A stretch of DNA of 64,000 nucleotides. Source: Clostridia bacterium. Lineage in GTDB: Bacteria > Bacillota > Clostridia > TANB77 > CAG-508. This document shows, piece by piece, positions 1 through 64,000 of the stretch (the first letter of the stretch is position 1; the number at the start of each line of letters is the position of its first letter). The translations under genes and the position numbers were made by a program. The notes below the pieces were generated by a model. The model was not told where the DNA came from. It saw only the letters and a program-made list of their open reading frames with translations, and did no database searches. Where the stretch lies: NCBI GenBank assembly GCA_017469445.1, contig JAFUGK010000008.1, positions 1,291-65,290 on the forward strand. Reading direction: 5' to 3'.

Positions 1-155
1 TCGTTTTCTATTTCTTCATTGCTTGACTTTAATGTATTTACCCTCAATGTAGTTGCTCTTTTAGAAGAATAACCTTCTACTATTCTTTTCACATCTTCTT
101 TACTGTATTGTTCTTCCAAAATTTCAGATAAAAATTGTGGTAATTCTTTTTTCAT
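1..155 (-). CDS. RsmB/RsmF (NOL1/NOP2/Sun) family RNA m5C methyltransferase, 5' part (runs off window)
   Basis: Own translation MKKELPQFLSEILEEQYSKEDVKRIVEGYSSKRATTLRVNTLKS...; the LRVNTLK motif is typical of the N-terminus of this family. Confidence 0.7.
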   Translation of the reverse strand, partial: MKKELPQFLSEILEEQYSKEDVKRIVEGYSSKRATTLRVNTLKSSNEEIEN

Positions 156-241
156 TTACATCATTCTTTCTTTTTAATTCTGCTTATGAAATACCATAAA
201 ACAAGTCAATTGTCAAATCAATTTTATGCCTTAATAATAAA

Positions 242-414
242 AGCAAATAATATTAAAATTTATGAAATGACGAATGTGCCGTGGAATGTTGGTGCAAATT
301 CTTAGGATATATCAAGGGAGGAAGCAGAAGTGAGAGGCTCGCTTGATATATCTTTAGAATTTGCAAAACATGTAGCAAGCCGAGGAAATTGAATAAATTT
401 TAATATTATTTGCT
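242..414 (+). repeat. Structured intergenic element family A, copy 1 (MITE-like or ncRNA)
   Basis: 22-bp terminal inverted repeat AGCAAATAATATTAAAATTTAT, nested stems; diverged reverse-complement copy at 28123-28303. Confidence 0.85.
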
Positions 415-472
415 ATATTACTTTTTTGCATAAACTTATGACAATTTTTTTCAAATTTTTTGCGATTTTTTC

Positions 473-501
473 TTTACAAATTGTGAATACTAATATAAAA
501 T
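473..501 (+). promoter_or_regulatory. Putative sigma-A promoter of tsaE operon
   Basis: TTTACA-N17-TAAAAT about 40 bp upstream of tsaE. Confidence 0.5.
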
Positions 502-540
502 TAGCATGTAAAAATATATTTTGTAAAAGTAGGTGAATTT

Positions 541-1014
541 ATGTTTAAATTTGTATCACATTCAGAAAATGAAACTATTGATTTTGCATGTAAACTTGCA
601 AGTAAATTAAAAAACGGAGATTTAATAGTTTTATCTGGCAATTTAGGATCTGGAAAAACTAGATTCACACAAGGTATTTTAAAAAATTTTGGACTAGAAG
701 ATGATATATCTAGCCCTACTTTTACTATTGTAAATGAACATCATTCTGGTAATACTAACATTTATCACTTTGATGTGTATAGATTACAGGATGAAGATGA
801 ATTCTATGCTATTGGTGGAGAAGAATATTTAAGCAATGGAATTTGCATAATTGAATGGGGCGAAATTATAGAATCTATTTTACCTAAAGATTACATTAAG
901 GTCATTTTTGAAAGAGACCCTGAAAATGAAAATAACAGAATTTTAAATTTTGAAGTACATGGAGATAGATTACTTCCAATTATTAAGGAGGTTTTTGAAA
1001 GTGAAAATACTTAG
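541..1014 (+). CDS. tsaE: tRNA threonylcarbamoyladenosine biosynthesis ATPase TsaE
   Basis: GNLGSGKT Walker A, SPTFTIVNE, HFDVYRL, IEWG motifs. Confidence 0.95.
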   Translation: MFKFVSHSENETIDFACKLASKLKNGDLIVLSGNLGSGKTRFTQGILKNFGLEDDISSPTFTIVNEHHSGNTNIYHFDVYRLQDEDEFYAIGGEEYLSNGICIIEWGEIIESILPKDYIKVIFERDPENENNRILNFEVHGDRLLPIIKEVFESENT

Positions 1015-1675
1015 TATTACAACATCAAGTAGTGTTTGCTCTGTATGTCTTTTGAATGATACTACTATTGTTAAAGAATTAAGCTTAAATAATGAAAAAA
1101 CTCATTCAGAAAACCTTATGCCTCTTGTATCAAAAATATTTGAAGAAACCGGACTTTTCCTAAACGATATAGATTATATAGCATGTGACATTGGCCCTGG
1201 TTCTTTTACTGGTATTAGAATTGGAATTGCTTCTGTTAAAGCTATGGCAGAAACCCATAATATAAAAATAATTCCAGTAAGCTCTCTAGAAGCTTTGGCA
1301 TATAACGTAGAAAATTCAGATAAATACATTTGTAGTTTAATAGATGCTAGAAATAGTAATGCTTATTCTGCATTATTTGATGAAAAACACAATATGATTT
1401 CCACATTTACTGCAGACACTGTTGATACAATTTTAAATAATCTGCCTCAAAAACCAATATGCTTTGTTGGAAATGCTGCAGAAATTTATACAGATAAAAT
1501 AACAGATATATTTAAAGAAAATGCAAATTTTGCTGAATGTAATTTATTATCATCTGCAAAACTTGGCATTTGTGCATACAGTAAAGCATTAAAAGATGAA
1601 TATGTTACAGCAGATACCCTACTACCTTTATACTTAAGGAAATCTCAAGCTGAAAGGATGTTAGAAAATGGATAA
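1001..1675 (+). CDS. tsaB: tRNA threonylcarbamoyladenosine biosynthesis protein TsaB
   Basis: HSENL, GPGSFTGIRIG, IDAR and PLYLRKSQAER motifs; GTG start at 1001 after AAGGAGG. Confidence 0.95.
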   Translation: MKILSITTSSSVCSVCLLNDTTIVKELSLNNEKTHSENLMPLVSKIFEETGLFLNDIDYIACDIGPGSFTGIRIGIASVKAMAETHNIKIIPVSSLEALAYNVENSDKYICSLIDARNSNAYSALFDEKHNMISTFTADTVDTILNNLPQKPICFVGNAAEIYTDKITDIFKENANFAECNLLSSAKLGICAYSKALKDEYVTADTLLPLYLRKSQAERMLENG

Positions 1676-2147
1676 TTTTACAGTCGATTTTATGACTTTA
1701 AAAGATTTAAATTCTATATTCCCTATTCTTTCTACAGATTTTGATGATTTTTGGAATTATAACACTTTAAAATCTGAACTTGATAAACCAGATTCTTTTG
1801 TACTTGTAGCAAAAGAAGATTCAAAAATTGTAGGATTTGCAGATATTTGGAAAGCTGTAGATATTATGCATTTAATGGATATTGTAGTTGCAAAAGATTA
1901 TAGACAAAAGCACATTGGTAGCCTTTTAATGAAAAAAGTTATTAATTTATGTACAGAAAAAAACATTTATGAATTAACTTTGGAAGTAAGGCAAAATAAT
2001 ATACCTGCCATTAATCTTTATAAAAAATTTGGATTTAAAGAAATTGGCATAAGAAAAAACTATTATGGAGCTAATAATAATGCTATTATTATGACTCTTT
2101 ACATAGATAAAAATTTTAAGGAGGAACTTTTAAGTGAAAAAAACTAA
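1668..2147 (+). CDS. rimI: Ribosomal protein N-acetyltransferase RimI (GNAT)
   Basis: LEVRQNNIPAINLYKKFGF..RKNYY motif; tsaE-tsaB-rimI synteny. Confidence 0.9.
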   Translation: MDNFTVDFMTLKDLNSIFPILSTDFDDFWNYNTLKSELDKPDSFVLVAKEDSKIVGFADIWKAVDIMHLMDIVVAKDYRQKHIGSLLMKKVINLCTEKNIYELTLEVRQNNIPAINLYKKFGFKEIGIRKNYYGANNNAIIMTLYIDKNFKEELLSEKN

Positions 2148-4539
2148 TGAATTAGATTACAAACAATTAAAAGAGGTTTGCGATCCTAAAATGTTTAAAT
2201 TTAAAACTACAGAAGAATTGGAAGGAACTAAAGAAGTTGTATATGGCCAAGAAAGAGGAATTCGAGCTCTAAAATTTGGTGTTCAAGTAGATGCCAAAGG
2301 ATATAACATTTTTGTAGAAGGTCCTTCAGGTGTTGGTAAAACTATATATACAAGAAATTATCTAAAAAAGATTTCAAAAAAGAAAAAAATTCCACACGAT
2401 TGGTGCTATATATATAATTTTGATAATCCAAATGAGCCTATAGCTGTATCTTTCCCTGCTGGACAAGGTAAAGTTTTTGAAAAAGATATGGCAGACTTTG
2501 TTAAGGATATAAAGCTAGATATTAAAAGAACTTTTGACAATGAAGATTTTGAAAAAGAAAAACAATTAATTAAGCAAGAATATGAAGAAAAAAGGACAAA
2601 GCTTCTTGAAAAATTGAATGAACAATCTATTAAATATGGTTTCCAAGTTAAATCTGCTCAAAATGGTATTTATATGATGCCTGTTTTAAATGGGAAAACA
2701 ATTGCAGAAGAAGAATTCGATAAACTAGACGAGGCTACTAAAAAGGAATTTGAAGATAAATCTAATATTGTTCAAGAGCAAATTTTTGCTGCTATTAGTG
2801 AAATTAAAGCTATAGAAAAAGAAGCAGATAAAAAAATAGATGAATGGCAATCTAATGTTGCCCTACTTACTATCAATTTACACATAAACGCATTAAAGAG
2901 CAAGTATAAAAGAAACAAAAAATTAAACAAATATTTTGATAATATAAAAACAGATATCTTAAAGAATATATCTCGTTTTACTGAAAAAGGAAAACAAGAT
3001 TCAAAACAACCACAAGGTCCACAAATAATGCAAAAGCCTGAACAAATTAAGCCTTGGTTAAATTATAGAGTTAATCTATTCATTGATAACAGTGAATTAG
3101 AAGGTGCCCCAGTTGTTATGGATACTAATTATTCATATCAAAACATATTTGGAAGGCTTGAATATGAAAATCAATTTGGAGCATTAAAAACAGATTTTAC
3201 AATGGTAAAGCCAGGGTTACTACATCAAGCAAATGGGGGTTATATAATATTCCAAGCAAAAGATTTAATATCTAATCCTGTTTGCTATGAAGAACTAAAA
3301 AAGGCCTTAACTGTTAAAGAATTAAATATAGAAAATGCTGTAGACCAGCGTACATCAATGGTTCTTGTTTCACTAAAACCAGAATCTATTCCATTAGATG
3401 TAAAAGTAATTTTAATAGGGGATTCAAATATTTACTATACCCTACTTTCACTAGATGAAGACTTTAGAAAATTATTCAAAATAAAAGTAGAATTCGAAGA
3501 GGATGCCCCTAGAACAGAAGAAAATATTATGATGCTTGCAGAATTTATTAGTGGTTTTTGCAAACGTGAAGAAATATTAGATTTAGACAGAGAAGCAATG
3601 GCAAAAATAGTAGAATTCTCTTCTAGCCTTGCTGATGATAAAAACAAAATATCTACACAATTTAATGCTATGAGTCAAATAGTTGCAGAGGCTTCTGCAT
3701 GGGCTGTAATGGATAAGAAAAAAATTGTGACAAAAGAATATATTCAAAAAGCACTAGATGAACGTATTGACAGAATTAAAAAATATGACTCTAAGTATGT
3801 AGAAATGATTAAAGAAAATACTCTTTTAATTTCAACAGATGGTAGCGAAGTTGGACAAATAAATGGTCTTACTGTTATGACTATTGGAGACTATTCTTTT
3901 GGTAAACCTTCTAAAATAACAGTTAACACTTATTTGGGCAAAAATGGACTTATAGATATACAACGTGAAATTGAACAATCTGGTTCTTCACACTCTAAAG
4001 GTGTATTAATACTAGAAGGATATTTAGGACAAACTTTTGCACAAGAATTTCCACTTTCACTAAATGCTAGTATTTGTTTCGAACAATTATATGGTGGAGT
4101 TGATGGAGATAGTGCTTCAAGTACAGAGCTATATGCCCTACTTTCTAGCTTGTCTGGTATACCAATAAATCAATCTATTGCAGTTACTGGTTCTGTAAAC
4201 CAAAAAGGCGAAATTCAGCCAATTGGTGGAATTAACGAAAAAATAACTGGATTCTATCAAATCTGCAAAATGCGCGGATTTAATAAGAAGCATGGTGTAA
4301 TAATGCCAGTTCAAAATGTTAGAAACTTACACTTATCAGATGAAATTATAGAAGATGTAAAACAAGGTAACTTCCACATTTATGCAATAAATTCAATAGA
4401 TGAAGGAATTGAAATTTTAACAGGTGTACCTGCCGGAAAGAAAAACAAAGATGGAAAATTCCCTGCTGGAAGTATAAATTACTTAGTATACGAAAAATTA
4501 AAAAAATATGCAGATTTAAGTAAAAAACAAGAGAAATAA
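2134..4539 (+). CDS. Lon-type (LonB/LonC-like, S16 family) ATP-dependent protease
   Basis: GQERG, GPSGVGKT, GLLHQANGG, catalytic DGDSAS, TGSVNQKGEIQPIGGINEKI. Confidence 0.9.
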   Translation: MKKTNELDYKQLKEVCDPKMFKFKTTEELEGTKEVVYGQERGIRALKFGVQVDAKGYNIFVEGPSGVGKTIYTRNYLKKISKKKKIPHDWCYIYNFDNPNEPIAVSFPAGQGKVFEKDMADFVKDIKLDIKRTFDNEDFEKEKQLIKQEYEEKRTKLLEKLNEQSIKYGFQVKSAQNGIYMMPVLNGKTIAEEEFDKLDEATKKEFEDKSNIVQEQIFAAISEIKAIEKEADKKIDEWQSNVALLTINLHINALKSKYKRNKKLNKYFDNIKTDILKNISRFTEKGKQDSKQPQGPQIMQKPEQIKPWLNYRVNLFIDNSELEGAPVVMDTNYSYQNIFGRLEYENQFGALKTDFTMVKPGLLHQANGGYIIFQAKDLISNPVCYEELKKALTVKELNIENAVDQRTSMVLVSLKPESIPLDVKVILIGDSNIYYTLLSLDEDFRKLFKIKVEFEEDAPRTEENIMMLAEFISGFCKREEILDLDREAMAKIVEFSSSLADDKNKISTQFNAMSQIVAEASAWAVMDKKKIVTKEYIQKALDERIDRIKKYDSKYVEMIKENTLLISTDGSEVGQINGLTVMTIGDYSFGKPSKITVNTYLGKNGLIDIQREIEQSGSSHSKGVLILEGYLGQTFAQEFPLSLNASICFEQLYGGVDGDSASSTELYALLSSLSGIPINQSIAVTGSVNQKGEIQPIGGINEKITGFYQICKMRGFNKKHGVIMPVQNVRNLHLSDEIIEDVKQGNFHIYAINSIDEGIEILTGVPAGKKNKDGKFPAGSINYLVYEKLKKYADLSKKQEK

Positions 4540-4570
4540 AAAAGAGCCATTGGCTCTTTTTTATTTCTCT
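4530..4570. terminator. Bidirectional intrinsic terminator
   Basis: 20-bp perfect inverted repeat (AAAAAAGAGCCA/TGGCTCTTTTTT core) between convergent genes. Confidence 0.8.
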
Positions 4571-6340
4571 TTAAAGAATTCCAGGATAATCTGTTTCATC
4601 TATTTCTTCTATTTTTTCTTTTTTATCCTTTGGATTCTTAAATTTATTATCGTACCTTTCTATAAATCTTTCTTTTTCTTCATCGGTCATTTCATCTACA
4701 CCATATTTTTTGTAGAATTTTACAAAAACTTTATCTTTTGAATACTCTTCTCCAAATTCTTTTTGAATATCTAATTCTATTGGTCCCAGTTGTTCCATAG
4801 CTTCTTCAGCATTAGTTTTTTCTGAGGCCACTTGTGCTTGTTTAGCAATAGGTATTATATCTTGTTTATTTATCATTTTCCCTTGATTATTTTTTTCATC
4901 TTGATTCGGATTACTTTTTAATGATTCTTCTCGGTACTCTTTATATATTCCTTTTATTACTTTAGTATATTTATCAACAATTGTTGAATTTATTTCACCA
5001 TTTTCTAATTTTTGAGATAATTTTGCATATATAGTTTTTTCTTCACTATCCAAAGTATTTATATCTTTTATAATTTCATCATCATCATCTATGGTATCAT
5101 CTATTTGTATTCCTGTATAATTCTTTATATCTTTGGTTACGATATTTTTTATTCTCCTATCAATAAGATTTACTATGTCTTTATTGTTTAATCTTTTAAA
5201 TGTACTTCCCAATTTTTCATAATTATTTATATTTATATATTTACTTATAATACTATGAATTTCGCTCTTATATGCCTTCATTAATTCCGGTGTATCTGCT
5301 AAAAAATTTTGTAACTTTACCATGCTTCTATCTTCGTTTAAACAGTATTCTAAAAACAACATAGGATCTGTTCGAATTATTGTCCCATAAATCTCAATTA
5401 TATGGTTGTTGTTACTCCTTTTCTCTTCCTTAAAATCAGATAATGAATCTCTTCTTGTTGTTGGTTCTTGATTATTATTTGCTGATATTGCTTTTTGTCT
5501 ATCTTCTACAATTTGCTTATAATCTTTAAATGTTCCATCTTCATTACATATTAGCTTTAATAATGGATATACTTTTATGTCCTCTTTTATTATATTTTGT
5601 TTTAAAGTTCTATCTGCTTCATATACTACAGGTAAGATCCTTTCTTCTGCTTTTTTAAATTCTAATTTCTCAAGATATCCATAGCCAATATTTTTACCAT
5701 AATTACGTCTTTCCCATGGATTATATTCGTTAGGGGCTTGAAGCATTTTTTCTTTTAATTCTGGCATATATTTATCAACAAACTCTTTTAAATATTCATA
5801 TGCACATACATTTGCATCATTCTCCATTATAAAATTCTTATGATTTTTTTTATACAATTCTGGTTTGTAACTTACAATATATTGTTCTTTTAGCATTACT
5901 ATGCTCAATGGATCAATATCTAAAATTTGCGATGGTTCTTTTCGAAATTGACTAAACTGGATTGCATGTCTATTTTCATGCATTGTTTGAAATATTTTTC
6001 TAAATGAACTTTGAGTAGTAGTAATAAAGCTTAATGCATACTTTATACTATTATTACTTGGATTATAATGACTATTCATTATTGTCTGAGTTGTATCAAA
6101 CTCTGCTTCTACATTATTTTTAAACTCTTTGCATATATACTTGTGACCTAATATTGTTAAAAATTGATGTTCTCTAATAGGAATTCCACTTTTATCTTTT
6201 GTCAAATTTCTACTATCAAAATCTTTTATCACTTCTTTTGTGAATTCTTTAAATTTTTCCATATCAAATTCATTAATTGGGGTATTTCGTAGTTTTTTAA
6301 TGTATTCATCTAATTCTTTTTTGGTTATTTCTTCTTTCAT
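4571..6340 (-). CDS. Hypothetical protein with zincin-like metallopeptidase motif
   Basis: 589-aa ORF with RBS AGAGGAG; HENRH (HExxH) followed by ENDAN. Confidence 0.7.
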   Translation of the reverse strand: MKEEITKKELDEYIKKLRNTPINEFDMEKFKEFTKEVIKDFDSRNLTKDKSGIPIREHQFLTILGHKYICKEFKNNVEAEFDTTQTIMNSHYNPSNNSIKYALSFITTTQSSFRKIFQTMHENRHAIQFSQFRKEPSQILDIDPLSIVMLKEQYIVSYKPELYKKNHKNFIMENDANVCAYEYLKEFVDKYMPELKEKMLQAPNEYNPWERRNYGKNIGYGYLEKLEFKKAEERILPVVYEADRTLKQNIIKEDIKVYPLLKLICNEDGTFKDYKQIVEDRQKAISANNNQEPTTRRDSLSDFKEEKRSNNNHIIEIYGTIIRTDPMLFLEYCLNEDRSMVKLQNFLADTPELMKAYKSEIHSIISKYININNYEKLGSTFKRLNNKDIVNLIDRRIKNIVTKDIKNYTGIQIDDTIDDDDEIIKDINTLDSEEKTIYAKLSQKLENGEINSTIVDKYTKVIKGIYKEYREESLKSNPNQDEKNNQGKMINKQDIIPIAKQAQVASEKTNAEEAMEQLGPIELDIQKEFGEEYSKDKVFVKFYKKYGVDEMTDEEKERFIERYDNKFKNPKDKKEKIEEIDETDYPGIL

Positions 6341-6367
6341 TTATCTTTCTCCTCTTTGTCTAATGTA

Positions 6368-6613
6368 CTAGTCATCTTTTTCTGTATTTCCAACATTTAA
6401 ATCTTTGTCTCCAAAAAATGTACAATTTATAATATTTCCATACTTGTTTTCCCAATTATTTAGTATTTTTTCCTTTTCCTCATCTGTATATCCATCTTCT
6501 AATTCATCAAGTATTCCATATAATTCAGTTTGCTCCAACATGTCAAATAAGATTCTATTTCCCTCCATGCCTATTCCCATTTTTTCATATTCTTGTATAG
6601 CACTATTCATCAA
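6368..6613 (-). CDS. Small acidic hypothetical protein (possibly frameshifted C-terminus of upstream gene)
   Basis: 81-aa ORF overlapping the stop of 6603-8453; similar to the C-terminus of 4571-6340 (TDEEKE..NK motif). Confidence 0.65.
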   Translation of the reverse strand: MMNSAIQEYEKMGIGMEGNRILFDMLEQTELYGILDELEDGYTDEEKEKILNNWENKYGNIINCTFFGDKDLNVGNTEKDD

Positions 6614-8453
6614 TTTTTTTATCTTTATCTCTATTCATAAATCTATTTAATAATCCCATCACTATTTCCTTCACGCCTTGTTTTTCCCTCGCAACCTTTT
6701 CGTTTTGGGCTACTTTTTTAACTTCTGCTGAAGTTAATTCTACTTGCTTATTTTCTCTTCTTCTATTATTAGTATCTATTAATTTTTCTATGCTATCTAT
6801 TGTTAGCTCAATTCCTAATGATTGTGATTTTTCAATTAATAACTTATTAACATTTATCCCTGTTTCTCCATTTATATATCTTAATCTTCCTGTTTTAATT
6901 TCTTCTTTTGCAACTTGTATCGCTTTTTCAATGCTACCACTATTTCTTATCTTTCTTGCTTCCCCTGTATGCTTCACATCACACAAGACTTGATAATTAT
7001 TAATAAGTTCTGTTATATCAGATATTTCTTCTACACTTCTTACTTGTTCTGAATTATTTATATCAATTTCTTGTTCAGAAACCCATTCTTCTGAAAATTC
7101 AAAACCCATTTTCCTATTTTCATGTTCTTTTAATGTAACCACAGGCGTAAAATTTTCTGGGTTTAATATATATGCATAATTAGGTTCTTTTAATATAACT
7201 CTTTTATTTCCATTTTCACTCTCTATTACTTTAAAATTATCTCCGCCATATACATAAGTATCTTTATTTAATAATATCATTCCTTCCCCCTGTTTCCTAG
7301 CCATATATGCATTTTTCCCATCAAGAGGAGTTGATGATGCAAATACCCAGTCTCCACTCTCTTCTTCATAATTGTTTGCTCTATTTTTAGAAGGAGTTAT
7401 TTTCCCATTTCTTATATTTTCTGGAGCAATATTTCTAATGTGTATTATACTTTCTTCCCTATTAATAAATAGTTCTTTTATTTCTTGCCTATATTGTTCC
7501 ATTAGCTCAAAAATAATTCTTGTTTCTGGATCTAGTTTATTTATATCTATTTTTACATTTTTATCATTATATAAATGAACTTTTTCTTTATTCTCTTTCA
7601 ATATGTTTAAAGCATTTTTGATTACTTCTGGATTTTGCTCTAATAATAATTCATTATACTTATTTTGGATTTGGCTCAATAGATTTGTCAATTCTTTTGT
7701 TTCCATCTTTATACTAGAAGCATCATCAATTCCACTTTTACCTTCTGATACTTCCTTAGCTTTATCCATTTCTATCATTTCTAATAATTTTTCTAATTCT
7801 ATTTCTTCTAATTCATATTCTCCATTAGTGTAGTCTAGCATTCTTGAATCTTTTAACATTTCTTCATAGTATCTCTCAATATATTGCTTAAAAGAAAATT
7901 CTGTTTTTGCATAACCTTCTATATTCATAAAAGGTCTATCTGTTTTTTCAATTTTACTTAATATATCATTTATATTTGTTTTACTTATTGCGTATCTAAC
8001 AATGGATTCTCTATCATGCTTTATTTCTCCTGTTTTAGTGTTTTTAACAACAACACCTTTTACTTTATCTAAACTTACAGAAGATTTTGTTTTTGGATCA
8101 GATATATCTCTTTTTGCATTTTCTTTGCGAATTTCTTCTGTTTCATCAAAAGATAAATATACTCTTGAATTTAGGTTTTCGTCTTCTTGCTGTTTAACAT
8201 CTTGTTCAAACATATCATCTAGTGATATTTCTTTATCTTCTTCATTCTCTAATAATTCATATTGATACCTGGCTTTAAAAAATGCATTAGTTACAATTAC
8301 TCCTTCCAATCCTAAAGAATATGATAATCCTAAGTTTTTAATATCATTTACTCTTTCAGAGCTTTTTCCTATCTTTGGTTTTAATGCTTTATCTTCATCA
8401 TTCATTATTGCTTTTAAATCTGGCGTCATATGATAGCACTTTTGTTTCTCCAT
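6603..8453 (-). CDS. Hypothetical protein, possibly two ADP-ribosyltransferase-like domains
   Basis: 616-aa ORF with RBS AAAGGA; YHMT..LKP..SYS and HIRN..ITPS..VFASS..YAY..EWVS motif sets. Confidence 0.65.
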   Translation of the reverse strand: MEKQKCYHMTPDLKAIMNDEDKALKPKIGKSSERVNDIKNLGLSYSLGLEGVIVTNAFFKARYQYELLENEEDKEISLDDMFEQDVKQQEDENLNSRVYLSFDETEEIRKENAKRDISDPKTKSSVSLDKVKGVVVKNTKTGEIKHDRESIVRYAISKTNINDILSKIEKTDRPFMNIEGYAKTEFSFKQYIERYYEEMLKDSRMLDYTNGEYELEEIELEKLLEMIEMDKAKEVSEGKSGIDDASSIKMETKELTNLLSQIQNKYNELLLEQNPEVIKNALNILKENKEKVHLYNDKNVKIDINKLDPETRIIFELMEQYRQEIKELFINREESIIHIRNIAPENIRNGKITPSKNRANNYEEESGDWVFASSTPLDGKNAYMARKQGEGMILLNKDTYVYGGDNFKVIESENGNKRVILKEPNYAYILNPENFTPVVTLKEHENRKMGFEFSEEWVSEQEIDINNSEQVRSVEEISDITELINNYQVLCDVKHTGEARKIRNSGSIEKAIQVAKEEIKTGRLRYINGETGINVNKLLIEKSQSLGIELTIDSIEKLIDTNNRRRENKQVELTSAEVKKVAQNEKVAREKQGVKEIVMGLLNRFMNRDKDKKIDE

Positions 8454-8470
8454 ATTTATATCCTTTCATT

Positions 8471-8659
8471 TTATATCATATTTGCAATTACTAAGAATAA
8501 TCCGCAAAGCACTACTGCAAAAATTCCAGATAAAATTACTTTTGTTGTTCCACTTAATTTTTCATTTTTCTCCAATACTAACATTCCTATTGTAAATAAT
8601 ATTGGTAATAAGATCAGACTAATTAAAAATGCATTACTAGAATATTTTAAACTTCCCAT
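8471..8659 (-). CDS. Small two-TM membrane protein
   Basis: 62 aa, two hydrophobic segments, RBS GGAGG. Confidence 0.7.
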   Translation of the reverse strand: MGSLKYSSNAFLISLILLPILFTIGMLVLEKNEKLSGTTKVILSGIFAVVLCGLFLVIANMI

Positions 8660-8663
8660 AATA

Positions 8664-9137
8664 CTATACCTCCATTTTTTTATTAAATAAATTTTTAAAC
8701 CATTTTTTTATTTTAGTAAAAATACTTTCTTTGTATTCTACCATTTGCGTTTCTGTTACAATTTTCTCTTGTTTTATTTTTTCTTCATTATCTTTGTTTT
8801 TAAATATATTATCCGTATTGTATTTTTTTCTTTTTTCTTCTTCTATTTTATTTAAGCAAAATTTATCGTACTTTTCCCATAGCTCTTTTTCTTCTTCTGG
8901 TGCTAAATATCTTTCGTATATTTCTACTAATAGTGCTTTAGTTTCAATCATTAAATTTTGCTCAAAAATTCCTTTTGTATTGTCATATTTAAATTCATAA
9001 CTTGTATCCATATTTTTTACAAGATTTTCTTTAAATACTTCCGGAATTTTATCTTTTTGCTCATCAGATAATACTTTTAATATTTCATTTAGCTCTACAT
9101 AAGCTTTTTGATATTGCATTGTCTTTTCTTTTGTCAT
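8664..9137 (-). CDS. Hypothetical protein with C-terminal amphipathic helix
   Basis: 157-aa ORF with RBS AGGAGG; ends ESIFTKIKKWFKNLF. Confidence 0.8.
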   Translation of the reverse strand: MTKEKTMQYQKAYVELNEILKVLSDEQKDKIPEVFKENLVKNMDTSYEFKYDNTKGIFEQNLMIETKALLVEIYERYLAPEEEKELWEKYDKFCLNKIEEEKRKKYNTDNIFKNKDNEEKIKQEKIVTETQMVEYKESIFTKIKKWFKNLFNKKMEV

Positions 9138-9196
9138 ATTATAATTCCTCCTATTTGTATTTTTAGAGCTTGTACAAAATCTATCTATCCAATTAA

Positions 9197-9225
9197 ATTA
9201 TATACTACTGCAACTTAAACTACAA
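9197..9225 (-). promoter_or_regulatory. Putative sigma-A promoter of the 9137-4571 operon
   Basis: TTGTAG-N17-TATAAT on the minus strand. Confidence 0.45.
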
Positions 9226-9292
9226 TTAATTTACGCAAATGTCATATAAATGTAATATTTCAGTAAAATTTAAATGAATATTTAAAAATCTT

Positions 9293-9321
9293 TTGACATA
9301 AAATAAAAAATGTAGTATATT
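9293..9321 (+). promoter_or_regulatory. Putative sigma-A promoter of candidate sRNA
   Basis: TTGACA-N17-TATATT. Confidence 0.6.
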
Positions 9322-9327
9322 ATATGT

Positions 9328-9397
9328 AACTTAAGTTAATCTGATGGAGTTATATTAACAACTGAACTAAATGTGTGGTAGCATTTAGTTCTTTTTT
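9328..9397 (+). ncRNA. Candidate small non-coding RNA (about 70 nt)
   Basis: Consensus promoter, hairpin GTTAAT..ATTAAC, terminator GAACTAAATG/CATTTAGTTC followed by a T-run; no credible ORF. Confidence 0.45.
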
Positions 9398-9402
9398 ACA
9401 CA

Positions 9403-9434
9403 AAAAAAGTGAGGAGTGGTAGTTCCTCACTTTT
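9403..9434 (-). terminator. Intrinsic terminator of acyl-CoA ligase
   Basis: AAAAGTGAGGA..TCCTCACTTTT hairpin. Confidence 0.7.
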
Positions 9435-9493
9435 ATGACTATTTCTAGTCTTGCTCTTTGGATTTTGATTTTGCTTCTTTTTCTTTCAATATT

Positions 9494-11203
9494 TTATTGT
9501 ATCTTTTTCATTTCTTCATGTCTTTTTACTTTTTGTGTTGTTGTTTTTATTAATGGTTCTGTTGTTATTGTTATTTTCTTTATATGCTTAAATATAGGTA
9601 AACTTTGGTTTATTTTCTTTACATCTTCCCATATAGCTTTTTTATATTCTTCTTCTGTTTTTTCTCCAAACATTTCTTTTACAATTGTTTCATCATATAC
9701 TATTTTTGCACAAAGTAGTGTATCTGTTGTGTCTTGTTCTCTTGCATATACCATTACTTCTGATACATAAGGTATTTTATTAATTAAGAATTCTATTTCT
9801 TGTGGATACACGTTTTTTCCATTTTTTAATACTATTATGTCTTTCTTTCTTCCTGTAATGTATAAGAATCCATCTTTATCAAAGTATCCAAAATCTCCTG
9901 TTCTAAACCATCCATCTTGTAATACTCTATTTGTTTCTTCTTCATTTTTGTAATACCCTAACATTATGCTTGGACCTTTTGCAAGTATTTCTCCTACTCC
10001 CTCTTCATTAGGATCATCAATTTTTACCTCTAAATTATCTAGTGGAAATCCTATTGAACCAGGTTTTGCTCTTTCTTCAGATTCTGCTGTAATTACTGGA
10101 GATGTTTCTGTTAAACCATAGCCCTGAATTGTTTTTATTCCAAAGTTATTTAATCCTTCTGTTGTTTCCTTACTCATTGGTGCTCCACCATATAGTATAA
10201 TTCTTAAATTTCCTCCAAAATTATCTAGCACTTGCTTAAATAATTTTTTTCTAACATCTATATGTAATTTTAACAATGTGTTTGATATTTTTGTTGCCGT
10301 TCCTATTAGTTTTGTTTTTCCCTGATCATTAATTGCTTTCAATATTTTTTTATACATTGTTTCCAATACCAATGGAACTGCTACAAATATATTTACTTTA
10401 TATTCTTTTAAGTTCTTTTGAATATATTTTAATCCATCGCAAAATGCTACTTTTGCTCCGCTGTAGAACCCATATATAAATGTTATTGTACATTCAAATG
10501 TGTGATGAATTGGTAAAAATGAAAGCATTGTATCTGTTGATAACATATCAAAATGATTTGGTAAATTGCATACATTTGCACATATATTTTGTTGTGACAA
10601 CATTACTGCTTTTGGAGCATTTGTTGTTCCAGATGTAAATAGCATTATAGACATTTTATCTTTATCTATTTCTATTTCATCATATTGTTTGTTTCCTTCA
10701 TCTCTTAATTTTTGCCCTTTTTTAACTAAATCGCTAAATTTTTGTACCTGCTCTACGTCTACATCATCCATGCAAATTAAAAATTTTACACTATTATCAG
10801 ATTTTTGTCTTATATTTGTCATAACATCCATATATTTCTCATCAAATATTACAACCTCTGCTTCACTTCTTCTAACTAATGTTTCTATTTCGTTATTTGG
10901 AAGTGCTTTATCTAATGGTACAATAACCATATCTCCACTAGTTACTGCTAAATAGCTAACACACCACTCATATCTATTTTTTCCAATTAAAACTACTTTT
11001 TTACCTCTTAATCCCATATTTAATAATGTAGTAGAAAATGCTCTTATATCTTTTATGGTTTGGGCAAATGTTTTTTCTATATATTCAGGCTCTTTTGCTG
11101 TATAATCTTTCTTATATACATATGCAATATTATCTGAATACAATTTTTCAGTATTTTCAATCATTTCTCTGTAATTATTTACAATTTTTCTATCTTTACT
11201 CAT
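9494..11203 (-). CDS. AMP-binding long-chain fatty acid--CoA ligase
   Basis: FTSGTT, QGYGLTETSP, GWFRTGD, ITGRKK motifs. Confidence 0.9.
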   Translation of the reverse strand: MSKDRKIVNNYREMIENTEKLYSDNIAYVYKKDYTAKEPEYIEKTFAQTIKDIRAFSTTLLNMGLRGKKVVLIGKNRYEWCVSYLAVTSGDMVIVPLDKALPNNEIETLVRRSEAEVVIFDEKYMDVMTNIRQKSDNSVKFLICMDDVDVEQVQKFSDLVKKGQKLRDEGNKQYDEIEIDKDKMSIMLFTSGTTNAPKAVMLSQQNICANVCNLPNHFDMLSTDTMLSFLPIHHTFECTITFIYGFYSGAKVAFCDGLKYIQKNLKEYKVNIFVAVPLVLETMYKKILKAINDQGKTKLIGTATKISNTLLKLHIDVRKKLFKQVLDNFGGNLRIILYGGAPMSKETTEGLNNFGIKTIQGYGLTETSPVITAESEERAKPGSIGFPLDNLEVKIDDPNEEGVGEILAKGPSIMLGYYKNEEETNRVLQDGWFRTGDFGYFDKDGFLYITGRKKDIIVLKNGKNVYPQEIEFLINKIPYVSEVMVYAREQDTTDTLLCAKIVYDETIVKEMFGEKTEEEYKKAIWEDVKKINQSLPIFKHIKKITITTEPLIKTTTQKVKRHEEMKKIQ

Positions 11204-11255
11204 CTTTTTCTCTCCTTTTTAATGTAAGGGGACCATCTTAAAAAATTTATATCTG

Positions 11256-11279
11256 CGGGCGATTACTAATCGCCCCTAC
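11256..11279 (-). repeat. GTAG-type REP-like palindrome
   Basis: GTAG-GGGCGATT-AGT-AATCGCCC-G on the minus strand. Confidence 0.65.
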
Positions 11280-11394
11280 GCACCATATTTCAAAATCATC
11301 TCCCTTTTAGTGTTTTTATTTTATAATAAATATGTACCTTTTTCAACATTCTTGACCATGTATTCTAAATAATAAAACATACAATTAATAATAC

Positions 11395-11558
11395 AACTCT
11401 AAGTAATAATAACATTTTAAAGTGACGCGCAGTTTGGGAGGACTCCAATTCATGCAGATTATCTAGATTAACTTTTCTATTTATGAAAACTTTTTAAGTT
11501 ACTTATATGATTAGTCCGACCAGTAAGGAACGCTAAAATGTTATTATTACTTAGAGTT
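11395..11558 (-). repeat. Structured intergenic element family B, copy 1
   Basis: 24-bp terminal inverted repeat AACTCTAAGTAATAATAACATTTT; diverged copy at 32779-32943. Confidence 0.85.
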
Positions 11559-11586
11559 AGTCAAATAAACTATTAATTACATTATT

Positions 11587-13395
11587 CTATCTAAAAAATT
11601 CTTCAAATTCTTCTGCAGAAATTATCTCTTTTTCCATTAATCTTTGTGCAACTAAATGCAAGGTCTCCATATTGTTGATAAGAATTGTTTGTGCTCTTTC
11701 ATATGCTGTATCTATTAATTTTCTTATTTCTTCTCCAACAGCATCTCCTATATCTTCTCCAAATATTTGCAATTCATATGGTTCATCTACTTTTAAAGAA
11801 ATTGGTCCTAATCTATCATTCATTCCATAAATTGTTATCATATCTTTTGCTATTCCTGTTGCTACTTCTAAATCGTTACTAGCACCAGTTGATATATCAT
11901 CTAATGCAACTTTTTCTGCCGCTCTTCCGCCTAGTAATGCTACTAATTTTTCCTCCATTTCAGTTTTAGAAATATAGTATTTATCTTCATTTGTTTTATA
12001 CATTGTGTATCCACCAGCTACACCTCTAGGTATTATAGATATTTCTTTTACATCTGTTTGGGTTCCTAAATATTTGCTAACTATTGCATGTCCTGCCTCA
12101 TGGTATGCTGTTAATCTTTTATCTTTGTCAGACATTACTCTACTATGTTTTTCTATTCCTACTGTTACTTTCTTTACAGCATCTTCTAAATCTTGTTTTG
12201 TTATAACTTCATGTTTATGTCTTGTTGCTATTATTGCAGATTCATTTAGTACATTTGCAAGTTCTGCTCCTGTAAATCCTGCTGTATCTCCAGCAATATC
12301 TGCCATATCTATATCTTCTGCAAATTTTTTATTTGCAGCGTGTATTTTAAGTATTGCTTCTCTTCCTTTTAAATCTGGTGGTGCAATTGTTATTTGTCTA
12401 TCAAATCTTCCTGGTCTTAATAGTGCCTTATCTAACATTTCTGGTCTGTTTGTTGCAGCAAGTACTATAACTGTTTCATCAGATTCAAATCCATCCATTT
12501 CGACTAATAATTGATTTAATGTTTGATTGTTTTCTGTTTCTGCACCTACTCCATTTGTTCTTCTTTCGCCAATTGCATCTATTTCATCTATAAATACTAT
12601 ACAAGGAGATATTTTCTTTGCCTTTTCAAATAATTTTCTAACTCTTGATGCTCCAAGGCCTGCAAACATCTCTATGAATTCAGATCCACTCATAGATATA
12701 AATGGTACACTTGCTTCCCCTGCTATTGCCTTTGCTATTAATGTTTTTCCTGTTCCTGGTTTTCCAAATAATAATATTCCTCTTGGAATTTTTGCACCCA
12801 TTTTTTTATATTTTTCAGGATTTTTTAGAAAATCTACTATTTCTAGCATTTCATTTTTTTCTTCATCTAGACCTGCAACATCATCAAATGTCACATCTGT
12901 TTTATTGCTTTCGTCTACGCCATATACTTTTCCCTTTTCGCCTAATCCTTGCATTTTAAATAGCATAATAAATAATGCAACTATTAAAAGTGTAGGAATT
13001 AAAGACATAAATGTACTAAAAATTGTTTTAATTACAGGAGGTTCTTTTTGTTCTAAGTTTATTTCTACACCGCTTTCTACTTTATTTTGTACTAGCTCCA
13101 TAAATGCTTGTATGCTTGGTACTATAGCTTTCTTTTCTTTTTCTTCATCAACTAATTTTACTTTTAAATTTGGACTTCCTGTTGTCATTTCTATTTTTTC
13201 AATTGTACCATCATCTAACATTTTTATTAATTCTGTATATGCTATTTCTGGTTTGTTTTCTTCTTCGTTTTCAACCTTAGGTTTATTTATAATAAGCCAC
13301 ATCATAATTGCCAAGGCTAATGCTAAAACTATTGCTATTCCAACTAAAATCCTTTGTTTTTGTAATCTTTTCTTTTCTTTATCATTTTCTTGCAT
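11587..13395 (-). CDS. ftsH: ATP-dependent zinc metalloprotease FtsH
   Basis: N-terminal TMs, GKPGTGKT, FIDEID, ALLRPGRFDR, HEAGH. Confidence 0.95.
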   Translation of the reverse strand: MQENDKEKKRLQKQRILVGIAIVLALALAIMMWLIINKPKVENEEENKPEIAYTELIKMLDDGTIEKIEMTTGSPNLKVKLVDEEKEKKAIVPSIQAFMELVQNKVESGVEINLEQKEPPVIKTIFSTFMSLIPTLLIVALFIMLFKMQGLGEKGKVYGVDESNKTDVTFDDVAGLDEEKNEMLEIVDFLKNPEKYKKMGAKIPRGILLFGKPGTGKTLIAKAIAGEASVPFISMSGSEFIEMFAGLGASRVRKLFEKAKKISPCIVFIDEIDAIGERRTNGVGAETENNQTLNQLLVEMDGFESDETVIVLAATNRPEMLDKALLRPGRFDRQITIAPPDLKGREAILKIHAANKKFAEDIDMADIAGDTAGFTGAELANVLNESAIIATRHKHEVITKQDLEDAVKKVTVGIEKHSRVMSDKDKRLTAYHEAGHAIVSKYLGTQTDVKEISIIPRGVAGGYTMYKTNEDKYYISKTEMEEKLVALLGGRAAEKVALDDISTGASNDLEVATGIAKDMITIYGMNDRLGPISLKVDEPYELQIFGEDIGDAVGEEIRKLIDTAYERAQTILINNMETLHLVAQRLMEKEIISAEEFEEFFR

Positions 13396-13407
13396 TTTTA
13401 TCCTCCC

Positions 13408-14406
13408 TTATGCTTCAGAGCCTTCTGGCTCTCCACCTTGATTTTCATTTTTGTCTTTTTCTTCTTTTTTATCTTTTTTCTTTTCTTGCTCTTCTTTTTT
13501 CTCTTCTCTTTTTCTTTCTTCTATTTCATTTTTTACTTCTTCTTGTACTTTCTTTATTTTACCTATTTCAATTTGTTGTTTTACCAAGTCTGTTCTAATC
13601 ATTAATATTGCTGTAATTATATATACATATGGTATTAACGTATACATTACACTAAAGTATTCCATATTAAATCCTGTTAACAATCTAATTGGTGTATATA
13701 ATGCATTTAGTAATACTGATAATGTCATTGAATATACTGCTAAGCTATATACTTGACTTGCTTTCATATTAATCTTTACTATTTTACTTGTTAAATATCC
13801 TATTATTCCAACAAATACTACATCTAATATTGTTGTTATTAAATATATAATATACATATAAAATAGAACTGCTATGAAAACTGATATATACATTGCTGTA
13901 ATGTTTGTATTATTTAATGTTTCTACTAATTTTTGTTTCGTTAATTCCTTAGTTCCTGTCAAATCTAAATCCTTATAGTTGTACATAACTTGCCCTGATA
14001 GTCCTTCTACTGAAAATACTACTTTATCTTTTAAGAAAATAGCACCATTTGGATATTTGCTTATCTCAGTAATATATTTATTAACTGTTTCTTCTGTGCT
14101 TTCGGAATTTGTATCTACAATTAAACTTATTTTTTCTGTTCTATTTTCTTTTACCTTGTTAATTGTTTCTTCTGCTACTAATATATTATTAGAAAAAGTA
14201 AATTCTGGAAAATCATTTTTTAAAGTATCCATGAAGAAACTTGCTAAGTTTCCAAATTTATATGCAGAAAATATTGCTACTATTACACTTAAAAGCAATA
14301 TTAGTTTCAAGAAATACTTTATAGCTACACTAAATTTTTCTTGTGTAAAATCTTGATATTTTTCAATATTGAATACTGATACTTTTAACCTTTGAATAAA
14401 ATTCAT
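13408..14406 (-). CDS. DUF1189-like membrane protein
   Basis: N-terminal TM, extracellular domain, three C-terminal TMs, charged tail. Confidence 0.6.
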   Translation of the reverse strand: MNFIQRLKVSVFNIEKYQDFTQEKFSVAIKYFLKLILLLSVIVAIFSAYKFGNLASFFMDTLKNDFPEFTFSNNILVAEETINKVKENRTEKISLIVDTNSESTEETVNKYITEISKYPNGAIFLKDKVVFSVEGLSGQVMYNYKDLDLTGTKELTKQKLVETLNNTNITAMYISVFIAVLFYMYIIYLITTILDVVFVGIIGYLTSKIVKINMKASQVYSLAVYSMTLSVLLNALYTPIRLLTGFNMEYFSVMYTLIPYVYIITAILMIRTDLVKQQIEIGKIKKVQEEVKNEIEERKREEKKEEQEKKKDKKEEKDKNENQGGEPEGSEA

Positions 14407-15510
14407 TTATACAAACTCCCTTCTAATACTACTATCAACATATAATGGGTTTATGTCTAAATATATTTCATCACCTTGTTTTATTTTATCATTTCCTGTT
14501 ATATCAATTACCATATGATACATTCCAATTTTTCCAAGTAGTCTATACTTTTTATTATCTATTTTTATTTTTAATTTTTTATCTTTAAACAAGTCCTTTA
14601 TTGCATTATATAAGTACCTTATCTTATCTATTGTTCTATATGAATCCGGATAATTTCTAACATTATATCCATCATAGTACCCCACTGGAACAATTGCAAC
14701 TTTAGTTGTTCTCTTGGTCTTAAATGCATTTGAGTAACCTATGTTATATCCCTTTGGAAGCAGCTTTAATTCTGATATTTGAGTTTTTAATATTCCTATT
14801 TTCTTTAGTCCTATATTATTTTGAACTATTATTCTTCCTAAAAAAGCTGATCCAATCCTTACTGCATTTAAATGCATATTAGGATATCTTAAAAAAGCTG
14901 ACGAATTGCAAATATGTACTATTCCTGGATTTATTTTATTATTTTCTAAATACGAAACTGCTGCAATAAATCTATCAAATTGAATCTTTGTCCATTTTTC
15001 GTTTTTAGCATATGCTTGTGAAAAATGTGAAAAAGTTCCTTCTATTTTTATATTAGTTGTTTCTTTAAGTGCATCTATTAATTTTTCTAAACTATTATAT
15101 AAAAATCCATATCTTCCAAAACCTGTATCTATTTTTAAGTGTGCTCTTATATTTACGCTAAATTTTCTAGCAATATCATCTGCTATTTTTACTGCTAATT
15201 CTGAACCTAATGTAATTATTATATTGTTTTCAATTAATACTTTAACATCTTCCTCAATACATGTTGAAGACATCATTAAAATATCTGCTTTTATTCCCGC
15301 TTCTCTCAATTTTACTGCATCTTCAACTGTAGAAACTGCAAGCATTTCTATTCCATTGTCTATTAAAAATTTTGAATATTCTACAATTCCAAGCCCATAG
15401 CCATTGCCTTTTACTACTGCTATTATTTTTGTTTCTGTTCTTTTAGCTTTTTCTTTTATAACATCTATATTATGCTTTAAATCCTCTTTATTTATTTGTA
15501 GTACTTTCAA
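14407..15510 (-). CDS. alr: Alanine racemase
   Basis: AVVKGNGYGLG PLP lysine, HLKIDTGFGRYG, SHF, HICNS, PVGYYDG. Confidence 0.9.
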   Translation of the reverse strand: MKVLQINKEDLKHNIDVIKEKAKRTETKIIAVVKGNGYGLGIVEYSKFLIDNGIEMLAVSTVEDAVKLREAGIKADILMMSSTCIEEDVKVLIENNIIITLGSELAVKIADDIARKFSVNIRAHLKIDTGFGRYGFLYNSLEKLIDALKETTNIKIEGTFSHFSQAYAKNEKWTKIQFDRFIAAVSYLENNKINPGIVHICNSSAFLRYPNMHLNAVRIGSAFLGRIIVQNNIGLKKIGILKTQISELKLLPKGYNIGYSNAFKTKRTTKVAIVPVGYYDGYNVRNYPDSYRTIDKIRYLYNAIKDLFKDKKLKIKIDNKKYRLLGKIGMYHMVIDITGNDKIKQGDEIYLDINPLYVDSSIRREFV

Positions 15511-15521
15511 TATTACACCTC

Positions 15522-16577
15522 TTATTGTTTCAATATTTTTCTTTTTAATCCTCTTAGTTTTCTAAATGTTTTTTCTGAAAATTTATAAATTTTATACCAC
15601 AAAGGTCTAAAATCTAAGTATACTTCTCCAATAAATTCTGTAAATTCTGCGCCAAATCCTTTTTTAAATCTATACAATCCATATTGTGGGTGATTTTCAT
15701 CTACAACTCCTGATACTCCCCTAAAATCATACATATCGCATCCATTTTGTATTGCTTCTTTTATCATTGTCCATTGTAACAAATAGTTTGGCATTAAATT
15801 TCTATGTTCATTACTACTTGCTCCATATAAATACCATGTTTTATTTCCATACATAATTGGTATTATTCCTGCAATTGGCTTGTCTTCGTAATATGCCATA
15901 AGTAATTTCATGTGCTTTGGTGCTAAGTTATCATACATTTTTTCAAAATATGAAAGTGGGCGAATAATGAAATTATCCCTTTGACCTGTTGTTACCATTA
16001 TTTTATGGAAATCTTTTAAATCTTCTCGTGTTCCTTCTCTTACCTCTACACCTTTTTTGGTTGCTAGCCTAATATTATATCTTGTTTTTTGATGTAAATC
16101 TGCAAAAACTTGATCTTCTGTTTTACCTTTTAAATCTAGCCTAAATACATAACGCGGTTGTATTTCTTCCCTAAAATCTTTTGCATCATCTTTTATTTTA
16201 TATCCTATTTTTTTTATAATTTTTCTAAATTCTTCGTCACTACTTTTTATATCTGGTTCCATTTTAAAAACAAATGCTTTATATTTTTTTGCAATTTCTT
16301 TTATTCCTTCTGTTAATTGACTCAATACTTCTTCATTATATATATCACAAACAGGTCCTCTAGATGAATACATTAAATAGCCAAATATAGGGATTTTTCT
16401 AACAAGTATACTTACTGAGCCTATTATTTCGCTATCCTTCCCTTCTGCTAGAACAATTTCATTTTTCCATGCATCTTTAACCTTTCCCCATTCTAATGAT
16501 TGTTGAAAATTGCATCTATCATGCTTTTCTAAAAATGCAGTATATAATTCTTTATCTTTTTCTTCTAAAATCCTCAT
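15522..16577 (-). CDS. FemAB/FemX-family peptidoglycan bridge aminoacyltransferase
   Basis: FQQSLEWGKVK, RGPV, KTRYNIR, YLYGASS, GLYRFKKGFG. Confidence 0.9.
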   Translation of the reverse strand: MRILEEKDKELYTAFLEKHDRCNFQQSLEWGKVKDAWKNEIVLAEGKDSEIIGSVSILVRKIPIFGYLMYSSRGPVCDIYNEEVLSQLTEGIKEIAKKYKAFVFKMEPDIKSSDEEFRKIIKKIGYKIKDDAKDFREEIQPRYVFRLDLKGKTEDQVFADLHQKTRYNIRLATKKGVEVREGTREDLKDFHKIMVTTGQRDNFIIRPLSYFEKMYDNLAPKHMKLLMAYYEDKPIAGIIPIMYGNKTWYLYGASSNEHRNLMPNYLLQWTMIKEAIQNGCDMYDFRGVSGVVDENHPQYGLYRFKKGFGAEFTEFIGEVYLDFRPLWYKIYKFSEKTFRKLRGLKRKILKQ

Positions 16578-16663
16578 TATAATCTCCAAATTAAAATATT
16601 CTTCGTTTCATATTTTACACTAAAATTAAAGATATTACAATAGTATTACATCAATTATGTGCA

Positions 16664-16694
16664 AAAAAACTGGTGCTATTTTGCACCAGTTTTT
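16664..16694 (-). terminator. Intrinsic terminator of metG
   Basis: AAAAACTGGTGC..GCACCAGTTTTT. Confidence 0.75.
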
Positions 16695-16708
16695 ATTGTA
16701 TTATATTA

Positions 16709-18280
<1,572 letters not shown>

Positions 18281-18373
18281 CTATACTTCATCTCCTTTAT
18301 CATGCCCTATATTAAACCATATTTTGGCTTTATTGTAAAGATTTATGCATAAATTTAATGTTAAATCCAATGT

Positions 18374-18492
18374 TAATCAGATAAGAATTATAATAAAAAA
18401 ATAAACTTCGGACGCTCTGCTATTTTTAATATTTGCTAAAGCAAAATTAAAAACACCTCGTTTATTTTTTTATTATAATTCTTATCTGATTA
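18374..18492. repeat. Long hairpin element with 33-bp perfect arms
   Basis: TAATCAGATAAGAATTATAATAAAAAAATAAAC and its exact reverse complement enclose a GC-richer core with an inner hairpin. Confidence 0.75.
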
Positions 18493-18561
18493 CATTTTTA
18501 TATAATATTGTTAAAGGACAGTAGATTTATAAAATCATACTGTCCTTGAAACAATTAAACA

Positions 18562-19041
18562 TCAAAATTTTTCGTACTGTAAAATCTGATAATACAATCC
18601 ATTTTCATATCCGCTATTAAGCATCTTTATTTCCCACTTTTCATAATCAAATTCAGGGAAAAACGCATCTGCTTTTTTTGTATCATAAACTTCTGTAATT
18701 ATCATTTTCTTACAATATGGTAAAAAGTATTTGTAGATTTCTGCACCGCCGCAAATAAATACTTCTTCTTCGGAATTTTTGTATGTTTCAACAAATTTTC
18801 CCAAGTTAGTTACAGCATGTGCATTTTCTCCGTATGCCTTATTTTCATCCCTAGTTGCCACATAAATTTCTCTTCCAGGCAATTTTCCAGGTAATGATTC
18901 ATACGTTTTTCTCCCCATAAGAATTTTCTTTCCCATGGTAGTGCTTTTAAAATGCTTCATGTCAGCTTTAAGTTTCCAAAGCAATTTATCTTTGTAACCA
19001 AGCTCACTTTTTTTACCCATTGCGGCAATGATTATAAACAT
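18562..19041 (-). CDS. folA: Dihydrofolate reductase
   Basis: LLWKLKADMKHFK, MGRKTYES, LPGR, GGAEIY, DAFFP. Confidence 0.92.
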   Translation of the reverse strand: MFIIIAAMGKKSELGYKDKLLWKLKADMKHFKSTTMGKKILMGRKTYESLPGKLPGREIYVATRDENKAYGENAHAVTNLGKFVETYKNSEEEVFICGGAEIYKYFLPYCKKMIITEVYDTKKADAFFPEFDYEKWEIKMLNSGYENGLYYQILQYEKF

Positions 19042-19050
19042 ACTTACCTC

Positions 19051-19896
19051 CTACACAGAAACTGGCATAGAGATTTTTCCAAGATGCTCATAATTTACCA
19101 GTTTAATGTCTTTTAATTCTTTGGAATTATCAAACTTGTAAAAATCTTTAATCTCTGGATTTACCCAAAGTTTAGGTGCTGGTTTTGCATCTTTTCTTCT
19201 TGCAAGCTGTGTTTTGATACCATCAATCTGGTTTTCGTAGATATGTGCACTGCCAATGTTCCAGTACATCTTACCTACTTTATACCCAGTAACCTGAGCC
19301 ACAAGATTTGCAAGTACTGCATACTGGCTAACATTAAACGGAAATCCCAATGGCACATCGCATGAACGCTGATAAACAAGTATATCTAACTTGTCCTCAT
19401 TTACCAGCCACTGATGCATGTATACACATGGTGGAAGCGTACCGCTATCCAAGTAATCATACTGGAAAAGATTTATTACATTACGCCTATCAGTTGGATT
19501 TTCTTTTATGGTTTTTATTGCTCTTCTCATCAAATCGAATTTGTTAACAATATAACCATAAGCCGTACCAATAGTTCCTGCAAATTCTTTTCCATAGTTC
19601 TTACCCATGTACATACCATTGTCATCAATTTGCCATTCATCCCAAATGGTAATTCCTCTTTCATGCAGCCATTTTACATCATTGCTTGCTGCTTGGTAAA
19701 TCCAAAGCAGTTCCAATGTAGCATGTTTGAATGCCACAAATTTGGTAGTTAGAATTGGAAATTCTTCACTCAAATCAAATTCCAGGTGCTTACCATGTAC
19801 ATTATACGTTGGTGTACCTGTACGATTTTGTGAATACACTCCCTTTTCCAAAATTTCTTGACATAAATCGAGATACTTTTCGTCAAATTTTGACAT
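19051..19896 (-). CDS. thyA: Thymidylate synthase
   Basis: RTGT, FPILTTK, ELLW, LPPC, YQRSCD, PFN, AHIYENQ. Confidence 0.95.
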   Translation of the reverse strand: MSKFDEKYLDLCQEILEKGVYSQNRTGTPTYNVHGKHLEFDLSEEFPILTTKFVAFKHATLELLWIYQAASNDVKWLHERGITIWDEWQIDDNGMYMGKNYGKEFAGTIGTAYGYIVNKFDLMRRAIKTIKENPTDRRNVINLFQYDYLDSGTLPPCVYMHQWLVNEDKLDILVYQRSCDVPLGFPFNVSQYAVLANLVAQVTGYKVGKMYWNIGSAHIYENQIDGIKTQLARRKDAKPAPKLWVNPEIKDFYKFDNSKELKDIKLVNYEHLGKISMPVSV

Positions 19897-20047
19897 TTCA
19901 CTACCTCCTTATACTGTAAAGAAAATATGTGTAATCTAGCTTGATTAGCTATCGACATACATTATACCAAATTTTTCTATTCATTTCAATATTTATCACA
20001 AAATACAAAAAGCAGTACTGTTATAAGTACCGCTTTTTGTGGGACAT

Positions 20048-20158
20048 TCATGACCAAGAATCATCCTTGAAAATCGACCCATTTTCATTCGTAGCAGAAA
20101 AATATGCTATCGTAATTACTGCAAGAATCAATATACCAATAATCATCTCTCCAGTCAT
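20048..20158 (-). CDS. Small single-TM protein (36 aa), not in ORF track
   Basis: AGGGAGG RBS, MTGEMIIGILILAVITIAYFSATNENGSIFKDDSWS, followed by a terminator-like hairpin at about 20007-20038. Confidence 0.55.
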   Translation of the reverse strand: MTGEMIIGILILAVITIAYFSATNENGSIFKDDSWS

Positions 20159-20271
20159 TTTTTATCCCTCCCTATTAAAATTTATAAAGGATGTTTATTA
20201 TTTTATCACATTTTACATAATTATGCAATTTTGTCCTTTTCGATTCCACTTTTTTATTCGTACCACATATC

Positions 20272-20297
20272 AAAAACCGGTACTTTGTACCGGCTTT
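20272..20297 (-). terminator. Terminator of tRNA operon
   Basis: CCGGTAC-TTT-GTACCGG hairpin with A/T tracts directly after tRNA-Phe. Confidence 0.7.
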
Positions 20298-20301
20298 GCT
20301 A

Positions 20302-20383
20302 TGGTGGTCCGAGGTGGAATCGACAAGCCGCGACCAAAACGGGGATTTTCAGTACCCTGCTCTACCAACTGAGCTATCGAACC
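20302..20383 (-). tRNA. tRNA-Phe(GAA), aberrant T-arm (possible pseudo-tRNA)
   Basis: Acceptor GGTTCGA/TCGGACC, D-arm, CTGAAAA anticodon loop, CCA; variable loop and 5' T-stem replaced by GTTTTGGTCGCGGCTTG; one anticodon-stem mismatch. Confidence 0.75.
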
Positions 20384-20405
20384 ATTATATTTTTAGTAAA
20401 AAAAA

Positions 20406-20482
20406 TGGCGACCTGGAACGGGCTCGAACCGTCGACCTCTAGCGTGACAGGCTAGCGTTCTAACCAACTGAACTACCAGGCC
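20406..20482 (-). tRNA. tRNA-Asp(GTC)
   Basis: Canonical cloverleaf GGCCTGG..CTGTCAC..GGTTCGAGCC..GCCA. Confidence 0.97.
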
Positions 20483-20492
20483 ACAAAAAAAA

Positions 20493-20568
20493 TGGTGGGC
20501 GCAATAGGGCTCGAACCTATGACCTCCTGCTTGTAAGGCAGATGCTCTCCCAGCTGAGCTATGCGCCC
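20493..20568 (-). tRNA. tRNA-Val(TAC)
   Basis: Canonical cloverleaf GGGCGCA..CTTACAA..GGTTCGAGCC..ACCA. Confidence 0.97.
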
Positions 20569-20587
20569 ATTTCTTTTGACAATGTCT

Positions 20588-20616
20588 AGTATACTAAATT
20601 TTTAGTTATATGTCAA
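20588..20616 (-). promoter_or_regulatory. Sigma-A promoter of tRNA Val-Asp-Phe operon
   Basis: TTGACA-N17-TATACT. Confidence 0.8.
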
Positions 20617-20645
20617 GACATTTTGATAAAATTTTACAATTTAAT

Positions 20646-20695
20646 TTATATGCAATTCACAATCTTTCATTTGAAAGGTTGTGAATTGCATATAA
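20646..20695 (-). terminator. Long hairpin after second acyl-CoA ligase
   Basis: TATATGCAATTCACAATCTTTCA/TGAAAGGTTGTGAATTGCATATA near-perfect inverted repeat. Confidence 0.6.
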
Positions 20696-20696
20696 T

Positions 20697-22418
20697 TTAC
20701 TCATCTATTTTAGTATTTTTCCCATATCTTTTAATTTTCTTTGTTGTTGTTTTTTCTAATTCTTCATCTACTATTTTAAAATCTTTTATATGCTTATAAT
20801 TAGGTATTTTAGAATTTATCTTTTGAATAGCATCATTTATTATTTTTCTTATTTGCTCTTTTGTTGGCTCTACATTTAACATTTTTTTGATTGCTTCCAT
20901 ATCCGGAAAAATTTTAGCTTTTACTATTGTGTCGTGTTTCTTCTTATCTTCTACTCCTAACACTATTGCCTCTGCTATTGTATCTTCTTCGTTTAAGTAA
21001 TATTCTAGTTCCTCAGGATATATGTTTTTTCCATTTGTTGTTACTATTACACTCTTACTTCTACCTGTTATATACAAATATCCATTTTCATCTATTTTTC
21101 CTAAATCACCTGTATAAAACCATCCATCTCGTAATGCCTCTTTTGTTGCTGCTTCATTCTTATAGTATCCAAGCATTACATTAGGTCCTTTTACTATTAT
21201 TTCTCCTACTCCTTCATCATTTGGATTATTTATTTTAAATTCCACATTTGGTATTGGTAAACCTGCTGAATCATCTTTATTATAGAAATCATTATTACCT
21301 GCAACAAGCGGAGAACACTCTGTTAGTCCATACCCTTGTAGCACTCTCATTCCAAATTTTTCTATTGAATATGATACTTCTGGATTCATTGCAGCTGCTC
21401 CAACTATAAAGGTATATAGCTTTCCTCCAAATGTTTTCTTTATTTTATTTTTAACTATTCCTCTCATAAATACAGGTAAAGCATCAATTATATTTTTATC
21501 TTTTCTAAAATATTTTGCAGGTAAAGAACTTTTTAATGTTTTCATTATTTTTTTATACATATTATCTAAAAGTAGTGGCACACACAATATTAGTGTAGGC
21601 TTGTACTCTTTCATATTTTGAAGTATATATCTTAATCCTTCACAATGAGCTATGCATCCCCCTGAATATATTACTAGCAAAAAGCCTAATGTACACTCAT
21701 ATGTATGATGTATTGGAAGTATTGATAATACTTTTGTTTTAGGGCTTACTTTTACAATACCTGCAACTGATCTAATATTTTCACATATATTTTTGTGTGA
21801 TAACATAACAGCTTTTGAGCTTCCTGTTGTTCCAGAAGTGAATAACAAAATTTTCATTTCATCTGGATTAATAGTAATTTTCATAAATTCTTCATCATTG
21901 TTATCGATTAATTCTTTTCCTGTTTGCATCATATTATCCATACTATTTTTAGCTTTTCCCATGTTTACTAGTAATACTTTTTTGTTATTTAACTTGTCTA
22001 TGTTTTTTTGCAATTCTTTTAGATACTTATCATCTCCAAATATTGCTTCACTTTCTGATATATTTATAAAGTTAATTATATCATCAATGTGTAACTCTTT
22101 ATCTAATGGAACTACTACACCAACTATAGTTGAAGCCATATATGCTACAGACCATTTATAGCTATTTTTACCTACAACTGCTATTTTTTTATCCTTCAAG
22201 CCTGCTTTTATCATTGCTGTTCCTACTGCTTTTACATCTTCTAAAAATTGTTTGTATGATATTTTTTGTATTTTTCCATTTTCATCTTTAACTTTAAATG
22301 CAGGTTTATTCGAAAACTTATCAGTTGCTTTTAATAGCATATCCTTTAAATCTGTAATTTCATAAGTTTTCATATATTTACTTTCTAATTTTTGTACAAG
22401 CTCTGGTTTTGTATTCAT
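20697..22418 (-). CDS. AMP-binding long-chain fatty acid--CoA ligase (paralog of 9494-11203)
   Basis: FTSGTTG, QGYGLTECSP, GWFYTGDLG, ITGRSK. Confidence 0.9.
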   Translation of the reverse strand: MNTKPELVQKLESKYMKTYEITDLKDMLLKATDKFSNKPAFKVKDENGKIQKISYKQFLEDVKAVGTAMIKAGLKDKKIAVVGKNSYKWSVAYMASTIVGVVVPLDKELHIDDIINFINISESEAIFGDDKYLKELQKNIDKLNNKKVLLVNMGKAKNSMDNMMQTGKELIDNNDEEFMKITINPDEMKILLFTSGTTGSSKAVMLSHKNICENIRSVAGIVKVSPKTKVLSILPIHHTYECTLGFLLVIYSGGCIAHCEGLRYILQNMKEYKPTLILCVPLLLDNMYKKIMKTLKSSLPAKYFRKDKNIIDALPVFMRGIVKNKIKKTFGGKLYTFIVGAAAMNPEVSYSIEKFGMRVLQGYGLTECSPLVAGNNDFYNKDDSAGLPIPNVEFKINNPNDEGVGEIIVKGPNVMLGYYKNEAATKEALRDGWFYTGDLGKIDENGYLYITGRSKSVIVTTNGKNIYPEELEYYLNEEDTIAEAIVLGVEDKKKHDTIVKAKIFPDMEAIKKMLNVEPTKEQIRKIINDAIQKINSKIPNYKHIKDFKIVDEELEKTTTKKIKRYGKNTKIDE

Positions 22419-22540
22419 ATTCTACTCACATCCTCAATTACTATTTCTAAATTTTACCATATATAACTTTTAAAAACAAGGCTACTTGAATACTTTCTTT
22501 AAAAATGCTAAAATATATCTATTGAAAAGGAGCGATAATT

Positions 22541-24184
22541 TTGGCATTTGATGGAATTGTTACAAAAACTATTATTAATGAATTAAATAAAAATATTATA
22601 GGTGCTAAAATAAATAAAGTATTTGAACCTACAAAATCAGATATTATTTTAGGCCTTTATTGCAATGGGAAAAATTATGCTTTAAACATATGCATAAATC
22701 CAGATAATTGCAGGCTACACCTAACTACACATTCTAAAGCTAATCCACAAATTGCCCCTAATTTTTGCATGCTTTTAAGGAAACATCTAATTGGCAGTAG
22801 AATTTTAGCTATCTCTAGCTATGATTTAGAAAGAACTATTGAGTTTACTCTTGAAACTTACAATGAAATTAATGATAAAATCACAAAAAAATTAATTATT
22901 GAAATTATGGGCCACTTTAGTAATGTTATTTTAGTTAATGAAAAAGGTTTTATCATTGACTGTTTAAGGCATTTTGAAAATCCACGTGAGCTTATGCCCA
23001 CTAGATTCTACGAGCCTGTTTCTTCTAATAAAATCTCTTTTGCAAATGTTTCTTTAGAAAAGTTTTTGCAAATAATAAAATTAGGCATTCCCCTAGATAC
23101 TCAACTTTCTGATTTATTTATAGGAATATCTAAATCTTTTGTGCAAAATTTATGTATCTTATTAAATATAGAGTTAAATAATTTTTCTAGTTCTGATTTA
23201 GAAAAATTATTTGCCACTATTTCAAATATTATTTCTGATTTAAATAGCAACATTTGCACATATTCACTTAATAAGGATGATTACTTTATTGTTTCTGATT
23301 CTAATAAAGAAAATTTACAAGTAAACTTCTTTATTGATGATTTTTATTATAAAAAAGAACAACAAGAGCTATTTGTTAATACTAGAAACCGTATTTTAAA
23401 AATTGTTTTAGGTGAACTAAAAAAGTATCAGAAACGATTAGAAAATATTAATACAAAACTTTCAGATTGCAAAAACATGGATAAGTATGCTTTATATGGG
23501 GAACTTTTAACTTCTAACTTGTATAAACTTAAAGGAAATGAATCTGAAGTAACTGTTCTTAATTACTATAATAATGAAACTATTACAATAATACTTGATG
23601 AAAAGCTTTCACCTAGCAAAAACGTAGAAAAATTTTTTAAAAAATATAACAAATTAAAAAATGCTTTAATAGCAGTTTCAAAGCAAAAAAAAGAAACAGA
23701 AATTGAACTTGAATATATAGAAAGCCTAATCTACTCTATTAACGAAGCAACATCCATTTCAACTTTAGAAGAAATTCAACTTGAAATTGAAGAAAATTTT
23801 AATTTGCAAATTAAAAATATTCCAAATGCTAAGAATAAAGAAGTTAAAAACATGCCTTTAAAATATAACATAAATGGTTTTGATGTATTTGTTGGCAAAA
23901 ATAATAAACAAAATGATAGTTTGACTAAGGGAGCCTCTAAAGAAGATTTATGGTTCCATACCCAAGATATTCACGGAAGCCATGTTATATTAAAATCTAC
24001 TGGAAAAATGGTTGATGAAGATACATTATATAAATGTGCCAAACTTGCAGCTAACCATAGTAAAGCTAAACATTCTTTTAATATTCCTGTTGATTATTGC
24101 TATATAAAGTATGTAAAAAAGCCTTCTTATGCAAAGCCTGGAATGGTTACTTATACTAATTATAAAACCATATTTGTTAAATAA
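22541..24184 (+). CDS. rqcH: Ribosome quality control protein RqcH (FbpA/NFACT)
   Basis: MAFDG start, FCMLLRKHL, EIMG, VGKNNKQND, WFH..HGSHV, KPG.V.Y. Confidence 0.92.
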   Translation: MAFDGIVTKTIINELNKNIIGAKINKVFEPTKSDIILGLYCNGKNYALNICINPDNCRLHLTTHSKANPQIAPNFCMLLRKHLIGSRILAISSYDLERTIEFTLETYNEINDKITKKLIIEIMGHFSNVILVNEKGFIIDCLRHFENPRELMPTRFYEPVSSNKISFANVSLEKFLQIIKLGIPLDTQLSDLFIGISKSFVQNLCILLNIELNNFSSSDLEKLFATISNIISDLNSNICTYSLNKDDYFIVSDSNKENLQVNFFIDDFYYKKEQQELFVNTRNRILKIVLGELKKYQKRLENINTKLSDCKNMDKYALYGELLTSNLYKLKGNESEVTVLNYYNNETITIILDEKLSPSKNVEKFFKKYNKLKNALIAVSKQKKETEIELEYIESLIYSINEATSISTLEEIQLEIEENFNLQIKNIPNAKNKEVKNMPLKYNINGFDVFVGKNNKQNDSLTKGASKEDLWFHTQDIHGSHVILKSTGKMVDEDTLYKCAKLAANHSKAKHSFNIPVDYCYIKYVKKPSYAKPGMVTYTNYKTIFVK

Positions 24185-24256
24185 AAAATTTTTGGGGACG
24201 TTTCTAAAAAATATCTTGAGTCTAAGATAATTTTTAGAAACGTCCCCAAAAATTTT
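24185..24256. repeat. Long GGGGAC-type palindrome / bidirectional terminator
   Basis: About 33-bp near-perfect arms TTTTTGGGGACGTTTCTAAAAA. Confidence 0.75.
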
Positions 24257-25085
24257 ATTCATATATCCCTATTTTTCTCATATAATTAATATATCCTGTA
24301 TCTATATTATTCCATATTTCAATTTCTTTATCTAAAATTTCATAATCTAATTTTGAATTTGAAAATTGCTCATATGAGCTAATTATTTCATTTTTAAAAT
24401 CTTCTGGCAATCTTCCTATTATTCTAGAAATGTCAAAATACTTATTTCCAAAACCAGCGAAGCCAAAGTCTATAATTGCAGAAATATGATTATTTTCATC
24501 TACTATTATATTACCTGGATTTAAATCGCCATGTACTAAACAGTTATTATCTTTATTTTTAAATTCTTTATACTTCCAGAAAACTTTGTCTTCTGGATTT
24601 AAATGTTTTTCAATTAATTCATCTAAAAAATCTACTAGATTAAGTCCTATATTATTTGCTTTAAATATTTCACTTTTATCATATTTAATATTATGCAATT
24701 CCACCATAAATTCTGCAATTTCCTTAGATACTTGCTTTATTTCTTCTGGTGACATTGAATTCATTTTTTCTGTTAATGCTTGTCCCTTAATTTTTTTATG
24801 TATGCTAAATGCTCTTTCTTTATCAGAAGATTGTTTTAATAGCACTGTATTAAAATGAGTTTTCCCTTGAATATAATTTGAAAATTCGCAATCTTTAACT
24901 ATTGTTCTTATCCAAAAATCATCTCTTGGAAATCTAAAAAAATAATTTCCATCATTTGTTCCTACTTCAAAAACTATATTGGTCCAACCTGTTGATATTT
25001 GATTTATTGAATTTATTTTTTTATTATTTAATGAATTCTCTATTATTCTATTATAGTCTTCATCTAATGAAAAATACTTTTGCAT
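24255..25085 (-). CDS. Aminoglycoside phosphotransferase/choline kinase-like protein
   Basis: GWTN.VF, FRFPR, Brenner motif HGDLNPGNI, IIDFG. Confidence 0.85.
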   Translation of the reverse strand: MQKYFSLDEDYNRIIENSLNNKKINSINQISTGWTNIVFEVGTNDGNYFFRFPRDDFWIRTIVKDCEFSNYIQGKTHFNTVLLKQSSDKERAFSIHKKIKGQALTEKMNSMSPEEIKQVSKEIAEFMVELHNIKYDKSEIFKANNIGLNLVDFLDELIEKHLNPEDKVFWKYKEFKNKDNNCLVHGDLNPGNIIVDENNHISAIIDFGFAGFGNKYFDISRIIGRLPEDFKNEIISSYEQFSNSKLDYEILDKEIEIWNNIDTGYINYMRKIGIYE

Positions 25086-25104
25086 ATTTTATTTTCATTC
25101 CTCT

Positions 25105-25662
25105 CTACATCATTTTCTTTATCAAGTTTATTATATTTTCTTCTGATTCTTTATCATAGTTGTTGTACAATACATAGTCAAACATAGACATTAATTTTTT
25201 ATCTGTAGTTATCCTATTATAGTGTTCATCTATTTCTTTTAATCTAGCTTGTTCTACTTTTGAATCAAGATTTCTTTCAAGCACTTTTCCTTTTGCAACT
25301 TTCAAATCATTTGGTAGTAAATATATAGTTTTTATATGAGGACAAATACGCTTAAAATCAGCCACTGTAGTATAATGCATTTCAAATACAGTATTTTTAC
25401 TAGAGAAAAGAGATTCCTTTGTATATGCATATATATTACCTAGCATTTCAAACTGATATGCTATTTCCCCGTTATTTACCATTTTTTCTAATTCATCTTT
25501 ACTAATAAATATCTTATCTTCATTTTTAACTTCTGTTTTTCTAGGAGCACGTGTTGTTATTATTCTTATTTTTTCAAATCCTAATTTTTCACACACTTTA
25601 TCCTTGTAATATGATTTTCCTATTCCAGTTATTCCTGCAAATGCTAGTAAAATTTTTATCAC
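25105..25662 (-). CDS. Guanylate kinase-like P-loop kinase
   Basis: GITGIGKS, TTRAPR.TE...D..F, G..Y; divergent from canonical Gmk. Confidence 0.7.
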   Translation of the reverse strand: MIKILLAFAGITGIGKSYYKDKVCEKLGFEKIRIITTRAPRKTEVKNEDKIFISKDELEKMVNNGEIAYQFEMLGNIYAYTKESLFSSKNTVFEMHYTTVADFKRICPHIKTIYLLPNDLKVAKGKVLERNLDSKVEQARLKEIDEHYNRITTDKKLMSMFDYVLYNNYDKESEENIINLIKKMM

Positions 25663-25665
25663 CTC

Positions 25666-25926
25666 TTATTTATCTTCTAATCCTGGTATTCCTATTTTAT
25701 ATTCAAAATCACTCATATAGTCAAAAAGTTCTTTTACTCTTTTTAATGTAAGAATAGACATCTTTGGATGAGGACTTTTTTCATCTCTATTTATTAATTC
25801 TTGCTTATAACAATTTTTGGTTAATTTATACATTAAATATCTTTTATCCATATATGTATAGTATATTTCCAATCCATTGTCTAGGTCTTTCCAGAAGTGG
25901 TTGAATGTGTATTCTTTACTTTTCAT
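25666..25926 (-). CDS. Hypothetical protein
   Basis: 86-aa ORF, RBS AAAGGA, operonic with kinases. Confidence 0.7.
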   Translation of the reverse strand: MKSKEYTFNHFWKDLDNGLEIYYTYMDKRYLMYKLTKNCYKQELINRDEKSPHPKMSILTLKRVKELFDYMSDFEYKIGIPGLEDK

Positions 25927-25953
25927 TTTGAATTATACATTCCTTTCTTAAAT

Positions 25954-26074
25954 GTTGGAAAAGAATTGAGCAAAGTTCTAGGCAAACAAACGAGAAGAAT
26001 CCGAGGCGTACGAGGGTACGTCGCAAGATTTTCGAGTGAAGTTTAACGACGAAATTTGCCAATTGTTTTTCAAC
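25954..26074. repeat. GC-rich structured palindromic element
   Basis: Nested stems ending in apical GGCGTAC-GAGG-GTACGTC hairpin. Confidence 0.65.
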
Positions 26075-26104
26075 TTATCTCTTTTAATATTTTAAAATTT
26101 TCTC

Positions 26105-28303
<2,199 letters not shown>

Positions 28304-28316
28304 CTTAATCAAAATT

Positions 28317-28910
28317 TTAATCTTTAAGTAAGTCTTTGCCGTCTTTTAAATAATTCCAACCAGAAAATATAGTCGCAATTACTGAAATAAGCATCATTAC
28401 AGACCAGAAAATATTAATTAATAAGCTTAAGCCTGTAAGATTTCCATTTGCAAATGAGAAAAATTCATTTGTATCTAAAAATGCTGCTATAATTGCAATC
28501 ATTTGTGTAACTGTTTTTAGTTTGCCCCAAATATTTGCAGCTATAACCTTTCCTCCTTTTTCTACAGCAATTAATCTATATCCAGATACAACAAATTCTC
28601 TTGCTAGTACAATTATTGGAATCCATGCTGGAAGTCTAGTTTGTTCTACTAACATTATTAATGCTGCTAAAACAAGAATTTTGTCTGCTAATGGATCTGC
28701 AAATTTTCCAAATGAAGTTACTTGATTAGTTTTCCTCGCAATTTGCCCATCTAACTTATCTGTAATTGATGCAATTACAAATATTATATTAATAATCCAA
28801 TATTCTATTGGTACAATAAAAAAATCTCCCTGTATTCTTAAAAATGGAATAATAACCATTATTGGTACTAGCACTATTCTAAATATTGTAAGTTTATTAG
28901 GTAAATTCAT
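28317..28910 (-). CDS. pgsA: CDP-diacylglycerol--glycerol-3-phosphate 3-phosphatidyltransferase
   Basis: MNLPNKLT.FR, TDKLDGQIARK..Q.TSFGKFADPLADK, GKLKT..Q. Confidence 0.95.
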   Translation of the reverse strand: MNLPNKLTIFRIVLVPIMVIIPFLRIQGDFFIVPIEYWIINIIFVIASITDKLDGQIARKTNQVTSFGKFADPLADKILVLAALIMLVEQTRLPAWIPIIVLAREFVVSGYRLIAVEKGGKVIAANIWGKLKTVTQMIAIIAAFLDTNEFFSFANGNLTGLSLLINIFWSVMMLISVIATIFSGWNYLKDGKDLLKD

Positions 28911-29013
28911 AACTCTTCTCCTTATTTTTTAGTATATCTATTTTACCATTTAAAAGCATTTATATCAATATTCATATTGTAAATTTTATTCAAGATCTGT
29001 CCCAAGTTGGGAA

Positions 29014-32000
29014 TCATTCCCAATTTAGAAACGTCCCCAAGCAAGTTGAGTATATGTAAACTTCTGTTACTTTTTTGTTGGTAGCTTGCTCTAATGCTTT
29101 TTTGTAAATTTCAAGTTGAACATGGTATTTTTGTATTAACTCTTTCCCTTCTTGTACGTAATCTGTTTTATAATCTATTAATACTAAATTTCCATTTTCA
29201 TCTTCATAATACAAGTCTATTATTCCTTGTACTAATATATTTTCATCAGTTCCTTCTTCATATATTTCTTTTGCTGGAATATTTATATAAAATGGTTCTT
29301 CTTTATATACTTTTTTTGCTTTTCTTATTTTTTCTGCAAGTTTACTTTGCGTAAAATTATACAACACATCTGCATCTATCTGTTTTGCCTCATTTTCATT
29401 TATTATTTCTTTTTTAACCATTTCTTCTATCATTTCTATAATCTGCTCTTTTGTATTTATTTTATTTAAATCCATCTTCTGTAAACACAAGTGAATTAGT
29501 GTTCCTTTCTCCGCTCCTGTTAGTTTTGAAGTTTTAGTTAAAAATTTAGGCTTTGGAATTATAAATTCTGTGTTCTGATTTTTCTGCTTTATTTGCTTAA
29601 TTTTACTTACGGATGTTTTACTTTCAAGGGTTGTAGAAAATTGATTTTTATAGCTCCAATTAAGTAAATTATTTATTTTTTCAGCTATGCTTTTATCTTT
29701 AGGTATCCATTTATTAATAATATCTTGTTTATCTATATTTTCTTCATTTTCACTTTTATTAATTATGTCTTTTTTATTATATACATAAACATCCATTAAT
29801 TCTTTCATTATTTTTTCATTTTTCAAATAAACCAATTCCAGCCATGCCAAATAAGATTTATATTGCTTTATCAAGCTAGAATTGATGTTTCCGTAAGCTT
29901 CTAATTCTTTTGTTTTATCAGAAATTGATTTCTTATAGTTTTTTTCTACTCCTGTTATTATTAATTTTTCTCTTGCCCTTGTCAATGCAACATACAAAAC
30001 TCTCATTTCTTCTGCTATAGCTTCTTGCCTTGCTTTTATTCTTATTGCATCACGTGAAATGGTATTATATGATACTTTTATATCTGTATCTATATACTTT
30101 ACACCAAATCCAATGTCTTGATGTAAAACAATACTATCATTTAAATCTCTCAAATTAAATTGCTTTGCTGTATCTGACAAAAACACAATTGGAAATTCAA
30201 GTCCTTTACTTTTATGTATACTCATTATTCTAACTACATTTTCATTCTCTCCAATCAGCTTAGCAGCACCTGTATCTGAATTGCTTAATTTTAGTTTATT
30301 CATAAAGTTAATAAAATTAAATAATCCTTTATATGCAGTACTTTCAAATTTTTTTGCTTTCTCAAATAACATTTTTAAATTTGCAACTCTTACATTTCCA
30401 TCTGGCATTAAACTTACATAATTGTAATATCCTGTTTCTAAGTATATAGTCCAAATTAATTCATCTATTCTAATATATTCTGATTTTACTCTCCATTCTT
30501 CTATTTTGTTTAAAAACTCCTCTATTTTTTGCCTTAGTTCCATATTTTCTTCTTCGCTTTTTGCTTTTTCTAAAGCCTCATAATAGTATCCATTTTGCTT
30601 ATGTAATCTTATTTTTAGCAAATCATTATCTGAAAAATTTCCTATACTACTCCTCATTACAGCTACAAGTGGAATATCTTGCAAAGGATTATCTATTACT
30701 TTTAATACAGACATTATTGTTTGTATTTCTATAGTATCTAAATAATCTTCTCCTGTATCTGTAAATACTGGTATTTGCTCTTCTATTAATGCTTTTTCGT
30801 ATATTGGTGCCAAATTTGTTGTTGCTCTAAGTAAAATAACTATATCTCTAAATTCTATTGGTCTATACTTTCTCTGTTTTTTATCAAATACATAATATTT
30901 TTCTTCTTTTAATTTTTTTATGCTATTTACAACAAATTTTGCTTCTATTTCTGTTTTTTCAGTATGTGCTTGTTCATCATCATCTTCTTCTTCATCTATC
31001 TTGGCCATATCTATAATATGCAATTCAGCTTTTCCTGCATAATTTATATCTTTTTCAGGCTTATCATAATCTTTATCTTGTTTCAAAAATTCTTCATCAG
31101 TATAATCTATATCTCCTAGTTTTTTACTCATTATATTTTCAAAAATTATATTTGTTAAATCTAATATGTTTTTTCTACTTCTAAAATTTTTAAAAAGCTG
31201 AATTTTTAAATCATCATTTTCCCTAAGTTCTTGTTTTAATTTATATTTTTCATATTTTTCCAAAAACAATTCCGGTCTAGCTTGTCTAAATTTATATATA
31301 CTTTGCTTGACATCTCCTACCATAAACATATTTTTACCATTTGATACTGATGTTAATATTTGCTCTTGCACCATATTACTATCTTGATATTCATCTACAG
31401 CAATTTCTGTAAATTGTTTCATATATTTTTTTGCTGTTTCCGTTTTTTCATAATTTCCTTTCTCATCTTGTTTTAGTAAAATTTCTAATGCAAAATGCTC
31501 TATATTATTAAAGTCTATAACATTTTTTTCACTTTTCTTTTTTTCATATAATTCAGAAAAAGAAATAATAATTTCCTTTATGCTTTTTAATATGTTATAC
31601 ATAAATTTTGCATCTGATTTGATTTGTGATGAATCATATGCAAAATATGTCTCTCTATCTTTCACAAATTTCTTTTTAATTGTATCTCTTAATTCTTTTG
31701 CTTTATCCTTTATATCTAAAGTAATTTTACTATCTTTCTTCCACGAAATATATTCTACACTATATGCTTTTTGCATCATTTCATCCCAAGTTTTAGCATT
31801 GTAAATAATGTTATTATATTCATTAATATCTGCTCTTAATATATCTGCATATTTTTTTGTTTCTGAGTATAAATCTAAATTTTTAGCCATTCTTTCTAAT
31901 TTTTTAATTGAATTTTCTATATTTCCCTTAAATTCATCTACTATTATTTTTCCCCATATTGTATTTAATATTTCCGTATTCTCATCTATGTTAAATTCCT

Positions 32001-32586
32001 CTACTTTTTCAGATAACCATTTTTCTGGAAATGGATTACTTTGTATAAAATTATATATTTTAAGTATAATACTCTTTAAAGTATCATCATTTCTATATCC
32101 TTCATAAGTATCTAATAATTTTATAAATCCTTTATTCTCTTCTTCATACAATTTTTCGAATATTTCTTCTATTGTTTCTTGTTTTATAAGTTCTATTTCA
32201 GCTGTATCTCCTATTCTAAAATTTGGAGATACTTCTATTTGATAAAAATTGTTTTTTATTACATCTAAACAAAATGAGTGAATTGTAGATATATTCGCCT
32301 TTCCTAGTAATACTATTTGTTTTTGTAAATGCTCATCTTCTGGCGTTTCATCTAACTTTTTATATATTGCTTCTAATATTCTTTCTCTCATTTCTGCTGC
32401 TGCTGCATTTGTAAATGTAACCACCAATATTTTATCAATATCTATTTTTTCATTTATTATTTTTTGTATAATTCTTTCAACAAGTACAGCTGTTTTTCCA
32501 CTTCCTGCACCTGCCGCAACAAGTATGTTTTCTCCTTTTTCTTTTATTGCTTGTAATTGTTCATCTGTCCATTTCACATCACTCAT
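29014..32586 (-). CDS. addA: ATP-dependent helicase/nuclease subunit A
   Basis: WTDEQ, AGAGSGKTAVLVER, VDEYQD, HKSKGLEF, YVALTRA, C-terminal nuclease QGIIDL..IDYKTD. Confidence 0.95.
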   Translation of the reverse strand: MSDVKWTDEQLQAIKEKGENILVAAGAGSGKTAVLVERIIQKIINEKIDIDKILVVTFTNAAAAEMRERILEAIYKKLDETPEDEHLQKQIVLLGKANISTIHSFCLDVIKNNFYQIEVSPNFRIGDTAEIELIKQETIEEIFEKLYEEENKGFIKLLDTYEGYRNDDTLKSIILKIYNFIQSNPFPEKWLSEKVEEFNIDENTEILNTIWGKIIVDEFKGNIENSIKKLERMAKNLDLYSETKKYADILRADINEYNNIIYNAKTWDEMMQKAYSVEYISWKKDSKITLDIKDKAKELRDTIKKKFVKDRETYFAYDSSQIKSDAKFMYNILKSIKEIIISFSELYEKKKSEKNVIDFNNIEHFALEILLKQDEKGNYEKTETAKKYMKQFTEIAVDEYQDSNMVQEQILTSVSNGKNMFMVGDVKQSIYKFRQARPELFLEKYEKYKLKQELRENDDLKIQLFKNFRSRKNILDLTNIIFENIMSKKLGDIDYTDEEFLKQDKDYDKPEKDINYAGKAELHIIDMAKIDEEEDDDEQAHTEKTEIEAKFVVNSIKKLKEEKYYVFDKKQRKYRPIEFRDIVILLRATTNLAPIYEKALIEEQIPVFTDTGEDYLDTIEIQTIMSVLKVIDNPLQDIPLVAVMRSSIGNFSDNDLLKIRLHKQNGYYYEALEKAKSEEENMELRQKIEEFLNKIEEWRVKSEYIRIDELIWTIYLETGYYNYVSLMPDGNVRVANLKMLFEKAKKFESTAYKGLFNFINFMNKLKLSNSDTGAAKLIGENENVVRIMSIHKSKGLEFPIVFLSDTAKQFNLRDLNDSIVLHQDIGFGVKYIDTDIKVSYNTISRDAIRIKARQEAIAEEMRVLYVALTRAREKLIITGVEKNYKKSISDKTKELEAYGNINSSLIKQYKSYLAWLELVYLKNEKIMKELMDVYVYNKKDIINKSENEENIDKQDIINKWIPKDKSIAEKINNLLNWSYKNQFSTTLESKTSVSKIKQIKQKNQNTEFIIPKPKFLTKTSKLTGAEKGTLIHLCLQKMDLNKINTKEQIIEMIEEMVKKEIINENEAKQIDADVLYNFTQSKLAEKIRKAKKVYKEEPFYINIPAKEIYEEGTDENILVQGIIDLYYEDENGNLVLIDYKTDYVQEGKELIQKYHVQLEIYKKALEQATNKKVTEVYIYSTCLGTFLNWE

Positions 32587-32778
32587 ACTATTTACCTCTA
32601 TTACAATATTCTTGAATAAAGTATAATAATTATGCTCATTTCTGTCAAGTTTCAAATTGCCTATCGTTTTTATTTTTAACATCATTATTTTCCAACATAA
32701 AACTTCTTACTTTTGAAATACTATAATTATATAATTTGTTATTCTATTTTTATTATGTAGGAAATTTATATAATTTAT

Positions 32779-32943
32779 AATTCTAAGTAATAATAATATT
32801 TTTTTGCTCCTTACTGGTCGGACTAATCATATAAATAACTTATAAAATTTTCAAAATCAGAAAAGTTAATCTATCTAATCTGTATGAATACGAGTCCTCC
32901 CAAACTGCGCGTCGCTACAAAAATATTATTATTACTTAGAATT
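32779..32943 (+). repeat. Structured intergenic element family B, copy 2
   Basis: Homolog of 11395-11558 in opposite orientation; terminal IR AATTCTAAGTAATAATAATATTTT. Confidence 0.85.
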
Positions 32944-32990
32944 CAGAAAATACTAACAAATATTTCTATTATAAAAGGAGGTTAATTAAT

Positions 32991-33422
32991 ATGGAAGATG
33001 AAAATGTTGAAATATTAAACAAAATTCATAAAGGAATAGTAATGGGAATGGAATCTATTTCTGTTATTGAGCCTAAAGTTGGAGATAGAAATTTTAGAGA
33101 TGATTTAAATTACCAATATAACGAATATGGAAAAATTTTAGACAAAATTAATTCTACTGCAGAAACTTCTAATATTCAGCTAGAAGATACAACTACAGGT
33201 GAAAAAGTTATGGGTTGGGCTACACTCCAAATGAATACAATTATGGATAAAAGTAATTCTCAAATTTCTGAAATATTAATTAGAGGAAATACTATGGGAA
33301 TTATTGAAGGAAGAAAATTGTTAAACCAAAATCCAGATGCAACACAAGAAGTTAAGAATATATTAAATGAATTTGTAAAAATTCAAGAAAATAACATCGA
33401 AAAACTAAAAACATATCTATAA
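32991..33422 (+). CDS. Conserved hypothetical protein (ferritin-like helical bundle, possibly sporulation-related)
   Basis: 143 aa, strong RBS AGGAGG; MG..S, G.TMGI, ENNIEKLK.YL pattern. Confidence 0.65.
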   Translation: MEDENVEILNKIHKGIVMGMESISVIEPKVGDRNFRDDLNYQYNEYGKILDKINSTAETSNIQLEDTTTGEKVMGWATLQMNTIMDKSNSQISEILIRGNTMGIIEGRKLLNQNPDATQEVKNILNEFVKIQENNIEKLKTYL

Positions 33423-33503
33423 TTTGATGGAAAAGTAGCTTATTTGCAAATATCTTATTTATATAATCATTTTAGTATAAAATTAGTCTGTGAGGTGAAT
33501 TTT

Positions 33504-33722
33504 ATGCTAAATTTCAATATTAATGAACTATTGAAAAAGAGGAACAAAAGCAAATATTGGTTATGTCAAAATATGAATATTACAAGCAGAAATTTAAACA
33601 GAGTAATAAATGGCGAAACTTCTTCTATTTCCTTTAGATATATTGAAGAATTTTGCAAATACCTAGATTGTACACCTTCAGAACTAATTGAAATAACAGA
33701 AAACAAGAAAAAAGAAGCATAA
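33504..33722 (+). CDS. Xre/Cro family HTH transcriptional regulator
   Basis: LLKKRNKSKYWL...ISF..IEEFCKYLDCTPSELI; ATG after GAGGTG. Confidence 0.85.
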   Translation: MLNFNINELLKKRNKSKYWLCQNMNITSRNLNRVINGETSSISFRYIEEFCKYLDCTPSELIEITENKKKEA

Positions 33723-33726
33723 ACTA

Positions 33727-33758
33727 AAACCCCTTTCTAAATTATAGAAAGGGGTTTT
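33727..33758. terminator. Bidirectional terminator
   Basis: AAAACCCCTTTCTA..TAGAAAGGGGTTTT. Confidence 0.75.
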
Positions 33759-33760
33759 CT

Positions 33761-34594
33761 TTATTGTTTTAAATATATACTTGGGTCTAAATATTCATTA
33801 TCCTTTAGTATTTCAAAATGAAGATGTGGTTCATCTAAAATTTCAAATGTAGCAGTATTTCCAACAGTTCCAATGGTTTGTCCACTTTCTACGGTTTCAC
33901 CTTCTGTAACAAATTCTGCAGTTAATAAATTTGCATAAACTGTTTTAAAGCCATTATCATGCAATATTGTTACTGTTAATCCATATCTTGGATCATTTTT
34001 TATTGTACTTACCTTTCCATTAGCAGATGCTTTAACAACAGTAGTTTTTTCTGCTTTTATATCTATTCCATTATGTGAAACCCATTCCTCTAATGTTTCT
34101 GAATATACAAGTTTATCATTTGCAAATTCCCTTATTATTTCACCTTGTACAGGAACAGTAAATACAGGGTCTTTTGCTTCTTCAGTACTTGCTACTGTCT
34201 CCAGGTTATCATTTTCTACAATTGCATTTTCAGTTTCTTGGCTTACAGTTTGAACAGTGTCTTCTTCAATTTCTTCCTGCTCTTGCACTTGAAATATTGT
34301 TTCTTTTTTTTCTAGTTCTACATTTTCTTCTTGCTCATTTTTTAATTCAGCTACTGTTTTTCCTATTTCAGTACTAGCATCTTGTACTATATTTTCAGTA
34401 GTTATTGTATTTGGCACTAAACTAGATATTTTGCTTGTACTGTACTCTCCTTCTAAAGCATCATTTTTAAGCTTATTGCTAAATAACATCATTCCAACCA
34501 CAAATGCGATAATCGCAACTACAATTACACCACCTGCTGCATATATCAAGGTTCTGTTGTTATCAATTTCATGTTTCCTTGTTTCTCTTCTCAT
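33761..34594 (-). CDS. spoIIQ: M23 family peptidase, SpoIIQ-like
   Basis: N-terminal TM, LVYSETL..W..HNGID, PHLHFE; follows spoIID. Confidence 0.75.
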   Translation of the reverse strand: MRRETRKHEIDNNRTLIYAAGGVIVVAIIAFVVGMMLFSNKLKNDALEGEYSTSKISSLVPNTITTENIVQDASTEIGKTVAELKNEQEENVELEKKETIFQVQEQEEIEEDTVQTVSQETENAIVENDNLETVASTEEAKDPVFTVPVQGEIIREFANDKLVYSETLEEWVSHNGIDIKAEKTTVVKASANGKVSTIKNDPRYGLTVTILHDNGFKTVYANLLTAEFVTEGETVESGQTIGTVGNTATFEILDEPHLHFEILKDNEYLDPSIYLKQ

Positions 34595-34660
34595 TTTATC
34601 CTCCTAAAAATATTTTTTCTATTAGAATTATTTCCTATTTTTTGGAGTTTATACTTTATT

Positions 34661-35647
34661 TTAGTAATTAATTATTTCCACACCTTGATAAAAATGTTTT
34701 ATTATTTCCTCATAATTTTTACCTTGTTTGGCTAAGCTATCACTTCCTGTTTGGCTAAGCCCTACACCATGTCCATATCCTTTTACTGAGAAAACTACTT
34801 TTTCTCCATCCATTTCTGCTCCAAAATTAGCAGATTTCAATCCAAATATGCTTCTAGCCTCTACTCCAGACAAATTAATATTTCCTACTCTAATGGTTCT
34901 TACTCTTCCAGAATCAGTGTATTCTAATATTTTTATTGGCTCGTCTACTGTCCAATCAATCTCCGCTTCGTCATGCTTTTCTTTCAGTTTGCTTAGCACT
35001 TCTTCTTTTGTTAGCTCTACTGTAGATAAATATTGAGAATAATTTTCTTCTCCAGATGTTGCAACTACTTGCAAATATGGATATCCGCTTCCTCCCCACA
35101 CATTTATTGGAACTTCTGTAGTACCTCCACTATTCGAATGAAAAAATGCATTTATAGGTTCACCACTATATGTTACTATTTTACCTTTGGTATCATTTAC
35201 TGCTTCTTCAATTTTTGCCCAATTAGTTTCTTTTTCACTTTCTTCCCATCTATTTAATCTATCCTCCTTAGATATCCATGCTTGGCAACAGTTTGAATTA
35301 TCGCAAATATCTGCTCTTTCGTGCTTAGTTCCATTATGCATTATTGTGTATATAGTATAAGTTCTTGCAACTACAGCCTGTGCTTTTAATGCTTCTATAT
35401 CATAGCTTGCAGGCATTTCAGCAGACACAACTCCTAATAAATACTCATCCAAATTTAATTCTTCTATCTCTCCTGTAGAATTATGTAATAATTTTATAGT
35501 ATTATATTTTGAATATTCATACTGTGCTTCTTCATTATTTTCCTCTATATTACTTACTTGTTCTATCTGATTAGTTTTTGTGAAAATTATGGGAATTACA
35601 AAAGTAAATATTATAATTGAAAAAAAATATATAACTATCTTTCTCAT
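34661..35647 (-). CDS. spoIID: Stage II sporulation protein D
   Basis: EYL.GVVSAEMP, EALKAQAVVARTY, CQAW, GYGHGVGLSQ. Confidence 0.93.
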   Translation of the reverse strand: MRKIVIYFFSIIIFTFVIPIIFTKTNQIEQVSNIEENNEEAQYEYSKYNTIKLLHNSTGEIEELNLDEYLLGVVSAEMPASYDIEALKAQAVVARTYTIYTIMHNGTKHERADICDNSNCCQAWISKEDRLNRWEESEKETNWAKIEEAVNDTKGKIVTYSGEPINAFFHSNSGGTTEVPINVWGGSGYPYLQVVATSGEENYSQYLSTVELTKEEVLSKLKEKHDEAEIDWTVDEPIKILEYTDSGRVRTIRVGNINLSGVEARSIFGLKSANFGAEMDGEKVVFSVKGYGHGVGLSQTGSDSLAKQGKNYEEIIKHFYQGVEIINY

Positions 35648-35658
35648 ACGCACCTCTT

Positions 35659-36375
35659 TTAAGCTATGAGCTTGTTTCTCATAGATGATAATATCTTTTT
35701 TTCTATTCTAGATACTTGCACTTGTGTAATTCCCAATATTTTTGCCACTTCAGTTTGTGTTTTTTCTTTATAATATCGAAGTACTATTATCTCTTTTTCT
35801 CTTGAATTTAAACTATCTATTAATTCTTTTAAAAATATTTTATCTGTAATCATACTAGCTTCATCTATTCCTGTTTCTATTATTTCTATTTTACTAGGTC
35901 CATCGTCTTTGTTAGTATCATCATTAATAGATTCAATAGTTCTACTAGAGTCTATTGCAACTGCTATTTCTTCTTTTGTTACATTTAGCTTTTCTGCCAG
36001 CAAATTTATACTTATTTCTTTTCCTTCTTTTTTTATATACTCTTGTTGTAATTCGTTTATTTTCATGCTAAGTTCTTTTATACTTCTACTTACTTTTATT
36101 AGTCCATCATCTCTTATGAATCTTTTTATTTCTCCTAATATGTATGGTACTGCATATGTAGATATTTTCACATCAAAACTTGTATCAAAGCGTTTTATTG
36201 CCTTTATAAATCCCATACAACCTATTTGATACAAATCTTCTACTTCATAACCTCTGCCAATAAATCTTTTAACAATACTCCATGTGAGTCCATTATTGCC
36301 TTTTAATATTTCTTCCATTTTTTCTTCATTACCATTTTGTGCTGCAATAATGTCCTCTCTCTTTGTCTCATACAT
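35659..36375 (-). CDS. sigF: RNA polymerase sporulation sigma factor SigF
   Basis: DLYQIGCMG, STYAVPYILGEIKRFIRDDG, QVQVSRIEKK; third gene of spoIIA operon. Confidence 0.9.
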   Translation of the reverse strand: MYETKREDIIAAQNGNEEKMEEILKGNNGLTWSIVKRFIGRGYEVEDLYQIGCMGFIKAIKRFDTSFDVKISTYAVPYILGEIKRFIRDDGLIKVSRSIKELSMKINELQQEYIKKEGKEISINLLAEKLNVTKEEIAVAIDSSRTIESINDDTNKDDGPSKIEIIETGIDEASMITDKIFLKELIDSLNSREKEIIVLRYYKEKTQTEVAKILGITQVQVSRIEKKILSSMRNKLIA

Positions 36376-36406
36376 AATAGCCCCTTTCTTTTGTAATTTA
36401 TATGTA

Positions 36407-36871
36407 CTAGTTTAAAATTTCGCTCTGATTCATTAAAGCATCTTTATGAATTACTTTTTTCATTGTAACTTTTGTTCCAAGACCTACAATAGACTCTATT
36501 TTTACATCATCCATAAAGCTTTCCATTATTGTAAATCCCATGCCAGACCTTTCTAAATTTGGTTTTGAAGTATATAATGGTTCTCGTGCTACCTCTATAT
36601 TTTCTATTCCTTTACCTGTATCAGATATTTCAATTTGAATACTACCAGCATACATTTTACATTCAATTTTTATTATTCCTTCTCTGTCTTCGTATCCGTG
36701 AATTATTGCATTTGTAACAGCCTCTGAAACTGCTGTTTTTATATCTGCTAACTCTTCTATACTTGGATCCAGTTGTGCAGCAAATGCAGCAACTGTTATT
36801 CTTGCAAAAGCCTCATTATTTGATTTACTTAAAAATTCTAGTTTCATCTCATTTTCATAGATATCACTCAT
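36407..36871 (-). CDS. spoIIAB: Anti-sigma F factor
   Basis: NEAFARITVAAF, EAVTNAIIHGY, ERSGMGFTIMESFMD. Confidence 0.96.
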   Translation of the reverse strand: MSDIYENEMKLEFLSKSNNEAFARITVAAFAAQLDPSIEELADIKTAVSEAVTNAIIHGYEDREGIIKIECKMYAGSIQIEISDTGKGIENIEVAREPLYTSKPNLERSGMGFTIMESFMDDVKIESIVGLGTKVTMKKVIHKDALMNQSEILN

Positions 36872-36898
36872 TTATTTTTCTCCTTTCTTTCTAATGAC

Positions 36899-36951
36899 AG
36901 GGGATACTTCTTTAGCTTTAGCCATTCCTTTGTTGCTAAGAAATGTCCCCT
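36899..36951. repeat. Degenerate GGGGAC-type palindrome inside spoIIA operon
   Basis: AGGGGATACTTCTTTAGC..GCTAAGAAATGTCCCCT. Confidence 0.5.
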
Positions 36952-37297
36952 ACCCTTGTGGGCTGGTGATGTCAGTTTTCAATATATCACTCTTTTTTAT
37001 AGGAATTATTTTAGATACACCCGACATTTCGAATACTTTTTCTAAACTAGGTTTAACATTAGCTAATTCCAAACTTCCTCCGAGCATTGACATAAGCTTA
37101 TATCTTCCAACTACCATTCCTATTCCTGAACTGTCCATAAAAGTAACGTTATTAAAATCAAATAAAGTTTTTTTAGGCATATATCTTTGAATCTCATAAT
37201 CTGCCCTCCTTCTTATTTTTTCTGCTACATGATGATCTATTTCTTCTGTAATTTCCATAACCAATAACTTGTCCTCTTTTTGGTAATATACATTCAA
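36950..37297 (-). CDS. spoIIAA: Anti-sigma F factor antagonist
   Basis: EIDHH.AE, FMDSSGIG..GRYK STAS motif. Confidence 0.93.
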   Translation of the reverse strand: MNVYYQKEDKLLVMEITEEIDHHVAEKIRRRADYEIQRYMPKKTLFDFNNVTFMDSSGIGMVVGRYKLMSMLGGSLELANVKPSLEKVFEMSGVSKIIPIKKSDILKTDITSPQG

Positions 37298-37328
37298 GCT
37301 ATTCGCCTCCTTTAGTATATTATTTTAT

Positions 37329-37355
37329 ATTCTATTTTTTCCAATTTTTTCCTTT
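37329..37355 (-). promoter_or_regulatory. Sigma-H promoter of spoIIA operon
   Basis: AAAGGAAAA-N11-ATAGAAT matches the sigma-H consensus; near-consensus 0A box TGTCGGA at about 37375. Confidence 0.6.
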
Positions 37356-37382
37356 GATGAAATATAGGAAGTTTTGTCGGAA

Positions 37383-37444
37383 AATAAAAATGAGACACTA
37401 TCCAAAAATTTTCTAAATTTTTTTGATAGTGTCTCATTTTTATT
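37383..37444. terminator. Long hairpin / terminator (GAGAC-type palindrome)
   Basis: AATAAAAATGAGACACTATC..GATAGTGTCTCATTTTTATT. Confidence 0.65.
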
Positions 37445-37455
37445 CTAGTTTCCTT

Positions 37456-38991
37456 TTAAATATTAAACTCAATCGTTGGTTCTGCAGTTGTTTGCTGTGG
37501 TTGTTCTCCTTGATTTATTTCTGTATTTTCTTGCACTGTTTCTTGTGTTACATCTGCTTGATTTTGTGTTTGTTCTACTGTTTGTCCTTCTTGTGTTGTT
37601 GATTCCGCTGTTTCTGTTTGTTCTGTTGTTTGCCCAGTTGATTGTTGACTTAGTTTTAAATAATCATTTAATTCTATTGTTTGTTCACCATATGTTAAGT
37701 AGAATGTATCTTTTCCAGACATTGTTATAGAATAAATTTTATCAAATGCATATGGTGCTAGCAATTTTCCTGTTGAATTTATCATTCCATATTTTCCATC
37801 TTTGCATACTACAATTCCTTCTATTTCTGGAATAATAAGTAAATTATTTTCTGAAGATCCTCTACTTGTTTTTGATATATATCCTAAACTGTCATATTCT
37901 AATGGTAAAATTTGATTTCCATTTATATCTATAATACCCCATTTTTCATTTCTTAAAACTGGAATACAATTATCAAATAATAACATATTATTTGTTATAT
38001 TATTGCTTGGATAAAGTGATGAATTAATTCCAATTTGATTATATTCTATGTATACTATTCTTTGCCCATTTCTATCTAAAACACCACTCACATTTCCATT
38101 TCTAACATAATACAATCTTAATTCATTATCTAATACTTTTATTTCATCATAATTCAAGTCAATTTTTTGTGCTCCATCATCTGATAATATTCCAACTTTT
38201 TTATTACTTGTCACAAAAAATTCTTGTGTCTTTTCTTCGAAAGTAATTGCATCATATTTTGCACCTATAATATTTTTATTATCTAATGTTACTACCCCAT
38301 ATTTTGTAGATGTTACTCTTCCGTTTGTGTCAGTCTCTGTTTGAGATATAACTAACATACCATATAATATTGCTTTTGAATTAGCAAAACTTGTATCAAT
38401 TCCTGCATAATTATAATTATTAACTGCTATTTGTTGATAATATGATACCAATCTATCTAATGTTGTTATTTGTATCCTATTTTTCTCTTGATTATATGTA
38501 AATTGTAAATTGCATGCTTTTTCTATTGCATCCTCTAAACAATATAGTTTGCCATTTAGAGATTTTACTGATTCTTGTACTTCGTACCATTCATAGTTAG
38601 CTGATGTGTCATTTGGATTAATCTTATAAATTCTATTTGAACCTAGCTCGAATCCTGTTACTTCATTTCTAGATTGTATATAGCATTTAGAATTATCCTC
38701 AGTATGTTTGTTATATTCACCTTGAAAATATCTATAACCTACAAGTGGTGCAAAATCATTAATAGATATATATGTTTTTCCACTTTCATCATCAAACACA
38801 AATAATTCCTTTGACATTGCTACTTGCTTATTATCTATAAGCATTTTTAAAGTTTGTGAATCTTTGTAAAAAACATACATATAAATTCCTAAAACTATAA
38901 AGAGTGCCACAACCGCAACTATTATAGAAATTATAATAATTTTCTTTATTTTATTATCCTTGGGCTGAATACTTTGTCCTCCTAAATTCAT
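37456..38991 (-). CDS. Membrane-anchored WG-repeat-containing protein
   Basis: N-terminal TM; repeated K[YW]G[VI]..xG..I....YD units; Q/T/E-rich tail. Confidence 0.75.
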   Translation of the reverse strand: MNLGGQSIQPKDNKIKKIIIISIIVAVVALFIVLGIYMYVFYKDSQTLKMLIDNKQVAMSKELFVFDDESGKTYISINDFAPLVGYRYFQGEYNKHTEDNSKCYIQSRNEVTGFELGSNRIYKINPNDTSANYEWYEVQESVKSLNGKLYCLEDAIEKACNLQFTYNQEKNRIQITTLDRLVSYYQQIAVNNYNYAGIDTSFANSKAILYGMLVISQTETDTNGRVTSTKYGVVTLDNKNIIGAKYDAITFEEKTQEFFVTSNKKVGILSDDGAQKIDLNYDEIKVLDNELRLYYVRNGNVSGVLDRNGQRIVYIEYNQIGINSSLYPSNNITNNMLLFDNCIPVLRNEKWGIIDINGNQILPLEYDSLGYISKTSRGSSENNLLIIPEIEGIVVCKDGKYGMINSTGKLLAPYAFDKIYSITMSGKDTFYLTYGEQTIELNDYLKLSQQSTGQTTEQTETAESTTQEGQTVEQTQNQADVTQETVQENTEINQGEQPQQTTAEPTIEFNI

Positions 38992-39001
38992 ATAAATCCT
39001 C

Positions 39002-40144
<1,143 letters not shown>

Positions 40145-40163
40145 TTATCCATTAAAAATATAG

Positions 40164-40259
40164 GTACAAAGTAGCCCAACGTAGGTGATGCATTTTTCTT
40201 TCGAATACTTGGAGAAAGAAAATATCCATCACCGGTTAAGATTGGGCGGATCTCTGTGC
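40164..40259. other. Structured intergenic element between queA and tgt
   Basis: Nested stems GCCCAA/TTGGGC, GGTGATG/CATCACC, TTTTCTTT/AAAGAAAA. Confidence 0.55.
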
Positions 40260-40267
40260 AATTAATA

Positions 40268-41293
40268 TTAAATTATCAGCATTGCATCTCCAAAGCTAAA
40301 AAACATATATTTTTCTTCAACAGCTATTTTATATGCTTCCATTATAAAATCTCTTCCAGCTAAAGCTGAAACAAGCATTACCAAAGTTGATTTTGGTAAA
40401 TGGAAATTGGTAATCAAAGCATCTAGACATTTAAATTTATATCCTGGATAAATAAATATACTAGTATCTCTTTCAGTTTCTTTTACAAATCCATTTTCAT
40501 CTGCAACTGTCTCAATAACTCTGCATGAAGTTGTCCCACATGCAATTACTTTATGTCCGCTTCTTTTTGCACTATTAATTTTATCTACATCTTCTTGCTT
40601 TATATAAAAATGTTCTGAATGCATTTCATGCTCTTCTATGTTTTCTACTTTTACAGGTCTAAATGTTCCAATTCCTACATGGAGTGTGACTTTTGCTATT
40701 TGTATACCTTTTTCTTCTATCTTTTCTAATAGTTCTTCAGTAAAATGTAACCCTGCTGTTGGTGCTGCAGCTGAACCATCATATTTTGCATATACTGTTT
40801 GATATCTATCTTTTTCTTTTAAGCTTTCTGTAATATATGGTGGAAGTGGCATTAATCCAATTTTATCTAATATTTCATTAAAAATTCCATTATAACTAAA
40901 TTCTACTTTTCTATTTCCATTTGGCATTACTTCTAATATTTTACCTTTAAGTAGACCATCTCCAAAAATTACTTCTGCTCCTTCTTTTAATCTTCTACCT
41001 GGTTTTACCATAACTTCCCACATATCATTTTCTATTCTTTTTAGTAATAGAAATTCTACATTTATACCTGTGTCTGTTTTTTCCCCAAGTAGCCTTGCTG
41101 GTAGCACTTTAGTGTTATTTATAACTAAACAATCTCCTGGCTCTAAATAATCTATAATATCTTTAAAAATTTTGTGTTCAATACTATGATATTTTCTATT
41201 TAATACCAATAATCTTGCTTCATCTCTTTTATCACTTGGATGTTGTGCAATTAATTCTTTTGGTAATTCATAATCAAATTCTGCTATATTCAT
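40268..41293 (-). CDS. queA: S-adenosylmethionine:tRNA ribosyltransferase-isomerase
   Basis: [43 protein letters not shown]. Confidence 0.97.
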
Positions 41294-42678
41294 TACGTTT
41301 CTCCTTGCTCGTTAATATAATTTAATTTTACTTTTTGAAATAATCTTATAAAGTTTTTAACTAAATCTCTTATTTCTTCTATTATGTTTTGTGGTTCATG
41401 TTCTATATCTATGCTAGTAAAAAATGAAAAGTCACTCTCTTGTACTGGCTTTAAAGTATATACAACTGGGTCTAATCCATATGTATTGCCATTTGAATCT
41501 TTTATTGTATGATTCATATAATCTATATACCACTGCTTTAATCCAGTTACTTTTTGATTTTTATATCCATATTTCTCATTATCATGTAATTCTGGTCTCT
41601 CATAACCAAATTCTTTGGAATTTCTTTCAAATGTATGTAAAAACTCATGCACAAAAACTTCTTCAGGAAATTCATTTACTCTAGGTGCATAACGATATAC
41701 ATAACTTTTATTATTATTAGGAAGTCTTATGTTTGAAAAACCTAATCCTTTATATTCCATACCTCCAAGTCCTATCCAATCATTTACAGGTATTTCTATT
41801 TTTTCAGATAAATCTCCCAATTTTACACCTATAAATATATGGTCATATTCTTTCATAGATAAATACTTATCTAGCACTAAATGTATATCTTCTGGGCTTA
41901 CATAGTATGCATTTTTTTCGTCATATGATAAAGATGTTATTGGCTCATATATTTGTATAATATCATAATTAATTTGAATTTTTCCTGCTGAAAATTCTTC
42001 AAATGAGCTCTTAAATCTAGCCATATTTTCCATCAATTCTTGAATTTCATCATTTCCCATAGATATCCTATATTCCTTCATAATCCCATCTTGATTTAAT
42101 GTTACATTAAGATTATTAAATATTAAAAAAATATAATTCCATTCATTTGATGTATCTGTAACACCTCTTTTTACACTTATATTATCAAACCATGCAGTTC
42201 CTGTGCATACATCATCATATCCACCTAATCTAAATCCTATATTTACCTTTGTTTGATTCTTGGAATTAAAGTATAGGGTAAGTTCTGTCCAATCATTAGT
42301 CCCTGTAATATAGTTTGATCTTGCCACAGTTCCCTCTATGCTTATTTGAGCTCCTCCACCTTTATTAGGTGTTTTAGCTACAACATTTTCTGTTTTTACC
42401 AAACAACTTACTTTATAAGAAGTATTTGGGGTAACTTCCATTTCTTTAAATATCATTGCATCATTATATGTTGGTGATTCAATCTTATAGCTTGCCTTTT
42501 CTCCATATTTAACATTAAAATCTCTAGAAAATTTAGATGAATACAAATTTTGTTCAGCTCTTACAAAATCATTCAAATTTTTTTCTTTATAAATTCCATA
42601 CACCTGTATAAATATGTATATTACTATTATTAGCATTATAAATGATAATATTTTTCTAAAAGGATTTCTTTTTTCCAT
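41293..42678 (-). CDS. Membrane-anchored protein with carbohydrate-binding-like domain and HExxH motif
   Basis: N-terminal TM; CBM4/9-like [22 protein letters not shown]; VHEFLH. Confidence 0.65.
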
Positions 42679-42870
42679 AAATTACTCCTTATTTTATCAT
42701 ATGTATATATTATATCTTATTATAAAAAGCAATTCAATAAATTTGTTTTATTTTGATATGAAAAATTTTTAATATTTTTAGTTAGTAATTATTAAGAAAT
42801 TTCTTTTAATAAAACAAAATAGGAGGAAAGCAAACTTCACTCTCCTCCTAATTTTGTTTGTACTACTTAC

Positions 42871-43068
42871 TTAATACTGAATTCCCCCTTTCGGGAAAAT
42901 CCGGATTTTGTCCTTCTTAAAAATCACAGCATCTTCACCGTTTTTAATCCAAAACGCAAGTTTTTCAGGATCCAAATCCTTTAGCCGGTACTGAACATAA
43001 TCTTTTTTATTTTCTTTACCGGTAAGCTCAAATACAGGGGTAATTTCAATAATCTGTTTAATGTGCAT
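42871..43068 (-). CDS. Small hypothetical protein
   Basis: 65 aa, strong RBS GAGGAGG, downstream hairpin at about 42812-42859. Confidence 0.65.
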   Translation of the reverse strand: MHIKQIIEITPVFELTGKENKKDYVQYRLKDLDPEKLAFWIKNGEDAVIFKKDKIRIFPKGGIQY

Positions 43069-43136
43069 AGTACGTAGTACCTCCTCTAAAATTGATATAC
43101 ATATATTATACTATTTTTTATGCAATTTGTCAAAAA

Positions 43137-43415
43137 TTATTCTCGCCTACCTTCACACATACACATTATAATTTTTATAATTGCTAAAATAAATAGTACT
43201 ATAGCTAATACTATTAATGCAGCTAAAGCTCCTAATATTGTTTCTGAAACAGCTGCACCTATTATTAAACCTAGTGTTAAAGCAAAAAGAGTAATTAAAA
43301 TTGTTAAAACTATAAATCCACAGCTTGCTCTGCATCCTCTACATCTACATTTTCTTCTGTTATTATTTTCGTTACATGTTATACTAATTTGTGGTTCCAC
43401 ATATTCCACCTCCAT
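43137..43415 (-). CDS. Small Cys-rich two-TM membrane protein
   Basis: CRCRGCRASCG followed by two hydrophobic helices; start uncertain. Confidence 0.6.
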   Translation of the reverse strand: MEVEYVEPQISITCNENNNRRKCRCRGCRASCGFIVLTILITLFALTLGLIIGAAVSETILGALAALIVLAIVLFILAIIKIIMCMCEGRRE

Positions 43416-43567
43416 TCGAAAATGGCTATATAGTATAATATGTTTTAAAAATATTTTAGTTACATTTTATATTTTTTCTATTATTTATTTCAAATTTGTA
43501 TTAACATTTTACATTTTTTGTGATATTATGTAGAAAAAGATTTTGATTATTGAATGGAGGTATTTTT

Positions 43568-44107
43568 ATGAATGATTTTATAAAAAAATACAGTAAAGAT
43601 TCTTTACTTGTTTCAGCAGTTTTAATTATACTAGCATTATTTTTAATATTTAAACCTGGTCTTTCTATAAATATAGTGATGACAGCTGTTGGTATTGTTC
43701 TTGCATTTTATGGAGTAGTTCAAACATATTCATATTTTTCACACAGTAAAGAAATAGAATTTTTCAATTTTCAATTAGTATTTGGTTTACTTGGAATCTT
43801 AGCAGGACTTGTATTTATATTTAACCCAACATTTATTTATGGAATTTTACCTTTAGCTATCGGACTTTGGATAGTTGTAAAAAGCGTTACTTCATTACAG
43901 TTAGCTCTAAACATTAAAAACTCTGGTGGAGATAATTGGCAGCTTATGCTTATACTTTCTCTCTTAACATTGGTACTTGGAATTGTAATTGTTGTAAATC
44001 CTTTTGAAGCTTTGGAAGCAGCAGTTTCTATATGTGGTGGATTCTTATTAGTTTCTGAACTAATTAACCTATTTGAAACTGTTTATATGTTAAGAATGAT
44101 GAAATAA
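43568..44107 (+). CDS. HdeD/DUF308 family membrane protein
   Basis: Six TMs with repeated G..FI.NP motif; ATG after GGAGG. Confidence 0.85.
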   Translation: MNDFIKKYSKDSLLVSAVLIILALFLIFKPGLSINIVMTAVGIVLAFYGVVQTYSYFSHSKEIEFFNFQLVFGLLGILAGLVFIFNPTFIYGILPLAIGLWIVVKSVTSLQLALNIKNSGGDNWQLMLILSLLTLVLGIVIVVNPFEALEAAVSICGGFLLVSELINLFETVYMLRMMK

Positions 44108-44132
44108 AATTCTGTAAAAATTAAAACCAAAA

Positions 44133-44180
44133 AAGATACGATTATATATTAAATTGAAATTTAATATATAATCGTATCTT
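44133..44180. terminator. Bidirectional long hairpin
   Basis: AAGATACGATTATATATTAAATT/AATTTAATATATAATCGTATCTT perfect arms. Confidence 0.7.
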
Positions 44181-44209
44181 GATTTATATATATACATATT
44201 TAAAATCTT

Positions 44210-44518
44210 TTAATGTTTAGCACTTAATTTTATAATTAAATCCATATTATCATCTTTTGCAGCTTTATTTTTTCTAATCTTTCCACACTTTTTACACTTA
44301 AATATTATAACATATCCCTTTTTCCCGTCTATCTCAAGTCCTATTGGTTCTAAGTCTCCATGACATTCTTCTGCCCTATCTCCAGGATTTTTATCTACAT
44401 GCATTGAATGCAAACAAAAAGGGCAATGATTTCTACAAGAATAGCCTAGTTTTTCTACGTGTTTTCCACAATTATTGCACACAAATTCTTCATCAATTTC
44501 AGTAAAATTTCTTTCCAT
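44210..44518 (-). CDS. RNHCP domain-containing zinc-binding protein
   Basis: F.C.NCG, RNHCPFCLHS.HVD..PGDR, CKKCG. Confidence 0.9.
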   Translation of the reverse strand: MERNFTEIDEEFVCNNCGKHVEKLGYSCRNHCPFCLHSMHVDKNPGDRAEECHGDLEPIGLEIDGKKGYVIIFKCKKCGKIRKNKAAKDDNMDLIIKLSAKH

Positions 44519-44531
44519 CTCAAAGACTCCT

Positions 44532-46172
44532 TTAAGCTCCAAATATACTTTCCCCAATAAATTCCCTAAGCAAAGACTGATTTGGAATATATTTTGGATC
44601 AATTGGTTCAAAATATCTAAGCATTCGATATAATCGTTTTGCTTCTGAATATTCTCTGTGTGTGTTATCTATTTCAGCAAGTAATGGCATTGCATAATTT
44701 CTAAGAACTCCTAATTCATATACTAGTGATGTATTAAACATTGCATCTGCAGTTTCTTGAAATGGAAATATATTTGCATTTTCTCCTCTTGTTACAGAAG
44801 GCCACATTTCAAGTGTATGTAGTGCGCTATATCCTCTGTAATTATAGTCTCTTACTATTCTTCTAATTAATCTTGTATCTGTTGTAGAAATTCTATTAAA
44901 ATAATCTATGTTAAGTACAGTAAGTGCACTTATGTATATCTTGTATTTTACTTCTTTTGGTATATATGCTGTTAATTTATCATTTAAGCAGTGAATTCCT
45001 TCAATTACAAGAATTTCATCTGATTTCATTCTTTTCTTATTTCCATTAAATTTCTTGCTGCCTGTTATAAAATCAAATGTTGGTAGTTCTACTTCTTCTC
45101 CATTTATAAGTCCTTTTAAATTACTATTAAAAAGCTCTAAATCAATTGCATTTATAGATTCAAAATCGTATTTTCCATTTTTGTCTCTTGGTGTTTGTTC
45201 TCTTTCTACAAAATAATTATCTACAGATAAAGTAAATGGTTTTATACCATTTACTCTCAGCTGAATTCCTAGTCTTTGTGCAAATGTAGTTTTTCCAGAT
45301 GATGATGGGCCTGCAATTAAGATTACTTTTACATTTTTTCTTGATACTATATCATCTGCAATATTGGCAATTTTTTTCTCATGAAGAGCTTCGTCTACTA
45401 AAATTGTGGTTTTTATTTCATCATCTTTTACTTTTTTATTTAATTTATATACTGTACTAACATCTAATACCCTATGCAAATCCGCATATTCATCTAATGT
45501 TTTTAACATTTTAGGTTTTTCTACAAATGGTCCTAATTTATGCGGATTCTGCCTACTTGGATATCTTAATATTATTCCTCTTCCATATTTTAAAATATCA
45601 AATATCTTTATATATCCTGTAGAAATTGGCATAACTCCATAAAAATAATTATAATAATCTTCACAGTAATATAGCATTACTTCTGGTTTTTCCTCATTAT
45701 CTAGTTGCAATCTACCTCTTAATGTTTTTTCTTTTTTATAAAAAACCTCTGCATCTTCTTTTGACATCATAACTTTTGTGATTTTTAAGTCTTTATCTAC
45801 TATTTCTTGCATTCTTTTCTTTACATTTTCTACCATTTCATCTGTTATTTCCATATTATCTATTTCGCATAATATAGAATTAGATATTTGATAGTTTACT
45901 GTTATAAGTGCTTCTTTATATAATTCTGCAAAAGCTTTAGACATAATATATGCTAATCCTCTTGTATAAATTCGTTTTCCATCTTTATTGGTTCCATCTA
46001 TTAATTCAATAACTCCATCTTTATTTATTTCATAATCTAAAGATTTTACTTCATTATTAAATCTGCACCCTATAATATCCCTATCTGATTGTTCAATTTC
46101 ATTTTTAAAAATATCTATTACTTTTGTTCCCTTTTCTATTTCTAATAATTTGCCATTGTATTCTATTTTCAT
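44532..46172 (-). CDS. Nucleoside (uridine) kinase with ThrRS-like N-terminal domain
   Basis: IAGPSSSGKTTFA, SVDNYF, EGIHCLN, RLIRRIVRD, NIFPFQE. Confidence 0.88.
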   Translation of the reverse strand: MKIEYNGKLLEIEKGTKVIDIFKNEIEQSDRDIIGCRFNNEVKSLDYEINKDGVIELIDGTNKDGKRIYTRGLAYIMSKAFAELYKEALITVNYQISNSILCEIDNMEITDEMVENVKKRMQEIVDKDLKITKVMMSKEDAEVFYKKEKTLRGRLQLDNEEKPEVMLYYCEDYYNYFYGVMPISTGYIKIFDILKYGRGIILRYPSRQNPHKLGPFVEKPKMLKTLDEYADLHRVLDVSTVYKLNKKVKDDEIKTTILVDEALHEKKIANIADDIVSRKNVKVILIAGPSSSGKTTFAQRLGIQLRVNGIKPFTLSVDNYFVEREQTPRDKNGKYDFESINAIDLELFNSNLKGLINGEEVELPTFDFITGSKKFNGNKKRMKSDEILVIEGIHCLNDKLTAYIPKEVKYKIYISALTVLNIDYFNRISTTDTRLIRRIVRDYNYRGYSALHTLEMWPSVTRGENANIFPFQETADAMFNTSLVYELGVLRNYAMPLLAEIDNTHREYSEAKRLYRMLRYFEPIDPKYIPNQSLLREFIGESIFGA

Positions 46173-46197
46173 ATATTCCTCCAACTATGCAATATAT

Positions 46198-48825
46198 TTA
46201 TCTAGGATTTTTTATTGCTGCTTGTGCTGCTGCAAGTCTTGCTATTGGTACTCTATATGGTGAGCAAGACACATAAGTTAAACCTACATTGTGGCAAAAT
46301 TCTACAGATGATGGTTCTCCTCCATGCTCTCCGCAAATTCCAAGTTTTATATCTGGTCTTGTTTGTTTTCCCAAATCAACAGCCATTTTAACTAATTTTC
46401 CAATTCCTTTTTGATCTATTTTAGCAAATGGATCAAATTCATATATGTTTTTCTGATAATAATCTGATAAGAATTTTCCTGCATCATCTCGGCTAAATCC
46501 AAATCCCATTTGTGTTAAATCATTTGTTCCAAAAGAGAAAAATTCTGCCTCTTCTGCAATTTCATCTGCTGTTAAGCATGCTCTTGGTATTTCTATCATA
46601 GTTCCAACATGATATCTTAAATTTATTCCTGAAGTTTTTATTAATTCATCTGCCTCTTTTGTTACTATATCTTTAACATACTTTAATTCTTTAACTTCCC
46701 CAACTAATGGAATCATTATTTCTGGTGATATTGGTAATCCCTCTTTGTTTACATTTATTGCGGCTTCTATTATTGCCCTTGTTTGCATTTTTGCAATTTC
46801 TGGATATGTTACTGCAAGTCTACATCCACGGTGTCCCATCATTGGGTTAAACTCATGCAAGCTTGTTACAACATTTTTTAAATCTTCAAAACTCATTTGC
46901 ATATCCTTTGCAAGTTCTGCAATTTCTTCATCTGTATGTGGTAAGAATTCATGTAATGGTGGATCTAATAATCTAATTGTAACAGGATATCCTTTCATTT
47001 CTCTATATAATCCTTCAAAGTCACTTCTTTGCATTGGTAACAATTTTGCTAATGCATTTTCTCTTTGCTCTGTAGTTTTTGAAACTATCATTTCTCTCAT
47101 TGCTTTAATTCTATCTGCTTCGAAAAACATATGCTCTGTCCTGCAAAGTCCTATTCCTTCTGCTCCAAATTCATATGCTTGTTTTGCATCTCGTGGATTG
47201 TCAGCATTTGCTCTTACCCCAATTTGTCTATAATTGTCTGCCCATCCCATAAATGTAGCTAAATTTCCAACAACTTCAGCAGGTACTGTTTCTATTCTTT
47301 CCCCGTAAACATTTCCTGTACTACCATCTAAAGATATATAATCTCCTTCAAAATATTTTTTACCTGTTGCATCTTGTAAGTATTTTTCTTCTTCATTTAC
47401 AACTAATTCTCCGCATCCAGAAACGCAACAAGTTCCCATTCCACGTGCTACAACTGCTGCATGTGATGTCATTCCACCTCTTACTGTAAGTACACCATTG
47501 CATACATTCATTCCTTCAATATCTTCTGGTGAAGTTTCTAATCTTACAAGAATTAAATCTTTTTCTCCAGCTTGATGTTTTTCTACTGCTTCTTCTGCAG
47601 TAAATACTATTTTACCAGTAGCAGCTCCTGGAGAGGCTGCTAACCCTGTAGTTATTGGAGTTGCAGCTTTTAATTTTTCAGCATTAAAGTTTGGATGCAA
47701 TAATTGGTCTAATTGCTTTGGTTCAACTCTTAAAAGAGCTTCTTTTTCGCTAATCATTCCTTCTTTAACAAGCTCTACTGCGACTCTTATTGCAGCTTCT
47801 GCTGTTCTTTTACCATTTCTTGTTTGAAGTATATATAGTTTTCCTTTTTCTATTGTGAATTCTAAGTCTTGCATATCTCTAAAATATTTTTCTAGTTTAT
47901 TTGCATAAATTACAAAATCATTGTATGCAGATTCATTTACCTCTTTTAATGTATCTATTGGTTGTGGTGTTCTTATTCCTGCAACAACATCTTCGCCTTG
48001 AGCATTCATTAGGTATTCACCAAATAGCTTATTTTCTCCAGTTGCAGGGTTTCTTGTAAATGCTACTCCTGTTCCACAATCATCGCCCATATTTCCAAAT
48101 ACCATTTCTTGAACATTAACAGCTGTTCCCCAATCAGATGGTATATCATTTAATCGTCTATATGTTATTGCTCTTGGGTTATTCCATGACCTAAATACTG
48201 CTTTTACTGCTTCTAATAATTGGTATCTTGGATCTTGTGGAAAATCTTCTTTCCTATTATTTTTATAAATCTTTTTAAATATTTCTATTAATTCTTTTAA
48301 ATCTTCAGCATTTAATTCAGTATCTAATTTAACACCTTTTTTATACTTTAATTGATCAATTTCAAATTCAAATAATCCTTTTGGTATTTCATATACAACA
48401 TCACTAAACATCTGAATAAATCTTCTATAGCTATCATATGCAAATCTTTCATTTTTCTTTGCAAGAGCTAAAACAACATTATCGTTTAATCCTAAATTTA
48501 ATATTGTATCCATCATTCCTGGCATAGAAGCCCTTGCTCCTGACCTTACAGATACAAGTAATGGATTATTTAAATCTCCTAATTTTTTTCCTGTATTTTT
48601 TTCTAATTTTTGCACAGCTTCAAATAACTCTTCTCCTATATCTTGAGCTATTATTTCTCCATCTGTATAATATCTTGTACATGCCTCTGTTGTAACCGTA
48701 AATCCTTTTGGAATAGGTAAGCCTAAATTAGTCATTTCTGCTAAATTTGCTCCTTTTCCTCCTAGTAATTCTCTCATGTCTTTATTGCCTTCGCTAAATA
48801 AATAGACATATTTTTTGTTTGCCAT
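46198..48825 (-). CDS. ppdK: Pyruvate, phosphate dikinase
   Basis: LLGGKGANLAEM, SVRSGA, GGMTSHAAVVARG, GIGLCRTEHMF, GICGEHGG. Confidence 0.97.
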   Translation of the reverse strand: MANKKYVYLFSEGNKDMRELLGGKGANLAEMTNLGLPIPKGFTVTTEACTRYYTDGEIIAQDIGEELFEAVQKLEKNTGKKLGDLNNPLLVSVRSGARASMPGMMDTILNLGLNDNVVLALAKKNERFAYDSYRRFIQMFSDVVYEIPKGLFEFEIDQLKYKKGVKLDTELNAEDLKELIEIFKKIYKNNRKEDFPQDPRYQLLEAVKAVFRSWNNPRAITYRRLNDIPSDWGTAVNVQEMVFGNMGDDCGTGVAFTRNPATGENKLFGEYLMNAQGEDVVAGIRTPQPIDTLKEVNESAYNDFVIYANKLEKYFRDMQDLEFTIEKGKLYILQTRNGKRTAEAAIRVAVELVKEGMISEKEALLRVEPKQLDQLLHPNFNAEKLKAATPITTGLAASPGAATGKIVFTAEEAVEKHQAGEKDLILVRLETSPEDIEGMNVCNGVLTVRGGMTSHAAVVARGMGTCCVSGCGELVVNEEEKYLQDATGKKYFEGDYISLDGSTGNVYGERIETVPAEVVGNLATFMGWADNYRQIGVRANADNPRDAKQAYEFGAEGIGLCRTEHMFFEADRIKAMREMIVSKTTEQRENALAKLLPMQRSDFEGLYREMKGYPVTIRLLDPPLHEFLPHTDEEIAELAKDMQMSFEDLKNVVTSLHEFNPMMGHRGCRLAVTYPEIAKMQTRAIIEAAINVNKEGLPISPEIMIPLVGEVKELKYVKDIVTKEADELIKTSGINLRYHVGTMIEIPRACLTADEIAEEAEFFSFGTNDLTQMGFGFSRDDAGKFLSDYYQKNIYEFDPFAKIDQKGIGKLVKMAVDLGKQTRPDIKLGICGEHGGEPSSVEFCHNVGLTYVSCSPYRVPIARLAAAQAAIKNPR

Positions 48826-48948
48826 AGTATACCTCCTAAAAATTTCTTTTGTCATATTCTTTTGATATTATACCACAATAATTTAAAAAGCAAACAAAAT
48901 TTGAAATTTTTTTGCTAAATTAAATAAATAAAGGTTATATATTAAAAT

Positions 48949-49764
48949 TTATTTAAATTCATCTAAGCTTTTAAATTCATATCCCATATTTTTAATTTCT
49001 TTTATACAAAAATCTAATATTTCACTATTATCTTTTGAAGTAGCATGTAGCAAAATTACTGCACCTGGATGAATATTATCTAATATTTTCTGTTTACCAT
49101 ATTCTTCACGTCCCTGCTTATTTTCATCCCAATCATCATAAGCAAGTGACCACATAACTGTTGTATACCCTAAATTCTTACATATACTAAGTACTCTCTC
49201 ACTATATTCTCCTTTAGGTGGTCTTACATATTTCATTTCATACCCTGTTTTCTCTACTAATGCTGTATGTAAATTCATTATTTCTTCTTTTATTTTCGTG
49301 TCAGAAACATCCGGAAGAGATGGATGATTAACTGTATGATTTCCTATAATATGTCCTTCGTCAATCATCCTTTTTACCAATTCCGGCTCAGAATTTAAAT
49401 AATGCGCTGTTATAAAAAAAGTAGCTGTTACATTATTTTCTTTTAAAACATCTAATATTTTAGATGTATATCCCGCTTCATAGCCATTATCAAATGTTAA
49501 ATACACATTTTTATCATTTTCTTTTCCAATTGCAATTCCATTATATTTTTCTATAAGAGCTTTATTTTTTGTCCCTAAATCTGGTTGCTTATGATCTTTT
49601 GCCCTTTTTATTCCCCACCCTATCTTTTCATTACTTAAACTTGTTTTTACAGGTTCTGCTGAAGTATGTATTACCTTCTCGTTTGTTCTAATTACACTAA
49701 TTCCAAACACTAGCATGCACACAGTTGCTATTCCTAAAAAAATATATTCAAATTTAAATTTCAT
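48949..49764 (-). CDS. pdaA: Delta-lactam-biosynthetic de-N-acetylase (polysaccharide deacetylase)
   Basis: YLTFDNGYEAG, GNHTVNHPS, RPPKGEYS, WSLAY.DW, HPGAVILLH. Confidence 0.85.
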   Translation of the reverse strand: MKFKFEYIFLGIATVCMLVFGISVIRTNEKVIHTSAEPVKTSLSNEKIGWGIKRAKDHKQPDLGTKNKALIEKYNGIAIGKENDKNVYLTFDNGYEAGYTSKILDVLKENNVTATFFITAHYLNSEPELVKRMIDEGHIIGNHTVNHPSLPDVSDTKIKEEIMNLHTALVEKTGYEMKYVRPPKGEYSERVLSICKNLGYTTVMWSLAYDDWDENKQGREEYGKQKILDNIHPGAVILLHATSKDNSEILDFCIKEIKNMGYEFKSLDEFK

Positions 49765-49956
49765 AAACTCCTCCTATATTTTTATTTTATGAAATTTAAG
49801 CATATTTATTACTATCTTTCTTTTTCGTATATTACGTATAAGTTACCCATTGACAATAAAACTTTTTTGAATTATTATGTATGCACAGTTGGAAATTTAA
49901 GGTAATTTGTCGTTTTTTTTAGACGGTTACTACAAAAGACAAGAAAAGGTGATAAT

Positions 49957-50670
49957 ATGTTAAATTTTGTCGTTTGTGATGATAATATTGCTGTTCTTAA
50001 TAAACTTTGTAAAATGTTGGAAACTATTTTTATAAATAATTCTCTTGATGCTAACATTGTTTTGCAAGAATCGTCTGGCAACAATGTTATTAATTTCATC
50101 AAACATAATCATGTTGATGTTCTTGTATTAGATATAGATTTAAAAGATAATACTTCAGGTTTGAAAATAGCCGAAGAATTACGTAAAATAAATAAAAATG
50201 CGTATATAATCTTTGCAACAGGTCATATAGAATATGTAATTATGGCTTATAAATATAAGACTTTTGATTATTTACCTAAACCTATTACATTAGAAAGACT
50301 TCAGGAAACTATCTTACGCCTATTTAGCGATATGGAAAATTCTATAAATACCAAATATATAAAAATTGGTAATAGCCAAAATATTGTAAGAGAAAATGAT
50401 ATTGAATATATAAAACGTGATGGAATGAAATTAGTTTATCACACTGCTAGTAAAGAATATGAAGCTTATTCTTCTTTTAATAAGATACAACATAATCTAC
50501 CAAATAATTTTGTAAGATGTCATAAATCATTTATTGTAAATGTTAATAAAATAGCAGATGTAGAAATAGCTTCAAATAAAATATCTTTTGAAAACAATAA
50601 TCACTGTTTAATTGGTCCGAAATACAAAAATAATTTTATGGAGGTTTTTAATAACTATGGAAATTTTTAA
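49957..50670 (+). CDS. agrA: LytTR-family response regulator (AgrA-like)
   Basis: CDD, LDI, FDYL.KP receiver; FVRCHKSFIVN LytTR motif. Confidence 0.88.
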   Translation: MLNFVVCDDNIAVLNKLCKMLETIFINNSLDANIVLQESSGNNVINFIKHNHVDVLVLDIDLKDNTSGLKIAEELRKINKNAYIIFATGHIEYVIMAYKYKTFDYLPKPITLERLQETILRLFSDMENSINTKYIKIGNSQNIVRENDIEYIKRDGMKLVYHTASKEYEAYSSFNKIQHNLPNNFVRCHKSFIVNVNKIADVEIASNKISFENNNHCLIGPKYKNNFMEVFNNYGNF

Positions 50671-52000
50671 TACAATTTTTGAAACTCTAACAACTCCAAA
50701 TGAATGGATTTCAAATATTATTTGTAGTCCGCTTATTGTTGTAGAATCAATGATTGCTATGCTTTTATTTACTACTTTATTAGACATAAAAGCAACTAGG
50801 AAACAAAATATATATTACGTTTTATTAATATCTTTTGGCTGTTTATGTTCCAAATTTATTGTTCCATCACCTTATGGAACTTTATTAAACATAATCTTAT
50901 ATCCAGTTATTATATACTTAACCTATAGAGCTGGCTTATTGAAAAGTATTATTGGACAAATTATACCTTTTATAATTACAGTGTTAATAGAGCCAATTAT
51001 AATAAAGCTATATTACATTATGTTTAATGTAACTTATGAAGTTGTGGCAATCACTCCTATTTATAGAATATCTGCAATGTTAATAATATATTTTACTATG
51101 TATATTATCTATTTAATATGCAAAAGATTTAATTTAAATATATCCTCTCTAGATGTACTAGATAAATCTTCCAAAAAATTGTTACTAATAAATACAATAT
51201 TAGGAATTCTAGCTATTGCAATGCAATATTATTTAGTAAATTTTTATAGTGATAATTTACCATTACTTATAACAATTTTTAGTACTTTAACACTTTTAAT
51301 TTACTTTATTTTAAGTTTTTACAATATTACCAGAACTACTAAATTAGAACTTACAAAACAAGATTTAGAAGAAATAAAATTATATAATAAAACTTTAAAT
51401 ATTTTGTATGATAATATTCGTGGCTTTAAGCACGATTTTAACAATATAATTCAAGCAATTGGTGGATATATTCAATCTGAAGATATGGATGGATTAAAAA
51501 AATATTATGCACAAATACTAGAAGATTGTAATAAGCAAAAAAATTTAGCAGTTTTAAACCCAGAAGTTATAAATAACCCTGCAATTTACAGCATTTTAGC
51601 TTCTAAATATTATTTAGCAGATTCTAAAGGAATTACAATTCATTTTGATACATTTATGGATTTAAATACTTTAAAAATGAAAATATATGAATTTACTAGA
51701 ATACTGGGTATACTTTTAGATAATGCAATTGAAGCAAGTTCAGAATGTGAAGAAAAATTAATTAATATAACAATTAGAAACGAAGAAAATAAGCATAGAC
51801 AAATTTTATATATAGAAAATACATATAATAATAAAGATATAGATACAGAAAAAATATATGAAAAATCATATTCTACAAAGCCTAATAATACAGGGCTTGG
51901 TCTATGGGAAGTTAGACAAATATTAAAGCATAATAATAATTTAAATTTATTTACAAGTAAAAATGATAAATTTTTCTCTCAACAATTAGAAATATATTAA
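50657..52000 (+). CDS. agrC: AgrC-like sensor histidine kinase
   Basis: Multi-TM N-terminus, RGFKHDFNN, ILLDNAIEA, STK...GLGL. Confidence 0.9.
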   Translation: MEIFNTIFETLTTPNEWISNIICSPLIVVESMIAMLLFTTLLDIKATRKQNIYYVLLISFGCLCSKFIVPSPYGTLLNIILYPVIIYLTYRAGLLKSIIGQIIPFIITVLIEPIIIKLYYIMFNVTYEVVAITPIYRISAMLIIYFTMYIIYLICKRFNLNISSLDVLDKSSKKLLLINTILGILAIAMQYYLVNFYSDNLPLLITIFSTLTLLIYFILSFYNITRTTKLELTKQDLEEIKLYNKTLNILYDNIRGFKHDFNNIIQAIGGYIQSEDMDGLKKYYAQILEDCNKQKNLAVLNPEVINNPAIYSILASKYYLADSKGITIHFDTFMDLNTLKMKIYEFTRILGILLDNAIEASSECEEKLINITIRNEENKHRQILYIENTYNNKDIDTEKIYEKSYSTKPNNTGLGLWEVRQILKHNNNLNLFTSKNDKFFSQQLEIY

Positions 52001-52035
52001 ATAAAAGGTGGTTTTTATTTAACCACCTTTTATTT
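51999..52035. terminator. Bidirectional terminator between agrC and agrD
   Basis: AAATAAAAGGTGGTT..AACCACCTTTTATTT. Confidence 0.75.
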
Positions 52036-52067
52036 TGTCGAATTTTGTAATTTAAGGAATTTGAAAA

Positions 52068-52187
52068 TTAATCTTTTTTAATTAAAGATGCTGGCATTTT
52101 TGGTTGATGTAATAATCCAAATATCCAGCATGTAGTATTAGTTGATTTTGCATATTTTTCTGCTACTTTAGCTAAAAATTTTACCAT
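52068..52187 (-). CDS. agrD: AgrD cyclic (thiolactone) autoinducer propeptide, 39 aa, not in ORF track
   Basis: AAGGAGG RBS; MVKFLAKVAEKYAKSTNTTCWIFGLLHQPKMPASLIKKD; Cys followed by HQPKMP; directly after agrB. Confidence 0.9.
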   Translation of the reverse strand: MVKFLAKVAEKYAKSTNTTCWIFGLLHQPKMPASLIKKD

Positions 52188-52261
52188 AATAAATAGCCTC
52201 CTTTATTACTATATATAATTCAAAATACTTTGCCGGCATAAAGCACTTTGTATTACCAATT

Positions 52262-52876
52262 TTATTGCATACCATATAATTCATAGCCATATTTATTTTT
52301 AGTTATATTGTATGCAAATCTACTTATAGAAATACTTTGCATTATCATTCCTATAATAATTATATTTGAAATTATATTATATGGTATAAACACTGCTATA
52401 ATTAAACTTATAGTTAATGTTATATATGATAATTTTCTTTTTTTATTTCTTTCAGTTTTACTTATTATTGGAACATTTTCAGTATCTGCTGGTGCATATT
52501 TTTTGCACATCATCATACCAAATATCCATGTAACAAAAATTAGTACATACTTTATCCATATTGGTTCTAAAACCAAATTTTTACTTATAAATACATTTCC
52601 ACAATAAAATAATGTTGTTCCTATAATACATCCTATATGCGTTTTTAAATGAAAACCTCCAGAATATGTTTTGTATGGTAATATTAATATAAATGCAAGA
52701 AGAGTTAAAGGCCCTATTCCAAGTAAAAACGCTATTCCTATAAGTATAATTATTTTAGGCACTTCTCCTACAATTAACTGTAATCCAAAATTTGCAACCT
52801 CTAATTCTTCTTCACTTATGTTTGGGTTTTTCTGCTTGAGTATTTTCATTAAATATATACAAATTTTATCAATCAT
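52262..52876 (-). CDS. agrB: Accessory gene regulator B (AIP-processing protease)
   Basis: SGGFH..THIGC catalytic His/Cys, YAPADTEN.P, TMs. Confidence 0.92.
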   Translation of the reverse strand: MIDKICIYLMKILKQKNPNISEEELEVANFGLQLIVGEVPKIIILIGIAFLLGIGPLTLLAFILILPYKTYSGGFHLKTHIGCIIGTTLFYCGNVFISKNLVLEPIWIKYVLIFVTWIFGMMMCKKYAPADTENVPIISKTERNKKRKLSYITLTISLIIAVFIPYNIISNIIIIGMIMQSISISRFAYNITKNKYGYELYGMQ

Positions 52877-53039
52877 GTATTACCTCTTTTTTCTTTTCAA
52901 ATTTTATATTATCTTTTTTACATATTTTTAAAAATTATACTTAAGGTATACAATCTTACATATAAATTTGTATTTCGATTTTTATATACGTTTTTCTGCA
53001 TTTTATAAAATTAACATAAATTGCTTTCAAAAAAGCAAA

Positions 53040-53070
53040 AAAAATATAGACCTATTCGGTCTATATTTTT
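53040..53070 (-). terminator. Terminator of hup
   Basis: AAAAATATAGACC..GGTCTATATTTTT. Confidence 0.7.
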
Positions 53071-53100
53071 AATATGAATTCATACTAAGTATATCAATTC

Positions 53101-53379
53101 CTATTTTTTATTTACTAAATCTTTTAATGCTTTACCAGCTTTGAATACTGGAGCTTTAGATGCAGGTATTCTTATTTCTTCCTTAGTTTGTGGGTTTCTA
53201 CCTTTTCTAGCTGCTCTTTTTCTAACTTCAAAAGATCCAAATCCAACTAATTGAACTTTTTCTCCTTTTACTAGTGCTTTTGTTACAACATCTACAAATG
53301 CATTAACAGAAGCCTCTGCACTTTTCTTTGTGTCATTTGTTTTAGCAGCTATTGCTGCGATAAGTTCAGCTTTGTTCAT
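53101..53379 (-). CDS. hup: DNA-binding protein HU
   Basis: [35 protein letters not shown]. Confidence 0.97.
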
Positions 53380-53564
53380 TTAAACTACCTCCTAAAAATT
53401 TTGTTATATAGATTTTTCTCTATATATTACAATTTATTCGCCAAATTAAGATAAAATCCTTCTTTATTTTTAAAAATATTTTTTTCAATCTGTTTTCTCC
53501 GTAAGGTTTTAGATTAAAATCCATTAATTTTATTTTTTATTAAATATCTTGTATTTCACTTGTT

Positions 53565-55163
53565 TCAGCGTTTTTCAGTCTTTCTATTCCTTGAAAGCAT
53601 GTAAATTTCTTCCTTTGATAAAATTTTTAAAATTAATAAAAAAATTAAATAAATTATAACACCTATTCCTATCGAAATTATTGTTGCCATTTGTTCTTGA
53701 AATATACCATTCAAAAAATTATATATACAAAATGATATAACTGCCATCATGATTGTTGCAATTGTTGGCTTTACTAAAAATTTATTAAATTCTAAATTTA
53801 AACCTACATGCCTTTTTAAAACTATTATTTCTATAAAAAACACTATCATATTGCAAATTACCGAACCTATTGCAGCACCATAAACACCAAAATTGGGTAT
53901 TGGTATTAAAATTATATTTATTATTAATTTTGCAATTACTCCAAATACTAAAGAAATTGCAGGTACCATAGTTTTCCCAAATCCATGTAATGCACCATTT
54001 ATTGTTTGAGTAAGAAGTGTAAATACTAATGTTAATGAACTAATTTGAAGTAGCAATTCTCCTCTATTTGCATTTGGAAAGAGCAAATTTAATATTGGTT
54101 TTGCAAATATAAACATTCCAACTGTACATGGTAAGGCTATTAACATTGTAATTAATAAAGAATATTCTATTTTTTCTTTTGCTTTACCTATATTCCCTTG
54201 TGCCATTGCAGAAGATATTGATGGTACTAAAGCAGTTGCAAATGCTATATTAAATGCAAGTGGTAGAGCTATTAATGTATCCACTTTTCCAGAAAGTATT
54301 CCATACTGTGCTTTAGCAAGTTCATCTGACATAAAATTTTTTAGTCCAGATACTACTGTTACCGCATCTATATTCTTTGTTATAACTGTCATAAGTGAAC
54401 TTAGTGATATTGGAATTGAAGCTGATAATATTTTATAACCTATTTCTTTTATTCTAATTTTTTTATGATGTGTAGTAAATTTTATATCTGCTGCTATTTC
54501 ATTTTTTCTATTTGCATAGTACAAATATAAATAAGAAAAGCTAAAAAATGTTGAAAATGTAGTTGCCAAGTTTGCACCAGCAGCCATTAATATAGTGTTT
54601 GATGAAGATATTTTTGCAATAAATGCTACTATTGCTATTGTTAATGCTGTTTTAAAAAGCTGTTCTATTGTTTGTGAATTGGCTGTTGCTTTAAGATTTT
54701 GCCTTCCATTAAAATATCCCCTTATTACTGATGAAATTGAGACAAAAAATATAGATGGAGAAAGTGCTATTAATGTATATTCTGCTTCAGGAATTTGCAA
54801 CATTGTATTTGATATATATTTAGCATTATAAAATAATATTAATGTCCCTATTCCTCCTATAAAAGAAAATATTACAAATGCCACTTTAAAAATTCTATGT
54901 GCACCTTTTGCATCTCCTATTGCCAATCTTTCTGATACCAATTTAGAAATTGCATTTGGAACTCCTACGGAAGATAGTGTTAACAGCAATGCATATATTT
55001 GAAATCCACTACTATATATTGCGTTTCCACTATCTCCAAACCCTTCTTTATTTGTTAAATATAATTTATATACTAATCCTAATATCTTTATTAGTACTTG
55101 GGACATCATTATCGCAAATACTCCTTGCATAAAACTTTCTTTTTTTAAAACTTTCTTGCTCAT
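53565..55163 (-). CDS. SpoVB/MurJ-like MOP flippase (polysaccharide biosynthesis protein)
   Basis: KILGLVY, GVPNAISKLVSE, RGYFNG, SQTIEQ, about 14 TMs. Confidence 0.85.
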   Translation of the reverse strand: MSKKVLKKESFMQGVFAIMMSQVLIKILGLVYKLYLTNKEGFGDSGNAIYSSGFQIYALLLTLSSVGVPNAISKLVSERLAIGDAKGAHRIFKVAFVIFSFIGGIGTLILFYNAKYISNTMLQIPEAEYTLIALSPSIFFVSISSVIRGYFNGRQNLKATANSQTIEQLFKTALTIAIVAFIAKISSSNTILMAAGANLATTFSTFFSFSYLYLYYANRKNEIAADIKFTTHHKKIRIKEIGYKILSASIPISLSSLMTVITKNIDAVTVVSGLKNFMSDELAKAQYGILSGKVDTLIALPLAFNIAFATALVPSISSAMAQGNIGKAKEKIEYSLLITMLIALPCTVGMFIFAKPILNLLFPNANRGELLLQISSLTLVFTLLTQTINGALHGFGKTMVPAISLVFGVIAKLIINIILIPIPNFGVYGAAIGSVICNMIVFFIEIIVLKRHVGLNLEFNKFLVKPTIATIMMAVISFCIYNFLNGIFQEQMATIISIGIGVIIYLIFLLILKILSKEEIYMLSRNRKTEKR

Positions 55164-55377
55164 ACTTTTCCTTTCATATTTCTTTTAATTTATAATATGA
55201 GAAAATTTTTAATATTAGAAATTCTTTTACAATATTTTATATAGTAGTTGCAGGTAAAAAACTAAAATAAAATTTTTCATAAAATTCAAGAAAAGTCTTG
55301 TTTTTTTGCCCATTTTGTAGGATAATATAAGTGTACGGATATTTATATTTGAAGATAATTTGAAAGTGGTGAATATT

Positions 55378-57702
55378 TTGAAAATATTTGATAAATTTCT
55401 AAAATTTTTAGGCACAGATAGAAACACTTTTTTAACATATATATTAACATTAGTAACTATTTATCTAGTAATCGATAGATTTGTAGAATTGCTATTTTTA
55501 TGTTTTACTGGTATTTCTAATTCATATTGGGGGCCTATTACATACACATTAGCATTTGCGTGCCCTGTATTTGCATTTTTGTTTTCAGGTGCATCAAAAT
55601 TTGCTAATTCCCCACCAACAAAAGTAGCATTTTTCAATTTATATTGTATAGCTTTATATATATTAGTACTTTCAATGCTTGTAAGTTTTGCAAATAAATT
55701 TGCTTGGCTATTATTTATGTTAGTTCCAAACTATGCTGAAATAGTAACAGATTTTCCAGAACTAGTTGGTCCTGCTTTTACAGCTCTTGCAATTTACTTA
55801 CCTCTTACAACATTCTATCCTTTCTTTAAGAAGATATATACTTGGATAAATGATACTAAGGATATAAGAGATTCCATTGACGATTATGGTGGTATAGATT
55901 TATCTCCTGTTTCAGATGCTGTCGGTCCTTACACATGTGAAATTGAACTTTGTAGAGATAAAGATACTAATAAAATAGTAAAAATTCCAGAAGCAAAAAG
56001 ATTTGATTCTACATTAGTTGTTGGTATTTCTGGTATGGGTAAGACTGCACTTGTTTTTGACCCAATGATGGCACAAGATTTGGAGAAAAAATTCTTCTTT
56101 AAAGAGACTGGAAAAGAAATGGGATTTACTGCTTTAAAAACTGGAATTGCAAATTTAAATTGCCCATATGATAATGATTATATAAACAAGAACTTTTCTT
56201 TAGGTATGTTAACACCTACTGAAGGAAAAGAAAAACTATATAAAGCATATATGCGTAAAATGTTAAATAATGAGTCTGGTGAGCTTATATATAAAGATTT
56301 AGGTCTAACATATGTTGCACCAGATGCAGAAGAAGCAAAAATAATTGTAGATGTGGCAAATAATTTTAATATTCCAGTTAACTATATCGATCCTGCTAAT
56401 TTAACATCAATTGGATTAAATCCTTTTGTATATGATGATCCTGTTAAAGTAGCATTGATAGTATCTTCTATATTAAGAAGTATGTCTAATATATCTGCTT
56501 ATGATGTTGTAGAAGATACAAGGGCTGAAAATATAACATCACAAATTGTAGAGAATTTATCTATTTTACTTAAAGAATACTATCCACATAAAAAAGATGG
56601 TGTGTTACCTAATTTAGAAGATTTATATAAGTTAATGAATAATTTTGATTTAATCGAAAATATGTGTGAAGAAATAAAAGCTATTCCAGAGCTTGCAGAA
56701 AAATATAATATTCAACTTGCATTTCTAAAAAGGAACTTCTATGCTAGTTCTTCTGCAAGAGATGATATGGCAAAAAGCTTAGCTTCTGCCATAAGCCAAT
56801 TAGATAGTTTATTAAGACATCCTGGTGTAAAAAGCATATTATGTAATAGAACAAATAACATTAATTTTGATAATGCTTTAAGAAATGGTGAAGTAACTAT
56901 AGTATGCACAAGACGTGGTGATTTAGGAGCTAGAGTTCATAAAGCATTTGGATTATTCTTCTTAATGTTAATGCAACATTCAGTTCTTACAAGACCTGGA
57001 AATGACAAAACAAGAATACCTCATTATTTATATATTGATGATTTTTACAATTTTATATGTTCTTCAACAGAACCTATATTTACAGTATATAGAAAATACA
57101 AAGTTGCGACAATATTATCTGCACAAAACTTAACTCAACTTGAAGGAGACAGTAAAAACGAAAATTATAAGAAAACTATCCTTACAAACTGTGCAAATAA
57201 AATTGTATTTGGAGATGGTGATCCTAAAGATAATGAATGGTGGGAAGATGAATTCGGTCAAAAAAGAGAATGGCAATGGAGTAGTAACTATAATCTTGAG
57301 GATGGAAAAGTTGGTTATGATCCAAAACTAAACGGAATAAAATATGCTTGGACAGCTAATGTAAATAAAGGAAAACTAAAATCTATTAAATTTAAGAATT
57401 GTGCTTACAAAATAAAGCAAATGAATGGTAGATTTATAGCAAATGAAGGTAAACTAGATTTCTTACAATCTAAGTATAAAGAACCTCACAATGGTAAAAC
57501 ATTTAATTTTTCAAAATTTACACCTGGTATGCATGAAAGCGAAAAAGATAAAAATAAGAAACTTAAATTTAATTACAAATCTGTAGATTTTGATTCTGAT
57601 TTAGAAGTTGATCCTATTCAAACAGATACTTCTGATTTAGACCATTTATTTGATAACGAAAATGCAATAACATTTAATATTAAGAATAATTCTAATGGAT
57701 AA
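55378..57702 (+). CDS. VirD4/TraG-like type IV coupling ATPase
   Basis: N-terminal TMs, Walker A GISGMGKT, Walker B YIDDF, RKYKV..ILSAQNLTQL, ILTNCANKIVFG; start uncertain (55360-55378). Confidence 0.8.
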   Translation: MKIFDKFLKFLGTDRNTFLTYILTLVTIYLVIDRFVELLFLCFTGISNSYWGPITYTLAFACPVFAFLFSGASKFANSPPTKVAFFNLYCIALYILVLSMLVSFANKFAWLLFMLVPNYAEIVTDFPELVGPAFTALAIYLPLTTFYPFFKKIYTWINDTKDIRDSIDDYGGIDLSPVSDAVGPYTCEIELCRDKDTNKIVKIPEAKRFDSTLVVGISGMGKTALVFDPMMAQDLEKKFFFKETGKEMGFTALKTGIANLNCPYDNDYINKNFSLGMLTPTEGKEKLYKAYMRKMLNNESGELIYKDLGLTYVAPDAEEAKIIVDVANNFNIPVNYIDPANLTSIGLNPFVYDDPVKVALIVSSILRSMSNISAYDVVEDTRAENITSQIVENLSILLKEYYPHKKDGVLPNLEDLYKLMNNFDLIENMCEEIKAIPELAEKYNIQLAFLKRNFYASSSARDDMAKSLASAISQLDSLLRHPGVKSILCNRTNNINFDNALRNGEVTIVCTRRGDLGARVHKAFGLFFLMLMQHSVLTRPGNDKTRIPHYLYIDDFYNFICSSTEPIFTVYRKYKVATILSAQNLTQLEGDSKNENYKKTILTNCANKIVFGDGDPKDNEWWEDEFGQKREWQWSSNYNLEDGKVGYDPKLNGIKYAWTANVNKGKLKSIKFKNCAYKIKQMNGRFIANEGKLDFLQSKYKEPHNGKTFNFSKFTPGMHESEKDKNKKLKFNYKSVDFDSDLEVDPIQTDTSDLDHLFDNENAITFNIKNNSNG

Positions 57703-57710
57703 GTTAATAG

Positions 57711-57794
57711 AAGGAGCTGCTTTAAGGGACACCTACCAAAAACATCTTAGATTTTTAAGATGTTTTTGGTAGGTGTCCCTTAAAGCAGCTCCTT
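57711..57794. repeat. Perfect 39-bp inverted repeat / bidirectional terminator
   Basis: AAGGAGCTGCTTTAAGGGACACCTACCAAAAACATCTTA, 6-nt loop, exact reverse complement. Confidence 0.85.
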
Positions 57795-57807
57795 TTCATT
57801 ATTCTTT

Positions 57808-58746
57808 TTATCCCAATAATTTTACTTCTCCTGTTTCCATTTTATACTTTCCAGTCTTTTCATCTAGTTTAAATTCTGTTAATGATGTTGATAGAGATTC
57901 ATTATTTTGTTTTAAATCTGTTGAAAAATATAATTTTATTTTTGGTATTTCTAATTTATTTGTTACTATTTCTTTAAATGTTTCTACCATGTGCTTATCA
58001 TCTTCACATATAAATATTAATTGAGGTATTCTTTCAAATCCTGAATCCATTGCTACAAAGTTTTCATAGAAATCCTTATATAATTTCATTTTTTCTACTA
58101 ATCTATCTTTCCAATCTTCTTCTCTTCTAACTACCTCAAATAAGAAATCTATTGTTTTATTATTCTTTCCTAGTTTTATGCTACCACCTGTTGCTTTAAA
58201 AGTTTTTCCTGCTTGTTTTGCCTTCAAATATGGTTTTACAGTATAAGATTCAAATGCACTTACTTTTCTTAAATATGCAATCAAAACTTGATTACCTGCA
58301 AGTCTTTTCTTTATTAGTGAAACTGGTTTTGCATTATCTGTTGGTTGCCACTTTGTTTCGATTCCTCTTGAATTTAATAAGTATTTTCCCATCTTTTCTA
58401 AGCAATATACTCTATAAATACAATTTCCTTCTTCAGATGTAAAATAATATCTTGTTAATATTTTACATTTTACAAGTTGATCCAATTTATTATTTAGCTT
58501 ATCTTGTGATGCAACTTCTATTTTTAAAGTTTCTAACATTTGATATAACTGCCTTGATGTTATAAATTCAAATTCATTTACTAATTCCAATATTTTAAAA
58601 TGTAAATCATTTATATGTCCTATATTTATTCTATGCATAATTTGATTCATTGAAACATATTTATCGTTCCCATCAAATTTTTTTAGTTCCCCTTCTCTTA
58701 CTGCAAATGGTGACACATTAGCTTTTATTTCTATATCTTCAACCAT
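57808..58746 (-). CDS. Replication-relaxation (Replic_Relax)-like protein
   Basis: wHTH-like IL..V....FITSRQL..KL..L....L...Y.L...G, then FEV.R..LVEKMKLY..PQLIFICE pattern. Confidence 0.6.
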   Translation of the reverse strand: MVEDIEIKANVSPFAVREGELKKFDGNDKYVSMNQIMHRINIGHINDLHFKILELVNEFEFITSRQLYQMLETLKIEVASQDKLNNKLDQLVKCKILTRYYFTSEEGNCIYRVYCLEKMGKYLLNSRGIETKWQPTDNAKPVSLIKKRLAGNQVLIAYLRKVSAFESYTVKPYLKAKQAGKTFKATGGSIKLGKNNKTIDFLFEVVRREEDWKDRLVEKMKLYKDFYENFVAMDSGFERIPQLIFICEDDKHMVETFKEIVTNKLEIPKIKLYFSTDLKQNNESLSTSLTEFKLDEKTGKYKMETGEVKLLG

Positions 58747-58850
58747 TATTATTCCTCCTTGCTTAAATAATTATATTTAAACTCTTATAATATTTATATT
58801 TTATCACAATTATATTATTTTGTCTATTCATTAATATAGTGTTATTCTTA

Positions 58851-59585
58851 TTAAAGTTTTGCAGACTTTATTTGCAATAATTGATAAATTTCATCTTTTT
58901 TTAAATATCTCCATGTGCCTAATTTTAAATCTTTTACACCTATATTTCCTATCTTACTTCTGTGTAATGCTATTACATTTTTCCCTATTGCCTCAAACAT
59001 TTTTCTAACTTGCCTATTTCTTCCTTCATGTATTATAACCTCTATTCTTGTTATGTTCTTCTCTTCTTCTCTTTTTAAGAATCTTAATTTTGCCTTACTT
59101 GTTAATTTTCCATCTATTTCTACCCCATTTGCAATCTTATCTAATTCTTCTTTAGTAATAGTTCCTCTAATTGTTACATTATATGTTTTTTCAATTTCAT
59201 GTTTTGGATGTGTAACTTTATACACAAATTCTCCATCATTTGTCAATATCAAAGCTCCAGATGTATACATATCTAATCTTCCAACAGGCACTATCCTTTC
59301 ATGAACTTTAACTAAATCTAAAACTGTATCTCTTGAAAATTGATCTCTTGCCGTTGTTACATAACCTATTGGTTTATTTAGTAAAATATATACCTTTTCT
59401 TCTTCTTCATGAATTTCTTTTCCATTGTATTCTACTTTATCTTTAGCTGGATTTATCTTTGTTCCAAGCTCCACTACTTGAATTCCATTTACATATATTT
59501 TTCCTTCAAGTATTAGTTCTTCTGCTTTTCGTCTAGATGCAATTCCACACATTGCTAAATACTTTTGTAATCTAATTTCTTCCAT
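58851..59585 (-). CDS. rluB: rRNA pseudouridine synthase RluB
   Basis: S4 domain RLQKYLA.CG.ASRR, PVGRLD, EGRNRQVRKM. Confidence 0.9.
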   Translation of the reverse strand: MEEIRLQKYLAMCGIASRRKAEELILEGKIYVNGIQVVELGTKINPAKDKVEYNGKEIHEEEEKVYILLNKPIGYVTTARDQFSRDTVLDLVKVHERIVPVGRLDMYTSGALILTNDGEFVYKVTHPKHEIEKTYNVTIRGTITKEELDKIANGVEIDGKLTSKAKLRFLKREEEKNITRIEVIIHEGRNRQVRKMFEAIGKNVIALHRSKIGNIGVKDLKLGTWRYLKKDEIYQLLQIKSAKL

Positions 59586-59611
59586 TATATCTCCTCTGTA
59601 TTTTTTAATAA

Positions 59612-60520
59612 TTATTTTCTAAGCTCTTTTATAACATTCTCAAAATACTCTGGCAAAGGCGCTTCTAAAGTCATTTTTTTATTTGTAGTTGGATGATTAA
59701 ATTCCAATTTTTTTGCATGAAGGCATTGACCTACTATTCCAAATGGGTTTTTACCATTTGAATATACATAATCTCCAACAACTGGATAACCAATTTCAGC
59801 TAAATGTACTCTTATTTGATGAGTTCTTCCTGTATCAATTTTTATTTCTAATAAGCTAAAACCTTCACTATATCTTTCTAGTACTTTAAAATGAGTAATT
59901 GCTTCTTTTCCATTTCTTACTACTGCCATTTTTATTCTGTCTTTTGGGCTTCTAGCTATTGGCATATTAATCGTTGCTTCGTTTTCCTTAACAATTCCTC
60001 TTACTAATGCAATATATGTCTTTTTAACCTCTCTATTTTTTATCTGATTACTTAAATTAATATGTGCTAAATCATTTTTAGCAACTATTATTATTCCAGA
60101 AGTATCTTTGTCTAATCTATGCACTATTCCTGGTCTGATTTCTCCCCCTATACCAGAAAGGCTTCCTTTACATTTTGCCATAACTGCATTTGCTAAAGTT
60201 CCGTCAGGATTGCCATTTCCTGGATGTACTATCATACCTTTAGGTTTATTTATTACAATAATATCATTATCTTCATATATAACATTTAGTGGTATTTCTT
60301 GTGCTTTAATTTTCTCATCTTTAGGCTCTTCTTCTTCAATTTCGATTACATCCCCACTTTGTATTTTATATGAAGTTTTTACACTATTATTATTTACATT
60401 TATTTTTTTTTCTTCTAAAAGTCTTTGCACTGCAGTTCTAGAAACAACTACTCCTATCTCATTTAAGTATTTATCTATTCTATTTCCCTCTTCTGCTTTA
60501 TTTACTATTATTTTCTTCAA
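59612..60520 (-). CDS. rluD: RluA/RluD family pseudouridine synthase
   Basis: S4 domain, NKPKG..VHP, RPGIVHRLDKDTSG, TGRTHQIRVH. Confidence 0.92.
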   Translation of the reverse strand: MKKIIVNKAEEGNRIDKYLNEIGVVVSRTAVQRLLEEKKINVNNNSVKTSYKIQSGDVIEIEEEEPKDEKIKAQEIPLNVIYEDNDIIVINKPKGMIVHPGNGNPDGTLANAVMAKCKGSLSGIGGEIRPGIVHRLDKDTSGIIIVAKNDLAHINLSNQIKNREVKKTYIALVRGIVKENEATINMPIARSPKDRIKMAVVRNGKEAITHFKVLERYSEGFSLLEIKIDTGRTHQIRVHLAEIGYPVVGDYVYSNGKNPFGIVGQCLHAKKLEFNHPTTNKKMTLEAPLPEYFENVIKELRK

Positions 60521-61019
60521 TTTTACCATCCACTTTTTCATTTTTTAATTTTATAGTAGAAACACTAATTAATGCTACAAACCAAATCCAACCTACTATT
60601 ATTAATAAATCTGCTAAATTAAATACTGGAAATTTAAATATAGGTGATATATCTATATAATCCACTACATAGCCTCTAAATATCCTATCTAACAAATTGC
60701 TTATTCCACCACCTAGTATTAATGTAAGTGCTACAAGTGTTGCAACTCCTATTCTATCTTTTTGTGTTATTATGAATCTTACTATTATTCCTATTACCAT
60801 AGCATTAACTAATATAAATGTAAATAAATCATTTTGTCCTATTCCAAATGCACCACCTGTATTTTCTACATATGTTATATTTATAGCATTCTCTATAAGA
60901 CTTATACTTCCTATTTCTTTATAATTATCCATTATATAAATTTTTAACACTTGCTCTATTATTACAATTAGTACTATTGCAATAATTAGAATTATATATC
61001 TGAAATTTTCCTTTTTCAT
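60498..61019 (-). CDS. lspA: Lipoprotein signal peptidase II
   Basis: NTGGAFG, GG.SNLLDRI..GYVVDYI, PVFNLAD. Confidence 0.93.
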   Translation of the reverse strand: MKKENFRYIILIIAIVLIVIIEQVLKIYIMDNYKEIGSISLIENAINITYVENTGGAFGIGQNDLFTFILVNAMVIGIIVRFIITQKDRIGVATLVALTLILGGGISNLLDRIFRGYVVDYIDISPIFKFPVFNLADLLIIVGWIWFVALISVSTIKLKNEKVDGKIEENNSK

Positions 61020-61062
61020 CTCTACCTCTTTTGCTAAAGTTAATCAATTGCATATACGCCAA

Positions 61063-62706
61063 TTATTTTTCAAGCAATTTCTCGTATATTCTAAAGTAAT
61101 TATCTTCATACAATAAATTATAATTAGAATCCCTTGATACCATCATATCCAATCTGCAATTCTTATATATAAATAAATGTGTTATTTCCGGGTATTTAGA
61201 TAATGTATCTTCATACCAATGTCCCATGGTTGTCAAGCTCATGAAGTCTGAAAATATATCTCTTTTTTTAACGGTATCAAACTGAGGTGTGTACAAATCA
61301 GCTCTAGAATCTACAAATACCGGTATATTTCTAAAAATTAAGTAACTTCCAAAATTATATTCATTATATAATTTTAAATTTTCTAAATCTAAATTTTCTA
61401 TTATATAATCACATGCTGCAACAGGATATTCTGTTTCGTCTATAAATCTATTATTAATTTTTTCTTTAATAAAAGGTATGCACATTACAAGTACTAATAA
61501 TAACATTGCTAATATTCCTAGTGGCTTTTGACATTTCTGTATAAATTTTTCACAACCATCTTTATCATATTTATTAGCCAAATAAACAATGAAGCTATTT
61601 AGTGTGATTAATCCAATTAGCATAAACATAGATAATTGTCTTCTTTGCATTAATGATAGTAATAAAAGTCCTCCAAGCATAAATAAATCTTTTAGTCTTA
61701 TTTTAACATCTGTGAATATTAAAATTGCAAAAAATAGTGTAATTGTAATTAGTTGTGGCTTTGCAGCTATTAATACTAGTGGTAAATGTTCGTTTATACT
61801 TTGAGTTGTATTTCCTTGCATTGTTTTTACTAAGTACGTATATGGTGTATCTCCAAGTGGTGTCATAAAACCTGTCAATACACAAATTAGCATTATTATA
61901 ATAAGCCATTTAACATTTTTATTTTTCTCTACTTCTAATTTGTGTATTTTGTTTTTGCCTTTTTCTCTTTTAACATCCGCATTTTTAATAGTTGTTTGTA
62001 GCTTTTCTAATTTCAATTCTAATTTATATTTTTTCTTTTCAGTTATTTTTTTATTTTCTAAACTTTTACTAATTCTTTTAACTTTCAATTTTCGCAAAAA
62101 TGCTATCGTGTCTGGTATGAGTGAAATTATATATTCTCCTATATATGGCATAAATAGGACAAAATAAAATGGAAATACTGCAGAATGTATGTTAGCTATA
62201 ATTATTGGAAGTATGATCAAACCTATTGCAAATCTTTTCTTTTTAGTTTGTAAAAATCTTTCTATAAAAAATACTTCTAATAAAAATATTGTAAACGTAA
62301 CAAGTTGAGCTCTAGCTGCTATATATGGTGCCATTAAATATATAAACGCTAACGTTAATATAAATGAAGTTAATTTGTTTTTATTTAGCTTACAATTTAC
62401 TAGAAACCATGTAATTGATAAAATTATTGTAAATATAGCAGTTGAAACATATATTCCAAATAATCCACCTATATTATATATATTTGCCATTAACACATCA
62501 TAAGCCCAATGTGGAAATGTATATGGTAATTCTTCATGCCATGAAAATGGATCATATTGCCCTATTCCATTTTCCATAATGTATTGCCCTATTTTAATTG
62601 TATAAAAAGTATCATTCTGTAACGTAATTGGTGTCATTGCTACAGCAAATATTATAATGCAAATTATTGCCATGATCATAAATACTATTTCTTTATTTTT
62701 TTTCAT
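61063..62706 (-). CDS. Polytopic membrane protein, possibly GT-C-type glycosyltransferase
   Basis: About 11 TMs, first-loop ND..Y..K.G..I...DPFSW motif, C-terminal FVDSRADLY. Confidence 0.6.
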   Translation of the reverse strand: MKKNKEIVFMIMAIICIIIFAVAMTPITLQNDTFYTIKIGQYIMENGIGQYDPFSWHEELPYTFPHWAYDVLMANIYNIGGLFGIYVSTAIFTIILSITWFLVNCKLNKNKLTSFILTLAFIYLMAPYIAARAQLVTFTIFLLEVFFIERFLQTKKKRFAIGLIILPIIIANIHSAVFPFYFVLFMPYIGEYIISLIPDTIAFLRKLKVKRISKSLENKKITEKKKYKLELKLEKLQTTIKNADVKREKGKNKIHKLEVEKNKNVKWLIIIMLICVLTGFMTPLGDTPYTYLVKTMQGNTTQSINEHLPLVLIAAKPQLITITLFFAILIFTDVKIRLKDLFMLGGLLLLSLMQRRQLSMFMLIGLITLNSFIVYLANKYDKDGCEKFIQKCQKPLGILAMLLLVLVMCIPFIKEKINNRFIDETEYPVAACDYIIENLDLENLKLYNEYNFGSYLIFRNIPVFVDSRADLYTPQFDTVKKRDIFSDFMSLTTMGHWYEDTLSKYPEITHLFIYKNCRLDMMVSRDSNYNLLYEDNYFRIYEKLLEK

Positions 62707-62813
62707 TTTTTGTGCTCCCTTAAGTTAAATTTCTTTTTAAATACTATCATAATTTTACAAAGTATGCAACATAAAATTTATGGTTTTTGCACCTTCGAAA
62801 TTATATCCAAGTT

Positions 62814-62917
62814 GGACTCACCAAGCCGCGTCGGTAAAACAGCCCACTGGACTGTTTTAGCCTTCGTCTAGAATTTGCTCTGCAAATTCTACACTCGGCA
62901 ACCTCCTTTTCGAGTCC
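62814..62917. repeat. Structured element with tRNA T-arm-like ends
   Basis: GGACTC..GAGTCC closing stem, AAAACAG-CCCACTGGA-CTGTTTT and TAGAATTTGC-TCT-GCAAATTCTA hairpins. Confidence 0.65.
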
Positions 62918-62932
62918 TCCTATTTTAAAATC

Positions 62933-62972
62933 AAATAAAAAGAACTCATTTAAAAATGAGTTCTTTTTATTT
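62933..62972. terminator. Intrinsic terminator
   Basis: AAATAAAAAGAACTCATTT..AAATGAGTTCTTTTTATTT. Confidence 0.7.
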
Positions 62973-63068
62973 GGCTCGTTTAGCACTTCCGTGTGCGAAA
63001 AATACAAGCTCTTATTTATAATTATATTTTATGTTTGATTCTATGGTTATAATTTAACATAACTTTAA

Positions 63069-64000
63069 TTAATTTGCAATAGTTTTTTTAGGAATAATTT
63101 CATTTTCCCATATTTTTAACTCTTTAATATAATCTTCACCATCAAGATAGGCTTTCAAATGGGTATTATCCAATATATTAAGTAGTATTAAAATACTTCT
63201 AGCTGTCTTTATTTTTTCATCACGAGAAATAAAATCATAGAAATCCAAACTTCTTGTTTCATCAAATGTATGACTCTCATTATTTAAAATTAGTCTATAC
63301 ATAAAATTCTCAAAATACTGCTTAATATCTTCGTTTTCAACTTTCTCTAAAATATTTTTATTCCTTGTAACTTCTTCTATTCCTTTATTATAATTGAAAG
63401 TAGAATATGCTTCTAGTAATTTTCTCATTGTATTGCCTATCGTATCGTCTAACTCATTTTCTATTTTATCATCCTCTATTTTTGCATATTTATATATATC
63501 TTCTAACATCTTTTTATAATCGTTTCTTCTTTTATATGCAAAATCTTCTAATTTAGAATTTTTTAATTCTAAAAGGCAATATGTTATATTAAGATTTATT
63601 TTTATATCAGAACATATTTTTTCAAGATTAAACATTGTTTCTAAACTATGGGTAAAACTTATTATCTTACTTCCTTCATTATTATTCATGATTTTATTAA
63701 ACATCATTCTAAGAAAAGTAAAAAGCCCAACTTTGTTTTCCATATCAAAACTAGATATAGGATCATCTAATACAATAAATATTTCTTCTTTAAATTCATT
63801 TATTTCACTGGTATTTTCCAATATTTTCACAAAGAAATAACATAATGCAATAATATTTCTCTCTCCTGTTGATAAATCTTTAGGTCTTATATCCTTATTA
63901 TGTGATTTAACTAAATATATTTTTTTATTTACATCATATTCAATTCTTAATCTATTTTTTGACATAAAAATATATTCCAAAAAAATATTAATCTTATCAT
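63069..64000 (-). CDS. AAA_13/RloC-like ABC ATPase with C-terminal HEPN-like domain, 3' part (open to window edge)
   Basis: Signature LSTGE, Walker B/D-loop IVLDDPISSFD, H-loop FTH, N.MRKLLEAY and NNESH. Confidence 0.75.
   Translation of the reverse strand, partial: DKINIFLEYIFMSKNRLRIEYDVNKKIYLVKSHNKDIRPKDLSTGERNIIALCYFFVKILENTSEINEFKEEIFIVLDDPISSFDMENKVGLFTFLRMMFNKIMNNNEGSKIISFTHSLETMFNLEKICSDIKINLNITYCLLELKNSKLEDFAYKRRNDYKKMLEDIYKYAKIEDDKIENELDDTIGNTMRKLLEAYSTFNYNKGIEEVTRNKNILEKVENEDIKQYFENFMYRLILNNESHTFDETRSLDFYDFISRDEKIKTARSILILLNILDNTHLKAYLDGEDYIKELKIWENEIIPKKTIAN

Follow-up and report, generated by a model that had tools for sequence, protein, structure and literature searches.

What is the structured sequence that occurs twice in the window, the 64,000-nt stretch of contig JAFUGK010000008.1 from a Clostridia bacterium that was analysed here? 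A preliminary description, made from the two copies and calling them Family A, had seen in them selection on a single-stranded structure, and had offered two readings: a non-coding RNA or cis-regulator, or a non-autonomous mobile element. We give a probability of about 0.6 to the reading that Family A is a selfish, non-autonomous mobile hairpin repeat, REPIN- or MITE-like, that works as a folded single strand. The evidence for this, and the alternatives that it has to be weighed against, are set out below, starting from the anatomy of the two copies.

Each copy forms one long hairpin with a conserved, structured tip. Copy 1 occupies positions 242-414 of the + strand, between a divergent RsmB-like gene (start codon 155-153, minus strand) and tsaE (ATG at 541), and a covariance model of 153 positions and 42 pairs (R1) matches it over 253-404 with 144.5 bits. 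Its 5’ arm (242-263, +) pairs with a 3’ arm (393-414, +) that is its 22-nt perfect reverse complement, as judged from the minimum free energy fold and the arm alignment; the 5’ arm can be subdivided into a variable outer part (242-252) and the 5’ strand of a conserved inner stem, P1 (253-259), the pairs of which correspond to columns 1-7/177-183 of the alignment of cores described below (A2). Inside the arms lies a basal internal loop, the conserved 5’ side of which (264-285, +) holds GACGAATG at 269-276, and the conserved 3’ side of which (372-392, +) holds GCCGAGGAA at 379-387. RNAalifold and pair counts then place two helices on the + strand, P2 (286-291 with 366-371) and P3 (294-302 with 356-364), beneath a helix P4 (306-316 with 342-352) that carries the conserved apical loop (306-352 in all, +), with the motifs GGGAGGAAGC at 316-325 and GAGAGGCTC at 332-340 of the + strand.

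Copy 2 lies on the minus strand at 28123-28303 (read from 28303 to 28123; model match 28135-28290, 137.2 bits), and has the same motifs in the same order: GACGAATG at 28274-28267, GAGAGGCTC at 28207-28199 and GCCGAGGAA at 28160-28152. Its insertion separates the stop codon of a CDP-alcohol phosphatidyltransferase gene (pgsA-like) from the ribosome-binding site of ligA, and about 190 bp, its arms (TAAGCC.../...GGCTTA) included, lie at this junction. After its end at 28123 only TAAT precedes the ligA Shine-Dalgarno sequence AGGAG (28118-28114) in the start region of that gene (28103-28118, minus strand; ATG at 28105-28103), so that the 4-bp gap reported earlier is correct, as are the coordinates of both copies. 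With their flanks, the two copies align with a mean column identity of 89%. The sequence likewise bears out the pattern of change from which the preliminary description argued: the four loop motifs that it quoted, GAAATGACGAATGTGCCGTGGA, GGGAGGAAGCA, GTGAGAGGCTCG and TAGCAAGCCGAGGAAATTGA, are identical in the two copies; the stems differ by compensatory changes, with G294-C364 of copy 1 replaced by A-T in copy 2 and A286-T371 by G-C; and the outer arms are unlike each other (AGCAAATAATAT vs TAAGCCATAATATA), each being complementary to its own partner.

We then asked whether the fold is a property of the family and, if so, of which strand. The + strand of copy 1 folds with -67.2 kcal/mol (z -12.6; none of 200 shuffles equals it) and its minus strand with -53.3 kcal/mol (z -11.3), so that the + strand is the stabler by 14 kcal/mol. 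In an alignment of 106 cores, each less than 96.5% identical to the others (A2), RNAalifold predicts 42 pairs, comprising helices P1-P4 and an apical pairing. Double changes are found in 32 of these 42 pairs, including 6/6 pairs of P2, 7/9 of P3 and 10/11 of P4, and one pair (columns 39/145) spans all four Watson-Crick types (UA 29, GC 27, CG 19, AU 16). The predicted pairs are filled in 94.0% of cells, compared with 68.6% in shuffles, and double-change cells number 1059, compared with 335 after shuffling. The covariation score of 0.625 likewise exceeds that of shuffled alignments (0.178; 0/500 reach it) and of alignments in which partners were slid by 1-3 columns (0.105-0.145), these controls somewhat overstating the contrast, since this alignment also supplied the structure and contains related sequences. 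Between the helices lie asymmetric, purine-rich loops that are invariant: GACGA.TG, GAGG..GC, GAGAGGCTC and GCCGAGGA. Within GACGAATG, the alignment columns of GACGA, T and G do not vary in any of the 106 cores.

The helices also indicate the strand. At pairs that are Watson-Crick in the majority of cores, G.U cells outnumber A.C cells by 98 to 36 (by pair, 16 vs 9, with 15 ties), and two further core pairs are conserved wobbles, which on the opposite strand would be A.C mismatches. It follows that the + strand, the one that carries GACGAATG, is the strand that folds and is under selection, an argument that fits RNA and single-stranded DNA equally. Together with a covariation far above the shuffled and slid controls, this upholds the earlier proposal of selection on a single-stranded structure. 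A coding function is not indicated: no reading frame is conserved in Family A, a GTG start occurs in 8 of the 106 cores, frames within the core run to 4-24 codons, and 24 of them reach the core end without a stop. These scattered frames and the rarity of GTG rule out a peptide read from the Shine-Dalgarno-like GGAGG and GTG. Two further likenesses, of CCGAGGA...GAA to the hammerhead core and of the loop motifs to those of the hairpin ribozyme or loop E, were dropped, because the element differs in topology and is not matched by the Rfam models.

The arms behave differently from the core. Arms could be fitted in 130 of 131 unique elements (the exception being L006), with a median length of 32 nt and a range of 16-93 nt. 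Among pairs of copies whose 120-nt cores are 96-100% identical, the arms are only 45-90% identical: L150 and L175 have a core identity of 100% and an arm identity of 68%, and three copies from a single genome (L017, L031 and L040) have cores at 96.7% and arms at 45-68%. Complementarity is nevertheless almost complete. Of the 130 fitted elements, 70 have arms of 20-60 nt without gaps; 97.2% of their arm pairs (2421 of 2490) are Watson-Crick, half of these arms (35 of 70) are perfect, and wobbles are not in excess among the mismatches (G.T 16, A.C 25). The 5’ arm is twofold richer in G (383) than in C (197). Slow compensatory selection would be expected to yield arms that change slowly and by way of wobbles; the opposite is seen, and the copying of one arm from the other would explain it. 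Orthologous copies in three species (L108, L158 and L183) accumulate uncompensated arm mismatches, and this decay suggests that arm symmetry is renewed when an element is copied rather than in place. A fold-back origin also has apparent derivatives, about four copies in all, on which this part of the model is based. In a remnant in the host genome (G000:C5, ~111290-111400), a 5’ arm with 20 nt of core is followed by the 5’ arm and ~42 nt of core in reverse complement; an element in a sister species (G002:C1:167254-167325) has perfect arms around a core reduced to 13 nt; and two perfect palindromes that lack a core have flanks like those of the latter. We thus infer that arm symmetry is restored by copying one arm from the other.

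Could such correction account for the whole element? If Family A were a neutral palindromic repeat, its covariation would come purely from template-switch correction of quasi-palindromes, with no selection on a folded strand, and arms that are perfect, fast-diverging and free of a wobble excess, as well as the existence of fold-back derivatives, are in keeping with this. The core, however, is not palindromic, its purine-rich loops are asymmetric and do not vary from genus to genus, and symmetric DNA correction would erase both the 98 vs 36 excess of G.U and the two conserved wobbles. We therefore consider this explanation highly improbable.

The copy number and distribution of Family A are those of a mobile repeat. 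The preliminary description was right that both copies in the window are real, but they belong to a larger set: the host genome (G000; a 1.53-Mb assembly of 28% GC in 26 contigs) holds 13 full copies on 8 contigs, on which BLAST (E-values of 2.6e-26 or better) and the covariance model agree, along with the one rearranged remnant mentioned above. Nine of these copies are ~87-93% identical to copy 1 and four ~75-80%. The element measures ~175 bp in this genome and up to ~330 bp in relatives. A covariance model, which had been suggested as a check from the outset, finds matches across genomes of the taxonomic family: 6-10 in each of the four sister species of the genus (G001-G004), and 1-20 copies per genome in 37 of 151 sampled genomes of the family, from 22 of 50 genera. 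The distribution is patchy, and Family A is often restricted to some species within a genus. In a class-wide sample of 151 genomes only two match, both from Family A’s own taxonomic family, and none outside it. An exact pattern built on the three invariant boxes finds at least 115 loci in at least 45 assemblies among species-representative genomes; 43 assemblies among the pattern matches listed are labelled Clostridia, Clostridium, Eubacteriales, Clostridiales, Clostridiaceae or Bacillota and come from animal or human gut. Pattern matches in an archaeon and in an Aminicenantes metagenome-assembled genome (MAG) (L146, L156) were dismissed, as neither has a covariance model match. The carriers are Clostridia of gut and rumen that have small genomes and have been seen only in metagenomes.

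Searches for relatives elsewhere returned nothing of the kind. The exact-pattern scan of viral contigs gave 0 loci and the plasmid search no Family A match; a 36-nt match in phage records, within an anti-repressor gene of four Clostridium tetani phages, was taken as chance. Scanned with Rfam 15 at the gathering thresholds, the whole window yields three tRNAs and nothing else, and at E<=10 the best hits to positions 150-550 are eukaryotic miRNA and snoRNA models, far below gathering. Our literature search likewise found no description of Family A, in line with the preliminary description, which did not recognise a named family in it.

Comparison of filled and empty sites supports insertion directly. 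In all four congeners (G001-G004) the site of copy 2 is empty: the stop codon of the pgsA-like gene and the ligA start are separated by ~15 nt (TAA-AGGGG-TTTTTAAA-GTG), with no palindrome. A second empty site was found at a copy in G001 (L031), where a spacer of 407 nt corresponds to one of 76-80 nt in G002 and G003. Within the host species, four of four metagenome runs are filled at the copy-2 site, with contigs over 26800-29600 that cross both ends of the element and none that skips it, so that the ligA insertion looks fixed. The 13 junctions in the host genome and the filled/empty comparison show no shared direct repeat that would mark a target-site duplication, the flanks being AT-rich and the sister species ~20% diverged, and they do not define the exact ends of the element.

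Several ideas about the origin of the element were considered and set aside. The arms do not appear to be inverted copies of the target, there being no arm-like sequence in the empty ligA and L031 sites, although these are diverged. Insertion of a core into pre-existing TAGAGTAG-palindrome-CGGC hairpins was rejected, since core-less hairpins are few (three in five genomes, the other five of eight pattern matches being tRNA genes or chance) and the empty ligA site has no palindrome; a joined empty target occurs at chance-level frequency. Nesting within another repeat, GGGGACG, holds for only 3 of 128 elements. Half-matches at the ends of G004 contigs had raised the suspicion of a longer parent element, but they turned out to be broken contigs, a complete copy, or a form in which a deletion has left the 5’ half only. 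The assembly contains only one pair of large near-identical repeats, of 1.3 kb, bearing in mind that MAG assemblies can lose IS copies. Hairpin elements also break MAG assemblies.

The same comparisons bear on the idea that the element acts in cis on the gene that follows it (tsaE or ligA), as a regulator, a terminator or a leader. Both window copies do point at the next gene, copy 2 at a distance of 4 nt from the ligA Shine-Dalgarno sequence, and any mRNA with so stable a hairpin in it would be affected. Yet ligA lacks the element in four of four sister species, and the genes beside the 13 copies in the host genome are unrelated. From 200 flanking open reading frames extracted, 63 were scanned (loci of G000-G004, G009 and G019), and those with a Pfam match are nearly all housekeeping genes, with functions such as rRNA and tRNA modification, topoisomerase, SHMT, sporulation, FtsA, MreB, GreA and RNase Y, among others; one of the 63 is transposase-like. 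Nor does the orientation of the window pair extend to the family. At 99 loci with usable flanks, Family A lies between co-directional genes as antisense to both in 37 cases and in the sense direction in 16; the remainder lie between divergent genes (16), between convergent genes (6) or in ambiguous settings (24). The antisense bias rules out a general leader function, and a cis-regulatory explanation is, in our judgement, exceedingly unlikely. Of the two readings first offered we favour the non-autonomous mobile element, with its 13 copies, its empty sites, its patchy occurrence and no conserved coding capacity. The bias itself may reflect how the element inserts, or selection that keeps the stabler hairpin out of operons.

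Orientation can be considered relative to replication as well. The + strand of Family A lies on the C-rich strand at 74 of the 99 loci, a trend reversed in the host genome (8 G-rich, 5 C-rich). IS608-type elements expose their active strand as the lagging-strand template. Since it is mostly on the C-rich strand, the + strand of Family A is in most cases not the strand exposed in that way, and its orientation to GC skew is therefore mostly opposite to that of IS608.

A subfamily among the relatives carries additional flanking features. In 29 of the 130 fitted elements (from G001-G004 and other MAGs), TAGAGTA precedes the arm and GGCT...TTTAA follows it, and the foot of the hairpin has GTAG (TAGAGTAG) on its 5’ side and CGGCT, which contains CT, on its 3’ side; copies in G002 and G003 have a further imperfect outer stem and then a conserved C/A-rich tail. 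The 13 host-genome copies have short arms and none of these features, that is, no GTAG, TAGAGTA or CGGCT flanks and no tail. An inverted-repeat scan (50-260 nt enclosed) also revealed at least three unrelated hairpin families in the host genome, with 16, 11 and 10 copies, that have the size and shape of Family A, a conserved cap, and outer arms that are variable yet complementary. Two copies of one of these families lie in the window. The common shape of unrelated sequences argues for a common way of spreading.

These features are relevant to the possibility that Family A is in the first place a small structured RNA gene, with a + strand hairpin RNA of ~170-330 nt that binds protein or is catalytic, and with its spread being secondary. 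The invariant purine-rich loops and freely covarying helices over 22 genera are what such a gene might look like; the G.U excess runs opposite to the mutational skew of the usual host strand, if our argument from skew is sound; TAGAGTA, the GGCT...TTTAA of the 29 relatives and the C/A-rich tail of the G002 and G003 copies might serve as promoter box, terminator-like run and single-stranded tail; and the prevailing antisense placement (37 vs 16) is one that a unit transcribed on its own could show. The window copies, however, lack TAGAGTA and the tail, and promoter-like matches at them number 4, with 3.9 expected (7 vs 3.1 in the surroundings of copy 2), in consensus scans for promoters and terminators that are uninformative in DNA so AT-rich. 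Further, wobbles are not tolerated in the arms; Family A varies between 0 and 20 copies among close relatives at sites that are not conserved, as a host RNA gene would not; and three unrelated families of the same shape suggest a common way of spreading rather than four RNA functions. An RNA gene that spreads only secondarily is thus a possible but less likely account, somewhat more credible than the other alternatives considered here. A variant in which the core is a functional RNA, as a ribozyme or a ribonucleoprotein scaffold, that serves the element’s own copying, with the hypervariable, perfectly paired arm as a programmable duplex that is processed into a guide, or as a mark of the individual copy, seems to us unlikely. 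If it were true, these gut Clostridia would harbour an undescribed type of RNA-directed non-autonomous element, in several families.

The GTAG foot raises the question of whether Family A is instead a REP or REPIN proper, that is, a GTAG-tagged palindrome moved as single-stranded DNA by a Y1 transposase of the RAYT/TIRYT type encoded elsewhere in the genome. For TnpA-REP, PMC8266576 gives as substrate determinants a GTAG at the foot of the hairpin, acting as guide, and a CT after it as the 3’ cleavage site, and the GTAG foot and CGGCT of 29 of the 130 elements match this description. All five genomes of the genus (G000-G004) encode Y1_Tnp proteins of ~240-250 amino acids, and across the sampled genomes of the family a Y1_Tnp match is somewhat commoner in carriers (26/37) than in non-carriers (55/114), in counts uncorrected for kinship. 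Against this, the GTAG tag is absent from all 13 host-genome copies, and the Y1 genes are associated with another repeat: six Y1_Tnp loci were fetched, of seven matches in the five genomes, and they are bracketed by GGGGACG upstream and CGTCCCC downstream, with nothing at E<=1 when these loci are searched by nhmmer with the Family A core. The GGGGACG repeat fits the GGGGWSAS-type terminal inverted repeats described for TIRYT genes in PMC3733652. In addition, 11 of the 37 carriers have no Y1_Tnp match, among them four genomes at 99-100% completeness that hold 7, 8, 13 and 17 covariance model matches (G011, G062, G102 and G103, respectively); Family A is also 5-10 times the length of a REP, with conservation at the apex rather than the ends. 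The link between a Y1 transposase and Family A is accordingly weak, no other candidate partner enzyme was found, and we think it rather unlikely that Family A is a REP or REPIN in the strict sense.

Returning to the mobile hairpin repeat as the preferred reading, it seems reasonable to suggest the following scheme. The working form would be the folded strand that carries GACGAATG...GAGAGGCTC...GCCGAGGAA, in which a 150-nt core of four helices would display three invariant purine-rich loops. These loops would most likely be recognised by a trans-acting protein, whereas the helices would need only to pair, and so could covary. The long outer arms would close the hairpin. They are apparently remade as exact complements by fold-back (template-switch) DNA synthesis, which may take place during replication or transposition, and would not depend on slow compensatory selection for their pairing. 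Insertion would be into AT-rich intergenic DNA beside any gene, and effects on neighbours such as ligA would be by-products. Both a single-stranded intermediate in the spread of Family A and a trans-acting enzyme that moves it are presumed by this scheme. We note as a counterpoint that a 150-nt core with invariant loops over 22 genera exceeds what known single-strand transposases need at element ends, and is RNA-like.

How does Family A compare with known systems? MITEs have conserved terminal inverted repeats, target-site duplications and usually a parent IS. In Family A, by contrast, the outermost arm is the most variable part, even where cores are 96-100% identical, and neither a duplication nor a parent element was found in our searches. 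With MITEs such as Correia/NEMIS, ERIC, RUP and BOX (see PMC3184786), it shares being small, non-coding, multi-copy and intergenic and forming a stable hairpin. Another parallel, compared by description only, is bcr1 of the Bacillus cereus group, which that review describes as a Firmicute repeat of ~155 bp with positions not conserved between strains, treated as non-autonomous and mobile, in which compensatory base-pair changes keep the fold (PMC3184786). Unlike Family A, bcr1 is bounded by 5-bp direct repeats and forms a cruciform of two stem-loops, rather than one long hairpin with no recognisable duplication, and its transcription has been shown (PMC3184786), whereas Family A is known here from DNA alone.

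The likeness to REP and REPIN sequences is similarly partial. These too are dispersed, intergenic, non-coding hairpins of one strand (Bertels and Rainey 2011, PMC3116915; Di Nocera et al. 2013, PMC3733652; Corneloup et al. 2021, PMC8266576); REPINs, as PMC3116915 describes them, combine compensatory changes in a hairpin with an excised form that is asymmetric and has to be made symmetric again, and Family A resembles them in its compensatory changes along the hairpin and in having no linked gene. The GTAG and CT of the 29 relatives and the Y1 transposase genes of the genus add to the resemblance. Family A is, however, longer (175-330 nt, compared with 20-40 nt for a REP and ~100 nt for a REPIN), it conserves a large asymmetric apex and has hypervariable arms where REPINs conserve short REP units at their ends around a more variable spacer at the tip, its host-genome copies have neither GTAG nor CGTC at the 5’ foot, and, unlike the arrangement in a REPtron, the Y1 genes of the genus are flanked by another repeat and 11 of 37 carriers have no such gene. 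With the ends of IS200/IS605 elements, Family A would share recognition of a folded single strand, strand specificity, the apparent lack of target duplication and a guide tetranucleotide 5’ of the hairpin, but those elements have two different small subterminal hairpins (PMC8266576), whereas Family A has one giant hairpin. By the membership tests run, Family A lies outside REP/REPIN, outside classical MITEs and outside every Rfam family; in its way of working, our best reading places it with REPINs or with structured MITEs, of which bcr1 is an example.

What may make Family A useful beyond this genome is the unusually clean data set that it offers, with upwards of 100 diverged copies, helices that covary strongly and loops that do not vary, and the presence in one element of two regimes of stem evolution, a core that compensates through wobbles and arms that evolve fast with always-perfect complementarity. 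This contrast makes directly testable an old question about repeats of the REP and REPIN type, namely whether the selected hairpin is DNA or RNA and how its symmetry is restored. For the host, several families of ~170-nt hairpins with 10-16 copies each are a substantial load on a 1.5-Mb genome. Bacterial MITEs can adjoin ribosome-binding sites and alter expression, and hairpins that lie a few bases from the ribosome-binding sites of essential genes such as ligA are likely to shape both gene expression and genome stability in these Clostridia.

The hairpin shape of Family A, the mobile repeat under study, recurs in other families of the same genome. A second hairpin family, whose cap begins ...GACGCGCAGTTTGGGAGGAC..., is represented in the window by copies at 11395-11558 (+) and 32779-32943 (-), and the genome (G000) holds 11 copies of it, each of about 160 nt. 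The outer arms of these elements vary between copies while their complementarity is kept, and the family is unrelated to Family A. The same hairpin shape is also found in two more families, of 16 and 10 copies, elsewhere in the genome.

Family A itself occurs in rearranged and shortened forms. Outside the window, at about 111290-111400 of contig C5 of G000 (locus L014:1470-1560), lies a fold-back derivative whose right half repeats the left half in reverse complement, where the normal 3' half would stand. In the sister species G004, a short form on contig C14 (locus L045:985-1105) retains the arms and the TAGAGTAG/CGGC flanks, together with a core consisting of the 5' half only. Because its junction coincides with an AAATTTTAT repeat, this short form looks like the product of a deletion between direct repeats. 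Several half-matches to Family A resembling it were found at contig ends of G004.

Further repeats were detected in and around the window and elsewhere in the assembly. A prepilin-type protein is encoded just upstream of the window, and the part of its gene that specifies the N-terminus (G000:C14:260-337; locus L001:229-306) recurs in dozens of paralogues in the sister species G002 and G003. A short perfect-palindrome repeat, GACACCTACCAAAAACAGCTTG...CAAGCTGTTTTTGGTAGGTGTC, is present in seven copies, one of them at window positions 57711-57794, within a longer inverted repeat. Two small contigs of G000 share a terminal 1342-bp stretch (C6:1-1342 and C25:1-1342; 99.9% identical), which is the sole large near-identical repeat in the assembly and possibly an IS or rRNA fragment.

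Finally, the palindromic motif TTGGGGACGTTTCTAAATTGGGAATGATTCCCAACTTGGGACAG is present at window positions 28993-29040 and, upstream of the window, at about 470-530 of contig C14 of G000. In G000 and its four sister species (G001-G004), motifs of the same kind, GGGGACG / CGTCCCC, flank the genes for Y1 transposases (RAYT/TIRYT-like) on both sides, and numerous copies of this repeat occur in G002 and G003. The GGGGACG / CGTCCCC repeat is a REP/TIR system separate from Family A.

Follow-up and report, generated by a model that had tools for sequence, protein, structure and literature searches.

Introduction

Several secretion systems rely on small chaperones or adaptors encoded beside their substrates, such as flagellar FliS, FlgN and FliT, which bind C-terminal helices, IcmS-IcmW on DotL in Legionella, Eag and Tap in type VI secretion, and Lap and EsaE in the T7SSb. 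Polymorphic toxins follow another plan, with a conserved trafficking part at the N-terminus, a variable toxin at the C-terminus and a small gene for a toxin-specific immunity protein. PanA (Panacea) is a hyperpromiscuous antitoxin domain that partners with many unrelated toxin-like domains; to our knowledge, no common handle on these toxins has been described. In the antibacterial effectors of the Xanthomonas-type type IV secretion system (T4SS), as set out in an excerpt of PMC8740702, a variable enzyme is joined to a conserved C-terminal signal domain, which is bound by VirD4. XVIPCD-bearing effectors and their recognition by VirD4 are also covered in an excerpt of PMC6759196, and polymorphic toxin systems (PMC3482391, likewise in excerpt) serve as a further comparison.

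We found, in a 64,000-nucleotide stretch of DNA from a Clostridia bacterium (the window), what looks like an apparently undescribed system, in which a short C-terminal tag on large cargo proteins is accompanied by a small adjacent protein, here called p157, as its candidate adaptor. The locus resembles the XVIPCD effectors in that unrelated enzymatic bodies carry a conserved C-terminal module with a putative role in recognition, and in that this genome, like those of nearly all relatives, codes for a VirD4-type coupling protein; the likeness is one of layout, and no sequence relation was seen. However, the tails are much shorter here (~45 residues) and fall into several sequence classes, each class is paired with a clade of an adjacent 150-aa protein, and the hosts are Gram-positive-type Clostridia with no full T4SS channel beside the stand-alone coupling protein. 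With the secretion chaperones and adaptors the locus shares a small helical protein beside a variable substrate and, if p157 binds as proposed, a specificity for a non-catalytic handle. It differs from them in that p157 has no sequence or family match to FliS/FlgN/FliT, IcmS-IcmW, Eag/Tap or Lap/EsaE, and in that searches of its own genome found no FlhA, WXG100 or EssC-like ATPase. Shuffled toxin-like domains, tightly linked small genes, many copies per genome and arrays alternating large and small genes recall polymorphic toxins, whereas the conserved part here is a very short C-terminal tail. Panacea also combines one small-protein family with many unrelated toxin-like partners, yet it has no sequence relation to p157, which lacks a Pfam family. 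Our preferred reading, to which we give a probability of about 0.55, is that the tail is a docking peptide for p157 as its cognate adaptor and belongs to a family of such C-terminal tails.

The operon and its cargo proteins

The locus is a four-ORF unit on the minus strand, in the order p157, P0002, orf81 and P0001. The first gene, p157 (157 aa, 8664..9137), is an ORF for which a family alignment was built, and a terminator-like hairpin of 20 pairs directly after P0001 (4529..4571, minus strand) closes the unit. Another terminator-like hairpin on this strand, upstream of p157 (9405..9434), ends an acyl-CoA synthetase-like gene.

The 589-aa cargo protein P0001 (4571..6340, minus strand) contains the motifs HENRH (window 5966-5980) and ENDA, both invariant in the alignment of all five family members (columns H121, E122, N123, R124 and H125; E173, N174, D175 and A176). 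From these motifs P0001 is a putative zincin-like metallopeptidase; searches gave no Pfam family and no solved relative for it. The 616-aa cargo protein P0002 (6603..8453, minus strand) is composed of an N domain (about residues 1-245, window 7719-8453), a C domain (about residues 250-545, window 6819-7706), a linker and the tail. Its two domains occur apart in homologues, where they are fused to Fic, Sel1 or NTase-like parts. Weak leads connect the N domain with ADP-ribosyltransferases (Atlas scores of 0.83-0.84 to DarT/PARP, Arr and Tox-ART-HYD1 clusters); the protein L118 has a related domain that matches Tox-ART-HYD1 at E 0.005, below the cut-off. With the PADLOC models of anti-phage defence systems, 0 families were obtained at E up to 0.1 for P0001, P0002, orf81 and p157.

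The tails of P0001 and P0002

The first-pass annotation had proposed that the two cargo proteins share a 26-residue motif near their C-termini. The tail core of P0001, INKQDIIPIAKQAQVASEKTNAEEAM (residues 490-515; 4796..4873, minus strand), lies where it had been placed, and that of P0002, LTSAEVKKVAQNEKVAREKQGVKEIV (residues 573-598; 6660..6737, minus strand), lies one base away from the 6661-6738 given for it. The bodies are indeed unrelated outside the tails (BLASTP, best E 3.4). The motif turned out to be real through the profiles of relatives, but the P0001/P0002 pair alone is not above chance. The 26-mers have 6 identities and 14 positives in 26 positions (BLOSUM62 score 32), which makes them only the fourth-ranked pair of 26-residue windows between the two proteins, and the best shuffled window scored at least 32 in 295 of 300 shuffles (mean 37.9). 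A Smith-Waterman alignment of the two tails scores 40, a value reached by 102 of 1000 shuffles; BLASTP between P0001 and P0002 did not report the resemblance, and the regular expression suggested for the motif matched none of the 11,503 own-genome ORFs other than its two founders.

Independent support came from a profile of six tails from other genomes that included no window sequence. Its top match among the 11,503 own-genome ORFs is P0001 (E 7.8e-5, residues 487-518), whose tail core is identical at 12 of 26 positions to the tail of G017, and equally to those of G100 and G298. The same profile aligns residues 572-612 of P0002 in register (12.7 bits, domain E 0.054); without null2 correction this tail comes first of the 11,503 ORFs (16.1 bits, E 0.0047), and with composition correction the whole-protein E is 10. 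Because of these E-values (7.8e-5 versus a domain E of 0.054), the P0001 instance can be considered firm, and the P0002 tail is marginally supported as a diverged member of the class. P0002 ends 18 residues past the core, as the G017 and G100 carriers do, and this charged end occupies 6606-6659 on the minus strand. In P0001 the core is followed by 74 more residues instead of 15-20, and in P0003, the closest homologue of P0001 (49% identity), the motif is missing from the aligned position. The hydrophobic moment of the tag is 0.07-0.10, which gives no continuous amphipathic helix.

Further carriers and tail classes

Searches of 301 genomes of the order with a first-round profile of the P0001/P0002 pair retrieved three tails on different proteins, each 16-20 residues before the C-terminus, and a second round added two more. 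Carriers that end 0-20 residues past the motif were found by the profiles from the pair and from the six tails in G017, G100, G298, G282 and G355. Overall, this class, termed G2, stands 15-20 residues before the C-end of at least six further unrelated proteins without a signal peptide. Its unrelated carriers include a subtilase-like protein with a Peptidase_S8 match (L094), a zincin-like protein with the motif HEYSH (L095) and an NTase-like protein (L092), next to P0001 and P0002; none of the carriers checked for an N-terminal hydrophobic segment has one. Further matches near the C-termini of diverse signal-peptide-less hypothetical proteins had been predicted, and their discovery supports a tag specific to this lineage. 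Direct reading of this tag by a coupling protein, which had been suggested as well, held up less well, as p157, whose clade co-varies with the tail class, is better supported as the reader. Nucleotide identity of the tail cores is 0.47-0.68, with different codons at 31 of 101 identical residues; judged from these sequences, the conservation of the tail is at the protein level.

A second tail class, G1 (F[ST]xxEIGKATINxPT..KD.A), gave 34 matches among 1,812 ORFs, all of them 1-17 residues from the C-end, and further classes are visible beyond these two. An hhalign comparison of the G1 and G2 profiles did not link the classes (E 0.12), so that the notion of one family of tails draws on position, context and pattern rather than on sequence statistics.

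The adjacent protein family p157

The protein p157 has an N-terminal domain of ~100 aa, the conserved stretch KYNxDxIFKN, a linker that varies and, at its C-terminus, a basic amphipathic helix, with a hydrophobic moment of 0.50 at residues 133-156 versus at most 0.36 elsewhere. It belongs to no Pfam, PHROG, NCBIfam or PADLOC family. Homologues are present in 328 of 401 genomes of the order and in 0 of 193 outside it, and they form 4,666 clusters at 50% identity in the protein library; p157 is a large family confined to one order. Many p157-cargo copies are seen per genome, with arrays in which large and small genes alternate.

A p157 homologue directly adjoins the carrier in five of six fetched loci and in the window, often with an overlapping start or stop. 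The G298 carrier has no adjacent p157; the nearest one (44% identity) is encoded on a different contig, by a gene that stands alone. Among 34 scanned loci of P0002 relatives, six contain p157 homologues, which lie directly beside the relative in four cases. In G017, the acyl-CoA synthetase-like gene known from the window again has a G2-clade p157 beside it, yet the cargo is a different one, which we read as cargo replacement at one site. No neighbour detectable with the G1 or G2 profile was found for 30 of the 61 p157 genes examined; by eye, several of the neighbours of these 30 have other tail classes, and some have none. Toxin-type Pfam matches, seen in only some cargo bodies, comprise Fic (L133, P0015), GNAT (L107) and, weakly, Zeta toxin, RelA_SpoT and Tox-ART-HYD1. 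GH10 domains occur in 7 of 48 neighbours, BspA-type LRR proteins are present too, and 29 of the 48 have no family. In P0140, a p157 and an ADP-ribosylglycohydrolase are joined in one polypeptide, a fusion compatible with protection as well as with adaptor function.

Tail class follows p157 clade

The tails lie at C-termini and are found shuffled onto bodies that are not related to one another; the class of a tail goes with the clade of the neighbouring p157. In the tree, the five p157s beside G2 tails group as a clade with 100/96 support and are separated from the 24 that adjoin G1 tails; the p157 of the window falls within the G2 clade. For unrelated cargo bodies, the normalised bit score between p157s is 0.53 with the same tail class (n=113) and 0.29 with different ones (n=346), and this difference was reached in 0 of 2000 permutations, a test that overstates independence because the compared p157-cargo sequences are kin, the G2 clade being a single contrast. 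Homologous cargo bodies give 0.56 (n=56) versus 0.28 (n=43). By these scores, p157 similarity tracks the tail class, not the cargo body. The P0001 homologue in G201 differs in its tail, and the accompanying p157 belongs to a different clade. Co-variation of the small gene with the toxin domain, as expected of polymorphic toxin-immunity systems, is not borne out by the bit scores (0.53 versus 0.29, and 0.56 versus 0.28), as p157 follows the tail class and not the catalytic body.

Secretion machinery in the genome

Nearly every genome of the order encodes a coupling protein of the VirD4/TraG type (274 of 281). In the own genome, PF02534 matches at G000:C5 (E 2.6e-83) and in further copies; the stand-alone coupling-protein gene (681 aa) matches T4SS-DNA_transf (E 1.4e-82), TraG-D_C (E 1.5e-38) and TrwB_AAD_bind, and a second, divergent copy lies inside the window at 55360-57702. 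Since the coupling protein is near-universal in the order, it does not discriminate: p157 is kept in all 7 genomes without a coupling-protein match, and the coupling protein is present in all 19 p157-negative genomes of this sample, exceptions that give no informative correlation between the two. By eye, no other T4SS genes lie beside the stand-alone coupling-protein gene. The best own-genome score for VirB4 (AAA_10, PF12846) is 24.8 bits, against a cut-off of 27.5, for a 787-aa ORF on contig C7, which by eye sits within an apparent conjugative element.

The 94%-complete genome contains 0 matches to WXG100 (PF06013) and 0 to the flagellar gate FlhA (PF00771); an EssC-like ATPase was not found in it, with a single 762-aa protein over the cut-off for PF01580. 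These searches of a 94%-complete genome support neither a T7SS route for the cargo proteins nor a flagellar export chaperone-substrate pair. An encapsulin cargo-loading peptide was discarded because the shell protein PF04454 has 0 matches in the own genome.

Proposed mechanism and alternatives

In our proposed mechanism, G2 would be one class of short C-terminal tails, with a conserved core of ~25 residues followed by 15-20 charged residues, borne by many unrelated signal-peptide-less, enzyme- or toxin-like cargo proteins of one order of uncultured, small-genome gut Clostridia. The N-terminal domain of p157 would bind the cognate tail class, and its KYNxDxIFKN stretch and basic amphipathic helix could then take the complex to a common destination, either the membrane or an export or release route. 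P0001 and P0002 may share a tail class because one G2-clade p157 heads the operon with both cargo genes. Physical binding of the tail by p157, and the events after it, are what we infer from sequence comparison. Export or delivery as a whole has somewhat less than an even chance in our estimate, with the order-wide stand-alone VirD4-type coupling protein as candidate receiver. An undescribed delivery system of this order, in which tag classes on dozens of cargo families would each be read by an adaptor of the matching p157 clade and handed to a VirD4-type ATPase or another exporter, is a rather improbable extension.

An accidental likeness of two helical K/E-rich linkers that have no common function would agree with the shuffled scores of the pair, the silent BLASTP, the regular expression without further match in the genome, the composition-corrected result for P0002 and the missing motif in P0003. 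Its prospects are nevertheless slim, and for P0001 it is already largely refuted: the independent profile places the match exactly here, the credible matches are all C-terminal and adjoin p157s of one clade, and P0002 has the same distance to its end as two other carriers and the first uncorrected rank. Coat proteins lack signal peptides and some are enzymes, traits that would suit a tag directing proteins to the coat or exosporium at the spore surface, where p157 would be the morphogenetic anchor; the basic amphipathic helix of p157 would fit as well, and SpoIVA is encoded in the genome (E 7.5e-123), so the organism probably sporulates. This explanation is hardly credible, however, as -10 boxes for sigma-E and sigma-K stand upstream of 0 and 1 of 15 p157 genes, respectively, with both full patterns in 0 of 15, and housekeeping-type TATAAT boxes in 10 of 15. 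These housekeeping boxes would instead be in line with p157 as a generic antitoxin- or immunity-like neutraliser of intracellular toxins in a toxin-antitoxin or defence module without export, which would silence them via the common tail, whether it sequesters them, tethers them or passes them to a protease. Tight pairs of genes whose start and stop codons overlap, toxin-antitoxin-type cargo domains (Fic, GNAT, weak Zeta toxin and RelA_SpoT, NTase-like, weak ADP-ribosyltransferase leads), a fusion to an enzyme class that reverses ADP-ribosylation, a single p157 for two cargo genes in the window and a faint structural lead (a cluster partly annotated YezG-like, TM 0.40/0.60) point the same way. 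We still consider a neutraliser unlikely, because p157 tracks the tail, where an ordinary immunity protein or antitoxin would be specific for the catalytic body, binding to a distal 45-residue tail offers no obvious block of such varied active sites, GH10 and BspA-type LRR cargo would be unusual intracellular toxins, and PADLOC gave no family match.

The tail could also be a type IV secretion signal read directly by the coupling protein, with no part for p157 in recognition. The 681-aa VirD4/TraG/TrwB-type protein in the own genome, its near-universal presence in the order, the divergent copy in the window and the layout shared with the Xanthomonas-type antibacterial effectors, as far as the excerpt of PMC8740702 describes it, are consistent with this. 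Yet such a signal is very unlikely: it leaves the co-variation with p157 unexplained, several tail classes per genome face mostly one conserved coupling protein, the 7 and 19 exception genomes bring no informative correlation, VirB4 stays below its cut-off, and no T4SS genes adjoin the stand-alone gene. The docking of cognate tails to p157 accommodates the clade-wise pairing and, if real, would reveal the address label borne by a large group of unannotated enzyme- or toxin-like proteins in prevalent uncultured gut bacteria, whose candidate effectors could be listed from sequence alone by tail class and neighbouring p157 clade. The 4,666 p157 clusters would then represent a new family of specificity-swapping adaptors and a natural set of orthogonal peptide-adaptor pairs. 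With delivery, the system would be a Gram-positive counterpart of XVIPCD/VirD4 effector recognition with an extra adaptor layer, and cargo export and the identity of the exporter become directly testable.

The C-terminal block of P0001 and orf81

The P0001 family has an extra C-terminal block (..F..YKKYG...TDEEKE..FIE.Y..; 4574..4771, minus strand), which is conserved in P0001, P0004, P0005 and the G201 homologue; a profile of it found no other credible carrier in 301 genomes. The 81-aa orf81 (6368..6613, minus strand) lies in the +1 frame and overlaps the P0002 stop at an A7 run. No relatives of it other than P0001-family proteins turned up in the 301 genomes of the order. Its similarity to P0001 is to the block at the far C-terminus (BLASTP to residues 546-569, E 4e-4; a Smith-Waterman score of 61, which 0 of 1000 shuffles attained), and it may be a separate small gene or a relic.

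The four-ORF unit and its two 26-mers

The minus-strand unit considered here comprises four ORFs bounded by terminator-like hairpins at window positions 9434-9405 and 4571-4529, in a source genome of 1.53 Mb (28% G+C, 94% complete, 26 contigs). They are p157, a 157-aa ORF (8664-9137), the 616-aa protein P0002 (6603-8453), orf81, an 81-aa ORF (6368-6613), and the 589-aa protein P0001 (4571-6340). None of the four matched a Pfam, PHROG, NCBIfam or PADLOC family, and sequence searches found no solved relative for any of them. A phage or plasmid origin was rejected, as besides the missing PHROG family the viral contigs searched gave no relative of either the P0001 or the P0002 family, and phage and plasmid collections contained no p157 match. 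Judged by eye, the neighbouring plus strand (1-4539) holds tsaE-, tsaB- and rimI-like genes and the gene of an 801-aa Lon-like protease, which converges on P0001 and has a bidirectional terminator in common with it.

The first-pass annotation had pointed to a motif near the C-termini of P0001 and P0002, and both of its 26-mers were found: in P0001 they are residues 490-515, exactly at 4796-4873, and in P0002 residues 573-598, at 6660-6737, one base off the position first assigned. The proteins are indeed unrelated apart from these tails (best BLASTP E 3.4). Taken as a pair, the match of the two 26-mers is not significant: it has six identities, its BLOSUM62 score (32) is the fourth-best of all P0001-P0002 windows, and 295 of 300 shuffles contain a window that equals or exceeds it. 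The two tails reach a Smith-Waterman score of 40, as did 102 of 1000 shuffles. The proposed consensus matched only its two founders among 11,503 ORFs, phmmer searches with the two tails found no paralogues, and in P0003, the closest P0001 homologue (49% identity), the stretch aligned to the conserved core of about 25 residues differs. Most P0002 homologues stop immediately past the C domain.

A tail class in related genomes

When we searched 301 genomes of the order with a profile of the 26-mer pair (A3), nine other genomes gave matches with an E of 0.1 or below. Three of these, in G017, G100 and G298, lie 16-20 residues before the end of frames of 400, 489 and 434 residues, and their tails strongly resemble one another; the remaining six genomes gave internal or partial matches in unrelated proteins. 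Against 401 genomes, we then ran a profile built on six tails (A5), an alignment in which A, V, E and K positions of the core are invariant. It contributed two more C-terminal matches, to a protein of 719 aa with a HEYSH motif in G282 (E 3.5e-7) and to one of 241 aa in G355 (E 3.0e-6); matches in the remaining 16 genomes were weak and mostly away from the C-terminal end. The profile search of relatives suggested by the first-pass annotation thus yielded further C-terminal matches in five genomes. When the same six-tail profile was run against the longer proteins of a 5.8-billion-protein collection, only relatives of the training families were recovered (of 3,360 candidates, 11 proteins with an E no higher than 1).

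To avoid circularity, an independent profile built from six foreign tails only was run on the source genome. P0001 came out on top (E 7.8e-5, residues 487-518), and P0002 was aligned in register (572-612) at only 12.7 bits (domain E 0.054), a composition penalty of 20 bits bringing its whole-protein E to 10. Without composition correction, P0002 ranked first (E 5.5e-6) and P0001 second (5.8e-6), the third ORF following at 0.0098. P0001 has 12 of 26 residues in common with each of three foreign tails, P0002 six to nine, and P0002 stops 18 residues past the core, exactly as do the carriers in G017 and G100. On the results of the foreign-tail profile, we regard this tail class, here called G2, as real, with P0001 as a firm and P0002 as a probable, diverged member. 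The feature first spotted is thus genuine, though it had been picked out on thin evidence. Nucleotide identity between tail cores is 0.47-0.68, with differing codons at 31 of 101 identical residues; it is the protein sequence of the tail that is conserved.

The small ORF orf81 (+1 frame) begins within the final codons of P0002, overlaps its stop and lies just past an A7 run. It resembles the end block of the P0001 family (YG..TDEEKE...NKYGN; Smith-Waterman score 61, reached by none of 1000 shuffles) and has no other relatives across 301 genomes. Because of this resemblance to the far C-terminus of P0001, a frameshift fusion of P0002 and orf81 at the A7 run was considered; it was set aside, since in P0002, as in other carriers, the protein ends 18 residues past the core, and since a cluster 99% identical to it is likewise 616 aa long. 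A repeat at the DNA level was likewise dropped, the match of orf81 to the P0001 3' end being just 14 bases. orf81 could be a coupled small gene, the remnant of a cargo gene that was replaced, or a frameshifted end. We also rejected the end block itself (YKKYG..TDEEKE) as the true shared tag: across 301 genomes, profile A4 found only the P0001-family protein in G201, the matches in 17 other genomes being weak and lying at varied positions in unrelated proteins. A likeness of p157 to this block, noted by eye, was discarded because the p157 profile fails there (orf81 E 0.66).

The p157 family and its neighbours

A p157 homologue directly adjoins the tail-bearing gene in the window and in five of six fetched carrier loci, and the stop of one gene often overlaps the start of the other. 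Among 34 loci scanned for P0002 relatives, six contain a p157 homologue, which in four directly adjoins the relative. Of 401 genomes of the order, 328 encode homologues, in one to at least nine copies per genome and with roughly 1,000 matches in all, and in a class-wide sample they were present in four of seven genomes of the order versus none of 193 of other orders. In a library of 1.84 billion proteins, the family had 4,666 representatives (E up to 0.001), of which nearly all measure 143-170 residues, and in the Atlas p157 matched solely 'hypothetical protein' clusters without a Pfam family. By these distributions, p157 is a large, lineage-restricted family. In its alignment (A6), about 100 N-terminal residues and a KYNxDxIFKN stretch are conserved; beyond a variable linker comes a basic C-terminal helix (residues 133-156), whose hydrophobic moment of 0.50 is by far the highest in the protein. 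The source genome encodes a second paralogue outside the G2-associated clade (contig C21, 214340-216786), preceded by genes of 135 and 518 aa, the latter with an end (..RIGKEIFTGEDR..) that looks like a further tail variant missed by the profiles; a third, shorter paralogue lies on contig C17.

With 40 additional p157 loci and the six earlier ones, we examined 46 loci with 52 p157 genes; on the same strand and no more than 150 bases away, these have 74 neighbours, 42 upstream and 32 downstream. Many of these neighbours end in a second tail class, G1, in which F[ST]xxEIGKATINxPT..KD.A precedes an end rich in Q, E and K. Starting from 11 such tails, an HMM gave 26 matches in 1,812 ORFs and converged at 34 (31 unique), all ending 1-17 residues ahead of the stop. 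Tail classes beyond G1 and G2 are visible as well. Profile-profile comparison (hhalign) gave no link between G1 and G2 (E 0.12), so that their kinship is inferred from position, pattern and context.

The proteins bearing these tails are diverse, and every one lacks an N-terminal hydrophobic segment. Among 48 neighbours scanned, seven contain GH10 and two Fic domains, one protein each has BspA-type LRRs, a subtilase match and a GNAT domain, Zeta-toxin and RelA_SpoT matches fell below the cut-off, and 29 gave no family. Homologues of P0002 bear Fic, Sel1 or NTase-like parts. The N domain of P0002 (7719-8453), with an aromatic-H-x-T motif and then ..GL..R.G.N, recurs N-terminally in further cargo (L112, L113, L115, L118, L120, L127, L095, L100 and L093); leads to ADP-ribosyltransferases for this type of domain are weak (Tox-ART-HYD1 E 0.005, PARP E 0.13, Atlas 0.83-0.84). 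In P0001, HENRH (5966-5980) and ENDA (5812-5823), both on the minus strand and invariant in five of five family members, put it forward as a putative zincin-type metallopeptidase, by motif without a family match.

Co-variation of p157 with the tail

When 58 p157 proteins were placed in a tree, the five adjoining G2 tails formed one clade (100/96 support), apart from the 24 adjoining G1 tails, and further well-supported clades pair with other tail classes. Among unrelated cargo bodies, p157 similarity was 0.53 within the same tail class (n=113) versus 0.29 between differing classes (n=346), a difference attained by none of 2000 permutations, in a sample whose sequences are kin and in which the G2 clade amounts to one contrast. 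For homologous cargo bodies, the values were 0.56 (n=56) and 0.28 (n=43). Since p157 similarity follows the tail class whether the bodies are related or not, p157 tracks the tail and not the enzyme body. The P0001 homologue in G201 has a different tail, and its p157 comes from a different clade; in G017, a G2-clade p157 has the acyl-CoA synthetase-like gene of the window for a neighbour too, and the cargo there is a different one, still with a G2 tail. For 30 of 61 p157 genes, the G1 and G2 profiles detected no neighbour, and in G298 the tail-bearing gene and the p157 gene (44% identity) each stand alone.

One locus in G282 (L095, contig C3, 7341-13944) has small and large genes alternating on one strand: a 307-aa gene, a p157, a 119-aa gene, the 719-aa cargo with its G2 tail, a G2-clade p157, a 425-aa cargo of another tail class and a p157 of another clade. 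Here, the tail class of each cargo matches the p157 downstream of it.

Possible function of the tail

These sequence patterns best support a reading of the tail as a docking peptide, by which cargo would attach to its cognate p157. Docking to one p157 would explain why two unrelated proteins of one operon, which has a single p157, bear a common tail. A tag-adaptor pairing that seems to span the whole order is, in our view, the stronger result and a new one; we found no description of a p157-tail system in the literature on this lineage, on Gram-positive C-terminal signals and adaptors, or on XVIPCD and VirD4.

The main rival holds that p157 neutralises intracellular toxins via the tail. Toxin-type cargo domains would fit this, as would P0140, a protein of 642 aa that joins a complete p157 to an ADP-ribosylglycohydrolase (PF03747, E 2.4e-60) and DUF6508, a fusion that may point to a connection of p157 with ADP-ribosylating cargo; GH10 and LRR cargo and a specificity for the tail instead of the body fit it poorly. 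A sporulation-linked role is highly improbable: SpoIVA is encoded in the genome, but sigma-E/sigma-K type promoter motifs were not found upstream of p157 genes. Encapsulin cargo loading was rejected, as no encapsulin shell was found in the source genome.

That the tail is a type IV secretion signal read directly by a coupling protein, as the first-pass annotation suggested, we consider improbable. Export or delivery of the docked cargo is plausible. In its layout, in which a C-terminal recognition module follows a variable body, the cargo recalls the type IV effectors that VirD4 recognises (PMC8740702), and the source genome encodes a stand-alone 681-aa coupling protein of the VirD4/TraG/TrwB type (L151; contig C5, 26074-28119) amid cell-wall and other core genes, by eye with no other type IV secretion genes adjoining. 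Of 281 genomes of the order, 274 encode a homologue of this coupling protein, and a 780-aa ORF in the window (55360-57702, plus strand; TraG-D_C E 7.9e-9, T4SS-DNA_transf E 2.3e-5, weak and over the cut-off) looks like a divergent second VirD4-like ATPase, 47 kb from the unit. Layout, coupling protein, its wide presence and the divergent copy all favour export or delivery. That this would simply depend on the coupling protein is less well supported: the coupling protein is too universal to discriminate, p157 is present in seven of seven genomes without it, and all 19 p157-negative genomes in the sample have it. In the source genome, VirB4 (AAA_10) gave no match at cut-off, T7SS markers and FlhA were not found, and PilB/PilT-type ATPases are present.

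An orphan coupling protein found order-wide is unusual in itself. On contig C7 of the source genome, the region around 36000-57000 has by eye the look of a conjugative element, encoding a protein of 2,248 aa and, next to a VirD4-like gene that is broken (475 + 151 aa), also containing an ORF of 782 aa that matches AAA_10 weakly.
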